Part shown: piece after piece, positions 1 to 64,000 of the stretch
Layout of the letters: the number at the start of each line of letters is the position of its first letter
Position numbering within the stretch: the stretch's first letter is position 1
NCBI GenBank assembly: GCA_030264375.1
Contig: JASCQW010000043.1
Span: forward strand, 63,015,984 to 63,079,983
Source: Carcharhinus longimanus
Taxonomy: Eukaryota
Length of the DNA stretch: 64,000 nt
Direction: 5' to 3'
Notes under the pieces: generated by a model
What the model saw: only the letters and a program-made list of their open reading frames with translations
What the model was told of the DNA's origin: nothing
Database searches by the model: none
Program-made: the position numbers and the translations under genes

Positions 1-81
1 GGGGTTTAAAAAAAAGGGCAGCATGGACAAGTTGGGCCGAAGGGCCTGTTTCCATGCTGTAAACCTCTATGACTCTATGAC
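1..81 (+). mobile_element. CR1-clade LINE 3' end
   Basis: GGGCCGAAGGGCCTGTTTCCATGCTGT...CTCTATGACTCTATGA, a typical shark CR1 terminus with a short tandem tail. Confidence 0.8.
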
Positions 82-3000
82 AAGGCAGAGGACCCCCTTC
101 CCCCGCACCAAACTATCACAACTGCTGCAGGGATTAAATCTGCACTGTTGCTATCATTCTACATACACTCGAGTCACCCTCCCAACTGAGTTTCCTGACC
201 CCGGCTTTGAAAAATATTCCAATTATATAAATGTGTAAAAAAGCAAAACAAATCATCCATGCATAACTATGAAGATAAATAGTACATTTCTGATTTTTAG
301 TGATCACAATCACAATATATAATGTATACCATTGAGATACTAGCAAAATATAGAAAGACCCAAAAAAAGGAATAGGGACGGAGTAGTTCTATTCAAACGT
401 ACACAGTATGCTATAACAAAAATAGCGAGGATAAATACATGCAAATTGGCAATAGGGACAACAGGACTGTCAGAATTACAAAACCCCACATAGTACACCA
501 ATCGGACATCTTAGGTGCACAGTGTATGAAACACTGGCAAATACCCATTAGTATTTCTATCTGAACTGGTCTGTGATTGTACCAATTTATAGAAATGAAT
601 GTGAACTCTCTAGCCTTTTGGATTTCTTTCTTGTCATGTTCAGAATCCAATTACTCAGAAAATTCAACGAGGTAAGACCCCAACTAGTATTCAAATGAAT
701 TTTCAACCTTCCTGACTGCCAAACTATATGTATCTAAACATGGTAAGCACTGAACAGGCATGTTTGCCTTGTCCCAAGCAGACGCCAAACCATCAAAAAC
801 CATCTGAAGATTTCCTTTACTCATTAAAATCAACAAAGCCCTTTAACCCTCAGTAACAAATGCCTTCCCTCCTAAACCAAAAGATTAGCAGAAAGTGGGC
901 ATTAATTTTAAAAGCCAAGCTTCCCAGTCACCTTTAATGGTTTAGTGGGAACAAAATGGCTCTGTACAGAACCAGGCAACACAAGCTAGAGGTTTCCTAA
1001 GTTTCAATTAACTATATTGAATGAAGGGATCTTAGATGGGTCTGCAATTAGGGCACCACAACTGGCCTTGGCCAAATTAGAGAAAGGGAAAGTAAATATT
1101 GTTCCATTAAAAATGTTAACCTGTCTTTTTCTTTCAGATATCATACATTTCCTTTACTTACATCATGATCACTATTATGGAACTCCTGTGATGTCCTCCC
1201 CACTTTATTCATTGGCATGACGGTGATTCTTTCACAATTCTGTAGCCCCCACAAGTTACTATGCACTGTTTTCATGTATTATCCCGACTGGAATAATTAC
1301 TCTGCTTCTGCTCATTGTCCTAGAAAGGATTTGTTTTTTTGCAATCTTGGTCTGAGAGTGTTTTCCTATTTATTATGGTTATGATATCTGCATAAAACTG
1401 TAAAACTACAGGCAGCCACACAATGAAATACTCAAATATGCTGAAACTTCCAAATGCCTTCCCCTAACTGTTGACTCTATCTGCCTTTATATATCTCAGC
1501 CTGATATCTTGTTGCTTCTTGCAGTGACTTTCCCTTTGTCCTTCCCTTCTTACGTGCTGCTACTACTCTAATCTTCCTGATATTGTTGTTGTCAACCAGC
1601 TACTTCAAGGCTATAACAATGTTCCACTCTGAAAGCATAGAACTTCAATCTCTCATCACAGTGTTTTGACCTAAGCACTGTCAATAAGTTCTACAATTTG
1701 ACCATGAACCTCTGCCCCTTTCATCCATTTGATTGCTTTATTAACATTTATTAATTGAGCTCACAGGTCAGCTCATGAGTAGAAAGGAAAACAATTGGAC
1801 ATAAGGTACTCACCCATTATCCTTCACAACTTTACTCTCAGTGAAAGGTCCAGGAGCCTTCGCAGCACAGCTTGATGAAAGATTTTGGTGTTGACAGCAT
1901 TTAGTAAAGGTACAATAAAAGAGACATGATGAGAAAAGGCTTTTAGTCGAGCCGTAGCTTCATCATATTGTCAGTAAATAGAATACACCAGAGTCATTAA
2001 ACTCAACATGACACAAGACAGAATAGAGGTCATAAGGGGTACAACATCTTTACAGCAATAAAACTAGCCGGCAAGAGTTGGAAAGAATTGCACCAAAATG
2101 TAAACCAGACAAGTTGGCAAATCTAAGTCATTAGAAACTAGTAGATATGCATAATGCTATCAATGATACATCATTCCCCGAAGACATTTCTAAATTGGGT
2201 TCAAAACTGGGGGCATGTTCTGCTTATGGGTAAATGTTGCAATACTCACATGTCTTGTGCAGGTTTAGAATTTTAAATATAAATGCATTGGAGGTTATAT
2301 TGTGCATTTTTATCAAATCTGGCATGATTCACGGATTCTGTCGACTATAACCTTTGAGGTTCTTCTTATGCAAAGCTCACCATTTTTGGAATAACTTCAT
2401 GGTGTACTACAAAAGTTTGCAATGAAACAGGATTATAATGATCGCGGACTTTTATATAACACTAGTTACCCTTCTGTGGTTATCCACATGAGTCAAAGTT
2501 CTTCCAGTCAAGTAAAGTTAGAGACTGGGGATAATTGGACAACCACACACAGATATAATTCAGTTCCTCTTCTACTTTTATACCATACTTTTTTTATAAT
2601 TAAATAGCAATGCTTAAGACAATTTATTAAGTATAGACTGGGGTGGAGTGTAGGGATTTATCTGCAATGTGGGCTGGAAAATACAAAGCTAGGATGTTAT
2701 ACAACAACCACTGGTGCAAGGTTTTAATTACACTGCAGCACATTTACATACGCAGGGAGAATTAACATGGTGAGGGCATGAGATTGGGAAAAAATTCTGA
2801 GTACATCGGGAAGCTGGCTCCAACCAATTGACTTCTGGGTTTTTTAGAGGCTGAATCAGGTGTGGATAAACAATCCATTCCCAGGAAGTGTACTGACATT
2901 TTAAATATGTTAATAATGCTGGCAGCCTCTGACTTGAACCACATTTTCAGGTTGATGATGGGTGCCTGGATTTTCCAGGCTTCTTGAAGAAGGTTTTGGA

Positions 3001-3084
3001 AGAAAGAAAGAACTTGCATTTGTGTAACATCACTCATGACCCAAAGCACCAGGAAACATATAAAATTAAAGCCCAAGAACACCA

Positions 3085-3682
3085 TTCAGATCAACTGTTT
3101 GTGATTTTGGAGGTGGTAAATATTGATCAGGATACTTCTTCCCATAGTGCCAAGGGATCGTTTACATTGTCTTGAGAGGACAGATGGAGCTTTGGTTTAG
3201 TATTTCATCTAAAATGAAATCCAACACAGTTGGATTACTATTTCCTTGGGTGGATGTAGCTGTTACTAGGGGCCATAACTATAAGGTTCATGGTGGGAGA
3301 TATAGGAGGGATATCCAAAGTAGATTCTTTATTCAGAGAGTGGTCGGGGTGTGGAATGCACTGCCTGCTGTGATAGTGGAATCGGACACTTTAGGAATGT
3401 TCAAGCAGTTATTGGATAGGCACATGGAGCCTATTGGATAGGGAGTGGGATAGCTTGATCTTGGGTTCGGACATAGCTCGGTACGACATCAAGGGCCAAA
3501 GGGCCTGTATTGTGATGTACTATTCTATGTTTTATGTTATAAAATATGGCATCTCTGACAACATAATATTAGTTCAGCACTGGACTGAAATGCCAGCCTA
3601 GTTTACAGATTGAAATCTCAGAATGGGACTTGAACATACAATCCTGTGAACCTGAGGGAAGAGTGTTACCACAGTGCCAATG
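3085..3682 (-). mobile_element. Deu-domain SINE (SacSINE1-like), split by a CR1 insertion
   Basis: ATAGTGCCAAGGGATCGTTTACA...GAGAGGACAGATGGAGC lies left of the CR1. GGCATCTCTGACA...GGGACTTGAAC...GTGTTACCACAGTGCCA (tRNA-like head) lies right of it. Confidence 0.6.
3228..3540 (+). mobile_element. CR1 LINE 3' fragment
   Basis: Encodes TRGHNYKV...RFFIQRVVGVWNALP...FKQLLDRHM (CR1 ORF2 C-terminus), followed by the GGGCCAAAGGGCCTGT...TTCTATGTT tail. Confidence 0.9.
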
Positions 3683-4335
3683 CTGATACTTATATTGAAA
3701 AATGGGAAGCAGTTGACAGGAACCTGCCAGGGCACAAAATAGAGTGAGATGGACATGCTTGCAAAGTGCCCTGGTGATGCCCTCTGGCAGTTTGGCTGTG
3801 CCAATCTGACTGCCACCCTGGCACTACTGGGGTGGGCATCTAGGGATCCCTATTGGAAAGAGTTCCCTTTCTTTATGGGAGGGTGTGGTGGTTGCCTTGG
3901 TGCTTGTGTGGGGTGGCAGGAGGTTGAGGTTTGCTCTAGTGTTTGTGAGGAGTTGCCCCATTGCTTGTGGGGATGGGAGTTTTGTTTTAAATCAGGTCTG
4001 ACCTCTTTGGAGCCAGCATGGTTGGCTCTATCAGGCCCTGTTCACCAACATGATGGCAGAAACCACATACCCCTCTCCCCACCCCCACGGAGAATCTGGA
4101 GAGAAAGCTCGGCTGTGAAGCCAGTGAGCCACACACCAGATTTCTTACACCAGCCAACATTCTGTGTTGGATTTCCAGGCCCTTCCCACTGATCTTCTGG
4201 TCCCACCAAAGTCAACACCACAAGTTCCCCAGCAGTGGGGTGGGTGAGATCTTCCAATCCCACTGGCAGCCAGTGGACAGCTGCCTTTGCCGTGGGCATA
4301 CCTGCCACTTGGGCAGTTGGAAAATTCCGGCCATT

Positions 4336-4625
4336 AGTACAGATGACCAAAAACTTCATTAAAAAGACGGGTATTAAGAGATACCTTAAAACAAGAAAAG
4401 GATGGAGCAAGGCACGGATGTTTAGGGATGTAATTCCAGTGTTTAGGACCTGGGTGATGAAAGGCATAGCCAACAATGAAAGTGCAGGATACACAAGAGG
4501 CCAGAGATGGAGGAACACAGAATTATCAGAGGGATATAGGCTTAGAGGAGGTTTTACAGAGAGGAATTTGAATATCGGATGAAAACTTTTAAATCAAGGT
4601 ATTGCTGGAATCAATACAGGTCAGA
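4336..4625 (-). mobile_element. L2-type LINE 3' fragment (old)
   Basis: ATGACCAAAAACTT...TTTAGGGATGTAATTCCAGTGTTTAGGACC...GAAAGGCATAGCC. Clearly homologous to the copies at 29.1 and 41.3 kb. Confidence 0.55.
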
Positions 4626-6559
4626 AAAAATGGTTCTACTTTATTACACTATAAGCACAGAATTTATTATACCTTCTGGGCGTAAATTCTCTCAAGGCAA
4701 ATAATCTTTATTGGAATGAACATGAGTATGAATCAACTGAATTGTAAAATAAAGAAAATATACAGATCCACAGACAGATACATACATATATATACAATAT
4801 ATAAAACTGTATAACATTTATTTGCATTTACTTTGGAATTTAGTTGCAAGTAGGTTCACTGTTAAATGCGGGCAGTGAAATTTTCTTTAAAAATATAGCA
4901 TTGGGGAGTCAGGCAAAAGGTAACAGTATAATCAATTTAAAGAAATGTTATCCATGTGGTAAAAATATTCTATATTTGTGTACAGGCCTGCAATTTGTTC
5001 TCATTATTTGTTTCAAGTCAAACTAAACAGTCATTTTCAGAGTGTGCAAGGCCCAATGAAATGATTTATTTTTTTGAGAAGCTTTAAGCTGCACTGACCT
5101 TTTCAGTCACACAAAATAAAAACAGAAGAAGCCTCAAATTGCCTAGGGCTTTTCACAAGGACTCTGAAAGGAGGAAAGAGTGGGAAAAAGCCAAGGCACA
5201 CTGAGTATTTTCAATGCAGCCGAACATCAAATATTACAAGCAGTCACACAGACTCGCTGTGCCTGAATGTCTGCAAGAGGTTTGAGTTGACAACAACGTT
5301 GGTAAATTAACAAATTGGGCCACGACATAAGCTTCCACTGAGAAGGTCCCACACAAACGAAAGTGATGTTTTCTCTGAAAACATTTCATTGTGAGCCATT
5401 CATCACTGCAGACGGCTTCTGGCAGTTTTCAGGGCGAGGATATGGAGGAAGGGGAAAAAAACGGCCTTTCCCTGTCACAAAACCTGATTTCCGATAATAA
5501 ACTATTCACAATATAGAAAGTACTAAATCCAGTATTTTTTCAGCTGCGACTTGCTACAAACTGCTATTCATTTCTTACATTGCTATCCCATTCTATGCTA
5601 CGCAGTGTAGAACTGAGAGCTGAGGAGGTCAAGCATGTGTTTTACTATTTTTTAAATGTCTTTTTTTATTAACTTTTACTGCCTTTCATCTGAATGTTAG
5701 ATCCTTCCTAAAAACATCTGCGAAGGAGTACAGTTTCTGCCAAGCAATAAATAATGACAGCACAGTAAGAGAATATGCATGCCCTTTGCACGCTCTGCTC
5801 TCATGGAAGAGATTTCCTCCCCTCCCCCAGCTGTGCTATTTGTCTGTGTATTCACGTGTGTTAAATGGTCTGGGACCCCCTGGTTCTCAGCAGCACAGTG
5901 AGATTGTAAACAGCACTTGTTGGATGTATCATCTCCTGGTCTGTGATTCAGGGAGTTTGTAGGTCAACCTACAGATGTGTACCTGAACCTGCTTTTGCAC
6001 ATCCCAATTCTCCCCCTGCATGTCTTGTATCCAGAAGGAATGTCCATCAGAACCCCAGACTTGTACAACAGGAAGAACACTGAAAAGGAGAGCGATGGAG
6101 TCACGGACAAATAGCTAAGTTATACAATTAACAGTGATCAAAACATCTTCTGAGTTTTGAAAATGATCAATAATGCGATAAAAGATCTGGGAAATAATAC
6201 AATGAAAACGTATTATTAAAATTAATAAGGGATACTGTATATCTTAAAAGCTATTTTGTAGATTTTTTAAAGAAAAGCTCTTAATGCATCAGCATTTAAC
6301 TGCAGATTCAAGCAATTTACTGGGTTTAAACTAAATTATTTATGAACTACACTGACACTTAAGAAAATATTAGAGCATTTAAAAGTTATTAAGAACACAT
6401 TTGTAAATTTTTCAAAGCATCACAACACACTAAAGTGCAATGTTGATATACTTTTACAGCACATGGCCATTTATTTTCAAAAGCACTCTAATGAACGTTG
6501 AAACCTTCAATTCCTATCCCCATTAATGGTACTAAAATTCTCCATGGGGAATAAATTCT

Positions 6560-6802
6560 CATCTTTGTTCTCAAATATCTCCATGGTTGTGCCCTCCCTA
6601 TATTTGTAATCCTCGCCAGTCACACAAATCTTGAAGTTACCTGTAATCCTCTACTCCTGGACTCTTGAGCATCTCTCATTTTAATTCTCCACCATTCAGT
6701 TCCTTAGGCTTTAATTTCTGCAATACGTTCCCCATTTCTCTCCATCTCTGTACTTCACTTTTCTCCTTTAATACACTCCTTAAAACATTTCTCTTTGACC
6801 TT
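6560..6802 (+). mobile_element. L2-type LINE 3' fragment (old)
   Basis: Opposite-strand homologue of the 29.1/41.3 kb copies (…CTCCTTAAAACATTTCTCTTTGACC). Confidence 0.55.
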
Positions 6803-6811
6803 ATGGGCTAT

Positions 6812-7568
6812 AAATAATCTCTCTGTCAATGTCAGTAAAACGAAGGAGATAGTCGTCAACTTCAGGAAACATAGTGGGGGACATGCCCCTGTCTACATCA
6901 ATGGGGAAGAAGCGAAAATGGTCGAGAGCTTCAAATTTCTATTTGTCCAGATCACCAACAACCTTTTCTGATCCCTCCACACTGATGCAATAGTTAAGAA
7001 AGCCAATGCCTCTACTTTCTCAGAAGGTTCATAAAATTTGGAATGTCTGCTATAACTCTCACCAATTTTTACAAGTGCACCATAGAAAGCATCCTTTCCG
7101 TACGTATCACAGCTTGGCGTGGCTCCTCTTTTGGCCAAGACTGCAAGAAACTACAAAGGCTCGGGAATGTAGCCCAGTCCATCACAGAAACCAGCCTCCA
7201 TCCAGTCTACGCTTCCCGCTGCCTCGGGATAACAGCCAGTACACTCAAGGATCCCACACACCCCAACATAATCTCTTCCACCTTCTTCTATTGGGAAAAA
7301 GATACAAATATCTGAGGTCACATACAAACTGACTCAAGAACAGCTTATTCTGTGCTGCCACCAGACTTTTGAATGGACCTATCATATATTAAGTTGATCT
7401 TTCTGTACACTCCAGCTATGACTGTAACACTATATTCAGCACCCTCTCCTTTCTTTCTCCCCTATGTACACTATGAATGTATGTTTAGTCTGAACAGTAT
7501 GGAAGCAACAATACTTTTCACTGTATCCTGATACATGTGACAATAATAAATCAAGTCAAATCAAATCT
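6812..7568 (+). mobile_element. Rex1/Babar-clade LINE, 5'-truncated, frameshifted
   Basis: INGEEAKMVESFKFL...LTNFYKCTIESILS..ITAW.G...DCKKLQR...HP (RT C-terminal/DUF1891-type region). It ends in a stem-loop, AATAATAAA and an (AATCA)n-like tail. Confidence 0.8.
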
Positions 7569-8042
7569 AAAGAGCAAATCAAATAGCACTGTTCTGGATT
7601 TAGCTCGCCCTCTTCTCCAGCCACAGTCCTCTTCTGAACATCTCCAGACCTTAGTTCTGGAGACAATGTCTTCTGGGTCCTCATTGTTGGACTCTAGTAG
7701 ATTTTTCTTTTGTCTATTCATTCACAAGTTATAGGCGTTACCGGCTAAGCCAGCATTTATTGTCAATTCCTAATTGTCTTTGATAAGGTAGTGCTGAGCC
7801 ACTTTACTGAACCACAGCAGTTCATGTGGGGTAGAAATACCCACAATGCAGTTAGGAAGAGCGTTCCAGTTTTTCACTCAGCCACAGTCAAGAATGGCAA
7901 GTTCCAAGTGTGTGCGACTTGGAGGGTAACTTACTGGTGATGCTGTTAATATGCATTTGCTGCCTTTGTCCTTCCCAGTGATAAAGATCATGGATTTGGA
8001 CAGTGTTATTGAAGAAGCCTTGGCGAGTTGCTTCAGTGAACA

Positions 8043-8348
8043 ATAGAAACCCTACAGTGCAGAATGAGCCCATTTGCCCATCGAGTCTGCACTGACAGCA
8101 GCCCCACCCAGGCCCTATTCACACCACCCCACATATTTATCCTGCTACTCCCTCTAACCTACACATCCAGGGCACTAAGGGGCAATTTAGCATGACCAAT
8201 CAACCTAACCAAAACCGGAGCACCCAGAGGAAATCCACGCAGACACGGGGAGAACATGTACACTCTGCACAGTGACCCAAGCCAGGAATCGAACCCAGGT
8301 CCCTGGAGCTGTGAGGCAGCAGTGCTAATCACTGCTTCTGTGCCACCC
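8043..8348 (-). mobile_element. HE1-like tRNA-derived V-SINE (CR1-type tail)
   Basis: Reverse strand has the GGTGGCACAG..GTGATTAGCACTGCTGCCTCACAGC...GGTTCGATTCC A/B boxes, the core GGTGCTCCGGTTT and the CTGCACTGTAGGG tail. Confidence 0.9.
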
Positions 8349-8394
8349 CAAGTGCATCTTGTATATCCTGCTGCTGCTGCTATATGTTGGTGTT

Positions 8395-8692
8395 CATAGT
8401 GTGATAAAATCTCTACAGTGCAGAAGAAGGCCATTGGGCTCATCAAGTCTGCACCAACAACAATCCCACCCAGGCCCTATCCCCATAACCCCATATATTT
8501 ATCCCGTTAGTCTCCAGATACTAAGGGGCAATTTCACATGGCCAATCAACTTAACCCACACATTTTTGGAGTATGGGAAGAACAGACATGGGGAGAATGT
8601 GAAAATTTCACACAGACACTGACCGAGGCTAGAACTAAACGTGGGTCCCTGGGTCTGTGAGGCAACAGTTCTATCTACTGTGCCACCATGTC
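8395..8692 (-). mobile_element. HE1-like V-SINE (CR1-type tail)
   Basis: Same family as 8043-8348, more diverged. Confidence 0.85.
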
Positions 8693-11600
8693 ATCTCCTC
8701 GTTAGAGGGAGAGAATGGTTAAAGTGGTAGTTGGGGTGCCACTCAAATAAACTGCTTTGTCCTGGCTTCTAGCTCAAATAGACTGCTTCTTGAGTGTTGT
8801 TGGAGCTGCGCTCATCCAGGTTAGTTGAGTGTATTCCAGCACACTCCTGGACCTGTGCCTTGTAGAAGGTGCTCAGGCTTTGGGGAATCAGGAGGTGAGT
8901 TACTCACCACAGAATTCTTAACTTCTGACCTGCTCTTGTAGCCACAGTATTTATACGGCTAGTCATATAAATAGTCCAGTTCAGATTCTGGTCAATGGTA
9001 ACCCACAGGATGTTAATGGTAATTATGCAAACAAAAGTCACACTACATCCTTAACTCATGAATCTAGTTTTAACCAGGCCTGAGCAGAGAAGCTGTTGTA
9101 ACATTACTGCTAGGCAGAGCAGCTTTATCACTGGTCTGAAGATCAAAGAGATGTTTCCTTTGAGGGTTCACAATGCATAGAAGTGCTCTTTTAGGCTCCA
9201 ATCAGGAAAACCATGTCCTCCTGTTTCCCAGATTTCACTTACTTGGAAGTCGCCATGGGCCATGTACCTGACCTTTCACAGCTGGGGATCACCCTGTGCC
9301 CTCTTCCTGACCTTTCGGGACTAGAGGCCAACTCACAGTATTGAGGCCCAGAGTTAAAGTTGGTATGGCCTCCTCCTGCATCTGCTGGGTGGAACATTAA
9401 ATCCCACCAGAAGCCCACAGTGAATTCAAATCATCCCTGACCCGTAATTCAAATTGCAAATAAGGAAAAGTGTAGATTCCGACCACTCACATTAAAGAAA
9501 TCCCCTTTTATTGACATAGTCACTGGGCAAAAGTGACAGCTCAGTAACAGTCATCCGCATTTTTACATTTACAGAATGTAAGAAGCATTTGAGTTATTAG
9601 GATATTTTCATTTATGGTGAACAGCTCCCATATGGAGGTTGTACTGTGTAAGAGACTGTCCACTATACAACACAATGTAAATTTAATAGAAATGGAACTC
9701 AATATATTTTATGAAATATTTATCCCCAAAAGAAATGAAAATGCTATCAATTTTTTAAAAATATTTATGTTTAAAAGAATACAATTCTGCAGTCTTTCAC
9801 ATTTCTGACACTGTCTTTTTAAAGTCTATGATTGTTTAATCTTTTCTCTTTGCAAAATACTCTGAGGCCTGAGGAGGTTTCTGTGTGAATTTGACACTGA
9901 GCATCCACATGTGACAACAACACCTTAAAAGGATTTAAGGGAATAAGATCTGACAAAAGCTTTTATGAATTCATCACTGAATATTTGTTAATCCTGCACT
10001 CAGCGATGGCTCAAGGAGAAAGAACACCCTTCAAATGGAGATAAATTATGATCTTTCAGAAGATTACCACCAACTGTAAATGAGTTTGTCCTGCAGCTAA
10101 ACAGCCTTTGACCAGGTTACTTATGAGTGATACTGGTTAAGCTCGGGGGAAGGGGAAAAAATGTGGTTCTTCCACTAATGTACAATCTCTCTCTGTGGAC
10201 ACTGAGAGGGTTCTGTTCAACATCTGTTGCAGTTTTAACCTTAGATGATCATAACTCCAGCAACAGTTGACTGAGGCCTTTTGCATTGCAATAATTTAAA
10301 ATGGCAGGTATTAACTTTTGTGGAAAACTGAAGCTGGATGGTGGATTACTACTGGTGAAGACACTGTGTTCCAAGAACTGAATGCCCGTAAACGACCACT
10401 TCTAACTCACTGTTTTTAAACAGCTGAGGCTCTTAGGCATAAAACTGTCTGAATTGAACTTTTCCACTCGGGTTCCACATTGAAGATTAAAGCAAGCAAT
10501 TGCGTCTCAAGCAATGTTTAATTTAAATACACGTCTCTCACTCTGATTTTAGCTAAGGGTTATTTATTCAAAGAACTTATTTTTTTAAGTGCAGTTTCCC
10601 AAACATTTTTTGACAGTGCTAGGCCACATATTGGTCCAACCACAGCAAGTACTCTATAAACTGTAATAATCCATTACTCATGTATGTTAAAGCCTTGTTG
10701 TTTGAACTGAAGGGAGATAATTTGGTTCATATTGTGTTAGAATGTATCATGTTACCTTTGAGCACAAGGTCACCAACTTGCTTCCTTCCCTAGTTTCTTC
10801 CAGAGATATCAGGGTTCATGAGGAAAATATCATAATCTCTATTGACAGCAGAAATTCCACACTGACATATTTCATAAATGTACAAACAGTGAGGCAGAAT
10901 GGTTTCTGTTAATATGTTCAATTCAATTACATGGAATAGGATTGGTTTGATTTTGTTTGCATTTATATAGGGACTCTAACATAGTAAAACAAGAGGATTC
11001 ACAGGAGCATTACTAAACAAATTTTGATAGTGTGAGTGCAGACAGTATTTTTTAAGAATGCCAAAGAAAGCAGCCCAGTTGGGATCCACATTACAACCTC
11101 TGTTCATTTGCAATTCATCACTAAAGTTGACATGTCATAGAGACCATATTAAGATATCCCTCTGAGTTCATTCAGTTCCAGATGGACTTAGCAAAATAGA
11201 AAGAAAAAAAAATCACTAACTTCATCAGAGTAACTGGATTCCCACAGGTATCATTGCTCTTATTTGTGTCATTATATAAAACCTCCATCTGAAAGCCTAA
11301 ACAACTTCATAAGCGGGATGGAAGTTCATTTCTTCAATGTCCCTATCATAAGTGTTGCGGCAACACCTGCTACCCATGCAGCACCCATGATCCATTCATT
11401 CTCAGGCCAGAACTGTGTGATAGGATGTACAAATTCAGTCCTGACGAGAATCCAAGGATAAAAATTAAAAACATGTCCAGTGAAGCCCTGAGCACCACCA
11501 GCTTCACTGTGAACAGACCACTACCATTTTCAAGTCCCATTTCAGGGAAGCCCTTCAATGCAGAAATCTATATGGCTGGATTTTCTTGGAGTTGGGGAGG

Positions 11601-11987
11601 TGTGAAAATGTCACCCTGGGACCTGACTCCAGGATTTCCGACAACTTTCCTGGGTTTTCTGATTTACAGGAGTGCCTTTTGCAAGTGTGGATTCGCTTGG
11701 GTTGCAAGTCCACACTCTGCACTCCTGAGCTAGCTGGCCTGTCCTAGTTTTCTGCAACTTTCATGGAATTCGGTCAGCTTTTCAATAGGTTGTGGTTCAT
11801 GGCACCTCTAAGATGTCATGAACCATAGTCTGCATGAGGAAACCTTTTCCAAGGCCCTCTTCATGCCACAGTGGCCAAGGCATGTTCCTCACCCACTCCT
11901 GTGGCCCCTCATGCCTTGATAACCCCCTATCAATCTTAGTCTATGTCCCCTGCTGCCTTCGTGTCAAGATATCCCTCATCCATTCAT

Positions 11988-12308
11988 AATAAGAACATAA
12001 GAACATAAGAAATAGGAGCAGGAGTAGGCCATCTGGCCCTTCGAGCCTGCCCAGCCATTCAATAAGATCATGGCTGATCTGTCGTGGCTCAGTTCCACTT
12101 TCCGGCCCTCTCCCCATAACCCTTAATCCCNNNNNNNNNNNNNNNNNNNNNNNNNNNNNNNNNNNNNNNNNNNNNNNNNNNNNNNNNNNNNNNNNNNNNN
12201 NNNNNNNNNNNNNNNNNNNNNNNNNNNNNNTTGCGCAGGTGCGGCGCCCAAAACTGCACACAGTACTCCAGCTGCGGCCTCACCAATGCCCTATACAGCT
12301 GCAGCATT
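11988..12308 (-). mobile_element. Young CR1 LINE spanning an assembly gap
   Basis: (ACATAAGA)n tail at left. LYRALVRPQLEYCVQFWAPHLR at right, with CpGs intact. Confidence 0.9.
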
Positions 12309-13997
12309 CCCTATGGTCCATGCCCATTCGCCTGTTACACTTTTGGAACAAACAATAGGATGTGTTTAAAAAAAACTTTTAAAAGTCATTTGTTGTTAAC
12401 TTTGCACTCTCTTAAAAAAAACTTTTTATTACAGGCCAATAAAAGTGTCAATTATCAAGACACTGTAAAGTATCAATAGCAGAAACTGCAAGGGCTTGAA
12501 ACTTCTTTACTTTGTGTAAGTAAACATTGTGCAATTGATAGAATTAGTCAGAGAACCAGAGCTGTCAGGCAAGGATTGCTGTCCCTCAGGCACAGCTATA
12601 TCAGAACCCTAATGGATTGCTAGGCTCGCAACCAAGCCTCATTTTGCATTCTTGGCTAAGAACTTCGAAATTCTCACTGAAATTCCACTCAACATATTAA
12701 AAATGAAGTCCGCCACCAACCCCCACCCCTACCACCAAACTGCTAACCCCCTCCAGCAAGGAAAATGCTGGAGATCATATGGAGAAGTGTAAATCCCAAT
12801 TAAAATAATGCTGAAAATAATGAGAAGATTCCATCCTGTATATACTTCCTCCTCTCTGACAGAATCATGAACAGAGGCAACTGTGGACTGCACACTCAAT
12901 TTATACTGTCCTGAGAAATAATCTGATGTTAGTGAAAAGGGGATTCTACTAGAGGGGCGTCTACAGCTTGAACACATAAAGCAGGAATAAGTACGAAGAA
13001 AGATTTTTTTAACTCTAAAGGGTGTAAAGTTTCTCTGCTTATAGCAGTTAAATCTCTACACTAATCACTTGATTAGTCATCTGTCTTTAAAGGCATTTTA
13101 TATTGATTGACATTCCTGCCCTCTATAACACATTCAGAGGGGCAAATTTCCCGTCATCTGCTCCCGACATGTAGCCATGGCCATTGAAAATGCAAATGAG
13201 GCATTAAAATTAGTTTTGTGGGTCGGGACCAACTGTCAGAGGTCAGGCAAAACATGGAGCTATTTATTATCGACACTCGGTTGAGCCGTGCGATCACCAG
13301 CAGAATGCTAATAAAGTAAAGCCAGAGAATAGCACTTAAGAATCAGAGGTTTCCGCCTGAATGCCAGCAATATTGAAATGTCTTCTGAGACTACCTGGGC
13401 AAGTGAAAACACTGCAATCTGTAGTCTACAATTCTGCATGTTTGACACCTGATAAGCTTGTTCCTACAAGCGTCAAGTCTGTCTATGGCAGACGCTCATA
13501 GGAAAGATTTACACGGAAAATTCTGGGGCAGTTTGGGAGGACTGCCCTTCAGGCAAACATCTCAACAGGTCTCAGTTTCTGATGGGCTGCTGATAAAAGT
13601 GCAGGAAAATGTGCTGTGTCAATGAATGGGGCACACAAAAAAGGGGACTTTGGATGATATATTCAAATAATAGTTATTCTTTCTTTTATTGATTATGCCA
13701 AGGCAGCTTTACATGTTTCAACACATCAAAGGACGTGTTAAATTGTGAGAAATCTATACTCTCGACAGCTTACGCAATAACCAATCATGTACAGACTGAA
13801 CTGAAGCAAAGGGTTATGTTAATAATTAGTCTAGCATGCTCTGTGTTTGTTATCCACTTTGGTTATTATGAGTTGGGAGCTCAGTTGGCTGAGTGTTAAA
13901 AGCTAGATTGGGACAGTTGTGTGGTGTGATGGCAGAGGGGAGAAGAAAGAGTTCACTGAACCTGAGGTTTGAATCTCAGAAATGTACACACAGCCTT

Positions 13998-14228
13998 TCA
14001 CAGAATTGCAGAATTGTTACAATGCAAAAGGAGACCAATTGGCCCATCATGTCTACACTGGCTCTCCGAATGAGCAATTCACCCAGTGCCAATCCTCCTC
14101 CTACTCCCCATAACCTTGCATGTTCTTCCTTTTTAAATTCCCTTTTGAATGCCTTGTTTGAACCCGCCTCCATCACACTCTTAAGCAGTGCATTCCGGAC
14201 CCTAACACCTTGCTGAGTGAAAAACTTT
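13998..14228 (-). mobile_element. CR1 LINE 3' end
   Basis: AGAATTGCAGAATTGTTAC tail. GCAGTGCATTCCGGACCCTAAC corresponds to the RVWNAL motif on the minus strand. Confidence 0.75.
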
Positions 14229-14269
14229 CACCTCATGTTCTCATTGCTTGTTTGCTCAATTAAATCCTT

Positions 14270-14613
14270 TAGAACCATAGAATCCCCATGGTGCAAAAAA
14301 AAGGCCATTCAGCCCATCAAGTCTGCACTGACTCTCCAAAAGAGCATCCACCCAGGAGCTTCCCTCCACCCTATCCATGTAAACCCACCTCCCCCCCACC
14401 GTCCTACCCCCATAACTCCAAGCATTTACCACAGCTAATCCAACCAACATTAAACATCTTTGGATTGTGGGAGGAAACAAGAGCATCTGAAGGAAATCCA
14501 CATAGACGCAGTGAGAATGCGTAAACTCCGCACAGTGACCCAAGGCTGGAATCAAACCCAGCTCCCCATTGCTGTGAAGCAACAGCGCTAACCACTCTAC
14601 CACTGTGACTGCC
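14270..14613 (-). mobile_element. HE1-like V-SINE (CR1-type tail)
   Basis: Family head, core and tail motifs present. Confidence 0.85.
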
Positions 14614-15487
14614 GTAAGAGGTGGGAACTGCTGAGGCAGGGAGAAGACCATGAGGCCATCCCAAAATGGAGGTGTTTGCTGAATCCTTCAGAATGGAAAA
14701 TAATGAATGGCCACATCGATCAGGCTATCATTGTGGAAGGGAACTCCTCCACAGGATTGCTTTTGGCTGTGGTTTTCACATTCCAGGGGCTCCATGATAG
14801 AGCAACAAGGTGTCCTCAGCCCCCTGTCCTGTCACTGGGAGGGGGGCCTTCAGGTGACTGAAGTGCTCTTCTCAGCAAGGAGCCATCCAATCTCAGGATG
14901 ATTCCAGCAGCATCAGCAATCTGACCCCATTGAGCCCAACTGCCAAGTGAGTGACTGCTGCTGTATTGCCCCTGCCTCTGACAAGATCACTCCGAGGTGG
15001 GAACATGTCAGAGAGACAACCTGACACCCCAGCTTCAACATCTGCTCTCATTACACCTCCAAGTGCTGCCTCTGCAGGACTGGTAAGGCAGTGCCAGTCC
15101 TGCAGGAGTACTGCCAGTGCCTCTCTCTGTCAGTCAGTATTGACTGTTTGCTTATATTACATATCTGAGTGGACTACAGTGCTGTGAACCCATCATTACA
15201 CTGCCACAGATGCAGGTAGTGAATGCTACAAAATGCACCATCATATTGCTGTGTTTTCTGGGGGTTCATTGCACTGTACACCTGTATAGCGGATGCTCTG
15301 CACAGCTCATTCTTTTAAAAGTAGGGCAGTTCAGATCTGGATCCTAAGACCCACTAGGGCAAGCATCTCCTGACATTGTCATCACCTTCCACTCCACAGT
15401 TCCTCCAATCCATTTCACTCTGTTTGCTCAGTTCTTGTTTGCTTCCTGGTGTACCTCAGGCAGATTGAGGGTGATGATAAAACATCT

Positions 15488-15595
15488 TAAATGACAATAG
15501 TGACTATACCTCAAAATGTAATTCATTGGCATTAAAACACTTTGGGTGACCCTAAGGTCATGAAAGACGCTACATGAATGCAAGATTTTTTTTTG
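15488..15595 (+). mobile_element. Deu-type SINE 3' end
   Basis: AATTCATTGGC..AAAACACTTTGGG...GGTCATGAAAGACGCTAC..AATGCAAG. Homologous to 57235-57345. Confidence 0.6.
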
Positions 15596-15758
15596 TCTTT
15601 ATGTGATTTTGTTCCTCCCTCACTGTAACTTTCTGCTGTGGTGTTCAGTTGGCCTCCAGGAGAATAAATGGGGAAAAGATTGTTGCAACGCATTCTTGGA
15701 AGATGATAATAAACCTATTCATCTTGCTGTCCATTAACATCATTGATTTTTCAGTCAA

Positions 15759-16083
15759 CATAGAATCATTGAATCCCTATAGTACAGAAAGAGGCCATTT
15801 GGCCCATTGAGCCTGCACCAGCAACAATCCCACTCTGGCCCTATCCCTGCAGTCCCATGTATTTACCCTGTTAATCTCCCTGACACTAAGGGGCTAGCTA
15901 GCATGGCCAGTTGACCTAACCCGCACATCTTTGGACTGTGGGAGGACACTGGAGCACCCAAGGGAAACCTAGGCAGACACAGGGAGAATGTCAAACTCCA
16001 CACAGGCAGTGACCCAAGGCTGGAATTGAACATGGGTCCCTGGCGCTGTGAGGCAATAATGCTAATCATTGTGCCACCATGCC
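15759..16083 (-). mobile_element. HE1-like V-SINE (CR1-type tail)
   Basis: Near-complete copy. Confidence 0.9.
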
Positions 16084-16139
16084 TCCAATAAGGGGGAATT
16101 GTGCAGGTAGGTCTTACGATGATGGAATTTCCATTCCTT

Positions 16140-16960
16140 TTTTTTCTTTATTCTTTCTTGAGATGTGGATATGTCTTGAAAGGCCAGCATTTGTTCTCTA
16201 TCCCAAGTTATCCTCAACTGAATGGCTTTGCAAGGCCATTTTGGAGGGTAGTTAAGTGTCAGCTACATTGCTGTGGGTCTGTAGTTATATGTAAGCCATG
16301 TCCATAAAAGTACTGTTCACAAGGACATAGTGAACCAGATGGGTTTTTACACCAATCAATCATTGTTGTCATGGTGATCATTACTGCTGCCCAGCTTTAC
16401 AATTCCGGATTTGTTCATTGAATTCAAATTCCAGCAGCTGCCATGTTGGGATTGGAAACCATGACCGGAATTTTCACTTCTGGTGAGAAAGCCAGTGTTA
16501 GCAAATCAGATTGCAATTTTCCCACACTTGGTAATATTTTGGGGGTGGGGTGAGTTTTGCATCTGAGTGGGGCGGGGCCTAAACATGCTGGCCAATCCAG
16601 CTTCAGAGATCGGGCACCATTTTTAATGGCCATCACATCTGGTCTCCATAGTGATTCTCACTAGGTTCCCCCTGCGCTAGAGGGTTGGAGAATCCTGGGA
16701 ACAAAGATAATCTGGTTTGGAATTGACCAATCATATTTAGATACTTGTTTAAATTTGCTAATCTAGTTTTACATCTGGGTGCAGTGGCTTTGAGGATCCC
16801 AACAGGGTTTCACACTGGTACTAAATGCACTAGGCCCCTCCCCTGCAATTCTTCAACCCCACTCTGCCCCAACGTGACCTGAGACATGGCTACATAATCG
16901 CGGGGCCTGTCTCCAGAACATCAGTCTGAAATACTAATCCAGTGACATTACCATCACCCC
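16140..16960 (-). mobile_element. Older tRNA-derived shark SINE sharing its 3' end with the LINE at 7705, interrupted by an insert at ~16463-16908
   Basis: GGCCAGCATTT..., GTGAACCAGATGGGTTTTTAC and ATTCAAATTCCAGCAGCTGCCATG..GGGATT, resuming as TCTCCAGAAC...CCAGTGACATTACC. A second fragment lies at 39325-39450. Confidence 0.6.
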
Positions 16961-17172
16961 ACTTTCTCCTTCTCCGCAACTTGATTTGCGCCACTTCTAT
17001 TCACACCTCAAGAAACCTAGATCCCGACACTCCCAGATATTTTACATTGTTAGTCTTGTTTTCAGGTAAATACATGATGACCTATTACACACTGTAGCCA
17101 TAAGTCCTCCAGCAATACACCATTTTCCATAAACCAGATGGCGGTCAGGCAGAAAGTCCGCTAATAGCACAT

Positions 17173-17462
17173 TTAAAGTTTATTTATTAGTGTCATGAGT
17201 AGGCTTACATTAACACTGCAATGAAGTTACTGTGAAAATCCTCTAGTTACCACGCTCCAGTGGTGCCTGTTCGGGTACATTGAGGGAGAATTTAGCACAG
17301 CCAATGCATCGAAACAGCACATCTTTCAGATTGTGGGGGGAAACTGGAGTATCGGAAGGAAACCCACACAGACACGGGGAAAACGTGCAGACTCCACCCA
17401 AGACAGAGACTCAAGCCGAGAATCGAACCCGGGTCCCTGGTGCTGTGAGACACTGTGCCGCC
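17173..17462 (-). mobile_element. V-SINE with alternative (non-CR1) tail
   Basis: HE1-like head and core, but the tail reads (reverse) GGATTTTCACAGTAACTTCATTGCAGTGTTAATGTAAGCCTAC...AATAAATAAACTTT. Confidence 0.85.
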
Positions 17463-18507
17463 TGTCGCATGTTTTCATTATTCAAATAAATCTGACCCCA
17501 AAAGATTCAGCAGGGCCAGTGCTATTGAGCTGGGCAGCGGAAGCCCTGGCCCACACCATTCCTGTTGTTAACAACACCAGCGAGGAAAGTCTCCTCTGAT
17601 AGACTTTTAAACAGCAAAGCTCTGATCTGATCAATCTGGAAGCCGGACAGACTAAATCAAAGATCTTGGATAAATTTAAGAAAGGTTGAGACTATTAAAT
17701 TGCAAAATTAGCTGCTCTGTGGTTCTGTTAGTTGAATGATCTTCTCGAGTACCACAGCACAAATCAGAACTGACATAAAACATTCCTGGTATGAAAATGT
17801 GGATGAAAACCAGGTGAATTGCCTCGGAAAATAAGACAGAATGGCAGCAACCGTAAACCACAGAAATGACAGATTAGAGTGTAAAATTGTACAGTTAAAT
17901 TCAAAATAGACAGCATTATGTTTGTAGCTCAAAATGTTGGACACATGTTTCCAACCATCTGGCACTCTTCCGTCTTGTGTGCCTGGATGGCGGGGAAGGG
18001 TTATTACTTTTAGCAATGTTTATTATTCGTACCAAGGATGGTTAGCTGGGGATTTCCAGCAATAGCTCAGTAATGTAATTTGATTTTCTTCACTCAAGTG
18101 CTGCAGGCGCAGTAGGGCTATAGACCCTGAAAGAAACTTCTTGTACAATAATGCAAACTGAATAGCTTTTCGCCTCTAAGTTCATGACAGAAACAAAATG
18201 TAATAATGCTGGGTGTGTAATGTTTTGATCTAATGACACTGTTATCTGTATTACCTCATCACTTAAATCTCAAACTGTGTTCATTGCTTTACATACAGTA
18301 TATTACACTGAGATGTTATAAACTCTCATTCGTGACTTTTTAAAGAGTTCTTTCTCTCGTTAATTGATATCTTGCCAAAATATCTCCCTTCCTTCTCCCC
18401 CCCTGACAGCATAATGCTCAGGGTTCTAAAAGAAAGCTTGCCAGTGCAACAGAATTTCCTAATGTGTCCCAATAAACAACTAGATTGCTGAAACAGAAAA
18501 TTTCTAA

Positions 18508-18828
18508 GGGGTAGCGCAGCGGCACAGTGATTAGCACTGCTGCCTCACAGCGTCAGGGACCCAGGTTCAATTCCTGGCTGAGGTCACTGTCTGTGTGGAG
18601 TTTGCATGTTATTCCTGTGTCTGCGTGGCTTTCCTCCAAGTGCTCTGATTTCCTCCCACAGTCCAAAGATGTGCGGGTTAGGTGGATTGGCCATGCTAAA
18701 TTGCCCCTTAGTGTGAGAGGGACTGGCTAGGTAAATTTAGGGGGATAGGGCCTGGGGTGGGATTGTGGTCAGTGCAGACTAGGTGGGCCAAACAGCCTCC
18801 TTCTGCACTGCAGGGATTCTACAAGATG
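18508..18828 (+). mobile_element. HE1-like V-SINE (CR1-type tail)
   Basis: GGCACAGTGATTAGCACTGCTGCCTCACAGCG..GGGACCCAGGTTCAATTCC...CCCACAGTCCAAAGATGTGCGGGTTAGG...GGGCCAAACAGCCTCCTTCTGCACTG. Confidence 0.92.
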
Positions 18829-20142
18829 NNNNNNNNNNNNNNNNNNNNNNNNNNNNNNNNTTATGCAAGAACTAAAAAAAATTGCAACTCATTTTTATGT
18901 TTGAATTGTTTTATTTCCCCATAGTGAGGGTATATTGTGAATCATCCAGGCAAAGTCCTTTATTTCATTGTTGGTTGAGATTGTGCTAGCTAACCACAAC
19001 CATTCAGCAGCAAGAGCACCATAATTAAGGGGAGTGGGATTCTTTGGGTCTGCTAACTCCCGGTGAGTATCATGATGGGCCGGAGAACCTGGAGCCAGCA
19101 GCAAAACAGGTTCCACGCCAGGCATCAAACTTGTTGTAATCCTCCAAGGCCACATTGCCAGGNNNNNNNNNNCTTCCTGGCCAGAGCAGGTAGGAACCCA
19201 ATAAATATTCAAAAACCTCCTTAGCATCTCATTAGTATCTCATTAGCAGGCTATCAATGGCCGCTCGAGATGTTCCTACCCCTCCAGCAGGAAGTCACTC
19301 AGGAGTGAATGGGTAGAGGTTCTGACAAGCAGGGAACTGGTGGACTGAGCACCGATAGGGTAGCAAGGAGAAAAGAAGCCACTTGAAAGTTATATCAGGG
19401 TGTATGGTAGGGAGCTTGCAAAGCACCTGTGGGTAGGGGTCTCGGTGCTGGTGGCTTGGGGATGGACTCGAACCGACCTTGGGGGTTTACCCCACCCCTC
19501 TGGGAAATGGGAGTGGCCTGGCTGAAAGTCAACATACTGTGGGGAAGGGTTTAGAGAAATCACTCTCAGGCAACTGACCTGTCATTATATAGTTTGGTGT
19601 CGATTACATGTCTCACCTGTAACATCTCCTTCCCTACTGATAATGTTATGCACCCTATCCATCTGCAAGTCTGCATTACTCTCTAAGGAATCCATGGATA
19701 CACTGGGTTCAGTCAGCGATCCTGACCTGCTGGCACACCTCTATGAACTTCTACTCACTGGTGTCGTCAGGCAAATTTGGGATCTTGCCCTTTCAAGACT
19801 GACTGTAGCCCATGCACAAACCCTCTCAGCCCCTTAGCTTCTCAATCTGACTGCATCTAGAAGGCAGTGGATAGGATTTCTAAACCCACAAGCATCCCCT
19901 CCCCACTACTGACTCCCAGCTCCCCCATAAGTTCTAAGGCACTGTATGACAGCCCATAACTCCTCAGTGGCTTCACTTTCCCCAGCACACAAGTTTCTGA
20001 CACAGCTCATACAGGAATGTATCAGGATCACTCCATGAATTACCCTCTGCTGCACTCCCAGGGAAACGCAATAGGAGCTTAGCAGAGCCCATTGTGGGGA
20101 CCTCATTGTTGTGGACACGGCTTCTCCATGTGTATGGGAACA

Positions 20143-20425
20143 TTAAAGTAAAGTTTATTTATTAGTCACAAGTAGACTTTTAACATTGCAATGAAGTTAC
20201 TGTGAAAATCCCCTAGTCACCACACTCCAGCAGCACATGTCCATGTGCACTGAGGAAGAATTTAGCATGGCCGATGCACCTAACCAGCGCATCTTTCGGA
20301 CTGTGGAAGGAAACCGGAGCACTCGGAGGAAACCCATGCAGACACGGGGAGAATGTGCAGACTCTGCACAGACAGTGGCCCAAGCCCTGTGAGGCAGCAG
20401 TGCTAACGACTGTGCCACCGTGCCG
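20143..20425 (-). mobile_element. V-SINE with alternative tail
   Basis: Same structure as 17173-17462. Confidence 0.85.
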
Positions 20426-21461
20426 TTACTGGTGTCTGAGGGTTGAAGCACCAAAGAGTAGCCCCAGGTCATGGGGGGATGGTGGGAAGGATTGTCAAAT
20501 GAGGTGTGAGTGCTGGAAGGTCCTGGCTTTCTTGCGGGAGGTGGGGTGCATATCAGCCAGGCATGAGTGGAAGGGTTGCCTGTTCCTTGTGTGGCCATAC
20601 TGCAGCTTGGAGTTTGATGGCATCCAATGAGATTTGAAATCACCTGACCCAGAGGCTATGATTGGATCTGAGGAGAATATTGGAATACTGCCCCCGCTTA
20701 TAAAGGGCTAACAGCTGAATCCTGACTACAGTGAATCAGGCGCCAGGCAGCGGAAAGTCAGCATGAAATACATGCGGGGAGAACTGGCCCATTAACAGAT
20801 TCTGAATAGTGTGTGGTAGAGCCAATGGGAAAACTCCCCGGCTTCTCCGCTGGCACGGGCACTTAGTCCCAATTTGGGAGATTTGCAGCGTAAATCTAGG
20901 CACCTGTGGGCTATAGGGGGAGAGATATCAAATTCCTGTTCCAGGTAGATGTCTCGCAACCCCACCTGGAAGAGCAGCTGATGGGTGAGGAGAGAATAAA
21001 ACAAAGTCACAATGTTCCTGCAGTGTAATACGGCCACCAAATTTACGAGCAAAGCTGACGTATAAATAACGATTAATGAGGCCTGGTACCAAGAGGAGAC
21101 AGATGTGTGTCCAGGTCAAATCAGACCTGAACCAAAATTGAAGGTCTCAGAGAAGAGGAGGTGTGACAAGGGAAGAAAATTTGTATGAGCAAAGAAGGAA
21201 ATAACTATTTGGTATGGAGTTGAAGGTGAGGAATGACTTAGAAAATTCCATAATATCACACATATAGCATTTGGGCGTACAGCCACTTCCTAGCAAATGA
21301 CACAGAATTGCAATTGGAGTTGAAAACTAATGACACTTGCTAGAAAAACAGTGTGTTTGTATAGGGACATGAAATTCCTCTCAGGGAGTGTGATTGACAG
21401 CCGATTCCACTCCTGTCTGAGAACTACCAAAACATTAACAAATCTTCAACTATCCGAGAAG

Positions 21462-22395
21462 GAGCCTGCCACACACTGCTGGAGCAGGTTTACACTCTGG
21501 AGCAGCATATCACACTCTGCTGGAGCAGGTTTACACTCTGGAGCAGCCTGTCACACTCTGCTGGTGCAGGTTTAAACTCTGGAGCAGCCTATCACACTCT
21601 GCTGGAGCAGGTTTACACTCTGGAGCAGCCTATCACACTCTGCTGGTGCAGGTTTACACTCTGGAGCAGCCTATCACACTCTGCTGGTGCAGGTTTACAC
21701 TCTGGAGCAGCCTGTCACACTCTGCTGGAGCAGGTTTACACTCTGGAGCAGCCTATCACACTCTGCTGGTGCAGGTTTACACTCTGGAACAGTCTATCAC
21801 ACTCTGCTGGTGCACGTTTACACTCTGGAACAGCCTATCACATTCTGCTGGTGCAGGTTTACACTCTGGAGCAGCCTGTCACACTCTGCTGGAGCAGGTT
21901 TACACTCTGGAGCAGCCTGTCACACTCTGCTGGAGCAGGTTTACACTCTGGAACAGCCTATCACACTCTGCTGGAGCAGGTTTACACTCTGGAGCAGCCT
22001 ATCACACTCTGCTGGTGCAGGTTTACACTCNNNNNNNNNNNNNNNNNNNNNNNNNNNNNNNNNNNNNNNNNNNNNNNNNNNNNNNNNNNNNNNNNNNNNN
22101 NNNNNNNNNNNNNNNNNNNNNNNNNNNNNNTCTCTGCTGGAGCAGGTTTACACTCTGGAACAGCCTATCACATTCTGCTGGAGCAGGTTTACACTCTGGA
22201 GCAGCCTGTCACTCTCTGCTGGAGCAGGTTTACACTCTGGAGCAGCCTATCACACTCTGCTGGAGCAGGTTTACACTCTGGAGCAGTCTATCACACTCTG
22301 CTGGTGCAGGTTTACACTCTGGAACAGCCTATCACACTCTGCTGGTGCAGGTTTACACTCTGGAACAGCCTGTCACACCCTGTTGGTGCAGGTTT
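21462..22395 (+). repeat. 41-bp minisatellite, at least ~20 units, spanning a 100-N gap
   Basis: Unit GCAGGTTTACACTCTGGAGCAGCCTATCACACTCTGCTGGA. Unit starts fall at an exact 41-bp period at 21484...22017 and 22142...22388. Confidence 0.97.
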
Positions 22396-22607
22396 CTGGG
22401 GCCTCCAGCATCAATGTATCACCCCTAGGTGCACATTCTGAATCCCAACAAAAGCCAGTCCAAACCATTGAAGTAAAGCTTTGCCTCGGAAACCAACCAG
22501 TGAAAAATGGAAGTGTGAATGCCGCCAAGGAACCAAAATGATAAATATTTGGAATAAACATAGCTGAAGATGAATCTGAGAGGTTTTGCAGTGCTCCTCC
22601 TTGCTCA

Positions 22608-23192
22608 ACCATGCAGACGCTACAACAACGGATGAATGAACACCGCTCGACAATCACCAGGCAAGACTGTTCTCTTCCTGTCGGGGAGCACTTCAGTGTC
22701 ACGGGCATTCAGTCTCTGACCTTCGGGTAAGCGTTCTCCAAGGCGGCCTTCATAACGCACGACAGTGCAGAGTCGCTGAGCAGAAACTGGTGGCCAAGTT
22801 CCACACACATGAGGATGGCCTCAACCGGGATCTTGGATTCATGTCACATTATCTGTTACCCCCACAACTTGCCTGGGCTTGCAAAATCTCACTAACTGTC
22901 CTCTCTGGAGACTATGCACATCTCTTTAACCGGTGCTTCAAGGTACAGACAATGTGAGTGGAGAGAGCATTAAGTCTTGATTAGCTATAAAGACTTGCAT
23001 TCCGACCATTATTTTGTAAAATGAGTTTGTGTCTTTATATGCCCTGTTTGTGAAGAGAACACCTGATGAAGGAACAGCACTCCGAAAGTTACTGGCTTTT
23101 GCTCCCAAATAAATCTGTTAGACTTTAACCTGGTGTTGTGAGACTTCTTACTGTGTCCACTGCAGTCCAGTATACCATTGCAACTTCCCATT
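22608..23192 (+). mobile_element. Penelope-like retroelement 3' part (GIY-YIG C-terminus plus 3' terminal region)
   Basis: MQTLQQRMNEHRSTITRQDCSLPVGEHFS/(-1 frameshift)HGHSVSDLRVSVLQGG...AEQKLVAKFHTHEDGLNRDLGFMSHY, followed by the conserved CCAAATAAA.CTGTT.GACTTTAACCTGGTGTTGTGAGAC end. Confidence 0.85.
23060..23094 (+). ncRNA. Degenerate minimal type I hammerhead ribozyme motif within the Penelope-like element
   Basis: cac-CTGATGA-aGGAacagcacTCC-GAAA-gttactg. The sister copy at 25618-25646 has GGAGcagcaCTCC-GAAA-GCTA-GTG. Confidence 0.6.
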
Positions 23193-24331
23193 ATGTCCAC
23201 TCGTCAGCACCTTTGTCCCAGTCACCCCACACTTCCCACTGTCCCCTTTCCAGTTGCCTCAATTTTCACAGGCTGACCCACTGCCCCCCTTCCCCCTCTC
23301 CCCCCGGCCCATACCCTGCACTGACTAATGTTAATTCCCAGTTCTCATGTTCTCTGGATCACCTTTCCTTCCCCTTCGAGCAGTAGCTCAAAATTTCAAA
23401 CCTGAAAATGTGTCAATCTTGAAGTTGCAGGCCTGAATTTTCGCTCCTGGGTGGGGAGTGCAGAGTAAATGTGACCTAGAAAAGAGTTCTCTGGAGGTAG
23501 GGATTTTCATTCCGGGCTGGCATTGGTCAAGAGATCAGTGCGGTGCCTGCTGGGTGTGGGGGTAGGATGGGCTGAACACCTCCCCTGGACCACCAGTATT
23601 TTGTCAAAGATTTTTTGTTTTAATGCTTTTTAATAAAAGCCCTCACACAACCACATGCTCCCCACGCTCCATCCATGCCACCTCATTCTTTCTACCTCCT
23701 CCCCAAGACCTCTAATATCCGCTATGCTAATTTATTCCCCTCCACCCACCCCATCTTTATAGGCCCTGTGCTAACTTAGTATCAACTAATGCCAATCCTG
23801 ACCCCCCAGCCACCATTCTTTGCCCTTGGAACTACCATGCCAACTCACTCAGTTTCCACCATGAGCAGATTTCAGGAGCCATGCTAAAATGAAATAAAAT
23901 AAAGTCTATTGCAGACTTAAAAACACTCTCATTCACAAAAAAATCACTACATTTACACCCCTTCAACTACATAATCACTTACATAAACAAACATTTCAAT
24001 CAAGTTCTTAATCTGTTATGACACCAAGCATCGGGATGCATGGTTCCTTGTCAATAAGTTTATGACCACTTGGTGCTGTCAATCAAACTGTGAACTGGAA
24101 GGCACCCCACTTTGAAATTTGTCATGCAGAACTAATACAGTAATGACAACAGTCAGGCCTATGTCATCAGGCAAAGTGAAATAGCAAGCAATGATTTCTG
24201 TTAATACTTGCTCCATTTTTTTTCAAAGATTTAAAGGGCAAGAGTTTTAAATGCCTTAATAGCTCAATGGTTACTTTTGGTAGTTGTTTTTGACAGGTCC
24301 CTCTTGACAGTCCAATGAGTTTATACACACT

Positions 24332-25580
24332 GGGCCCAGTTTTACCATTACGTCGCGCCTGTTTTCGGGCGCGCAAATGTGGTAAAGTCAGGTAAGAGGC
24401 CATTAATGCGATTCGTACCTGCGTCCACGTAGATGGCCAATTTACCAAGACCCAGGAATGGCTGCAATCCGATTCGTGATTTTGATGCATTTGCATGTAT
24501 TTCAATTGAATTAATGAACTGCCTGCCCAACTTTATCAGCATTTCCCCCTTTACCACTGTGTTCGCCAATCCAGAATAGCGCCAAAATGGACATTCTGAA
24601 TAAAAGTCTGAATCGAGCGCTCCAGCTGCTGAAGAGGTGAATTCAGAGTTTCCAATGGCTCTTAGACTCAGATCAGGGGTGGAGGGGGGAGTGAAGGGAA
24701 GCGGGTCAGATNNNNNNNNNNNNNNNNNNNNNNNNNNNNNNNNNNNNNNNNNNNNNNNNNNNNNNNNNNNNNNNNNNNNNNNNNNNNNNNNNNNNNNNNN
24801 NNNNNNNNNNNNNNNNNNNNNNNNNNNNNNNNNNNNNNNNNNNNNNNNNNNNNNNNNNNNNNNNNNNNNNNNNNNNNNNNNNNNNNNNNNNNNNNNNNNN
24901 NNNNNNNNNNNNNNNNNNNNNNNNNNNNNNNNNNNNNNNNNNNNNNNNNNNNNNNNNNNNNNNNNNNNNNNNNNNNNNNNNNNNNNNNNNNNNNNNNNNN
25001 NNNNNNNNNNNNNNNNNNNNNNNNNNNNNNNNNNNNNNNNNNNNNNNNNNNNNNNNNNNNNNNNNNNNNNNNNNNNNNNNNNNNNNNNNNNNNNNNNNNN
25101 NNNNNNNNNNNNNNNNNNNNNNNNNNNNNNNNNNNNNNNNNNNNNNNNNNNNNNNNNNNNNNNNNNNNNNNNNNNNNNNNNNNNNNNNNNNNNNNNNNNN
25201 NNNNNNNNNNNNNNNNNNNNNNNNNNNNNNNNNNNNNNNNNNNNNNNNNNNNNNNNNNNNNNNNNNNNNNNNNNNNNNNNNNNNNNNNNNNNNNNNNNNN
25301 NNNNNNNNNNNNNNNNNNNNNNNNNNNNNNNNNNNNNNNNNNNNNNNNNNNNNNNNNNNNNNNNNNNNNNNNNNNNNNNNNNNNNNNNNNNNNNNNNNNN
25401 NNNNNNNNNNNNNNNNNNNNNNNNNNNNNNNNNNNNNNNNNNNNNNNNNNNNNNNNNNNNNNNNNNNNNNNNNNNNNNNNNNNNNNNNNNNNNNNNNNNN
25501 NNNNNNNNNNNNNNNNNNAGCAGGTTTCCAAATCGGTGCCTAGATTCAGCACTTAGAATGAAAATGGTAAAATCAGGCCC
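24332..25580. mobile_element. Young non-autonomous TIR DNA element (PIF/Harbinger-group-like) with 3-bp TSD ACT; interior mostly in a gap
   Basis: TIRs GGGCCCAGTTTTACCATT (24332) and AATGGTAAAATCAGGCCC (ends 25580). ACT flanks both sides (24329-24331, 25581-25583). CpG-rich interior. Confidence 0.75.
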
Positions 25581-25617
25581 ACTGTGTACACATTCATGTC
25601 GACTTTTAACAATATCA

Positions 25618-25741
25618 ATGAAGGAGCAGCACTCCGAAAGCTAGTGGCTTGTGCTACCAAATAAACCTGTTGGAATTTAACCTGGTGTTGTGAGAATTCT
25701 TACTATGTTTAACCCAGTTCATCGCCGGCATCTCCACATCA
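25618..25741 (+). mobile_element. Penelope-like terminal fragment with partial hammerhead core
   Basis: ATGAAGGAGCAGCACTCCGAAAGCTAGTGGCTTGTGCTACCAAATAAACCTGTTGG...GCCGGCATCTCCACATC. Confidence 0.8.
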
Positions 25742-26104
25742 CAACTTACAACAATTCTAAGGGGCACCTTACTTTTCCCAAAAGGTAGCTGACCCATCCC
25801 ATAGGTGTCCTGATGACCATATCCAAAGGAGTACCCTATCTCTCCAAAATGGTGCACCACTTCTCCAAAGGACTCTGTAAAGCTGAGACCTGTTCCTATC
25901 AATTTTACAGTTCCACTGTAGTGGGGCCAGGACCATAAAATGCAGTGTGCCATTCGAGCGACCATTGGCTTCAGCAGAATCAAACAATCCCACTGGCAGA
26001 TGGGCACGGAAAAGTCCCCCCATCGTGTTCCCCACTCCAGGCTAACAGTAATCAGACACGTCTGGAGAATCCTGAAGGTTTATATGGGCTGCTGCCATGT
26101 GATA

Positions 26105-26400
26105 TCATTGAATTCCTACAGTGCAGAAGGCCCATCAAGCTGCACTGACAACAATCCAACCCAAGCCCTATTCCCATAACCCCATGTATTTACCTAGCCA
26201 ATCCACCTGACACTAAGGACAATTTAGCATAGCCCAGGAACCTAACCACACATCTTTGGACTGTGGGAGGATACCGGAGCACCTGGAGGAAGCCCACGCA
26301 GACACTGGGAGAAACTCCACACAGTCAGTGACCCAAGGCTGGAATTGAACCTGGGTCCCTGGAGCTGTGAAGCAGCAGTGCTAACCACTGTACTACCGCG
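26105..26400 (-). mobile_element. HE1-like V-SINE (CR1-type tail)
   Basis: Family head, core and tail motifs present. Confidence 0.9.
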
Positions 26401-28194
26401 TGAAATGCACATGCACAAATTCTCACCTGGTCCCATTCTCACCCACATGGAAATGGTAGGAACCATGTCCGGGTTGGACTTCTGCATTTCAGCCTCTTCC
26501 AACATTTTCGTAACAATGGTGGGGCTCTCCATCATTGTGAAAATTCATGACCCAATATCAGGTACATCTCAGGCCTATTCATTCTAGTGTAAGAATTGCT
26601 CCAGTTTATTGCCAACATCATCAAATTTCTGGGACAACATATCCTACACCTGCAAGCTCAACAATGTCAGATTTGGTTTTGGTGATACTACAGTATATTA
26701 CTACAGGTAACAATATATAAGATATTTTTGGATATTACTGACATCCTGGTTGGATTCCCATGTTTTACACTGTCACCAGGCATTTGACTCCTCAATGTAT
26801 TTCATTATTATTTTACGGACTGTGTGGAAAAAAAGTGATATAAACATTATGAGGAAATCAGAACTAAGTCTAACTTTACCCACTGATGTACAGCCAATCC
26901 ACCTATTTGTAAGCCTGTGAGAATTGGCAAAGTAACTTCCCTAATCAGCCATTTATCTAATTAAGATTAAAATTCCTATCCATTGTTTTAACACAGCTTG
27001 TGGAGGAATTCATTTCAAACATTATTATAAGAGGAGTCTAGGAACTTGTTTCCTTCCAGGAATGAAACTACACCTGCAGGATACTGTCATCAGTGTCTCT
27101 TATTGTCATCTCTGAATTCTCCAGGTGCAGAATGGACAATGGCACCCAATAGCATCATTCTAAATTTACGCCTCTTCACATATAGAAAATATATACATTA
27201 AATTCATCACAATAGTGCTAAGCAATGTCTATTCCAGTATACCGCATCGCTGCGTTCACCCTATTTTATCTTCCTTTATTTTTCTGAGATTAAATGTAAA
27301 ATAAAACTTTTTTTTGACACCAATTTCGCCCCTCTCCCTTCCAACTGCAGTCCTGCCTCCAACCCCCACCACAAGCTTCTCCTCCACTGGGTCTGAGTAA
27401 GAACTACGCTGGTTTATTATTGCAGGAATGAAAGGCACTCTGACCTTGTCTACCATATGTGTCGGTGACTTCAATGCTGCCCATTATGCTGGAGTCATAG
27501 AGACAGGAATCTACACGATCTGCTCTCCAGGCAATCTGCACGCTAGGACTTCATCCCCATCCTTATCAAACTGGCCATGGCCAAAGCTGCCTCGCTGCCT
27601 AGTCAGCTAATAGGTGCTGGGTGTAAGTGGGCAGGGAGACTGCAGTTATGTAAATACATTGTAAACTATAACCCTGTCAGAATGAAGATGCACCAGCTAA
27701 AACTGTTGAACACATTTCCAAGAGTCATATTGCTCCAACTCAAATCAGCTCTGCCAATTATCCCAATGCCCTGGCTGGCTGCCCTGCCCTGACACAAACT
27801 AACACGCACAGACAGCTTAGATGCAACCTGACCCTGGCAGGTTCCCCTGACCCAATCTCATTTACGTCACTAGCTCTTCTCCCAACCTGACCAGCAAAGA
27901 TAAACTCAAAATCAGCTGACTGGAAGCCACTGGTAATTCTCACTTTATTTGACTTATGTTGTCAGCCACAAACTGACTTCCTGCTCTAGGTTTCTCAGTT
28001 AAGTTGAATTGGAAGCTCTTGTATCCTTGAGGAAGGTTGTGAGTGTTGAAAATGAACATTGTAGAATTGTCCTTCAGATGCGATCATGGCCTTATGTCCT
28101 AACTCTTCTGATTTTTCACGTCGATTGACCCTAACTGAAAAAGAGTAGGGAATCCTCTTGATGTCTTGTGCATTATGGTTCATTCAGTCCATGA

Positions 28195-28470
28195 AAAAAA
28201 ATTGCATTTAAATGGCAACTTTCATAACCCAGAACATGAAGTGCTTTTCAGGAAAATCAAGTTCCCTTATGATGTGCAATTACTGTTGTAATGTGGGAAA
28301 CAGGGCATTTGGTTTCTCCACAGCAATGAAATAAAGGAGAAGATAGTCTATTTTAGTGTTGCTTGTTAACTGAGGGATAAATAGTAGCAGCAGGGAGAAA
28401 CCACCCCCACTTCCCACCCCCCCCCCCCCCACCCCACCCATCCTCAAAATAGTGTCATGGAATCTTCATG
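28195..28470 (-). mobile_element. Deu-type SINE fragment (old)
   Basis: TTGCATTTA...ACTGTTGTAATGTGGGAAAC...CACAGCAATGA...TGAGGGATAAATA...AAATAGTGTCATGGAATCTT. Confidence 0.55.
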
Positions 28471-28489
28471 AAATCTGAAAGAGCTGACA

Positions 28490-28754
28490 ATCAGCCGGTT
28501 TCTCGGCTGCGAGAGGCGGCGCACCCTTCACCAGCGGCGAGATCTTCTGGTCCGGTTCCTGTCAGTGGGATTTCCCACTGTTGCCAGNNNNNNNNNNNNN
28601 NNNNNNNNNNNNNNNNNNNNNNNNNNNNNNNNNNNNNNNNNNNNNNNNNNNNNNNNNNNNNNNNNNNNNNNNNNNNNNNNNNNNNNNTGCCAGCGGTGTG
28701 CTGCTGGTGGGATCAGAGAATCCGCCATGAGCAAACAGCCAAAGAATTCCAGCC
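28490..28754. mobile_element. Palindromic MITE-like element spanning a gap
   Basis: GATCTTCTGGTCC.. versus GGGATCAGAGAATC inverted arms. It ends in AGAATTCCAGCC and resembles 4190-4332. Confidence 0.5.
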
Positions 28755-29084
28755 AGGGTCTTGCAGTTTACAAAAAACACATTCACTGGTTATTGCTTTT
28801 TGTAGGACATTGTTATGAACAATATGGTTGTTAGTTTCATCTACATAAAAACAGCCATTGCATCGCAAAAAATAAATCAATGTACAAAGCACTTTGGAAC
28901 ACTTTTGATGCTGGACAGGGTAGCACTTCTAACAAATACAAATTATTATCATATGGAGGTAGAGTTTTTGAGCAAAATGGCTACTTCAGTAGGGTATGAA
29001 ACAAATAGTCACGACCCATTCATTATATATCCCACTGGACTTTCTTTTCCATTGATTTCAATTTTGGTGTGCCAGAAAAATTTG

Positions 29085-29410
29085 CAATAAATAGCACTTA
29101 AATGCAGCAAAATGTTTCAAGCTACTTCACCAGGGCTTTATCTATAAAATACATTTTTGATACCTAGACACATAAGGAAATGTTACGAGGAATAGCCAAA
29201 ACCTTAGAGAAAGAGGTAGGTTTTAAGGAACATCTTAAATGAGGAAAGAAAGATAAAGAAGCAGAGAGGTTTAGGGAAGGAATTCCAGAGCTTAAGGTCT
29301 TGGCAGCTAAAGGCACAGCCACCAGCGATGGAGCAGAAAAGATTAGGATGTACAAGAAGCCAAAATTGAAGGAACGCAGGGATCTGGGAGACTTATAGAG
29401 CTGGGGGTAG
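29085..29410 (-). mobile_element. L2-type LINE 3' end
   Basis: AAAGAGGTAGGTTTTAAGGA...AGAGAGGTTTAGGGAAGGAATTCCAGAGCTTAAGG...GCAGCTAAAGGCACAGCCACCA. Confidence 0.7.
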
Positions 29411-30844
29411 GCTAGAGAGGTGCGGCCAAATAATGGCTAGTCAGCCAGTGACTACCCATTTTATCACCTGCCAAAGGAGGCTGTTGCATAATAGCTTTTT
29501 CCAAAGATATATTAAATATGTAAAAATATAACAAACATTCAAATAACTCTATTAAGTACCCTGAATTTTAATTTTACTTTGCACCCAAGAAAGGATTCTT
29601 TTACCTTTCAAGGACACAAGAAAGCATGAAAGGCGATGGAGGATGTGTACACCATAGACCCGTTAACATCTGAAAAGGGAGAATGAAGGTTAACTGTTCA
29701 GACATAGGCCTTTGTCTGAACTGTGTAAAATATTTCCTGACCTGAATACATTCTCTCACTGAGAGAGAGGAAAAAAGACAATTTGTTCAATACTATTTGC
29801 TTTTATAGGTCTCAGCGACATTAGCTGCGGGCCATTTGTCATTAGATTTTTTTCCCCTCCCCACGACCTTTTATTCATTTGCAGGCAAGTTAATTTGTCG
29901 CTGCATAATCAGTTAGGAGTGGAATGGAATTGCTGCGGGGGGGATGGGACTTGCTGCAGATTTCTGTTTCCCAGCTCAGTAGAACAGCACTCAATTAAGG
30001 GATCCTCAAGAGCCGTCAGTTCGAAAACAAGCCTCACTCTCCTGACGTACAAAATACACTGAAACTAGCAAAAAAAACATAGCACTTACTGAAAACAATA
30101 AAACAGCAAGGTTTTGAAAAGAGTATTAAATATATACACTGCATCCATTAAAATGGAGTTGCCGAAATGTTTGAAAGTGAGGATTTAAATCTGGAGATCA
30201 ATAACTATCACTTTTATAAGTGACGGAGATGTTGGAAGTCTCTTTCCTGAATTATCTCTCGCTTTGTTGCCCACTAATGGTTTGTTCTTTATTGCACAAT
30301 TGTTTTATGATGTGTCATGTGCCCTGGAATATTTTGGCTTTGTGCGTGGGTGGGGGAAGGGTGAGAGACATGCAGCATGTGTTGATTGTAACCTTCTGTG
30401 AAAGTAGTAAGGTTTCTGATTCAACCTCAAGATAAGAGTAAAATGATTTGAGCACAGCCAATGTCAAGTGTTGCGAGTCTCAGTTTCCCCAAGGTTCATT
30501 CTTATGCAATTACGTTCAGTCAGAATTAATTAATACACCATAGCCAGCTAAATGAGTACATGACATCTGTGAAGACATAATGTGTTTTAAGAGAAAGAGG
30601 TCTGTGGGTAATGGGTTAATTTGAAGAACAGCAATGCCTTTAGATGGCAACTTTAACCTATCAATGCACCTTCAGGTGGGTGGGGTAAATAAAAGTTTTA
30701 CAGGAGATGAGCTAGGAAGGTGTAAGAAGAATCTTCTAGAGCTTAGTGCCTAGCTGCCTAAAGGAAAAGCCCTAATAGTGGTGCAAAAGGATTTTGGGAT
30801 TCATTAAGAGACCAGAGCCAAAGGAACAGAGAGTTCTTGAGTTG

Positions 30845-31040
30845 TTGGGGGAAGAAGTCTTTCCTGTCTAACATATCTAGGCCCTTCATAAGTTTGTGCA
30901 CCTCAACTTGGTCACCCCTTAACCTCCTCTGTTCTAAGAAAAGCAATCTCTCCTCAGAGCTACAATTTTCAAGCCCTGGCAACATTCTTGTAAATCTCCT
31001 CTGCACTCCGTCCAGAACAATTAGGTCCTTCCTGTAACGT
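30845..31040 (-). mobile_element. CR1 LINE internal fragment
   Basis: VQRRFTRMLPGLE....ERL...LEQRRLRGD..EV.K..KGLD. Confidence 0.85.
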
Positions 31041-31684
31041 GTCCACAGGTAACAAAGATATAGCTGTGGGTTTTAGCAGAAGATAGGCTGAGACAGGCGG
31101 AACTGGGCAATGTAATGGAAATCAAAGTAGGCATTTTCTGAAATGGAAAGGATATGAGGTGTGGAAACTCAGCTCAAGGTCACAAAGTTCTGCTTGACCT
31201 GAGACAGTGACCTGGGCCAGAAATGCAATCTGTGCAAAGACTATGGAAATCGTAATACCAGCTAATGTTTACTCAAGGAAATTGCGACTGATTTAGGACT
31301 GAATATCAGATGGCTGGTGTCGCAACGGATGGTCAAGGAAGGGGTTGGAGACAAAGAGCTGAATGCTTGTAGAACCTGCACCATGTCTCTAGATGATGTT
31401 ATCAAGGACAGCATATAGATGAGGAACTGGAGAAGCCAACAATAGATCTTTGGGGTAATCAAGAGGTCACAATGGGGTTGGAAGAGAAACAATTACTAGG
31501 GATGCTGTTGCTATGGTTCAATAACTAAAATTGGAACCATATGAGAGAAGCTAAAATCTGGATGTTGTGTCTTTTGTGCATTAATTTTCATTAAGAGTAA
31601 TTTTCTTAAAATTAGACTTCATTTTTTCAGATTGATTCCATTTATTTTAAGTTCATTCTATTTCCAAATGGTATCCAACAAAAT

Positions 31685-31973
31685 GGGCGGCTAGGTGGCA
31701 CAGTGGTTCACACTGCTGCCTCACAGTGCCAGGGATCGGGGTTCGATTCCCAGCTTGGGTCACTGACTGCAGAGTCTGCGTGGCTTTCCTCCGGGTGCTC
31801 TGGTTTCCTCCTACAGTCCAAAAGACATGCTGGTTGGGTGCATTCGCATTGCTAAATTCTCCACTGTGTACCCGAACAGGCGCTGGAGTGTGGCAACTTA
31901 GGGATTTTCACAGTAACTTCATTGCAGTGTTAATGTAAGCCTACTTGTGACATCAATAAATAAACTTTAACTT
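31685..31973 (+). mobile_element. V-SINE with alternative tail
   Basis: GGTGGCACAGTGGTT..CACTGCTGCCTCACAG..GGTTCGATTCCC head. The tail ends CTACTTGTGACATCAATAAATAAACTTTAACTT. Confidence 0.9.
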
Positions 31974-34664
31974 AAAAAGTGAACTAGCACAGGGGTGATG
32001 GGTGAATGGGAACTAGTGTGATTAAGAATACAGGAAACAGTCTTGGGCCAGCTGAAATGTATGGAAGTTGAAAGGTGGGAGGCCAGGTAGGAGAATGTTG
32101 GAATAGTTGTGCATGGCAAAGCCCTCATAAATGTGGATGCACATTTTCCATGGAGAAATATCCTTTGATACACACCGTAGCAAGATTACATTGGCTTGAA
32201 ATGTCTTGGAAATACAAATGCATCAATTATGCATTACAGAGAACTGAATGTGAATTTTATTATAATACCATTAACATACTAACAGTTTTCTTATATAGGT
32301 TGAAACTGTTTCAAATTACAATTGTCTTTTTATATGACCAGAATTATCTAAATTACCACCATTATAGCAGTTATAAAGGAAGAAGAAAGAAGCATGTGTG
32401 TTTGTAGTTCTTTTCATGACCTCGGGATGCCCCAGTGCACATTATAGCCAATAAAATACTTTGCAATGTAGTCACTCTTTTAATGGAGGGAATTATATTC
32501 TGTTTTGATTATATTGATGAACTAACAGTTGGCTCAATTGTTCTTGATATGATATCCATCAGTTTGTATCTATATAATGCCAACAAAGTTAACAAATGTT
32601 TTGCATAATTTACAGGAGATTGAGAACCCAATTGGAGGTTGGAAGAGATTTTGGAGAAGAGAACATGGAAGGCACTGTTAAACAGATATATATTTAAGGA
32701 AACTTTTAAAAGAGTTGTGAAAGGTAGACAAGAGGTCACCCAGTTTCTGAGGAGGAGAGGGTGCAGGCAGACTGAAGTGAGACTATGGAGAAGTTTACAA
32801 TTGAGGATTTTAAAATTGATCTGTCAGACGATGGGGAGTTAGTGGAGCTTTTAAGGACATGCATGATGGGTATGCAAGAATTTATGCAAAAGATAAAATA
32901 GGCCACAGAATTGTGTGTTAACTCTGAATTATCTGGGAGACAGAGGAGGGGAGACAAGAATAAGAGACGGTGAGAAATCAATCTTTTAGGTGGTGAATGC
33001 GCCAGTGTATTAGCAGTAGAGGAAAGAGAGGCAGGGGTCCAAGAAGCTAACATTGGAGCAGTTGAATAATGTGCACTTAGTACTTAACCAGATGTGGGAA
33101 AGGAGTAAAATGCTGAGGCTGCACATCATATGGTTTGAAGGGAATGGATAGCAGAAGAGTTAATGAAACCGAGCTGGAGGTACACAGGTGCTGTGGCATG
33201 ATCCAAAGCACACATATATGTAACAGGATCTCCCAAAGATATTTTTATTGAAATGCTCAGAAATAATCTGAGCAGCAGAACTGTCTGCGGTTCCGTCTCT
33301 GATCTGTGGGTGAGTTCCTGCATCAGATGAACAGTGATGCAGACGCTAAGCTGACCTGAGCAGCTTGGACCAAGGAATGGAAAAGTTGTATCAGGGTTTC
33401 AGCCCTTGATCAATGTCCTACGATCCCTGCTGGCAAGTTACGCATGTACAGACATCGGGCTCAGCCGCGACCTTCTCTAGGTTCAAGTAGCCTTCTGACA
33501 CTCACTGACTTAGCACATGAAGAATGACCACTTGAAAGAGGTATTCATGGATGCCTTCCACTCGTAGAATAATGCCCTAACAACAGTCAGTGCTTTAGAA
33601 AAGAGGGGGAAATAAAGAGAAAATTAAAACAATTCTGAACTATTTCCTGTAGAAATAATATTAAGAGCTGGCAGTAGGTAAGTCATAAAACAGAGGCCAG
33701 TGCCTCACTGAATTTCTGATATTTGCTGCCAGCAGGTGAGAATGGACACATAACATTGATTGTGAAAGGGATAAAAACCATTGGATTCTAATGATCCCTA
33801 CCTGGTATTGTGCCTCAAGCCTTACCATCAAACTTTGGTCACAAAATTTGTCTCTATGGCACTTAGAGTGCTGGTACAATGAAAAGCCTGAACTCAAATA
33901 ATGTCAGCTAGAATAGTTCTGGCCATTTCTAGCACAGGTCACTTGGAGTGCCTTTACTGACAGTGCCACCCATGTGCTAGAAGCATGCAGAGTGAATGGA
34001 TTGTTAAGTCAATCAGTCTCTAATGAGATTTGGCAGATAACCTACCATTTTTGACTGTGCAGATTGGGTTATTGCACCTTCATAGTCACTTCCAGATGGT
34101 CCTGGCTTCAGCTTTTTAAATAGCGTTAATGATGAGTCCCTCATGCAGCTGATCATTCAACTATCATGTGAGATGCTTTGGACTTAGGAAACCTGCTTCA
34201 CTGACGGAAGCTACAATTAGAAATCTTCTTGAGCTGCAGCACGACTTGAAAATAGAGCTAAGCAGCAGAGAGAGGAAGTAGTGCAAGGAGGGGAAGTCTA
34301 TCTATAGGAATTCCTATCCAGCAAGGATCTTTAGAGAACACCTATATCTACATTTCAGCCAGGAAATGTAGTGCCTGAGTTTTACCAAGATGATAATTAG
34401 ACTGATTCACATTCTACAACCTGAATTGTTACCTCACAATAGATTGATAATAGCACTGCCGATGACTGTTAAGGATACTATCACCCTTACTTTCTATGCC
34501 AGTTGATCTTCCAAGGTAGAACCAGATGAGATTAGCAACATCTCACAATTTGCTGTCCATTGATACATCATGAAGGTGACCGAGGTCCTGTATAGAAGGA
34601 AAGAGGATTTCACTGTCTTCTCACTGACCAGGGAGAAACAAGGAGAGAGAGCACGTGGATTTGC

Positions 34665-35215
34665 CAGGCTGGTGGGACCACACCTGGAATATTGTCAACA
34701 ATTTTGGTCCCTTTATCTAAGGAAAGATATACTGGTCTTGGAGGCCGTGCAGAGAAAGTTTCACTAAGTTGATCCTGGGTGTGAACAGATTTTTGTCTAA
34801 GGTAAAGTTAGTTGGGTCTGTACTCATTGGAGTTTAGAAGAATGAGTGAGAGTCAACATTACTGAGACATAGGATTCTCGGGGGCTTGACTGGTTACGTG
34901 CTGAGAGATTGTCTTAAATGGACAACCACTTACTCTGAGATTATGCCCTCTAGTCCTAGACTCTCCTACAAAAGGAAACAGAGATGAGGAGGAATTTCTT
35001 CTCTCAGAGGGGAGTGAATGTGTGGAATTCTTTTCTGCAGAGGGCTGCAGAGGCCATGTCTTTCAATATGGTGATTTTTAATCAGTAAGGAAATCAAGAG
35101 TTATGGGAATAAGGTAGGACACTGGAATTGAGGATTATCACATCAGACCAGTAATGCTCTCACTGAATGGTGGAGCAGGCTCAGCGGGCTGAATGACTTA
35201 CTTCTACTTCTACGT
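34665..35215 (+). mobile_element. CR1 LINE 3' part with an internal 71-bp inversion
   Basis: [31 protein letters not shown]...EMRRNFFSQR..N.WNS and the GGGCTGAATGACTTACTTC tail. Confidence 0.85.
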
Positions 35216-38200
35216 CATTTGGTATTATTCGAAGAGAATGTGCAGCAATTAGGAATATCAGGTGGCAAACCATCAGTAAGTGGAAGTATCAATCTTGCTA
35301 GCTGCACTGCTCATCAGGATCATGTTTCCAACTTCTTGGAGTTCCACTGTATCATCCATAATATTGCTGTCATGATGGCACAGCTCTTGCCACCAGGTCT
35401 TTAAAGGCCATCTGGACAGGAGGAAGACGAGGATCATCAGTGACCAGTGGTTTTGAGCACTTCAGGTGAACTGGGCTCTTGGGAATGCAATAGCATCTCT
35501 TCAGGCAGCTGTCAATGCCCAACTATGCACTGCAATCTGTCTTCCTTCCCCAGGCCCCTCACTTGCTTTAATGTTCAGACCTGATGCCCCTAAAACTCAC
35601 CTGCCGGCAGCTGCTACTGTATATGTGTCTACCCCTTTTTCCATCTTCCAGCGCATTCGGCTATGGAACATGTGTCTGGGCAAGACTAGGCAAGCCATCC
35701 AGTTCATTTCGGTCAACATAAAATTCTTCCCCATGTCTCTCCTCCTTTTCACCTCTGTTATTAAGGCCTCCAATGTGATTTTTAATCAGTAAGGGAATCA
35801 AGAGTTATGGGGATAAGGTAGGAGAGCCCACTGTCTGGCCTGTTGTCCATTTCTGTTCTCCTCATTTCAACAAAGACTTCAAGCTGCTATTACTGCAACT
35901 GTTCCTGTAGCCAGAGTGCAACCATCCTTTCAGATGGGAAGGCTGCCTTTAAGCAGTGCAGGATTGCAGTATTTTGTGCTAGCCACACTCGGACTTGAGC
36001 CCCTTGCTCAGCCCACAACTATCAGCAGCATATTTTGTGCTGGGGTACATGCTATAGCCACATCGATAAGCAAACAGGCTGCATACTTCAAAGTACCCCA
36101 GGTCATTGTGTGCATGATCCTGTACCCATTATCTGGCCGACTCAAATTTTTCCCTTATGGTCTCAGTTTTCCTGATGAAAAGTTCCAAAAATTTCTCTCA
36201 TAAACAGAAGTGAGGGTAGAGGAGTTATGTATTTAGGGAACTAGTTAAGGAAACAGAAGAGGAAAAGTGCCTGGGGTCAATTTAGACCTTCATAGTGATC
36301 CTAGAGAATAAGTAGCTTGGAAAAGGAATGTATGGCGCAGTGGACCTTGATGTAGTTCACTTAGATGCGCTGATATGGCTAAGCAAGTTACATCCCAGGT
36401 ACACTAAAGCTTGAGGGAACGGAAATTGGTACCATGCATAGGAAAGTGACAGGATGGGGCAGTGACAATGTTGTTGGGGATGAGGTCTTTGAAAGTAGGG
36501 ATGAGCAAATGGCTGAACAAATTATAGCTGTAGAGTTAACAGTAACAAAGGAGGTTCAAACATTTGTCACTTGAAAGTTTGAAAGTGGAGTTGGAAATGA
36601 CTGAAGATGAGTTGTTTTCATGAGGAGGTTCTGAAAGAGGGATTGAAATCGAGGGTTGCCAGGAGATATATGGGAGTGCTCTGTGATAGGCTTCAAGGAA
36701 TTGAACAGCCACAGGAGGTGTTCATGCCATGGAGTGGCTGTGAATATGAGTAGGAGGTTTCATATGGAGGGAGAAGTTCCTTTGATGTTTTCAATATAAT
36801 TTATATAATTGTATCAAGCTTAGAAACAAACAATGAACTTTTTTTCTCCTGAATATTATCCACTTTAGAAGTTATTAGGTCCTTTAAACTCAGTACTTAT
36901 CAAAAATTCATAAGTTGCTGACTGTGATTTTTTTGATCATGGTTCTCCCTTATGAAGTATGACTACTGTATCTGTATCAAATCAGTCTTTTCCAGTTTAT
37001 TGGAAGAGTATAAAACAAAATTATTGACATTCTAATCTAACAAGCATATGGAGTGGGATAAAATCATACTTCAGTGAAGCATGAAATGCCAGTGCACTGG
37101 AGAGAATCCCAGATTTAAGCGAAAAGCTACTTATACTTTATAAGGATTCACATATATAATAGCTTAATTATATTCTGCTGTTCCAGCCACCAAATGGGGA
37201 GTAACTTCCAGATGTGTTCTATTAAGCATATATTTAAGAATAGTTCTTAAGCAGAAAAGTAATCAGGGATTCAAGAAGACTTTTGTAAAACTACTGACGT
37301 ATGAAGAGTTGTTAAAGCTGGTTGTTCTGTACCATTTATCTCAATTAAAAAAAAGTGAGCAATTAATAAAACTTGAGTCAGGACAAACAAGCATTAACCA
37401 CAGTCTGGTGAGCAAAAAAGGGAACACTGTAGGTTGAATTTTACATAGCAACAGCTCTTCTTACAATCTGACAAGTCTTGGCAGGTTTGATAAGCAGTTT
37501 TTGGACAAGATTATACCCGTTACCAATTTCTCTTCAGGTTAAATTGTTGAATAATTATGACTATCGTTGATATTACAAAGACGTGCATCACTTTTTGAAA
37601 TTATATTTATTCAAAGCAAAACAATCAAGCAGGATGAAATTATTTCAGTGTTTTTCTCACTGTTATTAAGTGAAGCTGTTTTATTATACTTGAGGCATTT
37701 TATGAATGCAAACTGCCTCTGCATCAAAGCTGCAAGTAGATTTATATTAAATTGCTACAGGGCTCAATCCACAAAACCAAAAGAGCCAGAACCGCAGGCT
37801 GACCCAGACAACCAATCATAACATGCATGATTTTATTCCACAACAGTGATTGGCTTAAAATGGGGAACATTTGAGTAACCAGTAGCAGTGGCTATGTTTG
37901 CGATTAAGTTACAAAAAGAGTCATACAGCACCATCAGCAAGGCAAGCAGAGGTGGGTTTGCTCAACCCCCAACCCCCTAGAATTATCCTGGGCACATCAT
38001 AAATTAAAGATTAAGCTCCTGGACACTGCTGTGGAAGAAAAGGCACTGGGATGAATTTAAAAATTCTGTTCACCATTTTCGTTGAATACTTTTTGTTTAT
38101 TAGTCATAAAAATAATTAAGATGGGTGAGGTGGCCTGATTGGATGGAGCTGGCTGGAGGAATGTGTCCAACTGGAGGAGGCAAAGAAATTGACAGATGAG

Positions 38201-38287
38201 ATCCAAACTGAAGATCTGCAAAGGGTCCCCTGGAAAACAAATGAATGGATAATTTTCCACCAGAGTAGTTCTTCCCAAGCTATGTCT

Positions 38288-38331
38288 AACATCAGGATCT
38301 ACAGGCATTTAGAGAGGCAAGGGCTGATTAG
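38288..38331 (+). mobile_element. CR1 RT fragment running into a gap
   Basis: RIYRHLERQGLI motif. Confidence 0.65.
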
Positions 38332-38431
38332 NNNNNNNNNNNNNNNNNNNNNNNNNNNNNNNNNNNNNNNNNNNNNNNNNNNNNNNNNNNNNNNNNNNNN
38401 NNNNNNNNNNNNNNNNNNNNNNNNNNNNNNN

Positions 38432-38523
38432 CTTTTGCTACCAAATAAACCTGTTGGACTTTAATCTGGTGTTGTGAGACTTCTTACTGTGTTTACCCCA
38501 GTCCAACGTCGGCATCTCCACAT
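38432..38523 (+). mobile_element. Penelope-like 3' terminal fragment
   Basis: GCTACCAAATAAACCTGTTGGACTTTAATCTGGTGTTGTGAGACTTCTTACTGTG...GGCATCTCCACAT. Third copy of this end. Confidence 0.85.
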
Positions 38524-38903
38524 GCTGATTTCAGCACCAGGGAACAGGTTGCTGGTAATTGTTGATTCAAGAGATGAGAAGTTGTCACTGACCTTCAGAA
38601 GAAGGAACAATTCATCCTTCAGCTTAAAAGAAGCACTGAGTAGTTGCAAAAAAGGGGTGCATTACTGAATCATTTGCAGCAGGGACATGTTAGGACTCTC
38701 ATTCAGTTTCCTAATGCAGTGTTAATGTCACTTTTGAAAGAAATCAAACACAAGAGTGTTACCTTATGGAATCTTACTTAGGGAATCTATTCAAAAGAGA
38801 AAAGTCCACAATGCCTTGGAGAATGTGGCATGACAATGCTGCACCTTTGCCTGGATTCATTGGGGAATACCTTTGCAGACTCAACAAGATATATATTTTA
38901 AGG

Positions 38904-39292
38904 CTTTTCTTCTTCCTCTTTGGCAATCACTCACGAACGAGTATGATTGCCACCCAAGGAACTCTGTGTTACTGGTCCTGACTTTCGTTGGTCCTTGTGT
39001 AGCTGATGGGACCGAACTGAGAGCTGCATCTGCATTCTATACATTTGGCAGATGTTCCCAGGAGGTGGGTTCAGTCCTGGGTCTCCAGATCACTGATATT
39101 TTTTTCTCAGGCTCTTTTTCCGGTCCTCCTCTTCTCATCAGGTGTCCTCGAAGAATTGTGTCGCTTCAGCCAGGAGGTTCTTCCAAGTATGTCCCTTCTG
39201 AGCAAGGATCTCTCAGGCGTTGATGCCTGTGTTGCATTTCTTGAGGTCAGCCTTTACGGTGTTCTTGAAACGCTTCCTTTGTCTTCTTCTTA
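38904..39292 (-). mobile_element. RTE-clade LINE 3' end (degenerate)
   Basis: Minus strand RRQRKRFKNTVKADLKKCNTGINA*EILAQKGHTWKNLL resembles the RTE/BovB C-terminus. A GAA-rich tail lies at ~38905. Confidence 0.7.
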
Positions 39293-39324
39293 GATGGTCA
39301 AAAATATTTGTGATACAAAGTCTT

Positions 39325-39450
39325 TGCTCAATGGTTTGGCAAGCCATTTCAGATGGCATTTAAGAGACAACCACATTGCTGTGGATCCGGAGTCACACAT
39401 AGGCCAGACCAGGTAAGGATGGCAGATATCCTTTTCTCAATGACATTAGA
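39325..39450 (-). mobile_element. Fragment of the older tRNA SINE family seen at 16140
   Basis: CCACATTGCTGTGGATCCGGAGTCACACATAGGCCAGACCAGGTAAGGATGGCAGAT. Confidence 0.65.
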
Positions 39451-40763
39451 GTTCCTAATACTTCCAGTGTTTCAGTATTGTTTCTCTGTTTTGTGTTGAA
39501 ATAGGACAGAAAAGAACAGATTTGTATGTGGAAGGGTTCTGTAACCTCAAGATAGTGTTTAATGTGCTCAACTCAAACTAATTGTCTCAGGGTGCATAGA
39601 AGCGGGGAAAAGTGAAACTGAAAACTTTATATAAGGTCAGATTTAAAATCATTTTGTCCTGTTTTTCTTCTCCTTCTATTCAACATATGCACATCAACAT
39701 CCAAGCACCACACCATATTATGCTATACCCTCTCTTGATTCTTTTCCCATGCCCCATGGTGCATGAGGCAGATGAAGGACATGTTTACATCTGTTTCTGA
39801 AGCCTATGTTATCCTGGAAAGGGTTTCTAATCTTAAGTGGGATGCTACAACTTGAGGGGTGCCACTCCCTATCAAACATAGTTTACCAGAAATCTCTCCC
39901 ACTTTTGCCGTCTGCCATCTGCATATTTGAAGGTTTGTATTTTCAGCCTATTTGATTGTTATACAAACGCACTTTCCATGCCCATGGAACATCCGGCTCA
40001 GAGGCTACCCACAGTGCTACAGGATCTCCCATTATGCTATATTGCTGTGCAAATAATATTTGAAAGTTGTGATGTATGTCCAGTCAAAACTGGCTGCCTG
40101 CCTATGGGCTGGGGATGTGTTCTCCTATTTGGACTCTCCTTTGGCCATGCTGGAGGCAAGGTCCTGCCTCCTTGCTCTCCACACTGACACCCCTCCCAAC
40201 ACCCTTCACCACCCCATTCACCTCTCCTCGGGAGTAGCCATCACAGTTTGTCAACCGGTGCCTACAGCAATTGCATCAAAGGCCAACTTTCCCCATGGTG
40301 CTGCTGTGTCTGAAGAGCTGCCAATCTCTCATTGGTTAGCGCTTCTTGGGAGGGGGAATTCTCATTCAGAAGGTCCCTAGGAACTCCAAAGGCAGGCAGT
40401 TAAGTGCTTGATTGAGATTGAACCATCAAGGCTCCTGGAAAAGGTCTTGGTGGGGTTGCCATTGGCTCTCTGGTCAGCAGTGGATGGGGCCACCACCACA
40501 GCCATTAAGTTCAGCCTATCATTTGTATTAACCCCATGTATTGTACAGGTTAGAAAAAATACTTCCAGCCAAAGGAGGAGTAATTTTCAAATTCTGTTCT
40601 CACCAGTCAACATCAAAGTAATACTTTTACTTAATTGCATTTATGCAGTATTCGTATGTAAGTAGTTCTTTCTAGGTGGGACAGTTCTATTTACTGCTGA
40701 TATTGCTATTCAAAGGTGGGATGGGTGACAGTTACTATAGCTCCACATATTTTAGAGAATGTT

Positions 40764-41023
40764 ACATAGAACATAAGAACATAACATAAGAACATAAGAA
40801 ATAGGAGCAGGAGTAGGCCAACTAGCCCTTCGAGCCTGCCCCGCCNNNNNNNNNNNNNNNNNNNNNNNNNNNNNNNNNNNNNNNNNNNNNNNNNNNNNNN
40901 NNNNNNNNNNNNNNNNNNNNNNNNNNNNNNNNNNNNNNNNNNNNNTTGATACCCCTGGACATTCAGCTCCCAGTCCCTGTCACCTTGCAGCCACGTCTCT
41001 GTAATGGCCACCAGATCATATCA
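40764..41023 (-). mobile_element. Young CR1 LINE: 3' tail and endonuclease N-terminus on opposite sides of a 100-N gap
   Basis: Tail nearly identical to 11988. Right side encodes YDLVAITETWLQGDRDWELNVQGYQ (APE domain start). Confidence 0.85.
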
Positions 41024-41314
41024 AGGTCTGTAGTACTCTGCAATTCAACCACAATAAGGTTTCTGTGGAGTTTAGCACACATTACAGATGGTTTCCCCAG
41101 CCATATTTTCTTTCCCCAATTCAGTTTCCTATTGTAATTGTACTAGAGCCAATAACTGGCTTATTAATACATGGCATTCTAAATCCAAATGATTTTAGGT
41201 GATATCAATCTTCTTATCGAGACAGATATGCAGCTGTTTAATCCCTACGCATTTTACATCTTGTACAATTCCCCCACACATAGCACTTTTTACTTTAAAG
41301 GTGCTAAATAAAAC

Positions 41315-41865
41315 AAGTATTTATATTGTGCTTTAATGTGATAAAACACCCCAAAGCACTTCACAGGACCATTATAAAACAAAACCTGACACCAAGCCAC
41401 ACAAGGCAATAATAGGGCAGATAGCCAAAACATCAGTAAAGGTTACAGATTTTAAGGAGTGTCTTCAAGGAGGAAAGAGAGGCAGAGAGGCACAGAGATT
41501 TATAGAGGGAATTCCAGAGTTTAGGTAGCTGAAGGCATGGCCACCAGTGGTGTAGTGATTAAAACTGGGGATGCTCAAAAAGTCAGAGGAGCACAGATAT
41601 CATTTATGGCTGTAGGCTAGAAGAAGTAAGAGGGATTTGAAACGGGGATGAGAATTTTAAAATCGAGGCACTGCTTAACCAGGAGCCAATGTAGGTCAGC
41701 AAGCGCATGGACGATGACTAAACGGGGCTTGGTATGAGTAAAGACGTGGTCAACAGAGCTTTGGATGACGTCATGATTATAGAGGATTGAGTGTGAGTGG
41801 CCTGCCAGGAATGTATTAGAGTAGTCGGGTCTTGGTGTAGCAAAGGGATGGATGAGGATATCATG
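41315..41865 (-). mobile_element. L2-type LINE 3' end
   Basis: GATTTTAAGGAGTGTCTT...GGGAATTCCAGAG...GGGATTTGAAA..GGATGAGAATTTTAAAATCGAGG...GGAGCCAATGTAGGTCAGC. Confidence 0.75.
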
Positions 41866-41869
41866 AGCT

Positions 41870-42966
41870 GAATCATAGAATCATACAATCTACGTCATAG
41901 AGACAGGCCCTTCGGCCCAAACTGGTCCATGCCGACCAAAATGCCCATCTAAGCTAATCCTATTTGTGTGAATTTGACCCATATTCCTCATAAACCTTTC
42001 CTATCCACGTATCTATCCAGATGCCTTTTAAATGTTGTCAATGTTCCTGCCTCAACCACTTCCTGTTTCAGCTTTGATTAAGTTCCTGCTCTGGAAGGTT
42101 AGATCACATGGAATCCAAGGAGAGCTGGCAAATTGGATATACAATTGACTTGATGGTAAGAAGCAGAGGGCAATGATGGAAGGATGCTTATCAGATTCAC
42201 ATGTACGTACTACTCTCTGTGTAAAAAAGTTGCTCTTCAGGTTCCCATTAATTCTTTCCCCTCTTAACTCAACCTACGCGCTCTAGTTCTCGATTCCCCA
42301 ATGCTGGAAAAAATACTGAGGACATTCATCCTATCCATGCCTCTCATGATCTTATATCTTATATGGTGAGGGATGGCCTCACCAACGTCCTTACAACTGC
42401 AACATAACTTGCCAACTTCTATTCTCAGTGCCCTGACTGAAGGCTAGAATGTCAAAAGCTTTCTTCATTGCCCTATCTACCTGTGACTCCATCTTTAGTG
42501 AACTGTGCATCTGAACCCACGATACTCCCAAAGATCCTACCATTCACCATGAAGGTCCAACTTTGATTTGACCTTCCAAAATGCAACACCGCACAGTTTT
42601 CTGTATTGAAATCCATTTGCCATTTCTCGATCCACTTCCCCAGCTGATCAAGATCCTGCTGCAATTTTTGATAACCTTCCTCACTGTCTATAATACCCCC
42701 TATTTTAGTGTCATCTGCAAACTTATTGATCATGCCTTGTACATTCTCATCCAAATCGTTGATATAGAGAACAAACAGAAATGGGCCCAGCACTGACCCC
42801 TGAGGCACACCAATAGTCACAGGCCTCCAATCAAATAAGCATCCTTCCACCATTACCCTCTGCTTCTTACCATCAAGTCAATTGTATATCCAATTTGCCA
42901 GCTCTCCTTGGATTCCATGGGATCTAACCTTCCAGAGCAGGAACTTTATCAAAGCTGAAACAGGAA
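41870..42966 (-). mobile_element. CR1 LINE (RT to 3' end, internally deleted) carrying an inverted templated copy of its own 5' junction
   Basis: GVPQGSVLGPFLFVLYINDLD...KFADDTKIGG...LQQDLDQL..W..KWQMDFN. (ATCATAGA)n tail at 41870. Confidence 0.92.
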
Positions 42967-44640
42967 CAGAATTGGGTAAGTTACAAAGATGGAAATAAGT
43001 GATCATGATGGTACGAATATGTGATCTGTAACCAAATATGGCATTATGGTTGCAAATATATAAATACAAATGTGACAGTATGAAAAGAATGGAAGTTTTC
43101 AAACTCCATAGTTTCCAGCACCTCAAATGGATTTGAGGGGGAAATTTTAATCTGAGTTTGATTGGGGTCAAACAACCGAAAAATGGCTCCAACCAGCCAA
43201 CTTCCAACTTTTATTCGGGCAAGGCACAAGCAATCAACCTGCTCCCAGGAGAAGACATTTTAATCACGTAAATTAGGCTAGTAACCTTGAATTTAATCAG
43301 CTTTTCAATTTTAACTGTGGCCAGTTGGGATTCCCAGGCTTTGGAAGCAATGTAAGGACAGCATCCGGAAGCTTCCTCCTGTCCCCAAGTACCCACAAAA
43401 CCTCTCCTCATTATAATCAGGCTTAACCTGGATCTTGGATCAGCTCCATGTCACCTGAAAGTCTGGAACCCTCCCTGGGGTGAGGAAATGGACTGTTCCT
43501 CTCCAGGGTCAGGGATCTGAACTCTCTCTTTGAAGGGATCAGAAATCAGACAATTGGGGAATGCATGGCTAGGAATTTGACCCATCTGAGATTGGGCTTT
43601 CCTGCCCCGACCCACCAACCCCTCCACTGGGCTGGGGATCATCCCCAATTTGTATTGTATCCCCTGTCCACCAATCCTTGCCCATCACTAAATCAGGCAT
43701 TGCACCTATCTGGTCCTGTTGTCTATTTTCCAAGCAAAGTTTGTCAACTGGGTTGACTTCTGGTAGGGGCAGGGTTTGTAAGTAACGTACAGGACAAGTT
43801 GTGGAGTTAAAACTCCAAGTTTGTCATGGCTACTGACCCCCTAGTGAGTCAAATTCAGCAAGTATAAAGTGCAAGATGTGCAATCCATGGGGATTGAAAA
43901 GCTTGAAATAAATCTGGTTGGAAGATTCATGTCAGATGACATTGTTTGGTATTGGTTGCTAACTGCTTAACATTTAGTTACCGCATGGCAACTAACTATC
44001 TAACCCATCAAGTCAAAAAGTAAAGTAAAATAATTGGACAATAATGGGAAAATATGATAATTTTCTCCAGTTTAACATTGACCAAGTAAAAGCAACCATG
44101 TGTGGCTCTGTCATTCATCCCATTTCCCTTTTCTGATTGCTTCACAGGCTGAACATGTTGATGAACAACCTTGATGTCCTCAGTTTGATCATAAGCAGAG
44201 CTTAAAACTACACATCTGGATATCATTAAGGCACTAGTGTTATATCTGCAAAGTATCATCTGCCTTCATTCTCTTTGCATACTCACCTCTAAGTGTTCAT
44301 ACATGTCTTCATCATTCCAAAACTTAATTTCCCTCACTGGCTTTCCAAATTCTGCCGTAGTTAATCTTCAACTCATCCAGAACATTGATGCCCATTTTCT
44401 CCTCCACCAAATCCAGCTCACCTGCCCTTGAATTCCCTCTCCCAGTGATATTGTTTTTAAAAGCCCTGTGATAATTGCAAATCTTATAGCAGTCTAGATC
44501 CAACTGATGATTGCATTCCTCTTTGTCTCTGTTCTGTTCTTTTCTCACTGTTCACTTGGCATCACCCGTCTGCATATTGGAACTCTTCTTCCAAAACTTC
44601 CCCAGCTCAAAGCTGCCTCAAAACCTACCTTGGCATCCTT

Positions 44641-44850
44641 ATGAATTATAGAATCCCTACAGTGCAGAAGAGGCCATTCGGCCCGTCAAGTCTGCACCAA
44701 CTCTCTGACAGACTTACTTAACCAGGCCCTCTGCCCTGCCCTATCCCCGTAACCCCATGCATTTACCATTTAACCTACACATCTTGGGACAGTAAGGGAC
44801 AATTTAACATGGTCAATTCACCTAACCTGCACTTCTTAGGACTGTGGGAA
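44641..44850 (-). mobile_element. HE1-like SINE, 3' half only
   Basis: TAGAATCCCTACAGTGCAGAAGAGGCCATTCGGCCC...GGACTGTGGGA. Confidence 0.85.
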
Positions 44851-46374
44851 TATATGCTATCATCTTTCAATGTTCTATCCAATTTCCGACTTTGTGTCCC
44901 GTGGTGTCCTGTAAAATGTCTTGGAATGTTTGTTAAATGAAAGGTTCTATAACAGTGTGTAAATTATTGTTCTTCCTTTGCAAAGGAATAGAGATTAAGT
45001 GATAGATGGGGTTAGCCTGATGTCTTTCCATCTCTGCAATCTATATTTAAATAAAGCTCAGGTTAGTGGCATAACAATCTCTGTTTTCCAGGGGTAAAAG
45101 TACTATGGGCAAAGAGCTTGGTCACTCTCAAGTTGATTTTTCATGAGTACAATGCTACAATACAAGCCGGTCACAATTCAAGACAAGTTGCTATTGAAGT
45201 GCCAATCTTACCCAGAGAAATCACAAAATATGAGTGATATGAAAAATCAAAAAATTCACAGGGGTAAAACAGAGGATGATTTTCTACAATTGGGTCAAAG
45301 CATTATTAGGACAAAGTAAAGTCAGCTCTATTGTGTAATAATTTGCATTAGAGTGTAAGTGGACTTGTTGAAGGCTGATCCTCGGAACAAAAAAATCAAA
45401 ATGGAAAATTTAGGTAAGACAACAATATCTGATTTATTGTGCCATGTGACATATCACTGGTTCAGACAGCACTTGTGGACAATATGCATTTTCAATTTAA
45501 TATGTGGTTGGAGTTGTACAGATACAGAATTCAAATAGCATTTACAATGCATTGCTTCAAATGAAACTGCATCAGAGTCTGTAAGAGCAGCCTTGAGATG
45601 TGCAAGACCTTCCTCAAAACTGAATTTTGAATAAGCCTACTGCCACTTCTTCCAGTATCCATTGTGATCCAAAAAAGGGATGACTATAAAATAAAGCATT
45701 AATTTTTAAAAGAATTATAAGTTACACTAACCAGTAGACAGAAAATGCACCAAGAACTAAGATATCAAAAACCTCAAAGGGAAATAATATTTATCTCGTA
45801 TTTTCTAAATGATTACACTATTCTAGAATGATGCATTTAAAGCTAATATGAAAAACAGTATTCTTGAAAAACATATATTTATAATTTTACTCACAGGCTC
45901 AGAAGACAGTACTGTGTAATCAATATCTCTGGTAATGTTAGTCAACAGTAGTTTATGAGTACTGAGTGGAATTTTTATTTCAATTACATTGAACCAATTG
46001 GCTAAGCTGGCAAGAAATTAATTGTTTCCCAAGGTGCATTCAATTGAATGTTACTGGGGACATTAGATTACTGAGTCACCCCCCTGGTGCATAAACCTGG
46101 TTGTTGAACTCGATCCAGTGCATTAACTTAGAAATTCAACCATAGTAAGAAGAAAAGGACAGATGTGCAATTCAGTGTTTGGGCATGCATCAGAAAATAA
46201 ATAACATTTGGGCCTAAAGCCAGTTTCTGTTAGTTTGGACACTTTGGTTCATAGGCTAAAGCCCCAGAGCAACTTTGCTAGTACAATGAATTCACCCTCA
46301 CAGGAAGGGGCAGGGAGCCAGAATCTCAGGGCTTGTTTCTGTAGGTGTCATGGAGCTCACTCAACTCCAAAAGA

Positions 46375-46630
46375 CAGTCAAATGGGAGTTGATAATGTGA
46401 TGAACTACAGGGAAGATTAGAAACTAAATTCTTTACACAGTGGGTGGTTAGAATGTGGAATTGTCTGGCACAAACTATTGTGGAAATAATATTCACAAAT
46501 TAAGCTGCTTGAGAAAGGAAATAATATTAAGTGAAGTAGGGAATGAGTAAATCAGAATTGAGATTAGACCTGGTGACTCAGAGTAAAACACTGGTGTGAA
46601 TTTGATGGATGAAATGATTCTATGATTCAA
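46375..46630 (+). mobile_element. Old CR1 3' fragment
   Basis: TTCTTTACACAGTGGGTGGTTAGAATGTGGAAT (FFTQ.VV.MWN) and an ATTCTATGATTC tail. Confidence 0.55.
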
Positions 46631-48948
46631 CCATTTCATAATATTGGAATAAGCATATTTTATATATGTACATACAGGAAAACTTCAAAATTATGGTGCA
46701 TAAATTACCCTGCAAAGAGAATTAAGTAAAGGTCAAATGGGAAACGACTCTATTTCAAGAATACAATTAAGAACGTGAAGTTAAACAAAAAAAGTCATAT
46801 GTTTCTAATAGTGTACTTTGTTGTATAAAATTGAACTATTTTCAAAGATATATATAGACATATTTGGAAATTATTGTAATGGCTGTTAGGCAAATATCAG
46901 AGTAATAAAATAACACATAAACCACATCTATTTTTATTTCGGAAAGAAAATGAAATTGTGCTGATAAGAATGTTACAAATTCTGATTTATTGTTTTATTT
47001 TTGTAGCAAAGCAGTTCAAAGAAAGGGATTTGTGTCTAATTAAACCATGAACCCTAGCCTCTCCCTGACATTGTTTTTGTCTGTTTACGATCTGATACAA
47101 AAAGAAGATTTACTACGTGTGATAACGTGCCTCCTCAGCTTGCTCACGATGTACATCATAGATTGCTATTCATTGGCTAGGTAAATATTAAACTCTCATT
47201 TTTATTATTTTTAAAGGGCGAAACCTCCTGAACGGATTTTGTCGTAGCAAGCAGGACATATAAATGAATCAATGTAAACAACAGTGGCTCATTAATAGAA
47301 GGCCGCAATGGCCCAGTGTTAAAATATATTTTGGATGTGACTTTTCCAGACGCCTGTGAGGAGGTTATTGTGAGAGCTTGGCTGCTGCCCCATCCCCCAC
47401 GCACAGTCGCCTTTGTAGAAACACTCAGTGGAAGGATGGGGAAATGATCGCTGCTTAATGCATTGCCACGGGCTTAAAATAAAACACGCTCAACATGTCC
47501 AAACAGAAACATTGTTATCAACCACACACACACACACACCGAAAAGAAGCTATTGCGAAACAACGACTACGACCTCTGCAGAATGTGTTTATAGTACAAT
47601 GTGAATGAAACATGGAGGTTGCACATCAGCTAAACTGACGTTCGGCTGCAAACATTCAGGGTGATCGCTTGGAATACATCATATTTTAACATGTTGCCTG
47701 TATAGTGAGAGGGGGCAATGATTGTCGTGCATTCGCATTGAGCTTACTGCATGTTCTGTACTCAAGCAAACGTTTGCTCTGCAAATATTGTCTCTGATGT
47801 GTTATCTAACAAATCGAGTGGGGGGAGGGCGCGCTAAGGGCAAGGGCAAATAGCAAAGAGGAATGAATACACAAGCCGTCCTCAGAGAAACACCATTCGC
47901 CATATGGTTCAGTTGCCACACATACACGCACATAGCACACCAGCGATTGTTATACTGCGGAGTAGCGTACAACGCTCACTGCAGAGCAGGCACACCTAGA
48001 ATGGCTCGGCGGATCAGAGATGTGAGTTGTCCAGCCTTACAAACCAGGATAATTCCAAATTTGATTCCCCACTTTGGCGGAATTAAGTCAGTTTTGGCCT
48101 TTGGAGCAAAAAAAACGCTTAGGCGTGATATTGAAAGACGACGGCGGGTAAACGTGGATGGCAGAGATAAAGGGCAAAAAATATATTTGAAAAATCCATG
48201 AAACAGATTCACATGCATCAGTGAAAGTATTCACAACAGATACGCATGTGGAGACGCGCGCAACCACAGAGCAATGCAAACGCATCCCAGTCACATTACA
48301 GAGAAAACGCACATAAACCATGCAAGTTACCCACCACAGAGCAACAGCAAATATTTTACACTCAAGCCACACACCGCAGAAACAGACATACACCAAGACA
48401 GTATACATGTAATAATAAAATACATATACACAACAGACACACATATAAACGCTGCAAGCACAAGAATAAACACGCACATCATATACAGAACTCTGAGACA
48501 TAACAGACAGTCATTCTCTGGAAAAGGGACATATACGAGGCCATCACCAATATAAACAGGCTGTCTATGCATACTTTGGTCACAATATAAATACTGGCAT
48601 ACAAGAAGAGATAGGACATTACAAAATGATGAGGAACTTTATTTTAAGTGCTGCGAATCGTCTCTAACATTTTTCCCTCTCAACACTACAGAATATCCAC
48701 CTCACTTGGCCTGAGGTAATGAAATCCGTAAGTCCTTCTACCTTAAAAATGGTAATGTTTTTAACTTTAGTTTTTAATTAAATGTCACTCCACTCTGGAA
48801 GTGTTAGCTAAAACGGCACAGATCAAGAAGGACCCGTCCTCCCCCTAGTTCCCTTCTAATTGTTGCCACCTCCCATTTATTGGAGGAATGAATATACATG
48901 GGAAGAATAAACATTCTTGCATATTTAATTTAGGGATATGCATACAGG

Positions 48949-49075
48949 ACCATATGACATCAGAGCAGAATTAGACCACTCAGCCCATCGAGTCTGCTCC
49001 GCCATTCAATCATGGCCGATATTTTTCTCATCCCCGTTCTCCTGCCTTTCCCCCATAACTCCTTATTAATCAAGA
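48949..49075 (-). mobile_element. CR1 3' tail fragment
   Basis: AGCAGAATTAGACCACTCAGCCCATCGAGTCTGCTCCGCCATTCAATCATGG. Confidence 0.8.
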
Positions 49076-49739
49076 GGGAAATTATACCTTTACAGGATAA
49101 AAATGAATGTTTCTGGCTATCATGCATTCGAAAACGTTCTGGATAACAACATATTTTCGAAATGTGTTTACTTATTTACATGGAATAATAACGCTCCCTT
49201 CGGTTTTAATGTGTATTTAAAATCACAATCAGCTTCAGCGTGTGGGGTATATTGGTTGAGGTGTTAAACAGAAGGACAGTTAAATCTAAATATTGCCTGC
49301 AAGCTGTATTTTCTGGATGCACAGGGAAGTAATTGCTGGGGAAAGAACAGGTTGTCTTCGCTGTAAACAGGCGCGATATAAATGATCTGGATGGTGGATG
49401 CACTTTATTATAAATCCAAGTCCCGTGACCTAAGCGTTCTGGATGAGGGTCTGAACAAAATCTAAATGCGTGCGCTTCCCGGAGTAAAATGTTCTGGATG
49501 AGTAGAAAGTCAATGTAACCATTTGTTTTAGGCGCCGGGAGCTAAATGCTTGGAGCTGGCTCAGTTAGCTGGGTGCTTGTTTTGGACTGTGACGGAACAA
49601 GGGGGTGAAAGTAGCTGAATTTGCTGGCTAGGCTCGCTAAACGCTCCACTGCTGGGAGTTGAATGCTCCAGTGCTGGCTCTGCTGGAAGCTCCTTTGACA
49701 CACAGGGACTGACTTGACTCTTGGGCTGGAAACTCAGCT

Positions 49740-49925
49740 CCTCTCTCTCACACACACACACACACACAGATGGGAAAATGTGCAGCCAATGGCTGGGCTG
49801 AGTTTCATAAAAGCTCTGTTCTGAGTGGCTGCAGGGCGAATGGTTGTGAAACAAAGGACAGGGAGCTGGGTCTGGAGCAGGGAATCAGAGAGAGAGAGAC
49901 ACACACACACACACACACACAGAGA
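49740..49925. repeat. Two compound microsatellites, (CT)n(CA)n at 49740-49769 and (GA)n(CA)n at 49887-49925
   Basis: Read directly. Confidence 0.9.
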
Positions 49926-50046
49926 AATGTGCACCCAGCAAAACACACACACAGCCAAGACAAGCCAACACAACCACTAAAATACATCGACACTCAGGAC
50001 AAACCAAGGCACACCCAGCAAGACACACAGGCAGACAGGTAAAGGA
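49780..50046 (+). promoter_or_regulatory. Candidate ZNF608 core promoter and non-coding first exon
   Basis: CCAAT 49786-49790, TATA-like CATAAAAG 49806-49813, flanking GA/CA microsatellites, and donor-like CAG|GTAAAG at 50038/50039 (alternative CAG|GTAGTC at 50049/50050), all in a CpG-richer zone upstream of the acceptor at 52433. Confidence 0.4.
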
Positions 50047-51110
50047 CAGGTAGTCACGCTATCACATTTGATTTAAAAACAAAACAAACAAAAAAAAATG
50101 CCTTTCATATCACACGAAGACCAGGGCAAAACCGAGCCAGTACTGATCGTAAGTATATTGTGAAATAATCTGAGTGTAAACTTTTTATCAATCACACCAG
50201 AGATCGTATCTTTTGGCAAGAGAAGTGAGTTATTTTCAAAGTTCCTTTTTTTTTAAAGAAAAGCTTTACTCCCCGACCCGAGTTTGGGATAAAATCGGGC
50301 TATAATTAAATGTGATATAGTTTTGATCCTTCTTGTTGATTTGACAATTGTATCCGGTGCCGCTTCCTTATTTATTTTACTTCCACGATTTTGTTCTTAA
50401 AGGAGGAAACACATTTGGCTATTAGTCCCTCGTGACACTTACCGTGCTAACTTGAGCTTGTAAATAGCTACAAGTCTTTTTTTTGTTGGAGTTGACTTTA
50501 ATAAGCATTTACAACTGTCGACCAGGAATGCTGCTGTCCCCCCTCCCCCTCCCCTGCTTTTATTGCTGATATGAAAAGAACAAGCAGCGTGTTCCAAAAA
50601 TTTGTGTTTAATCTCACCCAGGCGACAGAGAGCTGCTCCCGAACAGATTGCCCACCACCACCACCCCACATTAAAATTGTAAGATTTCAAGTTTTCCCCT
50701 TTTTTTGTTTAAACCACTGAGGCACCATCAGTTTTCTGCCACGCTTGTCACCGATTTTTGTTCTCACGTCAAGCTACAGGGGGATCTTGGATTCACGTGA
50801 TTGAAGCTCGAACTGTAACAAAATAGCTGCTTTTAGGTGGTTGGTTGTTGCAACCTCCCCCTTCAAATCCATCAACAATTCATTACAGCTTTTAGCTCTA
50901 AACGCCAGCTAATTAAACTGTGTAGCTCCTAATCCGAGTACAAGATGACAGAAAATGGTAAGCAGACAATCGTCAACGTTTGCAACAAATCGGTCCTGCT
51001 TGTATAAGATATTTTCTTTTNNNNNNNNNNNNNNNNNNNNNNNNNNNNNNNNNNNNNNNNNNNNNNNNNNNNNNNNNNNNNNNNNNNNNNNNNNNNNNNN
51101 NNNNNNNNNN

Positions 51111-51227
51111 TCTTGCATCCTATCTATGTCACGCTGCAACTTCTGACATCCCTCCAGACTATCCACAACACCACCAACCTTCGTATCGTCGGCGAACTTA
51201 CTAACCCATCCCTCCACTTCCTCATTC

Positions 51228-51228
<1 letters not shown>
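51111..51228 (-). mobile_element. Young CR1 RT fragment next to a gap
   Basis: VEGWVSKFADDTKVGGVVDSLEGCQKLQRDIDRMQ. Confidence 0.9.
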
Positions 51229-51229
<1 letters not shown>

Positions 51230-51260
<31 letters not shown>

Positions 51261-51304
51261 TGTGTCTGTGCATGTGTGAGTGTGTGTGTGAGTATCTGTG
51301 TGAG
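51230..51304. repeat. (TG)n microsatellite running into a gap
   Basis: Read directly. Confidence 0.95.
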
Positions 51305-52433
51305 NNNNNNNNNNNNNNNNNNNNNNNNNNNNNNNNNNNNNNNNNNNNNNNNNNNNNNNNNNNNNNNNNNNNNNNNNNNNNNNNNNNNNNNNNNNNNNNN
51401 NNNNNNNNNNNNNNNNNNNNNNNNNNNNNNNNNNNNNNNNNNNNNNNNNNNNNNNNNNNNNNNNNNNNNNNNNNNNNNNNNNNNNNNNNNNNNNNNNNNN
51501 NNNNNNNNNNNNNNNNNNNNNNNNNNNNNNNNNNNNNNNNNNNNNNNNNNNNNNNNNNNNNNNNNNNNNNNNNNNNNNNNNNNNNNNNNNNNNNNNNNNN
51601 NNNNNNNNNNNNNNNNNNNNNNNNNNNNNNNNNNNNNNNNNNNNNNNNNNNNNNNNNNNNNNNNNNNNNNNNNNNNNNNNNNNNNNNNNNNNTAGAGGAG
51701 TGAAACATTGACTTGAGGTTTAGAATGTTTCTTCCATTATGTATTACATTGGGATTACCACAAGTTGTGCGAGGGTGGGTGATGGGATGTATGGGGGCAA
51801 GTGTTGCAGAATGTAATGATGTTTTATTTTGGGGGTTGTGGGGAGGGGGGCAGTGGGTGTGATGCCGGGGAGGAGATGTTTGAATGATTTCAAGGTAAGA
51901 GTTGCTAAAGCTACCCATGATGCATGCTTTTCAGACTTTGAATGGTTACACTGATCTTTGTCAAACAACCTCATTTGCGGTCAGTGGGGCCACCTTGGTG
52001 CAGAGCTCATGGAGCGCGAACGAGTGCTGATCCAGTCCTAGCAACGTGTGCTGTTTTTTACCAAAGGCGCCTCTCTCTCGCACGATGATAACTTTTTCAG
52101 ATGTTAAACGTTTGGCAAAAAAAAAGAAAAGGAGAGAGAGAGAAACAATCAAGTCCGACTTTAGTGTGTGTTTTTTTTAAATTCCTTTCTGCTCTGTGGC
52201 TATTGCAGTCATCTCGTCTCATTCGGTGTGAAATTACAAAGGTCATCAATGGAAAGGGCGACTCCAAAGACCTATTTTTACAAAACCATGTAATCGGATT
52301 GTATTTTTAATATTGGGAAGTTTCCGTCTGCTCGTAAAAAAATTAAAAGGGGGGAGAGGCAAGGGGAGGGGGAAAAAAGAAAAAATGTTGGTCTTACCCA
52401 ACAACCGATTTATTAAGTTTTATCTTTTTGCAG

Positions 52434-52621
52434 GAAGTAATTTATTCGGGTGTGTGGATCGTGTGATTCGAATATAAGGGCAATCTCTCTCTATCTCTAT
52501 CTCTATCTATATAAAATAAACATATGAGAGGATTGAAACACGTGGCGGAGAAGCGAATGTCCTCCCAGATCCAAAGCAGTGAAGTTCATCCAATTTTTAT
52601 CCAAGAGCTCCTATCTTCAGG
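52434..52621 (+). other. ZNF608: Probable 5' UTR portion of the ZNF608 start-codon exon
   Basis: Strong acceptor TTTTATCTTTTTGCAG|G (CAG 52431-52433). The segment contains a (CTCTAT)n microsatellite and two upstream ATGs (52524, 52557). Confidence 0.7.
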
Positions 52622-52631
52622 ATGTCAGTGA
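52524..52631 (+). promoter_or_regulatory. Upstream overlapping ORF, 35 aa (MRGLKHVAEKRMSSQIQSSEVHPIFIQELLSSGCQ*)
   Basis: Read directly: ATG 52524, second in-frame ATG 52557, stop TGA 52629-52631 inside the ZNF608 CDS in a different frame. Function is inferred. Confidence 0.55.
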
Positions 52632-53557
52632 ACAGTTCCATTGCTAGTAGTAAAGGTGTTGATTCAAACGCGGTTGATACTTACGACAGTGGCGATGACT
52701 GGGAAATTGGAGTGGGAAATCTGATCATCGATTTAGACGCGGATTTGGAGAAAGACAGGCAGAAATTGGAAATGAATAACTCGAGTGGCAACAGCGGCAG
52801 TAGCAGCATTGCAGCCAGTGGCAGCAGCAGCAGCAAGGAGTGCGGGGCCAGTGTAGCAGCAGCGTCAACCCTTCCTGATAGCCTCAAATTCACCTCCTCC
52901 TCCTCGGTCCAGCCGCCTCCCCCAGGCAATTCCCACAAGGAGACTGGCAAATCCAAAGTGAAAAGAAGCAAAACTTCCAAGGATGCTAATAAATCTCTCT
53001 CCTCTGCCTCACTGTATGGGATTCCTGAAATTAGCAGTGCTGGCAAGAGGCAGGAAGTTCAAGGGCGCCCTGGAGAGGTTTCTGGCATGCATTCAGCCCT
53101 GGGTCAAACACTGAGCAGCAGCAGCAACGGCAGCAGCGGCGGCAGCAGTGGTTGCAACAATAATAATAACAGTAACATTATTAATAACCCCGCCATTGGC
53201 AATTGCACTAAAGGCAAGGAGGAGAGAGCGGCCAAGGGCTCGGGCAGGGGAGGCTCGAAACGGGACAAGGAGGCCGGCAGGTCCCGCAAGGATGGCAATA
53301 AGCAGGAGGTGGGAGGGCAGCACCCTGGCCAGCCCCCGATGCCGGTGCCCGTGACAGCCGCCTCGCATCTCTTTAACTTCGGCCCCAAAGGCGGCAGCAG
53401 CTCCTTGCAGTGCTGCGGGGAGCCCGCAACCCGCATCCAGGACATTAAGAGCACGCTGGAGTCAGGAATATTAACCCACCCCATCGTGCTGAAAAAAGAT
53501 GATGAAGAGCGTGACGAGGAGAGTGCCCGACCTATCAAGAAATTGAAAACTGAAAAG
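52622..53557 (+). CDS. ZNF608: Zinc finger protein 608 (Brakeless/Scribbler homologue), first coding exon, 312 codons, phase-0 donor
   Basis: Translation MSVNSSIASSKGVDSNAVDTYDSGDDWEIGVGNLIIDLDADLEKDRQKLEMNN...GNSHKETGKSKVKRSKTSKDANKSL...LYGIPEISSAGKRQEVQGRPGE...IKKLKTEK matches the recalled vertebrate ZNF608 N-terminus rather than ZNF609. It ends at the donor AAG|GTAACA (53557/53558). The ORF-track tail VTTP* is intron read-through. Confidence 0.95.
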
Positions 53558-56500
53558 GTAACAACACCCTGATTCTGTGTTTATTTATTTTTTGGTGTGT
53601 GTTGTTTTGCTGCCTTTGTATTCTCCTTGAATGTTTATTCTAGGCAGGCTGGTGGATAGATGCAGAGAGCAGGAATGATGATGCCTTGCTAAGAGTGACT
53701 TTTACACACCAGGGCAATATTTTTGTTGCTTTAATTCAAGCACCTTGGGGGGGGGAATAAAATCATTTGTGGTTATATTTCTTAACTGCTGACAACTGTC
53801 ACCAACAACCCAAAATTATAGTCGTTCGTTTGTGCAATAATATATATGTTTGGTTCTGTTACAGGGCTTGAGTCAGTGAGAAAAGTCAACATTTTCGCTG
53901 ATTTTTTTTGCCAAGTAACAGGCTGGTGTTATGCTCACACACACAAACAATGGAACCAACTCCACAGCTGGAGAGAAATTAGGTTATTGTAATCACTGCT
54001 GTTTGCCTGAAGGGTGGGGGGGAGGGGTGGAGAGGAGGTGCTTTGTAATCAAATACAACACTAAACGCCTTCATAAAAGCTGCACTGGCCTTGCCTTCTT
54101 GGAATGCAGAGATGGTTGATGTGGTGCCTGGCATTTTATTAACATCAGTATGGGCACCATGATCTCTGTTCTGTGGATCCAATTTGAAAGGAAGTTTGCC
54201 CTTGCCTTCCATTGTTAGTGTGCAACCGGGCTTTTGGTATGTTGGTAATTATCCAAAGGCTATGGAGTTTCTCAGGAGGCTCTGATCCATTGTTGGTTGG
54301 GTAATAATGGGGTCAGTGGAATTGTGCCATTTTAAGAAGCTTGCCGATTACTGCGGATGATAGTTTCACAATCTATGCTCTTAACATCCTAAAAATATCC
54401 TGCAGGTTTCTTGTTTCAGATAAGAATATCTAGACCAGTGTTCAGTGTTTAAACTTGCTGTGTGTTGATATGGACGGTGACATTTTTGTGATGTACATGA
54501 TGTGAAGTGAAGAAAACTTAAATAAAATTAGACCTTTCAGAGTAATTACATCCTTTTCATAATAGTTTGTCGGGCACCCTGTGATTTACTTTCCAACCTT
54601 TCCCTTCCCATTCAGCTGAATAAATTGATTCCCTGCAATGGAATTGGTCAGTTCAGTCAGAGAGGATTTTGTTCCAGTGCATAATAAAGTGAATTCCCAG
54701 CTTGTTGAGGTGGTGACCTTTGCATTTCTGCTGATACTACTGTTGGAAACTTCAAACAGCAGCAAGATTGGCTGGCTAAGAAAACGATATTTTATTTGAT
54801 TAATTTTATTGCTGGAGAAACAGTTTCAAGGAGACATTGAGATGTTAATAAAGATTTAAACAGTAAAGTGCAGAGGCTAATGCTCTATAGTCTATTAGTC
54901 ATGAGAAGGATATCGAAACAGATTTGGGATGCAGAGGAGATTGGCAAACTGTTTGACATGCTTGACAATTCCCCAATCAAATCATTTTACTTTGGTCTCC
55001 AGCAGACTGCAAATTGGGAGCCGTTTTAATCTGCTTTAAATATCAAGATAACTTGCTCTAATCTGTTCTTCACAATGGCTGTGGTTAAAGTTTCAAGACC
55101 ATTTGATTGAATTTGCTGGCTGTGCAAAATGCAGAAGGCATTGGTCCCTACACCCCTGAGCTTTTTTAATCTTTCAGCCAAATGTTCAGATTCAACAGTT
55201 TTGTTTAGCAAGCAATCTGTACATTTTCAAATCCTAGAGGCAGGTGTCATGGCAACAGAGATTAGAGTGGTGTGGTTTCACTACTCCAATTTCTTCCTTA
55301 TTTATACCTCAAATAGTCTCCTGGGGAAAATGTTTTAGTGTGTCTATTCCTCAAAACAATCAAGACTGTGTGTACAAAACCAGTGCTTGCTGATTTTCAG
55401 TCAGTGAGTCATAGAGAAAAATGTCCAGTATCGTACTGCTGCTTGCTTGTCTTGATTCTCCCCAGATATAATTGACAAGCACATTCTATTCATTCTAGCA
55501 CAGCCTGTTTTCCTTTTGACTGCTCCAGAGATCATTCAGATTTAAACCTGCAGCATTCACTGCATATGGCTTGAAGGGAATGGTATTGATATGGAACCCA
55601 TGGTCCTAATGTACACACTTGTGCCTTGTACTTGTTATTTATTTGAAAGGCCAAGGCACGTTTTGTTAAACCACGTTGTAACAAGCTGTGAAATATTTAT
55701 ACAGTTGCCTGGTTTAAATGAGGTTGAAGACAAATATGTCTAACTATACTTGTTTGATTAGCAGGTTGCGAAAGGTACAAGGTAAATCCTTGGGAGTTGT
55801 AGTCATTGTTTAATCTCTGCAGTGTGTTTGCAGGTCTATTCTTGGTCTGTTTATTCCATTTGTTTGCTGCAGTTAGTCATGTAAAACATGATAAATTGGA
55901 GCCTATTAAAGCTAATTATTTTTGTGACTCTGTTTCTGACTGCCTTTTATGCCAAAAACCACAAATATGTTGTAAAACCTGCCACTCCCTACACGTATTG
56001 CTCAAGTGAAAAGCAGCCTATAATTTGAGTTGTTTGAGCTATTTCTATGTTGCTCATTTTTGTGGTTTAGCTGTTGCTAACATGTCTGACTTAAGTAGAC
56101 TTGGCAAGGCTAGTAACCACTCCTAGGAGTTTGCAAAATCCTTCCAATATAGGGTTACCTAATAAAGGCTTGTCAGCACCCAATCCTTCACCAATTCCAT
56201 GTACCCAGTCCACAAAATAGAATTGTGCATTTCACTGGCTTGAGCTAAGACATTAATGAAGTGAACAATCATCAGCTGGATTAATTGATTGAATTGATAA
56301 AGTACAGTACAGGAATATAAAGCACAGCTGGAAAGCCAATCCTGTTTCATACACCACACTGGAGTCTTCTAAGTAGCACTGATCATTGACTGTAGAAAAC
56401 AGGCTGCAAGTACAGGCTTGAGAGTCCTCATAAGGCCTGCTAATATCAGGGAGGAATTTGTCACCTTTTGAAAATGATGCAGTGATACATTTCACAGCTG

Positions 56501-57234
56501 AGAATTGCGTTCACCAGTGACTTGACATACCATTAATGCTAGCAACTATTTTTACTGTCACATTAGACTAATAAATAGAAAGGAATGGTACTGAAAATAA
56601 GTTGCGGCCAGAAAAGCATTTTCTATTGGGTCTTTTATGCTTGTTTTTGTTCCCGCTGATTAGTTGAATGGAAACATACATATACCTTCCTGTTCTTTGT
56701 ATGTTGCTATCAATTGTCTGTTACAGTCTGTGGCAAAGGACTGTAAGTGGTAAGCAGTCATTAATGAAGAAAGGACAGATTTGTTTGAATGTGAGCGGTT
56801 TAAAAAGCTGACTCAAAACTCTGCAAGAAGGGGGTTGGCTGGTGAATGGTACCACAAACTAGCACGAGTCCCTGCAGAACAAAAAACTCTTCAGTCTACT
56901 TAATGCTTTGTAACTTTGAATAGTGTGACCAGAGCTCTTTCAGAGGGGGTGAATGAGCTGGTGGCCTTTGACTGCTGAGAACTTTTTGGACGAACTTATA
57001 GTGACCTCCCAAGATCTGTGAGACCAGAGTTGCTATTGAGTTTTTTTCCTACTAATGAGTTGCATTTCTAATTTCATTTGAAAAATTATATGTTTGTAAA
57101 GACCACTAAAATTCTTTCTAAAATGTCACTTTAATGGATGTGCCTTTAAAAGGAGACCAGACTAGAACGTATTATTATCAAAACTTATTGTAAAGTTAAA
57201 TGTTAAGTGTTTAATATTTGCACCCTAATATTTA

Positions 57235-57345
57235 TTTTCCTACATCACAGTAGCGTCTACACTTCAAATGTATTTAATTGGCTGTGAAATGCTTTTGGAT
57301 CTCCTGAGGTCATGAAAGGCCCTGTACAAATGCAAACTCTTTCAT
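57235..57345 (+). mobile_element. Deu-type SINE 3' end
   Basis: TTTCCTACATCACAG...TTAATTGGCTGTGAAATGCTTTTGG...CCTGAGGTCATGAAAGG...AAATGCAA. Confidence 0.65.
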
Positions 57346-57832
57346 TCACCAAAATTGGAGCTACAAATTTTTACTAATAAATTTAAGAGGACTGTTATGA
57401 GGAAGCAAATCACATGAGGCTCCTAGGAGAGGAATTATTATGTGTGTTCTTTAACTGCTGTGGACTTCCTGAAGTATTACAGCACCGCCATTCAAACACC
57501 ATGAATATCGAATCGGAAATGTGCATCAGGTCTCGAGAAAGAAGAGGTTCCTTGTACAAAGTTGAAACGAGGAAAGGGAGTATTATTCTGAAAGCTAGCC
57601 AGCACTTAGCAGATTGCTTTGATGTGTGTGTGTTCTGAATGGGCCTCCTCACTGATTCCTAGGTATGAAAAACACATGAGCACAATTAAAGTTGCAGAAA
57701 CCATTGAGTTTCTCACAGGGGGTTGTGGAAGGGGGTTTTGCACAGCACAAGCCTATTTTTACTGTGACAAACATTCATTTATATAAGATTTGAAGTGCTG
57801 TTCAGTCATGGCAAAAAATGTTCTTAGATTTG

Positions 57833-57990
57833 TTAAAATATAGGAACAGGAGTAGGCCTCTGAGTCCCTCCAGCCTGCTCCATCATTCAGTTACATCATG
57901 CCAAATCTGTAGCACAGCTTCATAACTCCACCTTTTGTCCCACATCCCTGACATCCTTACCTACAAGAGTCTATTGATCTGTATCACAAG
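57833..57990 (-). mobile_element. CR1 3' tail fragment
   Basis: TAGGAACAGGAGTAGGCC...CCAGCCTGCTCCATCATTCAGTTACATCATGG-like. Confidence 0.75.
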
Positions 57991-58032
57991 AATTCATCTG
58001 AATCAAAAATCTACGAAAATTAAACTCAAAAT

Positions 58033-58216
58033 GAAAAACAACCAAATGGCAGACGCTGGAAATCCAAAACAGAAGCAGGATCAATGTTGGAAAAAAAACT
58101 TAGCATCTGTGGAAAGAACAGGCAAATTAATGTTTTAGGTCTGGACCCTTCACAGAAAGCTGACTGGTCTGTTTCACTGACCTGCTGGATGTTTCCTGCT
58201 TTTACCATTTCTGTTT
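58033..58216. mobile_element. Degenerate fold-back element, probably Penelope-derived
   Basis: GCAGACGCTGGAAATC..AAACAGAA...GCATCTGTGGA arm and CTGACCTGCTGGATGTTTCC...TTTCTGTTT return arm, with a decayed hammerhead-like core on the minus strand. Confidence 0.5.
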
Positions 58217-61200
58217 AAAATTAAATTCCATTAATTGTTGAAGTATTTAAAACCGGTGCTTTACGTGCTTACCTAAATCATCTACAGTAGTTAAGAGAGA
58301 CTTGCTTCTGGGTTGGTGTGCATGCAAGCAATACTTCAGTGCAATGTCTCCAGGCCCCCTTCCCCCAAAGAAATTAGTTTTTTGGCCGCAGACTCTGAGC
58401 AATGGATAACAATCACTGTTCTTTGTTCGAGGTCTTTTTATTGAGGCTAATGACTGGTCTTGTGCCGCTCCAAGATAAATGACATTATCTCTGAGTGGGC
58501 TGACAGGAAACAGACATGTTAATAGTGAAGCTGCAGGGAGGATCTTCCCTGTTCCTTGCAAAAGAAAAGGCAGGACCTCTAGTTGTGATCATTAGAGCAT
58601 AATGCATTCCTGCTTTTCCCATGTGGGTCAAGGTAATTAGAAGCATAATGGTGTGTTTTCATATGGATGTCAAACCACAGCAATGACATTCTTAATTTCA
58701 ATTTATGGTCGATCATTTTAGGAAAGATTTTCTTGTGGTGGGTTGTGTCGCTTGGAACAAGAGATTGCAGGTCAGTTTTGTCATCTGCACCCTTGTGTGT
58801 TTTTCACAAAGCAAAAATAATTTTGTTACGCCAACAACAGTACAATGGCTACAGTCTACTTTGTCTGTTAGGTCTGGAAAGATTTGAAGTTTCCTGTGTT
58901 TTGTCTTGTGTAATGATTTTTCAGAGTAACCAACATTTGTAGAAATATTTGGGTAAACAAAGGGAAGCGATTAGGAGTTTCACATTTGTTTCTTTTTCAT
59001 TTTGAGTGTGTTTTCACTCTCAGTGGAATCTGTTACTTGTCAGCAGCAGAAGATGACCCTGATTGCAGAGTTTTTGTTCAGCACAGGATCCAAAATGAAG
59101 TAGTGTGGAAGTGAGATAGGAAATCCATCTGTGTAATCAAATCTTGCAGCCAGCTAAGCATAAAGCTCGTCCTTGAGTTCAGATAAACGCTGTCAAACAC
59201 AGGCTCTCCAATCCCTAAAGAAAGCCAAAAGGCTGAGAGTACCTGTATGTACAGTGCTTGTCTCCATAAGTAAAATAAAAGCTGCCAAGTTTTCAAGCAC
59301 AAGGATAGTAATCTATTAAAATGTCAAAGCCAACTTTCGCTATTACATCACTGAAGTGTACATTTTCTCTGATTTACAGTATTTCAGTTTATATCAAATG
59401 GACAAGTTCTATTTTTCCCTAAAAATAAATGATGAAATTGCTGGGGGCCTTTAGAAATGTGTGCTGTGGTAGGTTGCACATTTTCCTTCTGTCCCTTTCT
59501 TCCACACTGAGACTTTTTGTATGGGGAATGAAAACACTGGGATGAAGCACTGTGCGTGTGTGCTTTTGACCAGCTGAAATTCACAAATCCTATTTTTAAA
59601 GGGAACTCAATTTAAGCATTGTGGAAAATGTGCGCAAACCGCGTATTCAGCAGGTTAAATAGATGCTTGAACCAGCATTTTAATTCAGCAGCTTGGAACA
59701 TTAACTGGGGCGAGATCTTCAAATTGGATAACCTTTGTTAGTGAAGAACAGAAGATCAGGCCAAGCGATAATTTGCCACTAAAGGGTATTAAAGGAGAAG
59801 GACAGCAGTAATACCAAAGGCTGCTTTGTGTCTGTGATGGTTTTTAGTACAGTGTGTCTGTTGCTTTTTTCCCTTTAATCCAAACTAAATGGTCTTGGCA
59901 AGTTGAACAAAGCCTTTGCATTTGAATGAAAGGTTGTAAAACTATTCAGACATTAATGCATGGATTAAATGTGGATTGGCTGACAATAGGGCTGTTTGTA
60001 TCATTTTTTGAGAGCTGAAAGCAAATTCGTGAGGGGAGGGGTGATGTATTTCTCTGGGGTCACATGTCAGGATTGCTGTTCCATTAGTAGGTTTAGCGGG
60101 GATGTGAATTGTATCAGTCCTAGCTTTAGACTAAATTGTTCAATTTTTTTTCTGGCACTTTACAATTGTAAAATGCTGGTTTAGAAATGAAACATTTCTT
60201 TCATCATGCATAAAAACATGCATAAAAACAATGAAAATGTATTTAAAAAAGACTTTAGTTACTGGAAAACAGGATGTAGGATGCACTCTGATTTTGCCAT
60301 TGTCATACGGTTGTCTACATTTTTAAGTTGCTTTGTTCTGAAGGGGACAGAATGTTTATTGGCCCCTTGGTAACTGGGTAGAATGGATCTGCATTATTAT
60401 CCCTCGCCTCTGCAAAGTCTATTTAATTTGGATGTAAGTATGGTGAATTTTGTTATGTGTAGAGGTAACGCTAAGAACTCAGCAATTGTTTGTGTTACCT
60501 TCTGAAAGATATTCCATGCAAAATAACACACCCGGGTCTCTACTGTTCAATTTCTCACATTTCTAGTTCATGATTTATTCTTTATTAAATAAACCAAAGA
60601 CAATTAAACTCTTTGAAGTGAAACAACTTTTCAGATGTTGAGATAAGCTGACTTTGAACAATGAGTGTATATTTTCAGCGAACAAAAGACTGCAAAATCC
60701 TTTTCTTGATTGTGGGAGGTGTTTCCTCAAAGAGAACAGGTTTGTCTTGGAAACATCTTGATGACTATTTTGTTCCCCTAATCTGAGTGCTGTAATTGAA
60801 GCAGATGGTCATATACTGGCTTAGCTTTATCAAGGAGTGTATTTATTTTTTCTCAACTTTCTCCTGAAGTTTTCACATATGGTGCATTTAGCACTGAATA
60901 TTGACTAAGTAGATTTGCATTGACAGGTGAAGCATTTAATGAAATCCTTATTCAGGCCTGTACAGTCAGTATAAAGGCAGAGAGGTAATACACCACAGAT
61001 GCAGTAGTAAAGTCTCTGGGCACTCTNNNNNNNNNNATAATTATTGCCTGTTAATGCCCAGATACAAACCCAGACCAAACGGGACATTTCATTGAAATCC
61101 ACAGCCTGTCAGTTGCATCAAGCACTGCTGGAATTTGTTTCCTCGCTCTTCCACAGTGTTTCTAAAGAGTTTGTCCCACTCTTTGTGCACATTCTGCATC

Positions 61201-64000
61201 CTGCTGTTTGGCTAGTTGTCTGAATTTACATTTGCTGTTGAGATCCTGAACCAACCTTTCCCATGATGCTGTAGCAGATGCCAGACACGGGAGTATAAAG
61301 CAAGCAGCTGTTTCCATTACACCATCACTATATTATCCTACACAATCTGTTTCCTCTGTAAGAACTCTCCTTGCATTCTCTGCTGCCTCTTTTGGCCTTT
61401 GTATCTTGGGGATTGCCTGTGTACTTTTAATCCTGACGGTAACTCTTATTAGATTAATCGTCTTCATACATTCATTTTAAATAAACAAATCCGGCCTCCT
61501 CTCCTGACTTGGAAAGTAGATTTCTTCTTTGTCCTGCACTCGTCAGTTTTGGACAATCTTGCCTTTGTAAGGCAATGTCAGAAGTGCTTAGAAAGACCCA
61601 TCCCTCTCTCCCATTTTTATCCTCACAGCCTTGATCTTTCACTAGCCAATCTCCTGTTTTAAAATAATATATGACTAATGCACAAAGGAACCTGTTCTAC
61701 TTCCCAGTGAATAAAGTAACGGCACACTATTGTAGCACAAGATTCGCACAAAGACAGCCAGTGCCAGTAGAGGATTTTAATGTTAGCACGGAAGCCCTTT
61801 ATCGAGGAAATTAGTAATATTCTGGTTTCAAAAGGCGTGCATCCAGTTTTGTTTTAAATAAAAGCACAGTTCTGCAAAGCGAATGTGGCAAAAGTAGTAA
61901 CAGAAATAATTGGTGTCTTGTATACCAGACTCTTATATTACAGTGGTGTAGAGATGTTTGATTGACTGGGAAACTGGCATAGCTATTTGAGTGTTAATGC
62001 TGTTGGACAAACTTTTTTGTAGTTAGTGGTTTTGTTTGCTACTGGAAAATCAGCAGATGAGTATCTACGTAGTAGTGTTCTAACATGCTTTTCAGGCACT
62101 GCAAAATCTCTGCTTCATTCTGAATTTTATAGAAATTAAACTTCAAAGAATGGAATCCTAAACAATGAATAAAATTTTGTCAAATTAATTGTGCAGTTGG
62201 TGTGCAGGAACTCTGGCAGCTTGAGCACAGATAAACATTACAATTATGCAGTTTCAGTAGTAAAATGTTTGTGGTGCTGAAAAGCCAGGGGAGACCTGTA
62301 TTGGTAAAGATGAGATTGTGTTTTTAAAATTGGAACTTGGGCAGTGAAAGCTCACTTGGTTTCATCAGGAGATAAATGGACGACATATTTCATTTGACTA
62401 AAAATACCCAAAGCAAAAGAAACGGGAGTTATTATTATTCTGTAATGGGAGAAGTCATGTGTGATTAGTGTAACATTTTTAATTCCAATCCCAGGGCACT
62501 CGAATCGCCTCTGGCTCTTCAAGGTTGTCAGTTTTTTGCTTCCCAATGCCATCTCCTTTACTGTCATTGGCTTTGCTGTTTACAGCTCCTGCACAATGCA
62601 TTCATAAAATATGAGTAGTGTAAACATTCAAGGGTCCAGGGCAGCAGAATGCACAATGTGCCTCAGGGGTGTTGCCTGGGATTGAGAAATGTTTTGTGCA
62701 AGATTACCACAGCACTGCAGCTTATTTATCTTTCTGGGCTGAATATAATGTTTGCAGCAAGAAAACATTGACTACATCAATGCATTATGCTGTGTAATAG
62801 GTAAGGGAGGGAAATGCTGAGCATGCAGTGGGTTGAAGGTATGGTTCCCAATAGAGGGGCAAATGGGGGTAGGCGGTGGCAGGGGTTTGCATGGGCAGAT
62901 TATCAATGAAGGGAGACTTTGGAGGAAGCTGTGCTGAAGGAGGATACCACCATGGGTAGTACTCTCCTTCAGGATACCACCCTGAATGTTGCTAGCAACA
63001 CAAGTGGCAAAATCTTCGATTATTTTACATTTATGGAAGGTGATATCGTAGAATTTTGAAGTTCAAAATCATTAAACCGGATACTTACCAAAATATATTG
63101 CTGCCAATATTATCCCAGCATTTTAGATGCATATATTTAAAGCGTAAATTTCTGTTTTAAATATGCAGCAATGTCAGGTTGTTATTTTGCTTACAGATAT
63201 TCAAGAGCAAATTGTAAAACCTGCTGTGGATAATACACTTTACTGCTGCATATTCACTAACTCATGGGCTAGAACAATATGCTGGTAACCATATGGATAT
63301 TTAGAAAGGTGGTGACTTGGAATATTATTCCTTCCGTCTATCTCTCTCTCCCCCTCTCTCTCAAGTTGATATTTCTTAAGAAGTGGGAGTCTTGGTCAAA
63401 AAGGTGGTCGGAGGGCAAAAGGTTAAGTAATCAACACAATTGCGGTCATTACCCTGTCAGCTTGATCCTGATGCTGCTGCTCTTATCACATTGTAGTCAT
63501 ATGAAGCTGAAATGTGTTTTATTGCCTTTTTAACCACACTCAATTATAATAGAGCCTATGAGCTTGCAGTTGGCGGATGGCCAATGGGAGGAAAGCACAT
63601 GAATGGTTTAATTGTAGAGCAAAGCATTTGTTTATGGAGAGAAGGTCCGATCTGTTAGCCAAATGTTGTTCGAAATGGGGGTGAGAAGGAGAAAGAGTTT
63701 GAGCTGTGATTGGGCTTGCAATGCAATGGTAGTTTCTTATTTTTGTTCACACTGCCTGCAATCTGTGCCCCTTCCTCCCTGCACCCCAGTCAGAACAGGA
63801 GGCAAAATGCACTCTTGACGGGTGAGGGCAGTTTACCGCTGACCACAGTGAATGCTTTCAGGAGAACAAAGGGGGGGGGATGGGCATTGGCGGAGTACCT
63901 TGCGGGGGTGGGGGAGGGGGGGTGTTTTCCAGAAACTGGACTGCTTCTCACTATTGGGCACCANNNNNNNNNNNNNNNNNNNNNNNNNGGGCCGCTAGAG

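Follow-up and report, generated by a model that had tools for sequence, protein, structure and literature searches.

Open reading frames that begin at an AUG in the leader, run out of frame with the main coding sequence (CDS) and stop inside it are classed as upstream overlapping ORFs (uoORFs) in the GENCODE Ribo-seq annotation (PMC11057154). Such frames are typically repressive and are bypassed through leaky scanning, the ribosomes that they do capture being lost to the main ORF (PMC10275272). AUGs in poor context can be used with an efficiency as low as 3% of the optimal one, and the poor-context inhibitory uORFs described in Hox genes (Ivanov et al. 2022, PMC8892498), which span 7–21 codons, are conserved from mammals to fish and carry ribosome footprints. 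In the leader of ATF4, a short uORF precedes an out-of-frame overlapping uORF (PMC10275272). For ZNF609, the paralogue of the gene considered here and known for its exon 2 and circ-ZNF609 leader (PMC5387670), a catalogue of 7,264 human Ribo-seq ORFs also contains one uORF, c15norep66 (PMC10032668).

The locus described here, at the start of ZNF608 in a shark genome, lies in a window of 64,000 nucleotides, by which we mean the whole stretch of DNA analysed. Its 35-codon frame has the GENCODE uoORF layout, with an AUG in the leader, an out-of-frame course and a stop inside the CDS, but it departs from the described members of the class in that the overlap with the CDS is only 10 nt, that it has been read from sequence alone and that ZNF608 has no uoORF row in the 7,264-ORF catalogue. 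With the Hox uORFs it has in common a pyrimidine at −3, the lack of G at +4, a developmental regulator as host gene and a predicted sensing of start-codon stringency; its upstream ATGs (uATGs), in contrast, are known from the shark and one close relative. A literature search, with most subscription journals outside its range, returned no publication on a ZNF608 uORF; a preprint on the evolution of ncORFs leaves ZNF608 unnamed in its main text, and PMC8892498 names it merely among the genes screened. The ZNF608 overlapping uORF belongs to a common class, of which it is a so far undescribed case.

The CDS is that of ZNF608, with the best match in Mustelus asterias (94% identical), and the main Met at 52622 is also the start of 118 of the 120 matches listed. 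We infer an exon start at 52434 from the T-rich acceptor-like site, the T content of which is matched by only 3 of the 2019 YAG sites in the window. The stretch is present as a single copy in the genome, which carries one paralogue, ZNF609-like. Coordinates are collected in Table 1.

Table 1. Sequence features in and around the ZNF608 leader, given in window coordinates
Feature	Position	Strand	Basis or remark
17 codons from an ATG to the end of an upstream exon, donor GTAAGT	50098..50148	+	N-terminal match to short shark and ray isoforms of ZNF608
ATG with A at −3, abutting donor GTAAGC	50955..50957	+	fits 9 isoforms in which one Met precedes the next exon
11 codons from an ATG up to donor GTAAGA	51862..51894	+	end is similar to the N-terminus of a single skate isoform (P0207)
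T-rich acceptor-like site, exon start inferred at 52434	52413..52433	+	12 T in 18 bases
10 codons and TGA in frame +1; would close uORFs entering from a phase-0 upstream exon	52434..52466	+	translation
Simple CT/AT-rich repeat in the leader, directly 5' of the first uATG	52476..52520	+	sequence
Upstream overlapping ORF, 35 codons, frame +1, poor-context ATG	52524..52631	+	ATG/stop scan
Second poor-context ATG, 24 codons to TGA 52629–52631	52557..52559	+	ATG/stop scan
36 leader bases conserved to green turtle, no indel	52586..52621	+	8/12 main-frame codons identical, at least 4 substitutions
Proposed alternative acceptor, unsupported	52600..52620	+	12/18 pyrimidines, 6 T
ZNF608 CDS within the first coding exon (312 codons; phase-0 donor AAG/GTAACA)	52622..53557	+	ORF and homology

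Only the ATGs at 52524 and 52557 lie between the acceptor-like site and the main ATG; frame +1 is common to the two, and they share a stop within ATGTCAGTGA. An ATG scan bears out the first-pass annotation, which had placed the two ATGs of the putative UTR part of the exon in a single frame that runs for 35 codons and closes inside the main CDS. As an inventory of the exon this count of two stood, but the annotation had missed the ATG-bearing ends of upstream exons, and the whole leader has more ATGs. The first uATG is embedded in aaacat ATG A (C at −3, A at +4) and the second in aagcga ATG T (C at −3, T at +4), both of which fall under the definition of poor context given in PMC8892498, which asks for a pyrimidine at −3 and a base other than G at +4. 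Around the main ATG the corresponding bases are A (−3) and T (+4), in agreement with the contrast in start contexts noted earlier, and the pyrimidine-rich CTCCTATCTTCAG/G is likewise found, as claimed, one base 5' of the main ATG.

The overlap layout by itself is ordinary. When the 188-nt leader was dinucleotide-shuffled 10,000 times, an out-of-frame overlapping ORF of any length arose in 46% of cases, one of at least 24 codons in 16% and one of at least 35 codons in 7%; among human 5' UTRs, overlapping ORFs occur in 15.0% and uAUGs in 42.5% (PMC11057154). The chance of a pyrimidine at −3 for both uATGs is 0.24. Shuffles with exactly two ATGs numbered 1208, and both ATGs fell into one overlapping frame in 31 of them, a feature that was picked out post hoc.

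Conservation of the leader could be followed in few proteins: of 465 collected, only the green turtle gene model P0121 and three Nanorana isoforms extend into it. The turtle model aligned gap-free over the 13 codons preceding the Met, and because 8 of the 12 full turtle codons are identical, the non-coding frame is preserved to roughly the degree seen in the opening codons of the CDS. Each of the four shark–turtle differences is explained by one base change, three of them silent in the uORF frame and the fourth changing Leu to Ile, whereas only one of the four is silent in the +2 frame. This excess of silent changes is not significant, with 33%–46% silent expected by chance and P(at least 3 of 4) = 0.11–0.25; the turtle's third codon positions cannot be read, and some 1.3–1.7 changes are expected to be hidden. 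Under minimal changes the turtle sequence has no stop in the uORF frame. The Nanorana protein begins MFRM, with an in-frame ATG three codons upstream, which implies a change of Ser to Cys in the uORF frame. As the turtle model ends short of both uATGs, the comparison covers the last 36 leader bases, and it shows these to be constrained, the constraint lying on the bases and not amounting to selection on the peptide.

The stop codon can be followed more widely. Residues 3 and 4 are V, L, I or M followed by N or S in 366 of 366 canonical-start ZNF608 proteins (redundant isoforms included) and are therefore compatible with the same +1 stop, which is forced in 10 ZNF608 proteins reading MSMN (skate, sturgeons and paddlefish). 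For the uATGs themselves we turned to contigs of reads from four sequencing runs out of 24 listed, one of which (run X8) covered the uORF; two of the four yielded no contig, which carries no evidential weight. The X8 contig, from another, close organism and only guessed to be RNA, spans 52521–52998 unspliced and has no listed difference from the shark over 52521–52716, both uATGs being identical; beyond 52716 it has 4 listed substitutions and 3 in-frame indels, with one further substitution unplaced. This is weak evidence of conservation because that organism is close, and it is the one close relative in which the uATGs have been seen. A metagenome scan for orthologous ZNF608 DNA returned 5 loci, namely two ZNF609-like, one more distant homologue and two weak matches, while a prokaryote scan gave 4 weak unrelated matches and a viral scan none.

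Human Ribo-seq records show the leader of ZNF608 to be translated, since a uORF there has been catalogued, but an overlapping frame is absent from the catalogue. The single ZNF608 row in PMC10032668 is a 26-aa uORF of the non-overlapping type with negative PhyloCSF. Judged by eye, its product is unlike the shark peptide, and among the ATG frames of the shark at 49300–52640 none clearly corresponds to this uORF (c5norep118). No ZNF608 row was present in the supplements of PMC4890304, PMC11057154, PMC4739776 and PMC10690280 (Ji 2015 included), several of which were small files only.

Considering these data together, we propose that the overlapping uORF at 52524–52631 mildly dampens the long isoform of ZNF608 through leaky scanning, its translation being predicted, and we assign this reading a probability of about 0.5. 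From the observed anatomy, the start contexts and the constraint on 36 bases, the behaviour of ribosomes can be predicted as follows: most scanning ribosomes would bypass both weak uATGs and initiate at 52622, and the minority initiating at the uATGs would terminate beyond the main ATG and be lost to ZNF608. The output of the long isoform would then be lower when start-codon selection is relaxed and modestly cut otherwise. The frame and the position of its stop probably matter more than the peptide sequence, and the overlapping frame is likely to come last in a series of several uORFs, in a leader that has alternative first exons. The dosage control over translation put forward in the first-pass annotation is thus partly supported, by the anatomy, by a mechanism that fits published cases (PMC10275272, PMC8892498) and by a stretch kept as far as turtle, the effect itself being a prediction. 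If it holds, ZNF608 would be one more developmental regulator, among many, with a dose trimmed by uORFs, an unsurprising result of value for annotation; if the uATGs are conserved to mammals, 5' UTR variants there would become interpretable. Ribosomes might also move back from the uORF stop and reinitiate at the main ATG, 7 nt ahead of it (retrograde reinitiation); the viral cases described depend on extra RNA elements.

The two ATGs might instead be incidental and barely used, with the leader conserved for splicing or back-splicing signals, RNA-binding sites or an overlapping DNA regulatory element. This account is possible, though we hold it to be clearly less probable than dampening; it draws on the 46% rate in shuffles, the poor context of both ATGs, the missing row in the human catalogue and the non-significant synonymous excess, and a leader kept for another reason would have a parallel in ZNF609, whose exon-2 UTR is reported to be more conserved than the remaining UTR parts of that gene (PMC5387670). 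It sits less well with the finding that both ATGs occupy the sole frame open into the CDS (the 31 of 1208 above, post hoc), and the constraint is not accounted for by RNA structure, as no stable fold was detected in the leader (z +0.95; 159 of 200 shuffles fold as well), or by an Rfam match, of which the leader has none. That the 35- or 24-residue peptide is itself functional, as a microprotein or a ribosome-stalling peptide, seems very improbable to us. The tally of three silent changes and one conservative Leu-to-Ile replacement, against one silent change in the +2 frame, is what such a peptide would leave behind, yet a tally of this kind is reached by chance at the P value given above and the frog (Nanorana) change is non-synonymous. 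A peptide search of 1.84 billion proteins returned 2 matches, both tandem-repeat proteins and neither a homologue, and a search of Atlas returned no match, results that carry little weight because such peptides are rarely called; with no homologue and no significant codon signal, the earlier suggestion of an unannotated microprotein found no support. Least credible of all is the use of an acceptor at 52621, which would delete both uATGs and turn repression off. The site offers CAG/G, 12 pyrimidines in 18 bases and, by eye, a branch-like TTTAT about 22 nt upstream, and the turtle IFR and frog MFR residues are compatible with a retained AG. However, the tract is mediocre, its pyrimidine count being reached by 300 of the 2019 YAG sites in the window (15%) and thus not above background, and two further AGs lie 13–15 nt upstream. 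The AG also supplies the −3 A of the main start, where the paralogues read AAG ATG or AAA ATG, which argues for a Kozak context. The one covering contig out of one (run X8) is unspliced across 52621, without a joint or loose end, although this is weak evidence because contigs drop rare forms. The alternative-acceptor switch proposed in the first pass was accordingly not borne out, and the junction count that it called for, 52434 against 52621, gave none at 52621 (one covering contig of four runs, in which rare forms could escape), and no junction was observed at 52434 either.

The remaining alternatives involve the upstream exons. Database short isoforms of ZNF608 skip the exon 52434–53557 (312 residues) and start in upstream exons. 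The exon end at 50098–50148 matches 9 shark and ray isoforms and has look-alikes in bony fishes, amphibians and amniotes; it looks conserved across jawed vertebrates. All three upstream exon ends in Table 1 are in phase 0, as is the next exon (253 nt, outside the window). If 50148, 50957 or 51894 were joined to 52434, uORFs of 27, 11 or 21 codons, respectively, would result, with their stop at TGA 52464–52466; from there the two uATGs are 57 and 90 nt away, and the main ATG 155 nt. Such joins would permit delayed reinitiation as in ATF4: an upstream-exon ATG would give a short uORF1 of 11, 21 or 27 codons ending at 52466, and ribosomes resuming scanning would either enter the overlapping frame 57 or 90 nt further on (off) or, with ternary complex scarce, reach the main ATG 155 nt on (on). 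The three phase-0 exon ends with ATGs, the lengths and spacings, the conservation of the first exon end, where short isoforms begin in 9 shark and ray proteins, and the phase-0 next exon fit this scheme, which we nevertheless find improbable. The joins are putative, none having been seen in reads; the poor contexts of the overlapping frame would capture few ribosomes; and uORF1 would be longer than in ATF4, while reinitiation declines with uORF length (PMC8892498). The likeness to ATF4 depends on the joins taking place; the ZNF608 uORF1 would require these splices and have 11–27 codons, and its uORF2 has weak starts and a 10-nt overlap. The uORF1 of ATF4 comprises 3 codons, and an uORF2 of the ATF4 type has a start strong enough to capture reinitiating ribosomes. 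The strong uORF2 start expected of such a leader was not found, both uATGs of ZNF608 being in poor context. A related and equally improbable idea is an ancient isoform switch of jawed vertebrates, in which one upstream ATG would start either short ZNF608 (exon skipped) or a permissive uORF1 (exon included), with the overlapping frame gating the long isoform. Splicing together with stress or start-codon stringency would then set the ratio of long to short ZNF608, and upstream ATGs with such a dual use, if real, would tie the translation of the long isoform to whether the exon is skipped.

The 5' end of the leader may also lie nearer to the exon. A contig of run X11, from another organism and guessed to be RNA, covers 52075–52106 and 52207–52318 at 90–95% identity. 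The conserved stretch 52075–52318 may represent an exon-proximal 5' end or pre-mRNA, and transcripts could begin just upstream of the exon, a possibility to which PMC8905624 adds by naming the 256-nt human counterpart of the next exon 'exon 2'; a leader starting there would add ATGs at 52085, 52101, 52249, 52288 and 52385. Further upstream, at 49740–49860, a CCAAT-like element and an AT-rich box precede the first upstream exon and suggest, by eye, a possible promoter.

Among paralogues, the exon that carries the ZNF608 overlapping frame is matched by exon 2 of ZNF609, likewise the first coding exon, in which the phase-0 donor again follows KTEK and the uATGs are again in frame +1 (PMC5387670; c15norep66). 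The two differ in that the ZNF609 uORF (17 codons) stops 68 nt before the main ATG and is non-overlapping. None of the three ZNF609 paralogue leaders contains an ATG-started overlapping frame. At the equivalent place, two of three ZNF609-like loci have a +1 stop without an ATG leading to it, which indicates that this stop can persist without a uORF. In the shark ZNF609 leader (L003, on the minus strand of G000:C171, from 122 to 68 nt upstream of the ATG), the 17-codon uORF begins with Met-Met 3 nt into the exon and ends in Thr-stop. Human c15norep66 likewise has 17 codons running from Met-Met to Thr-stop, though it is classed as primate-young; length and ends of the ZNF609 uORF look conserved from shark to human, while the middle differs. 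The ZNF609-like locus L005 has a 36-codon uORF from 112 nt before the ATG, its stop ending one base before the main ATG, and the more distant homologue L006 has a 27-codon overlapping uORF in frame +2 from 58 nt before the ATG. Within the family, uORFs close to the start turn up repeatedly but in differing frames.

If the ZNF608 exon 52434–53557 (1124 nt) underwent back-splicing as ZNF609 exon 2 does, its main frame would continue for 10 codons past the junction to TGA 52464–52466, and the shark ZNF609 exon would gain 18 codons in the same way; any such circle in the shark is hypothetical. Elsewhere in the window, the minus strand carries a 126-codon ORF at 42473–42853, which we take to resemble a fragment of a LINE reverse transcriptase.
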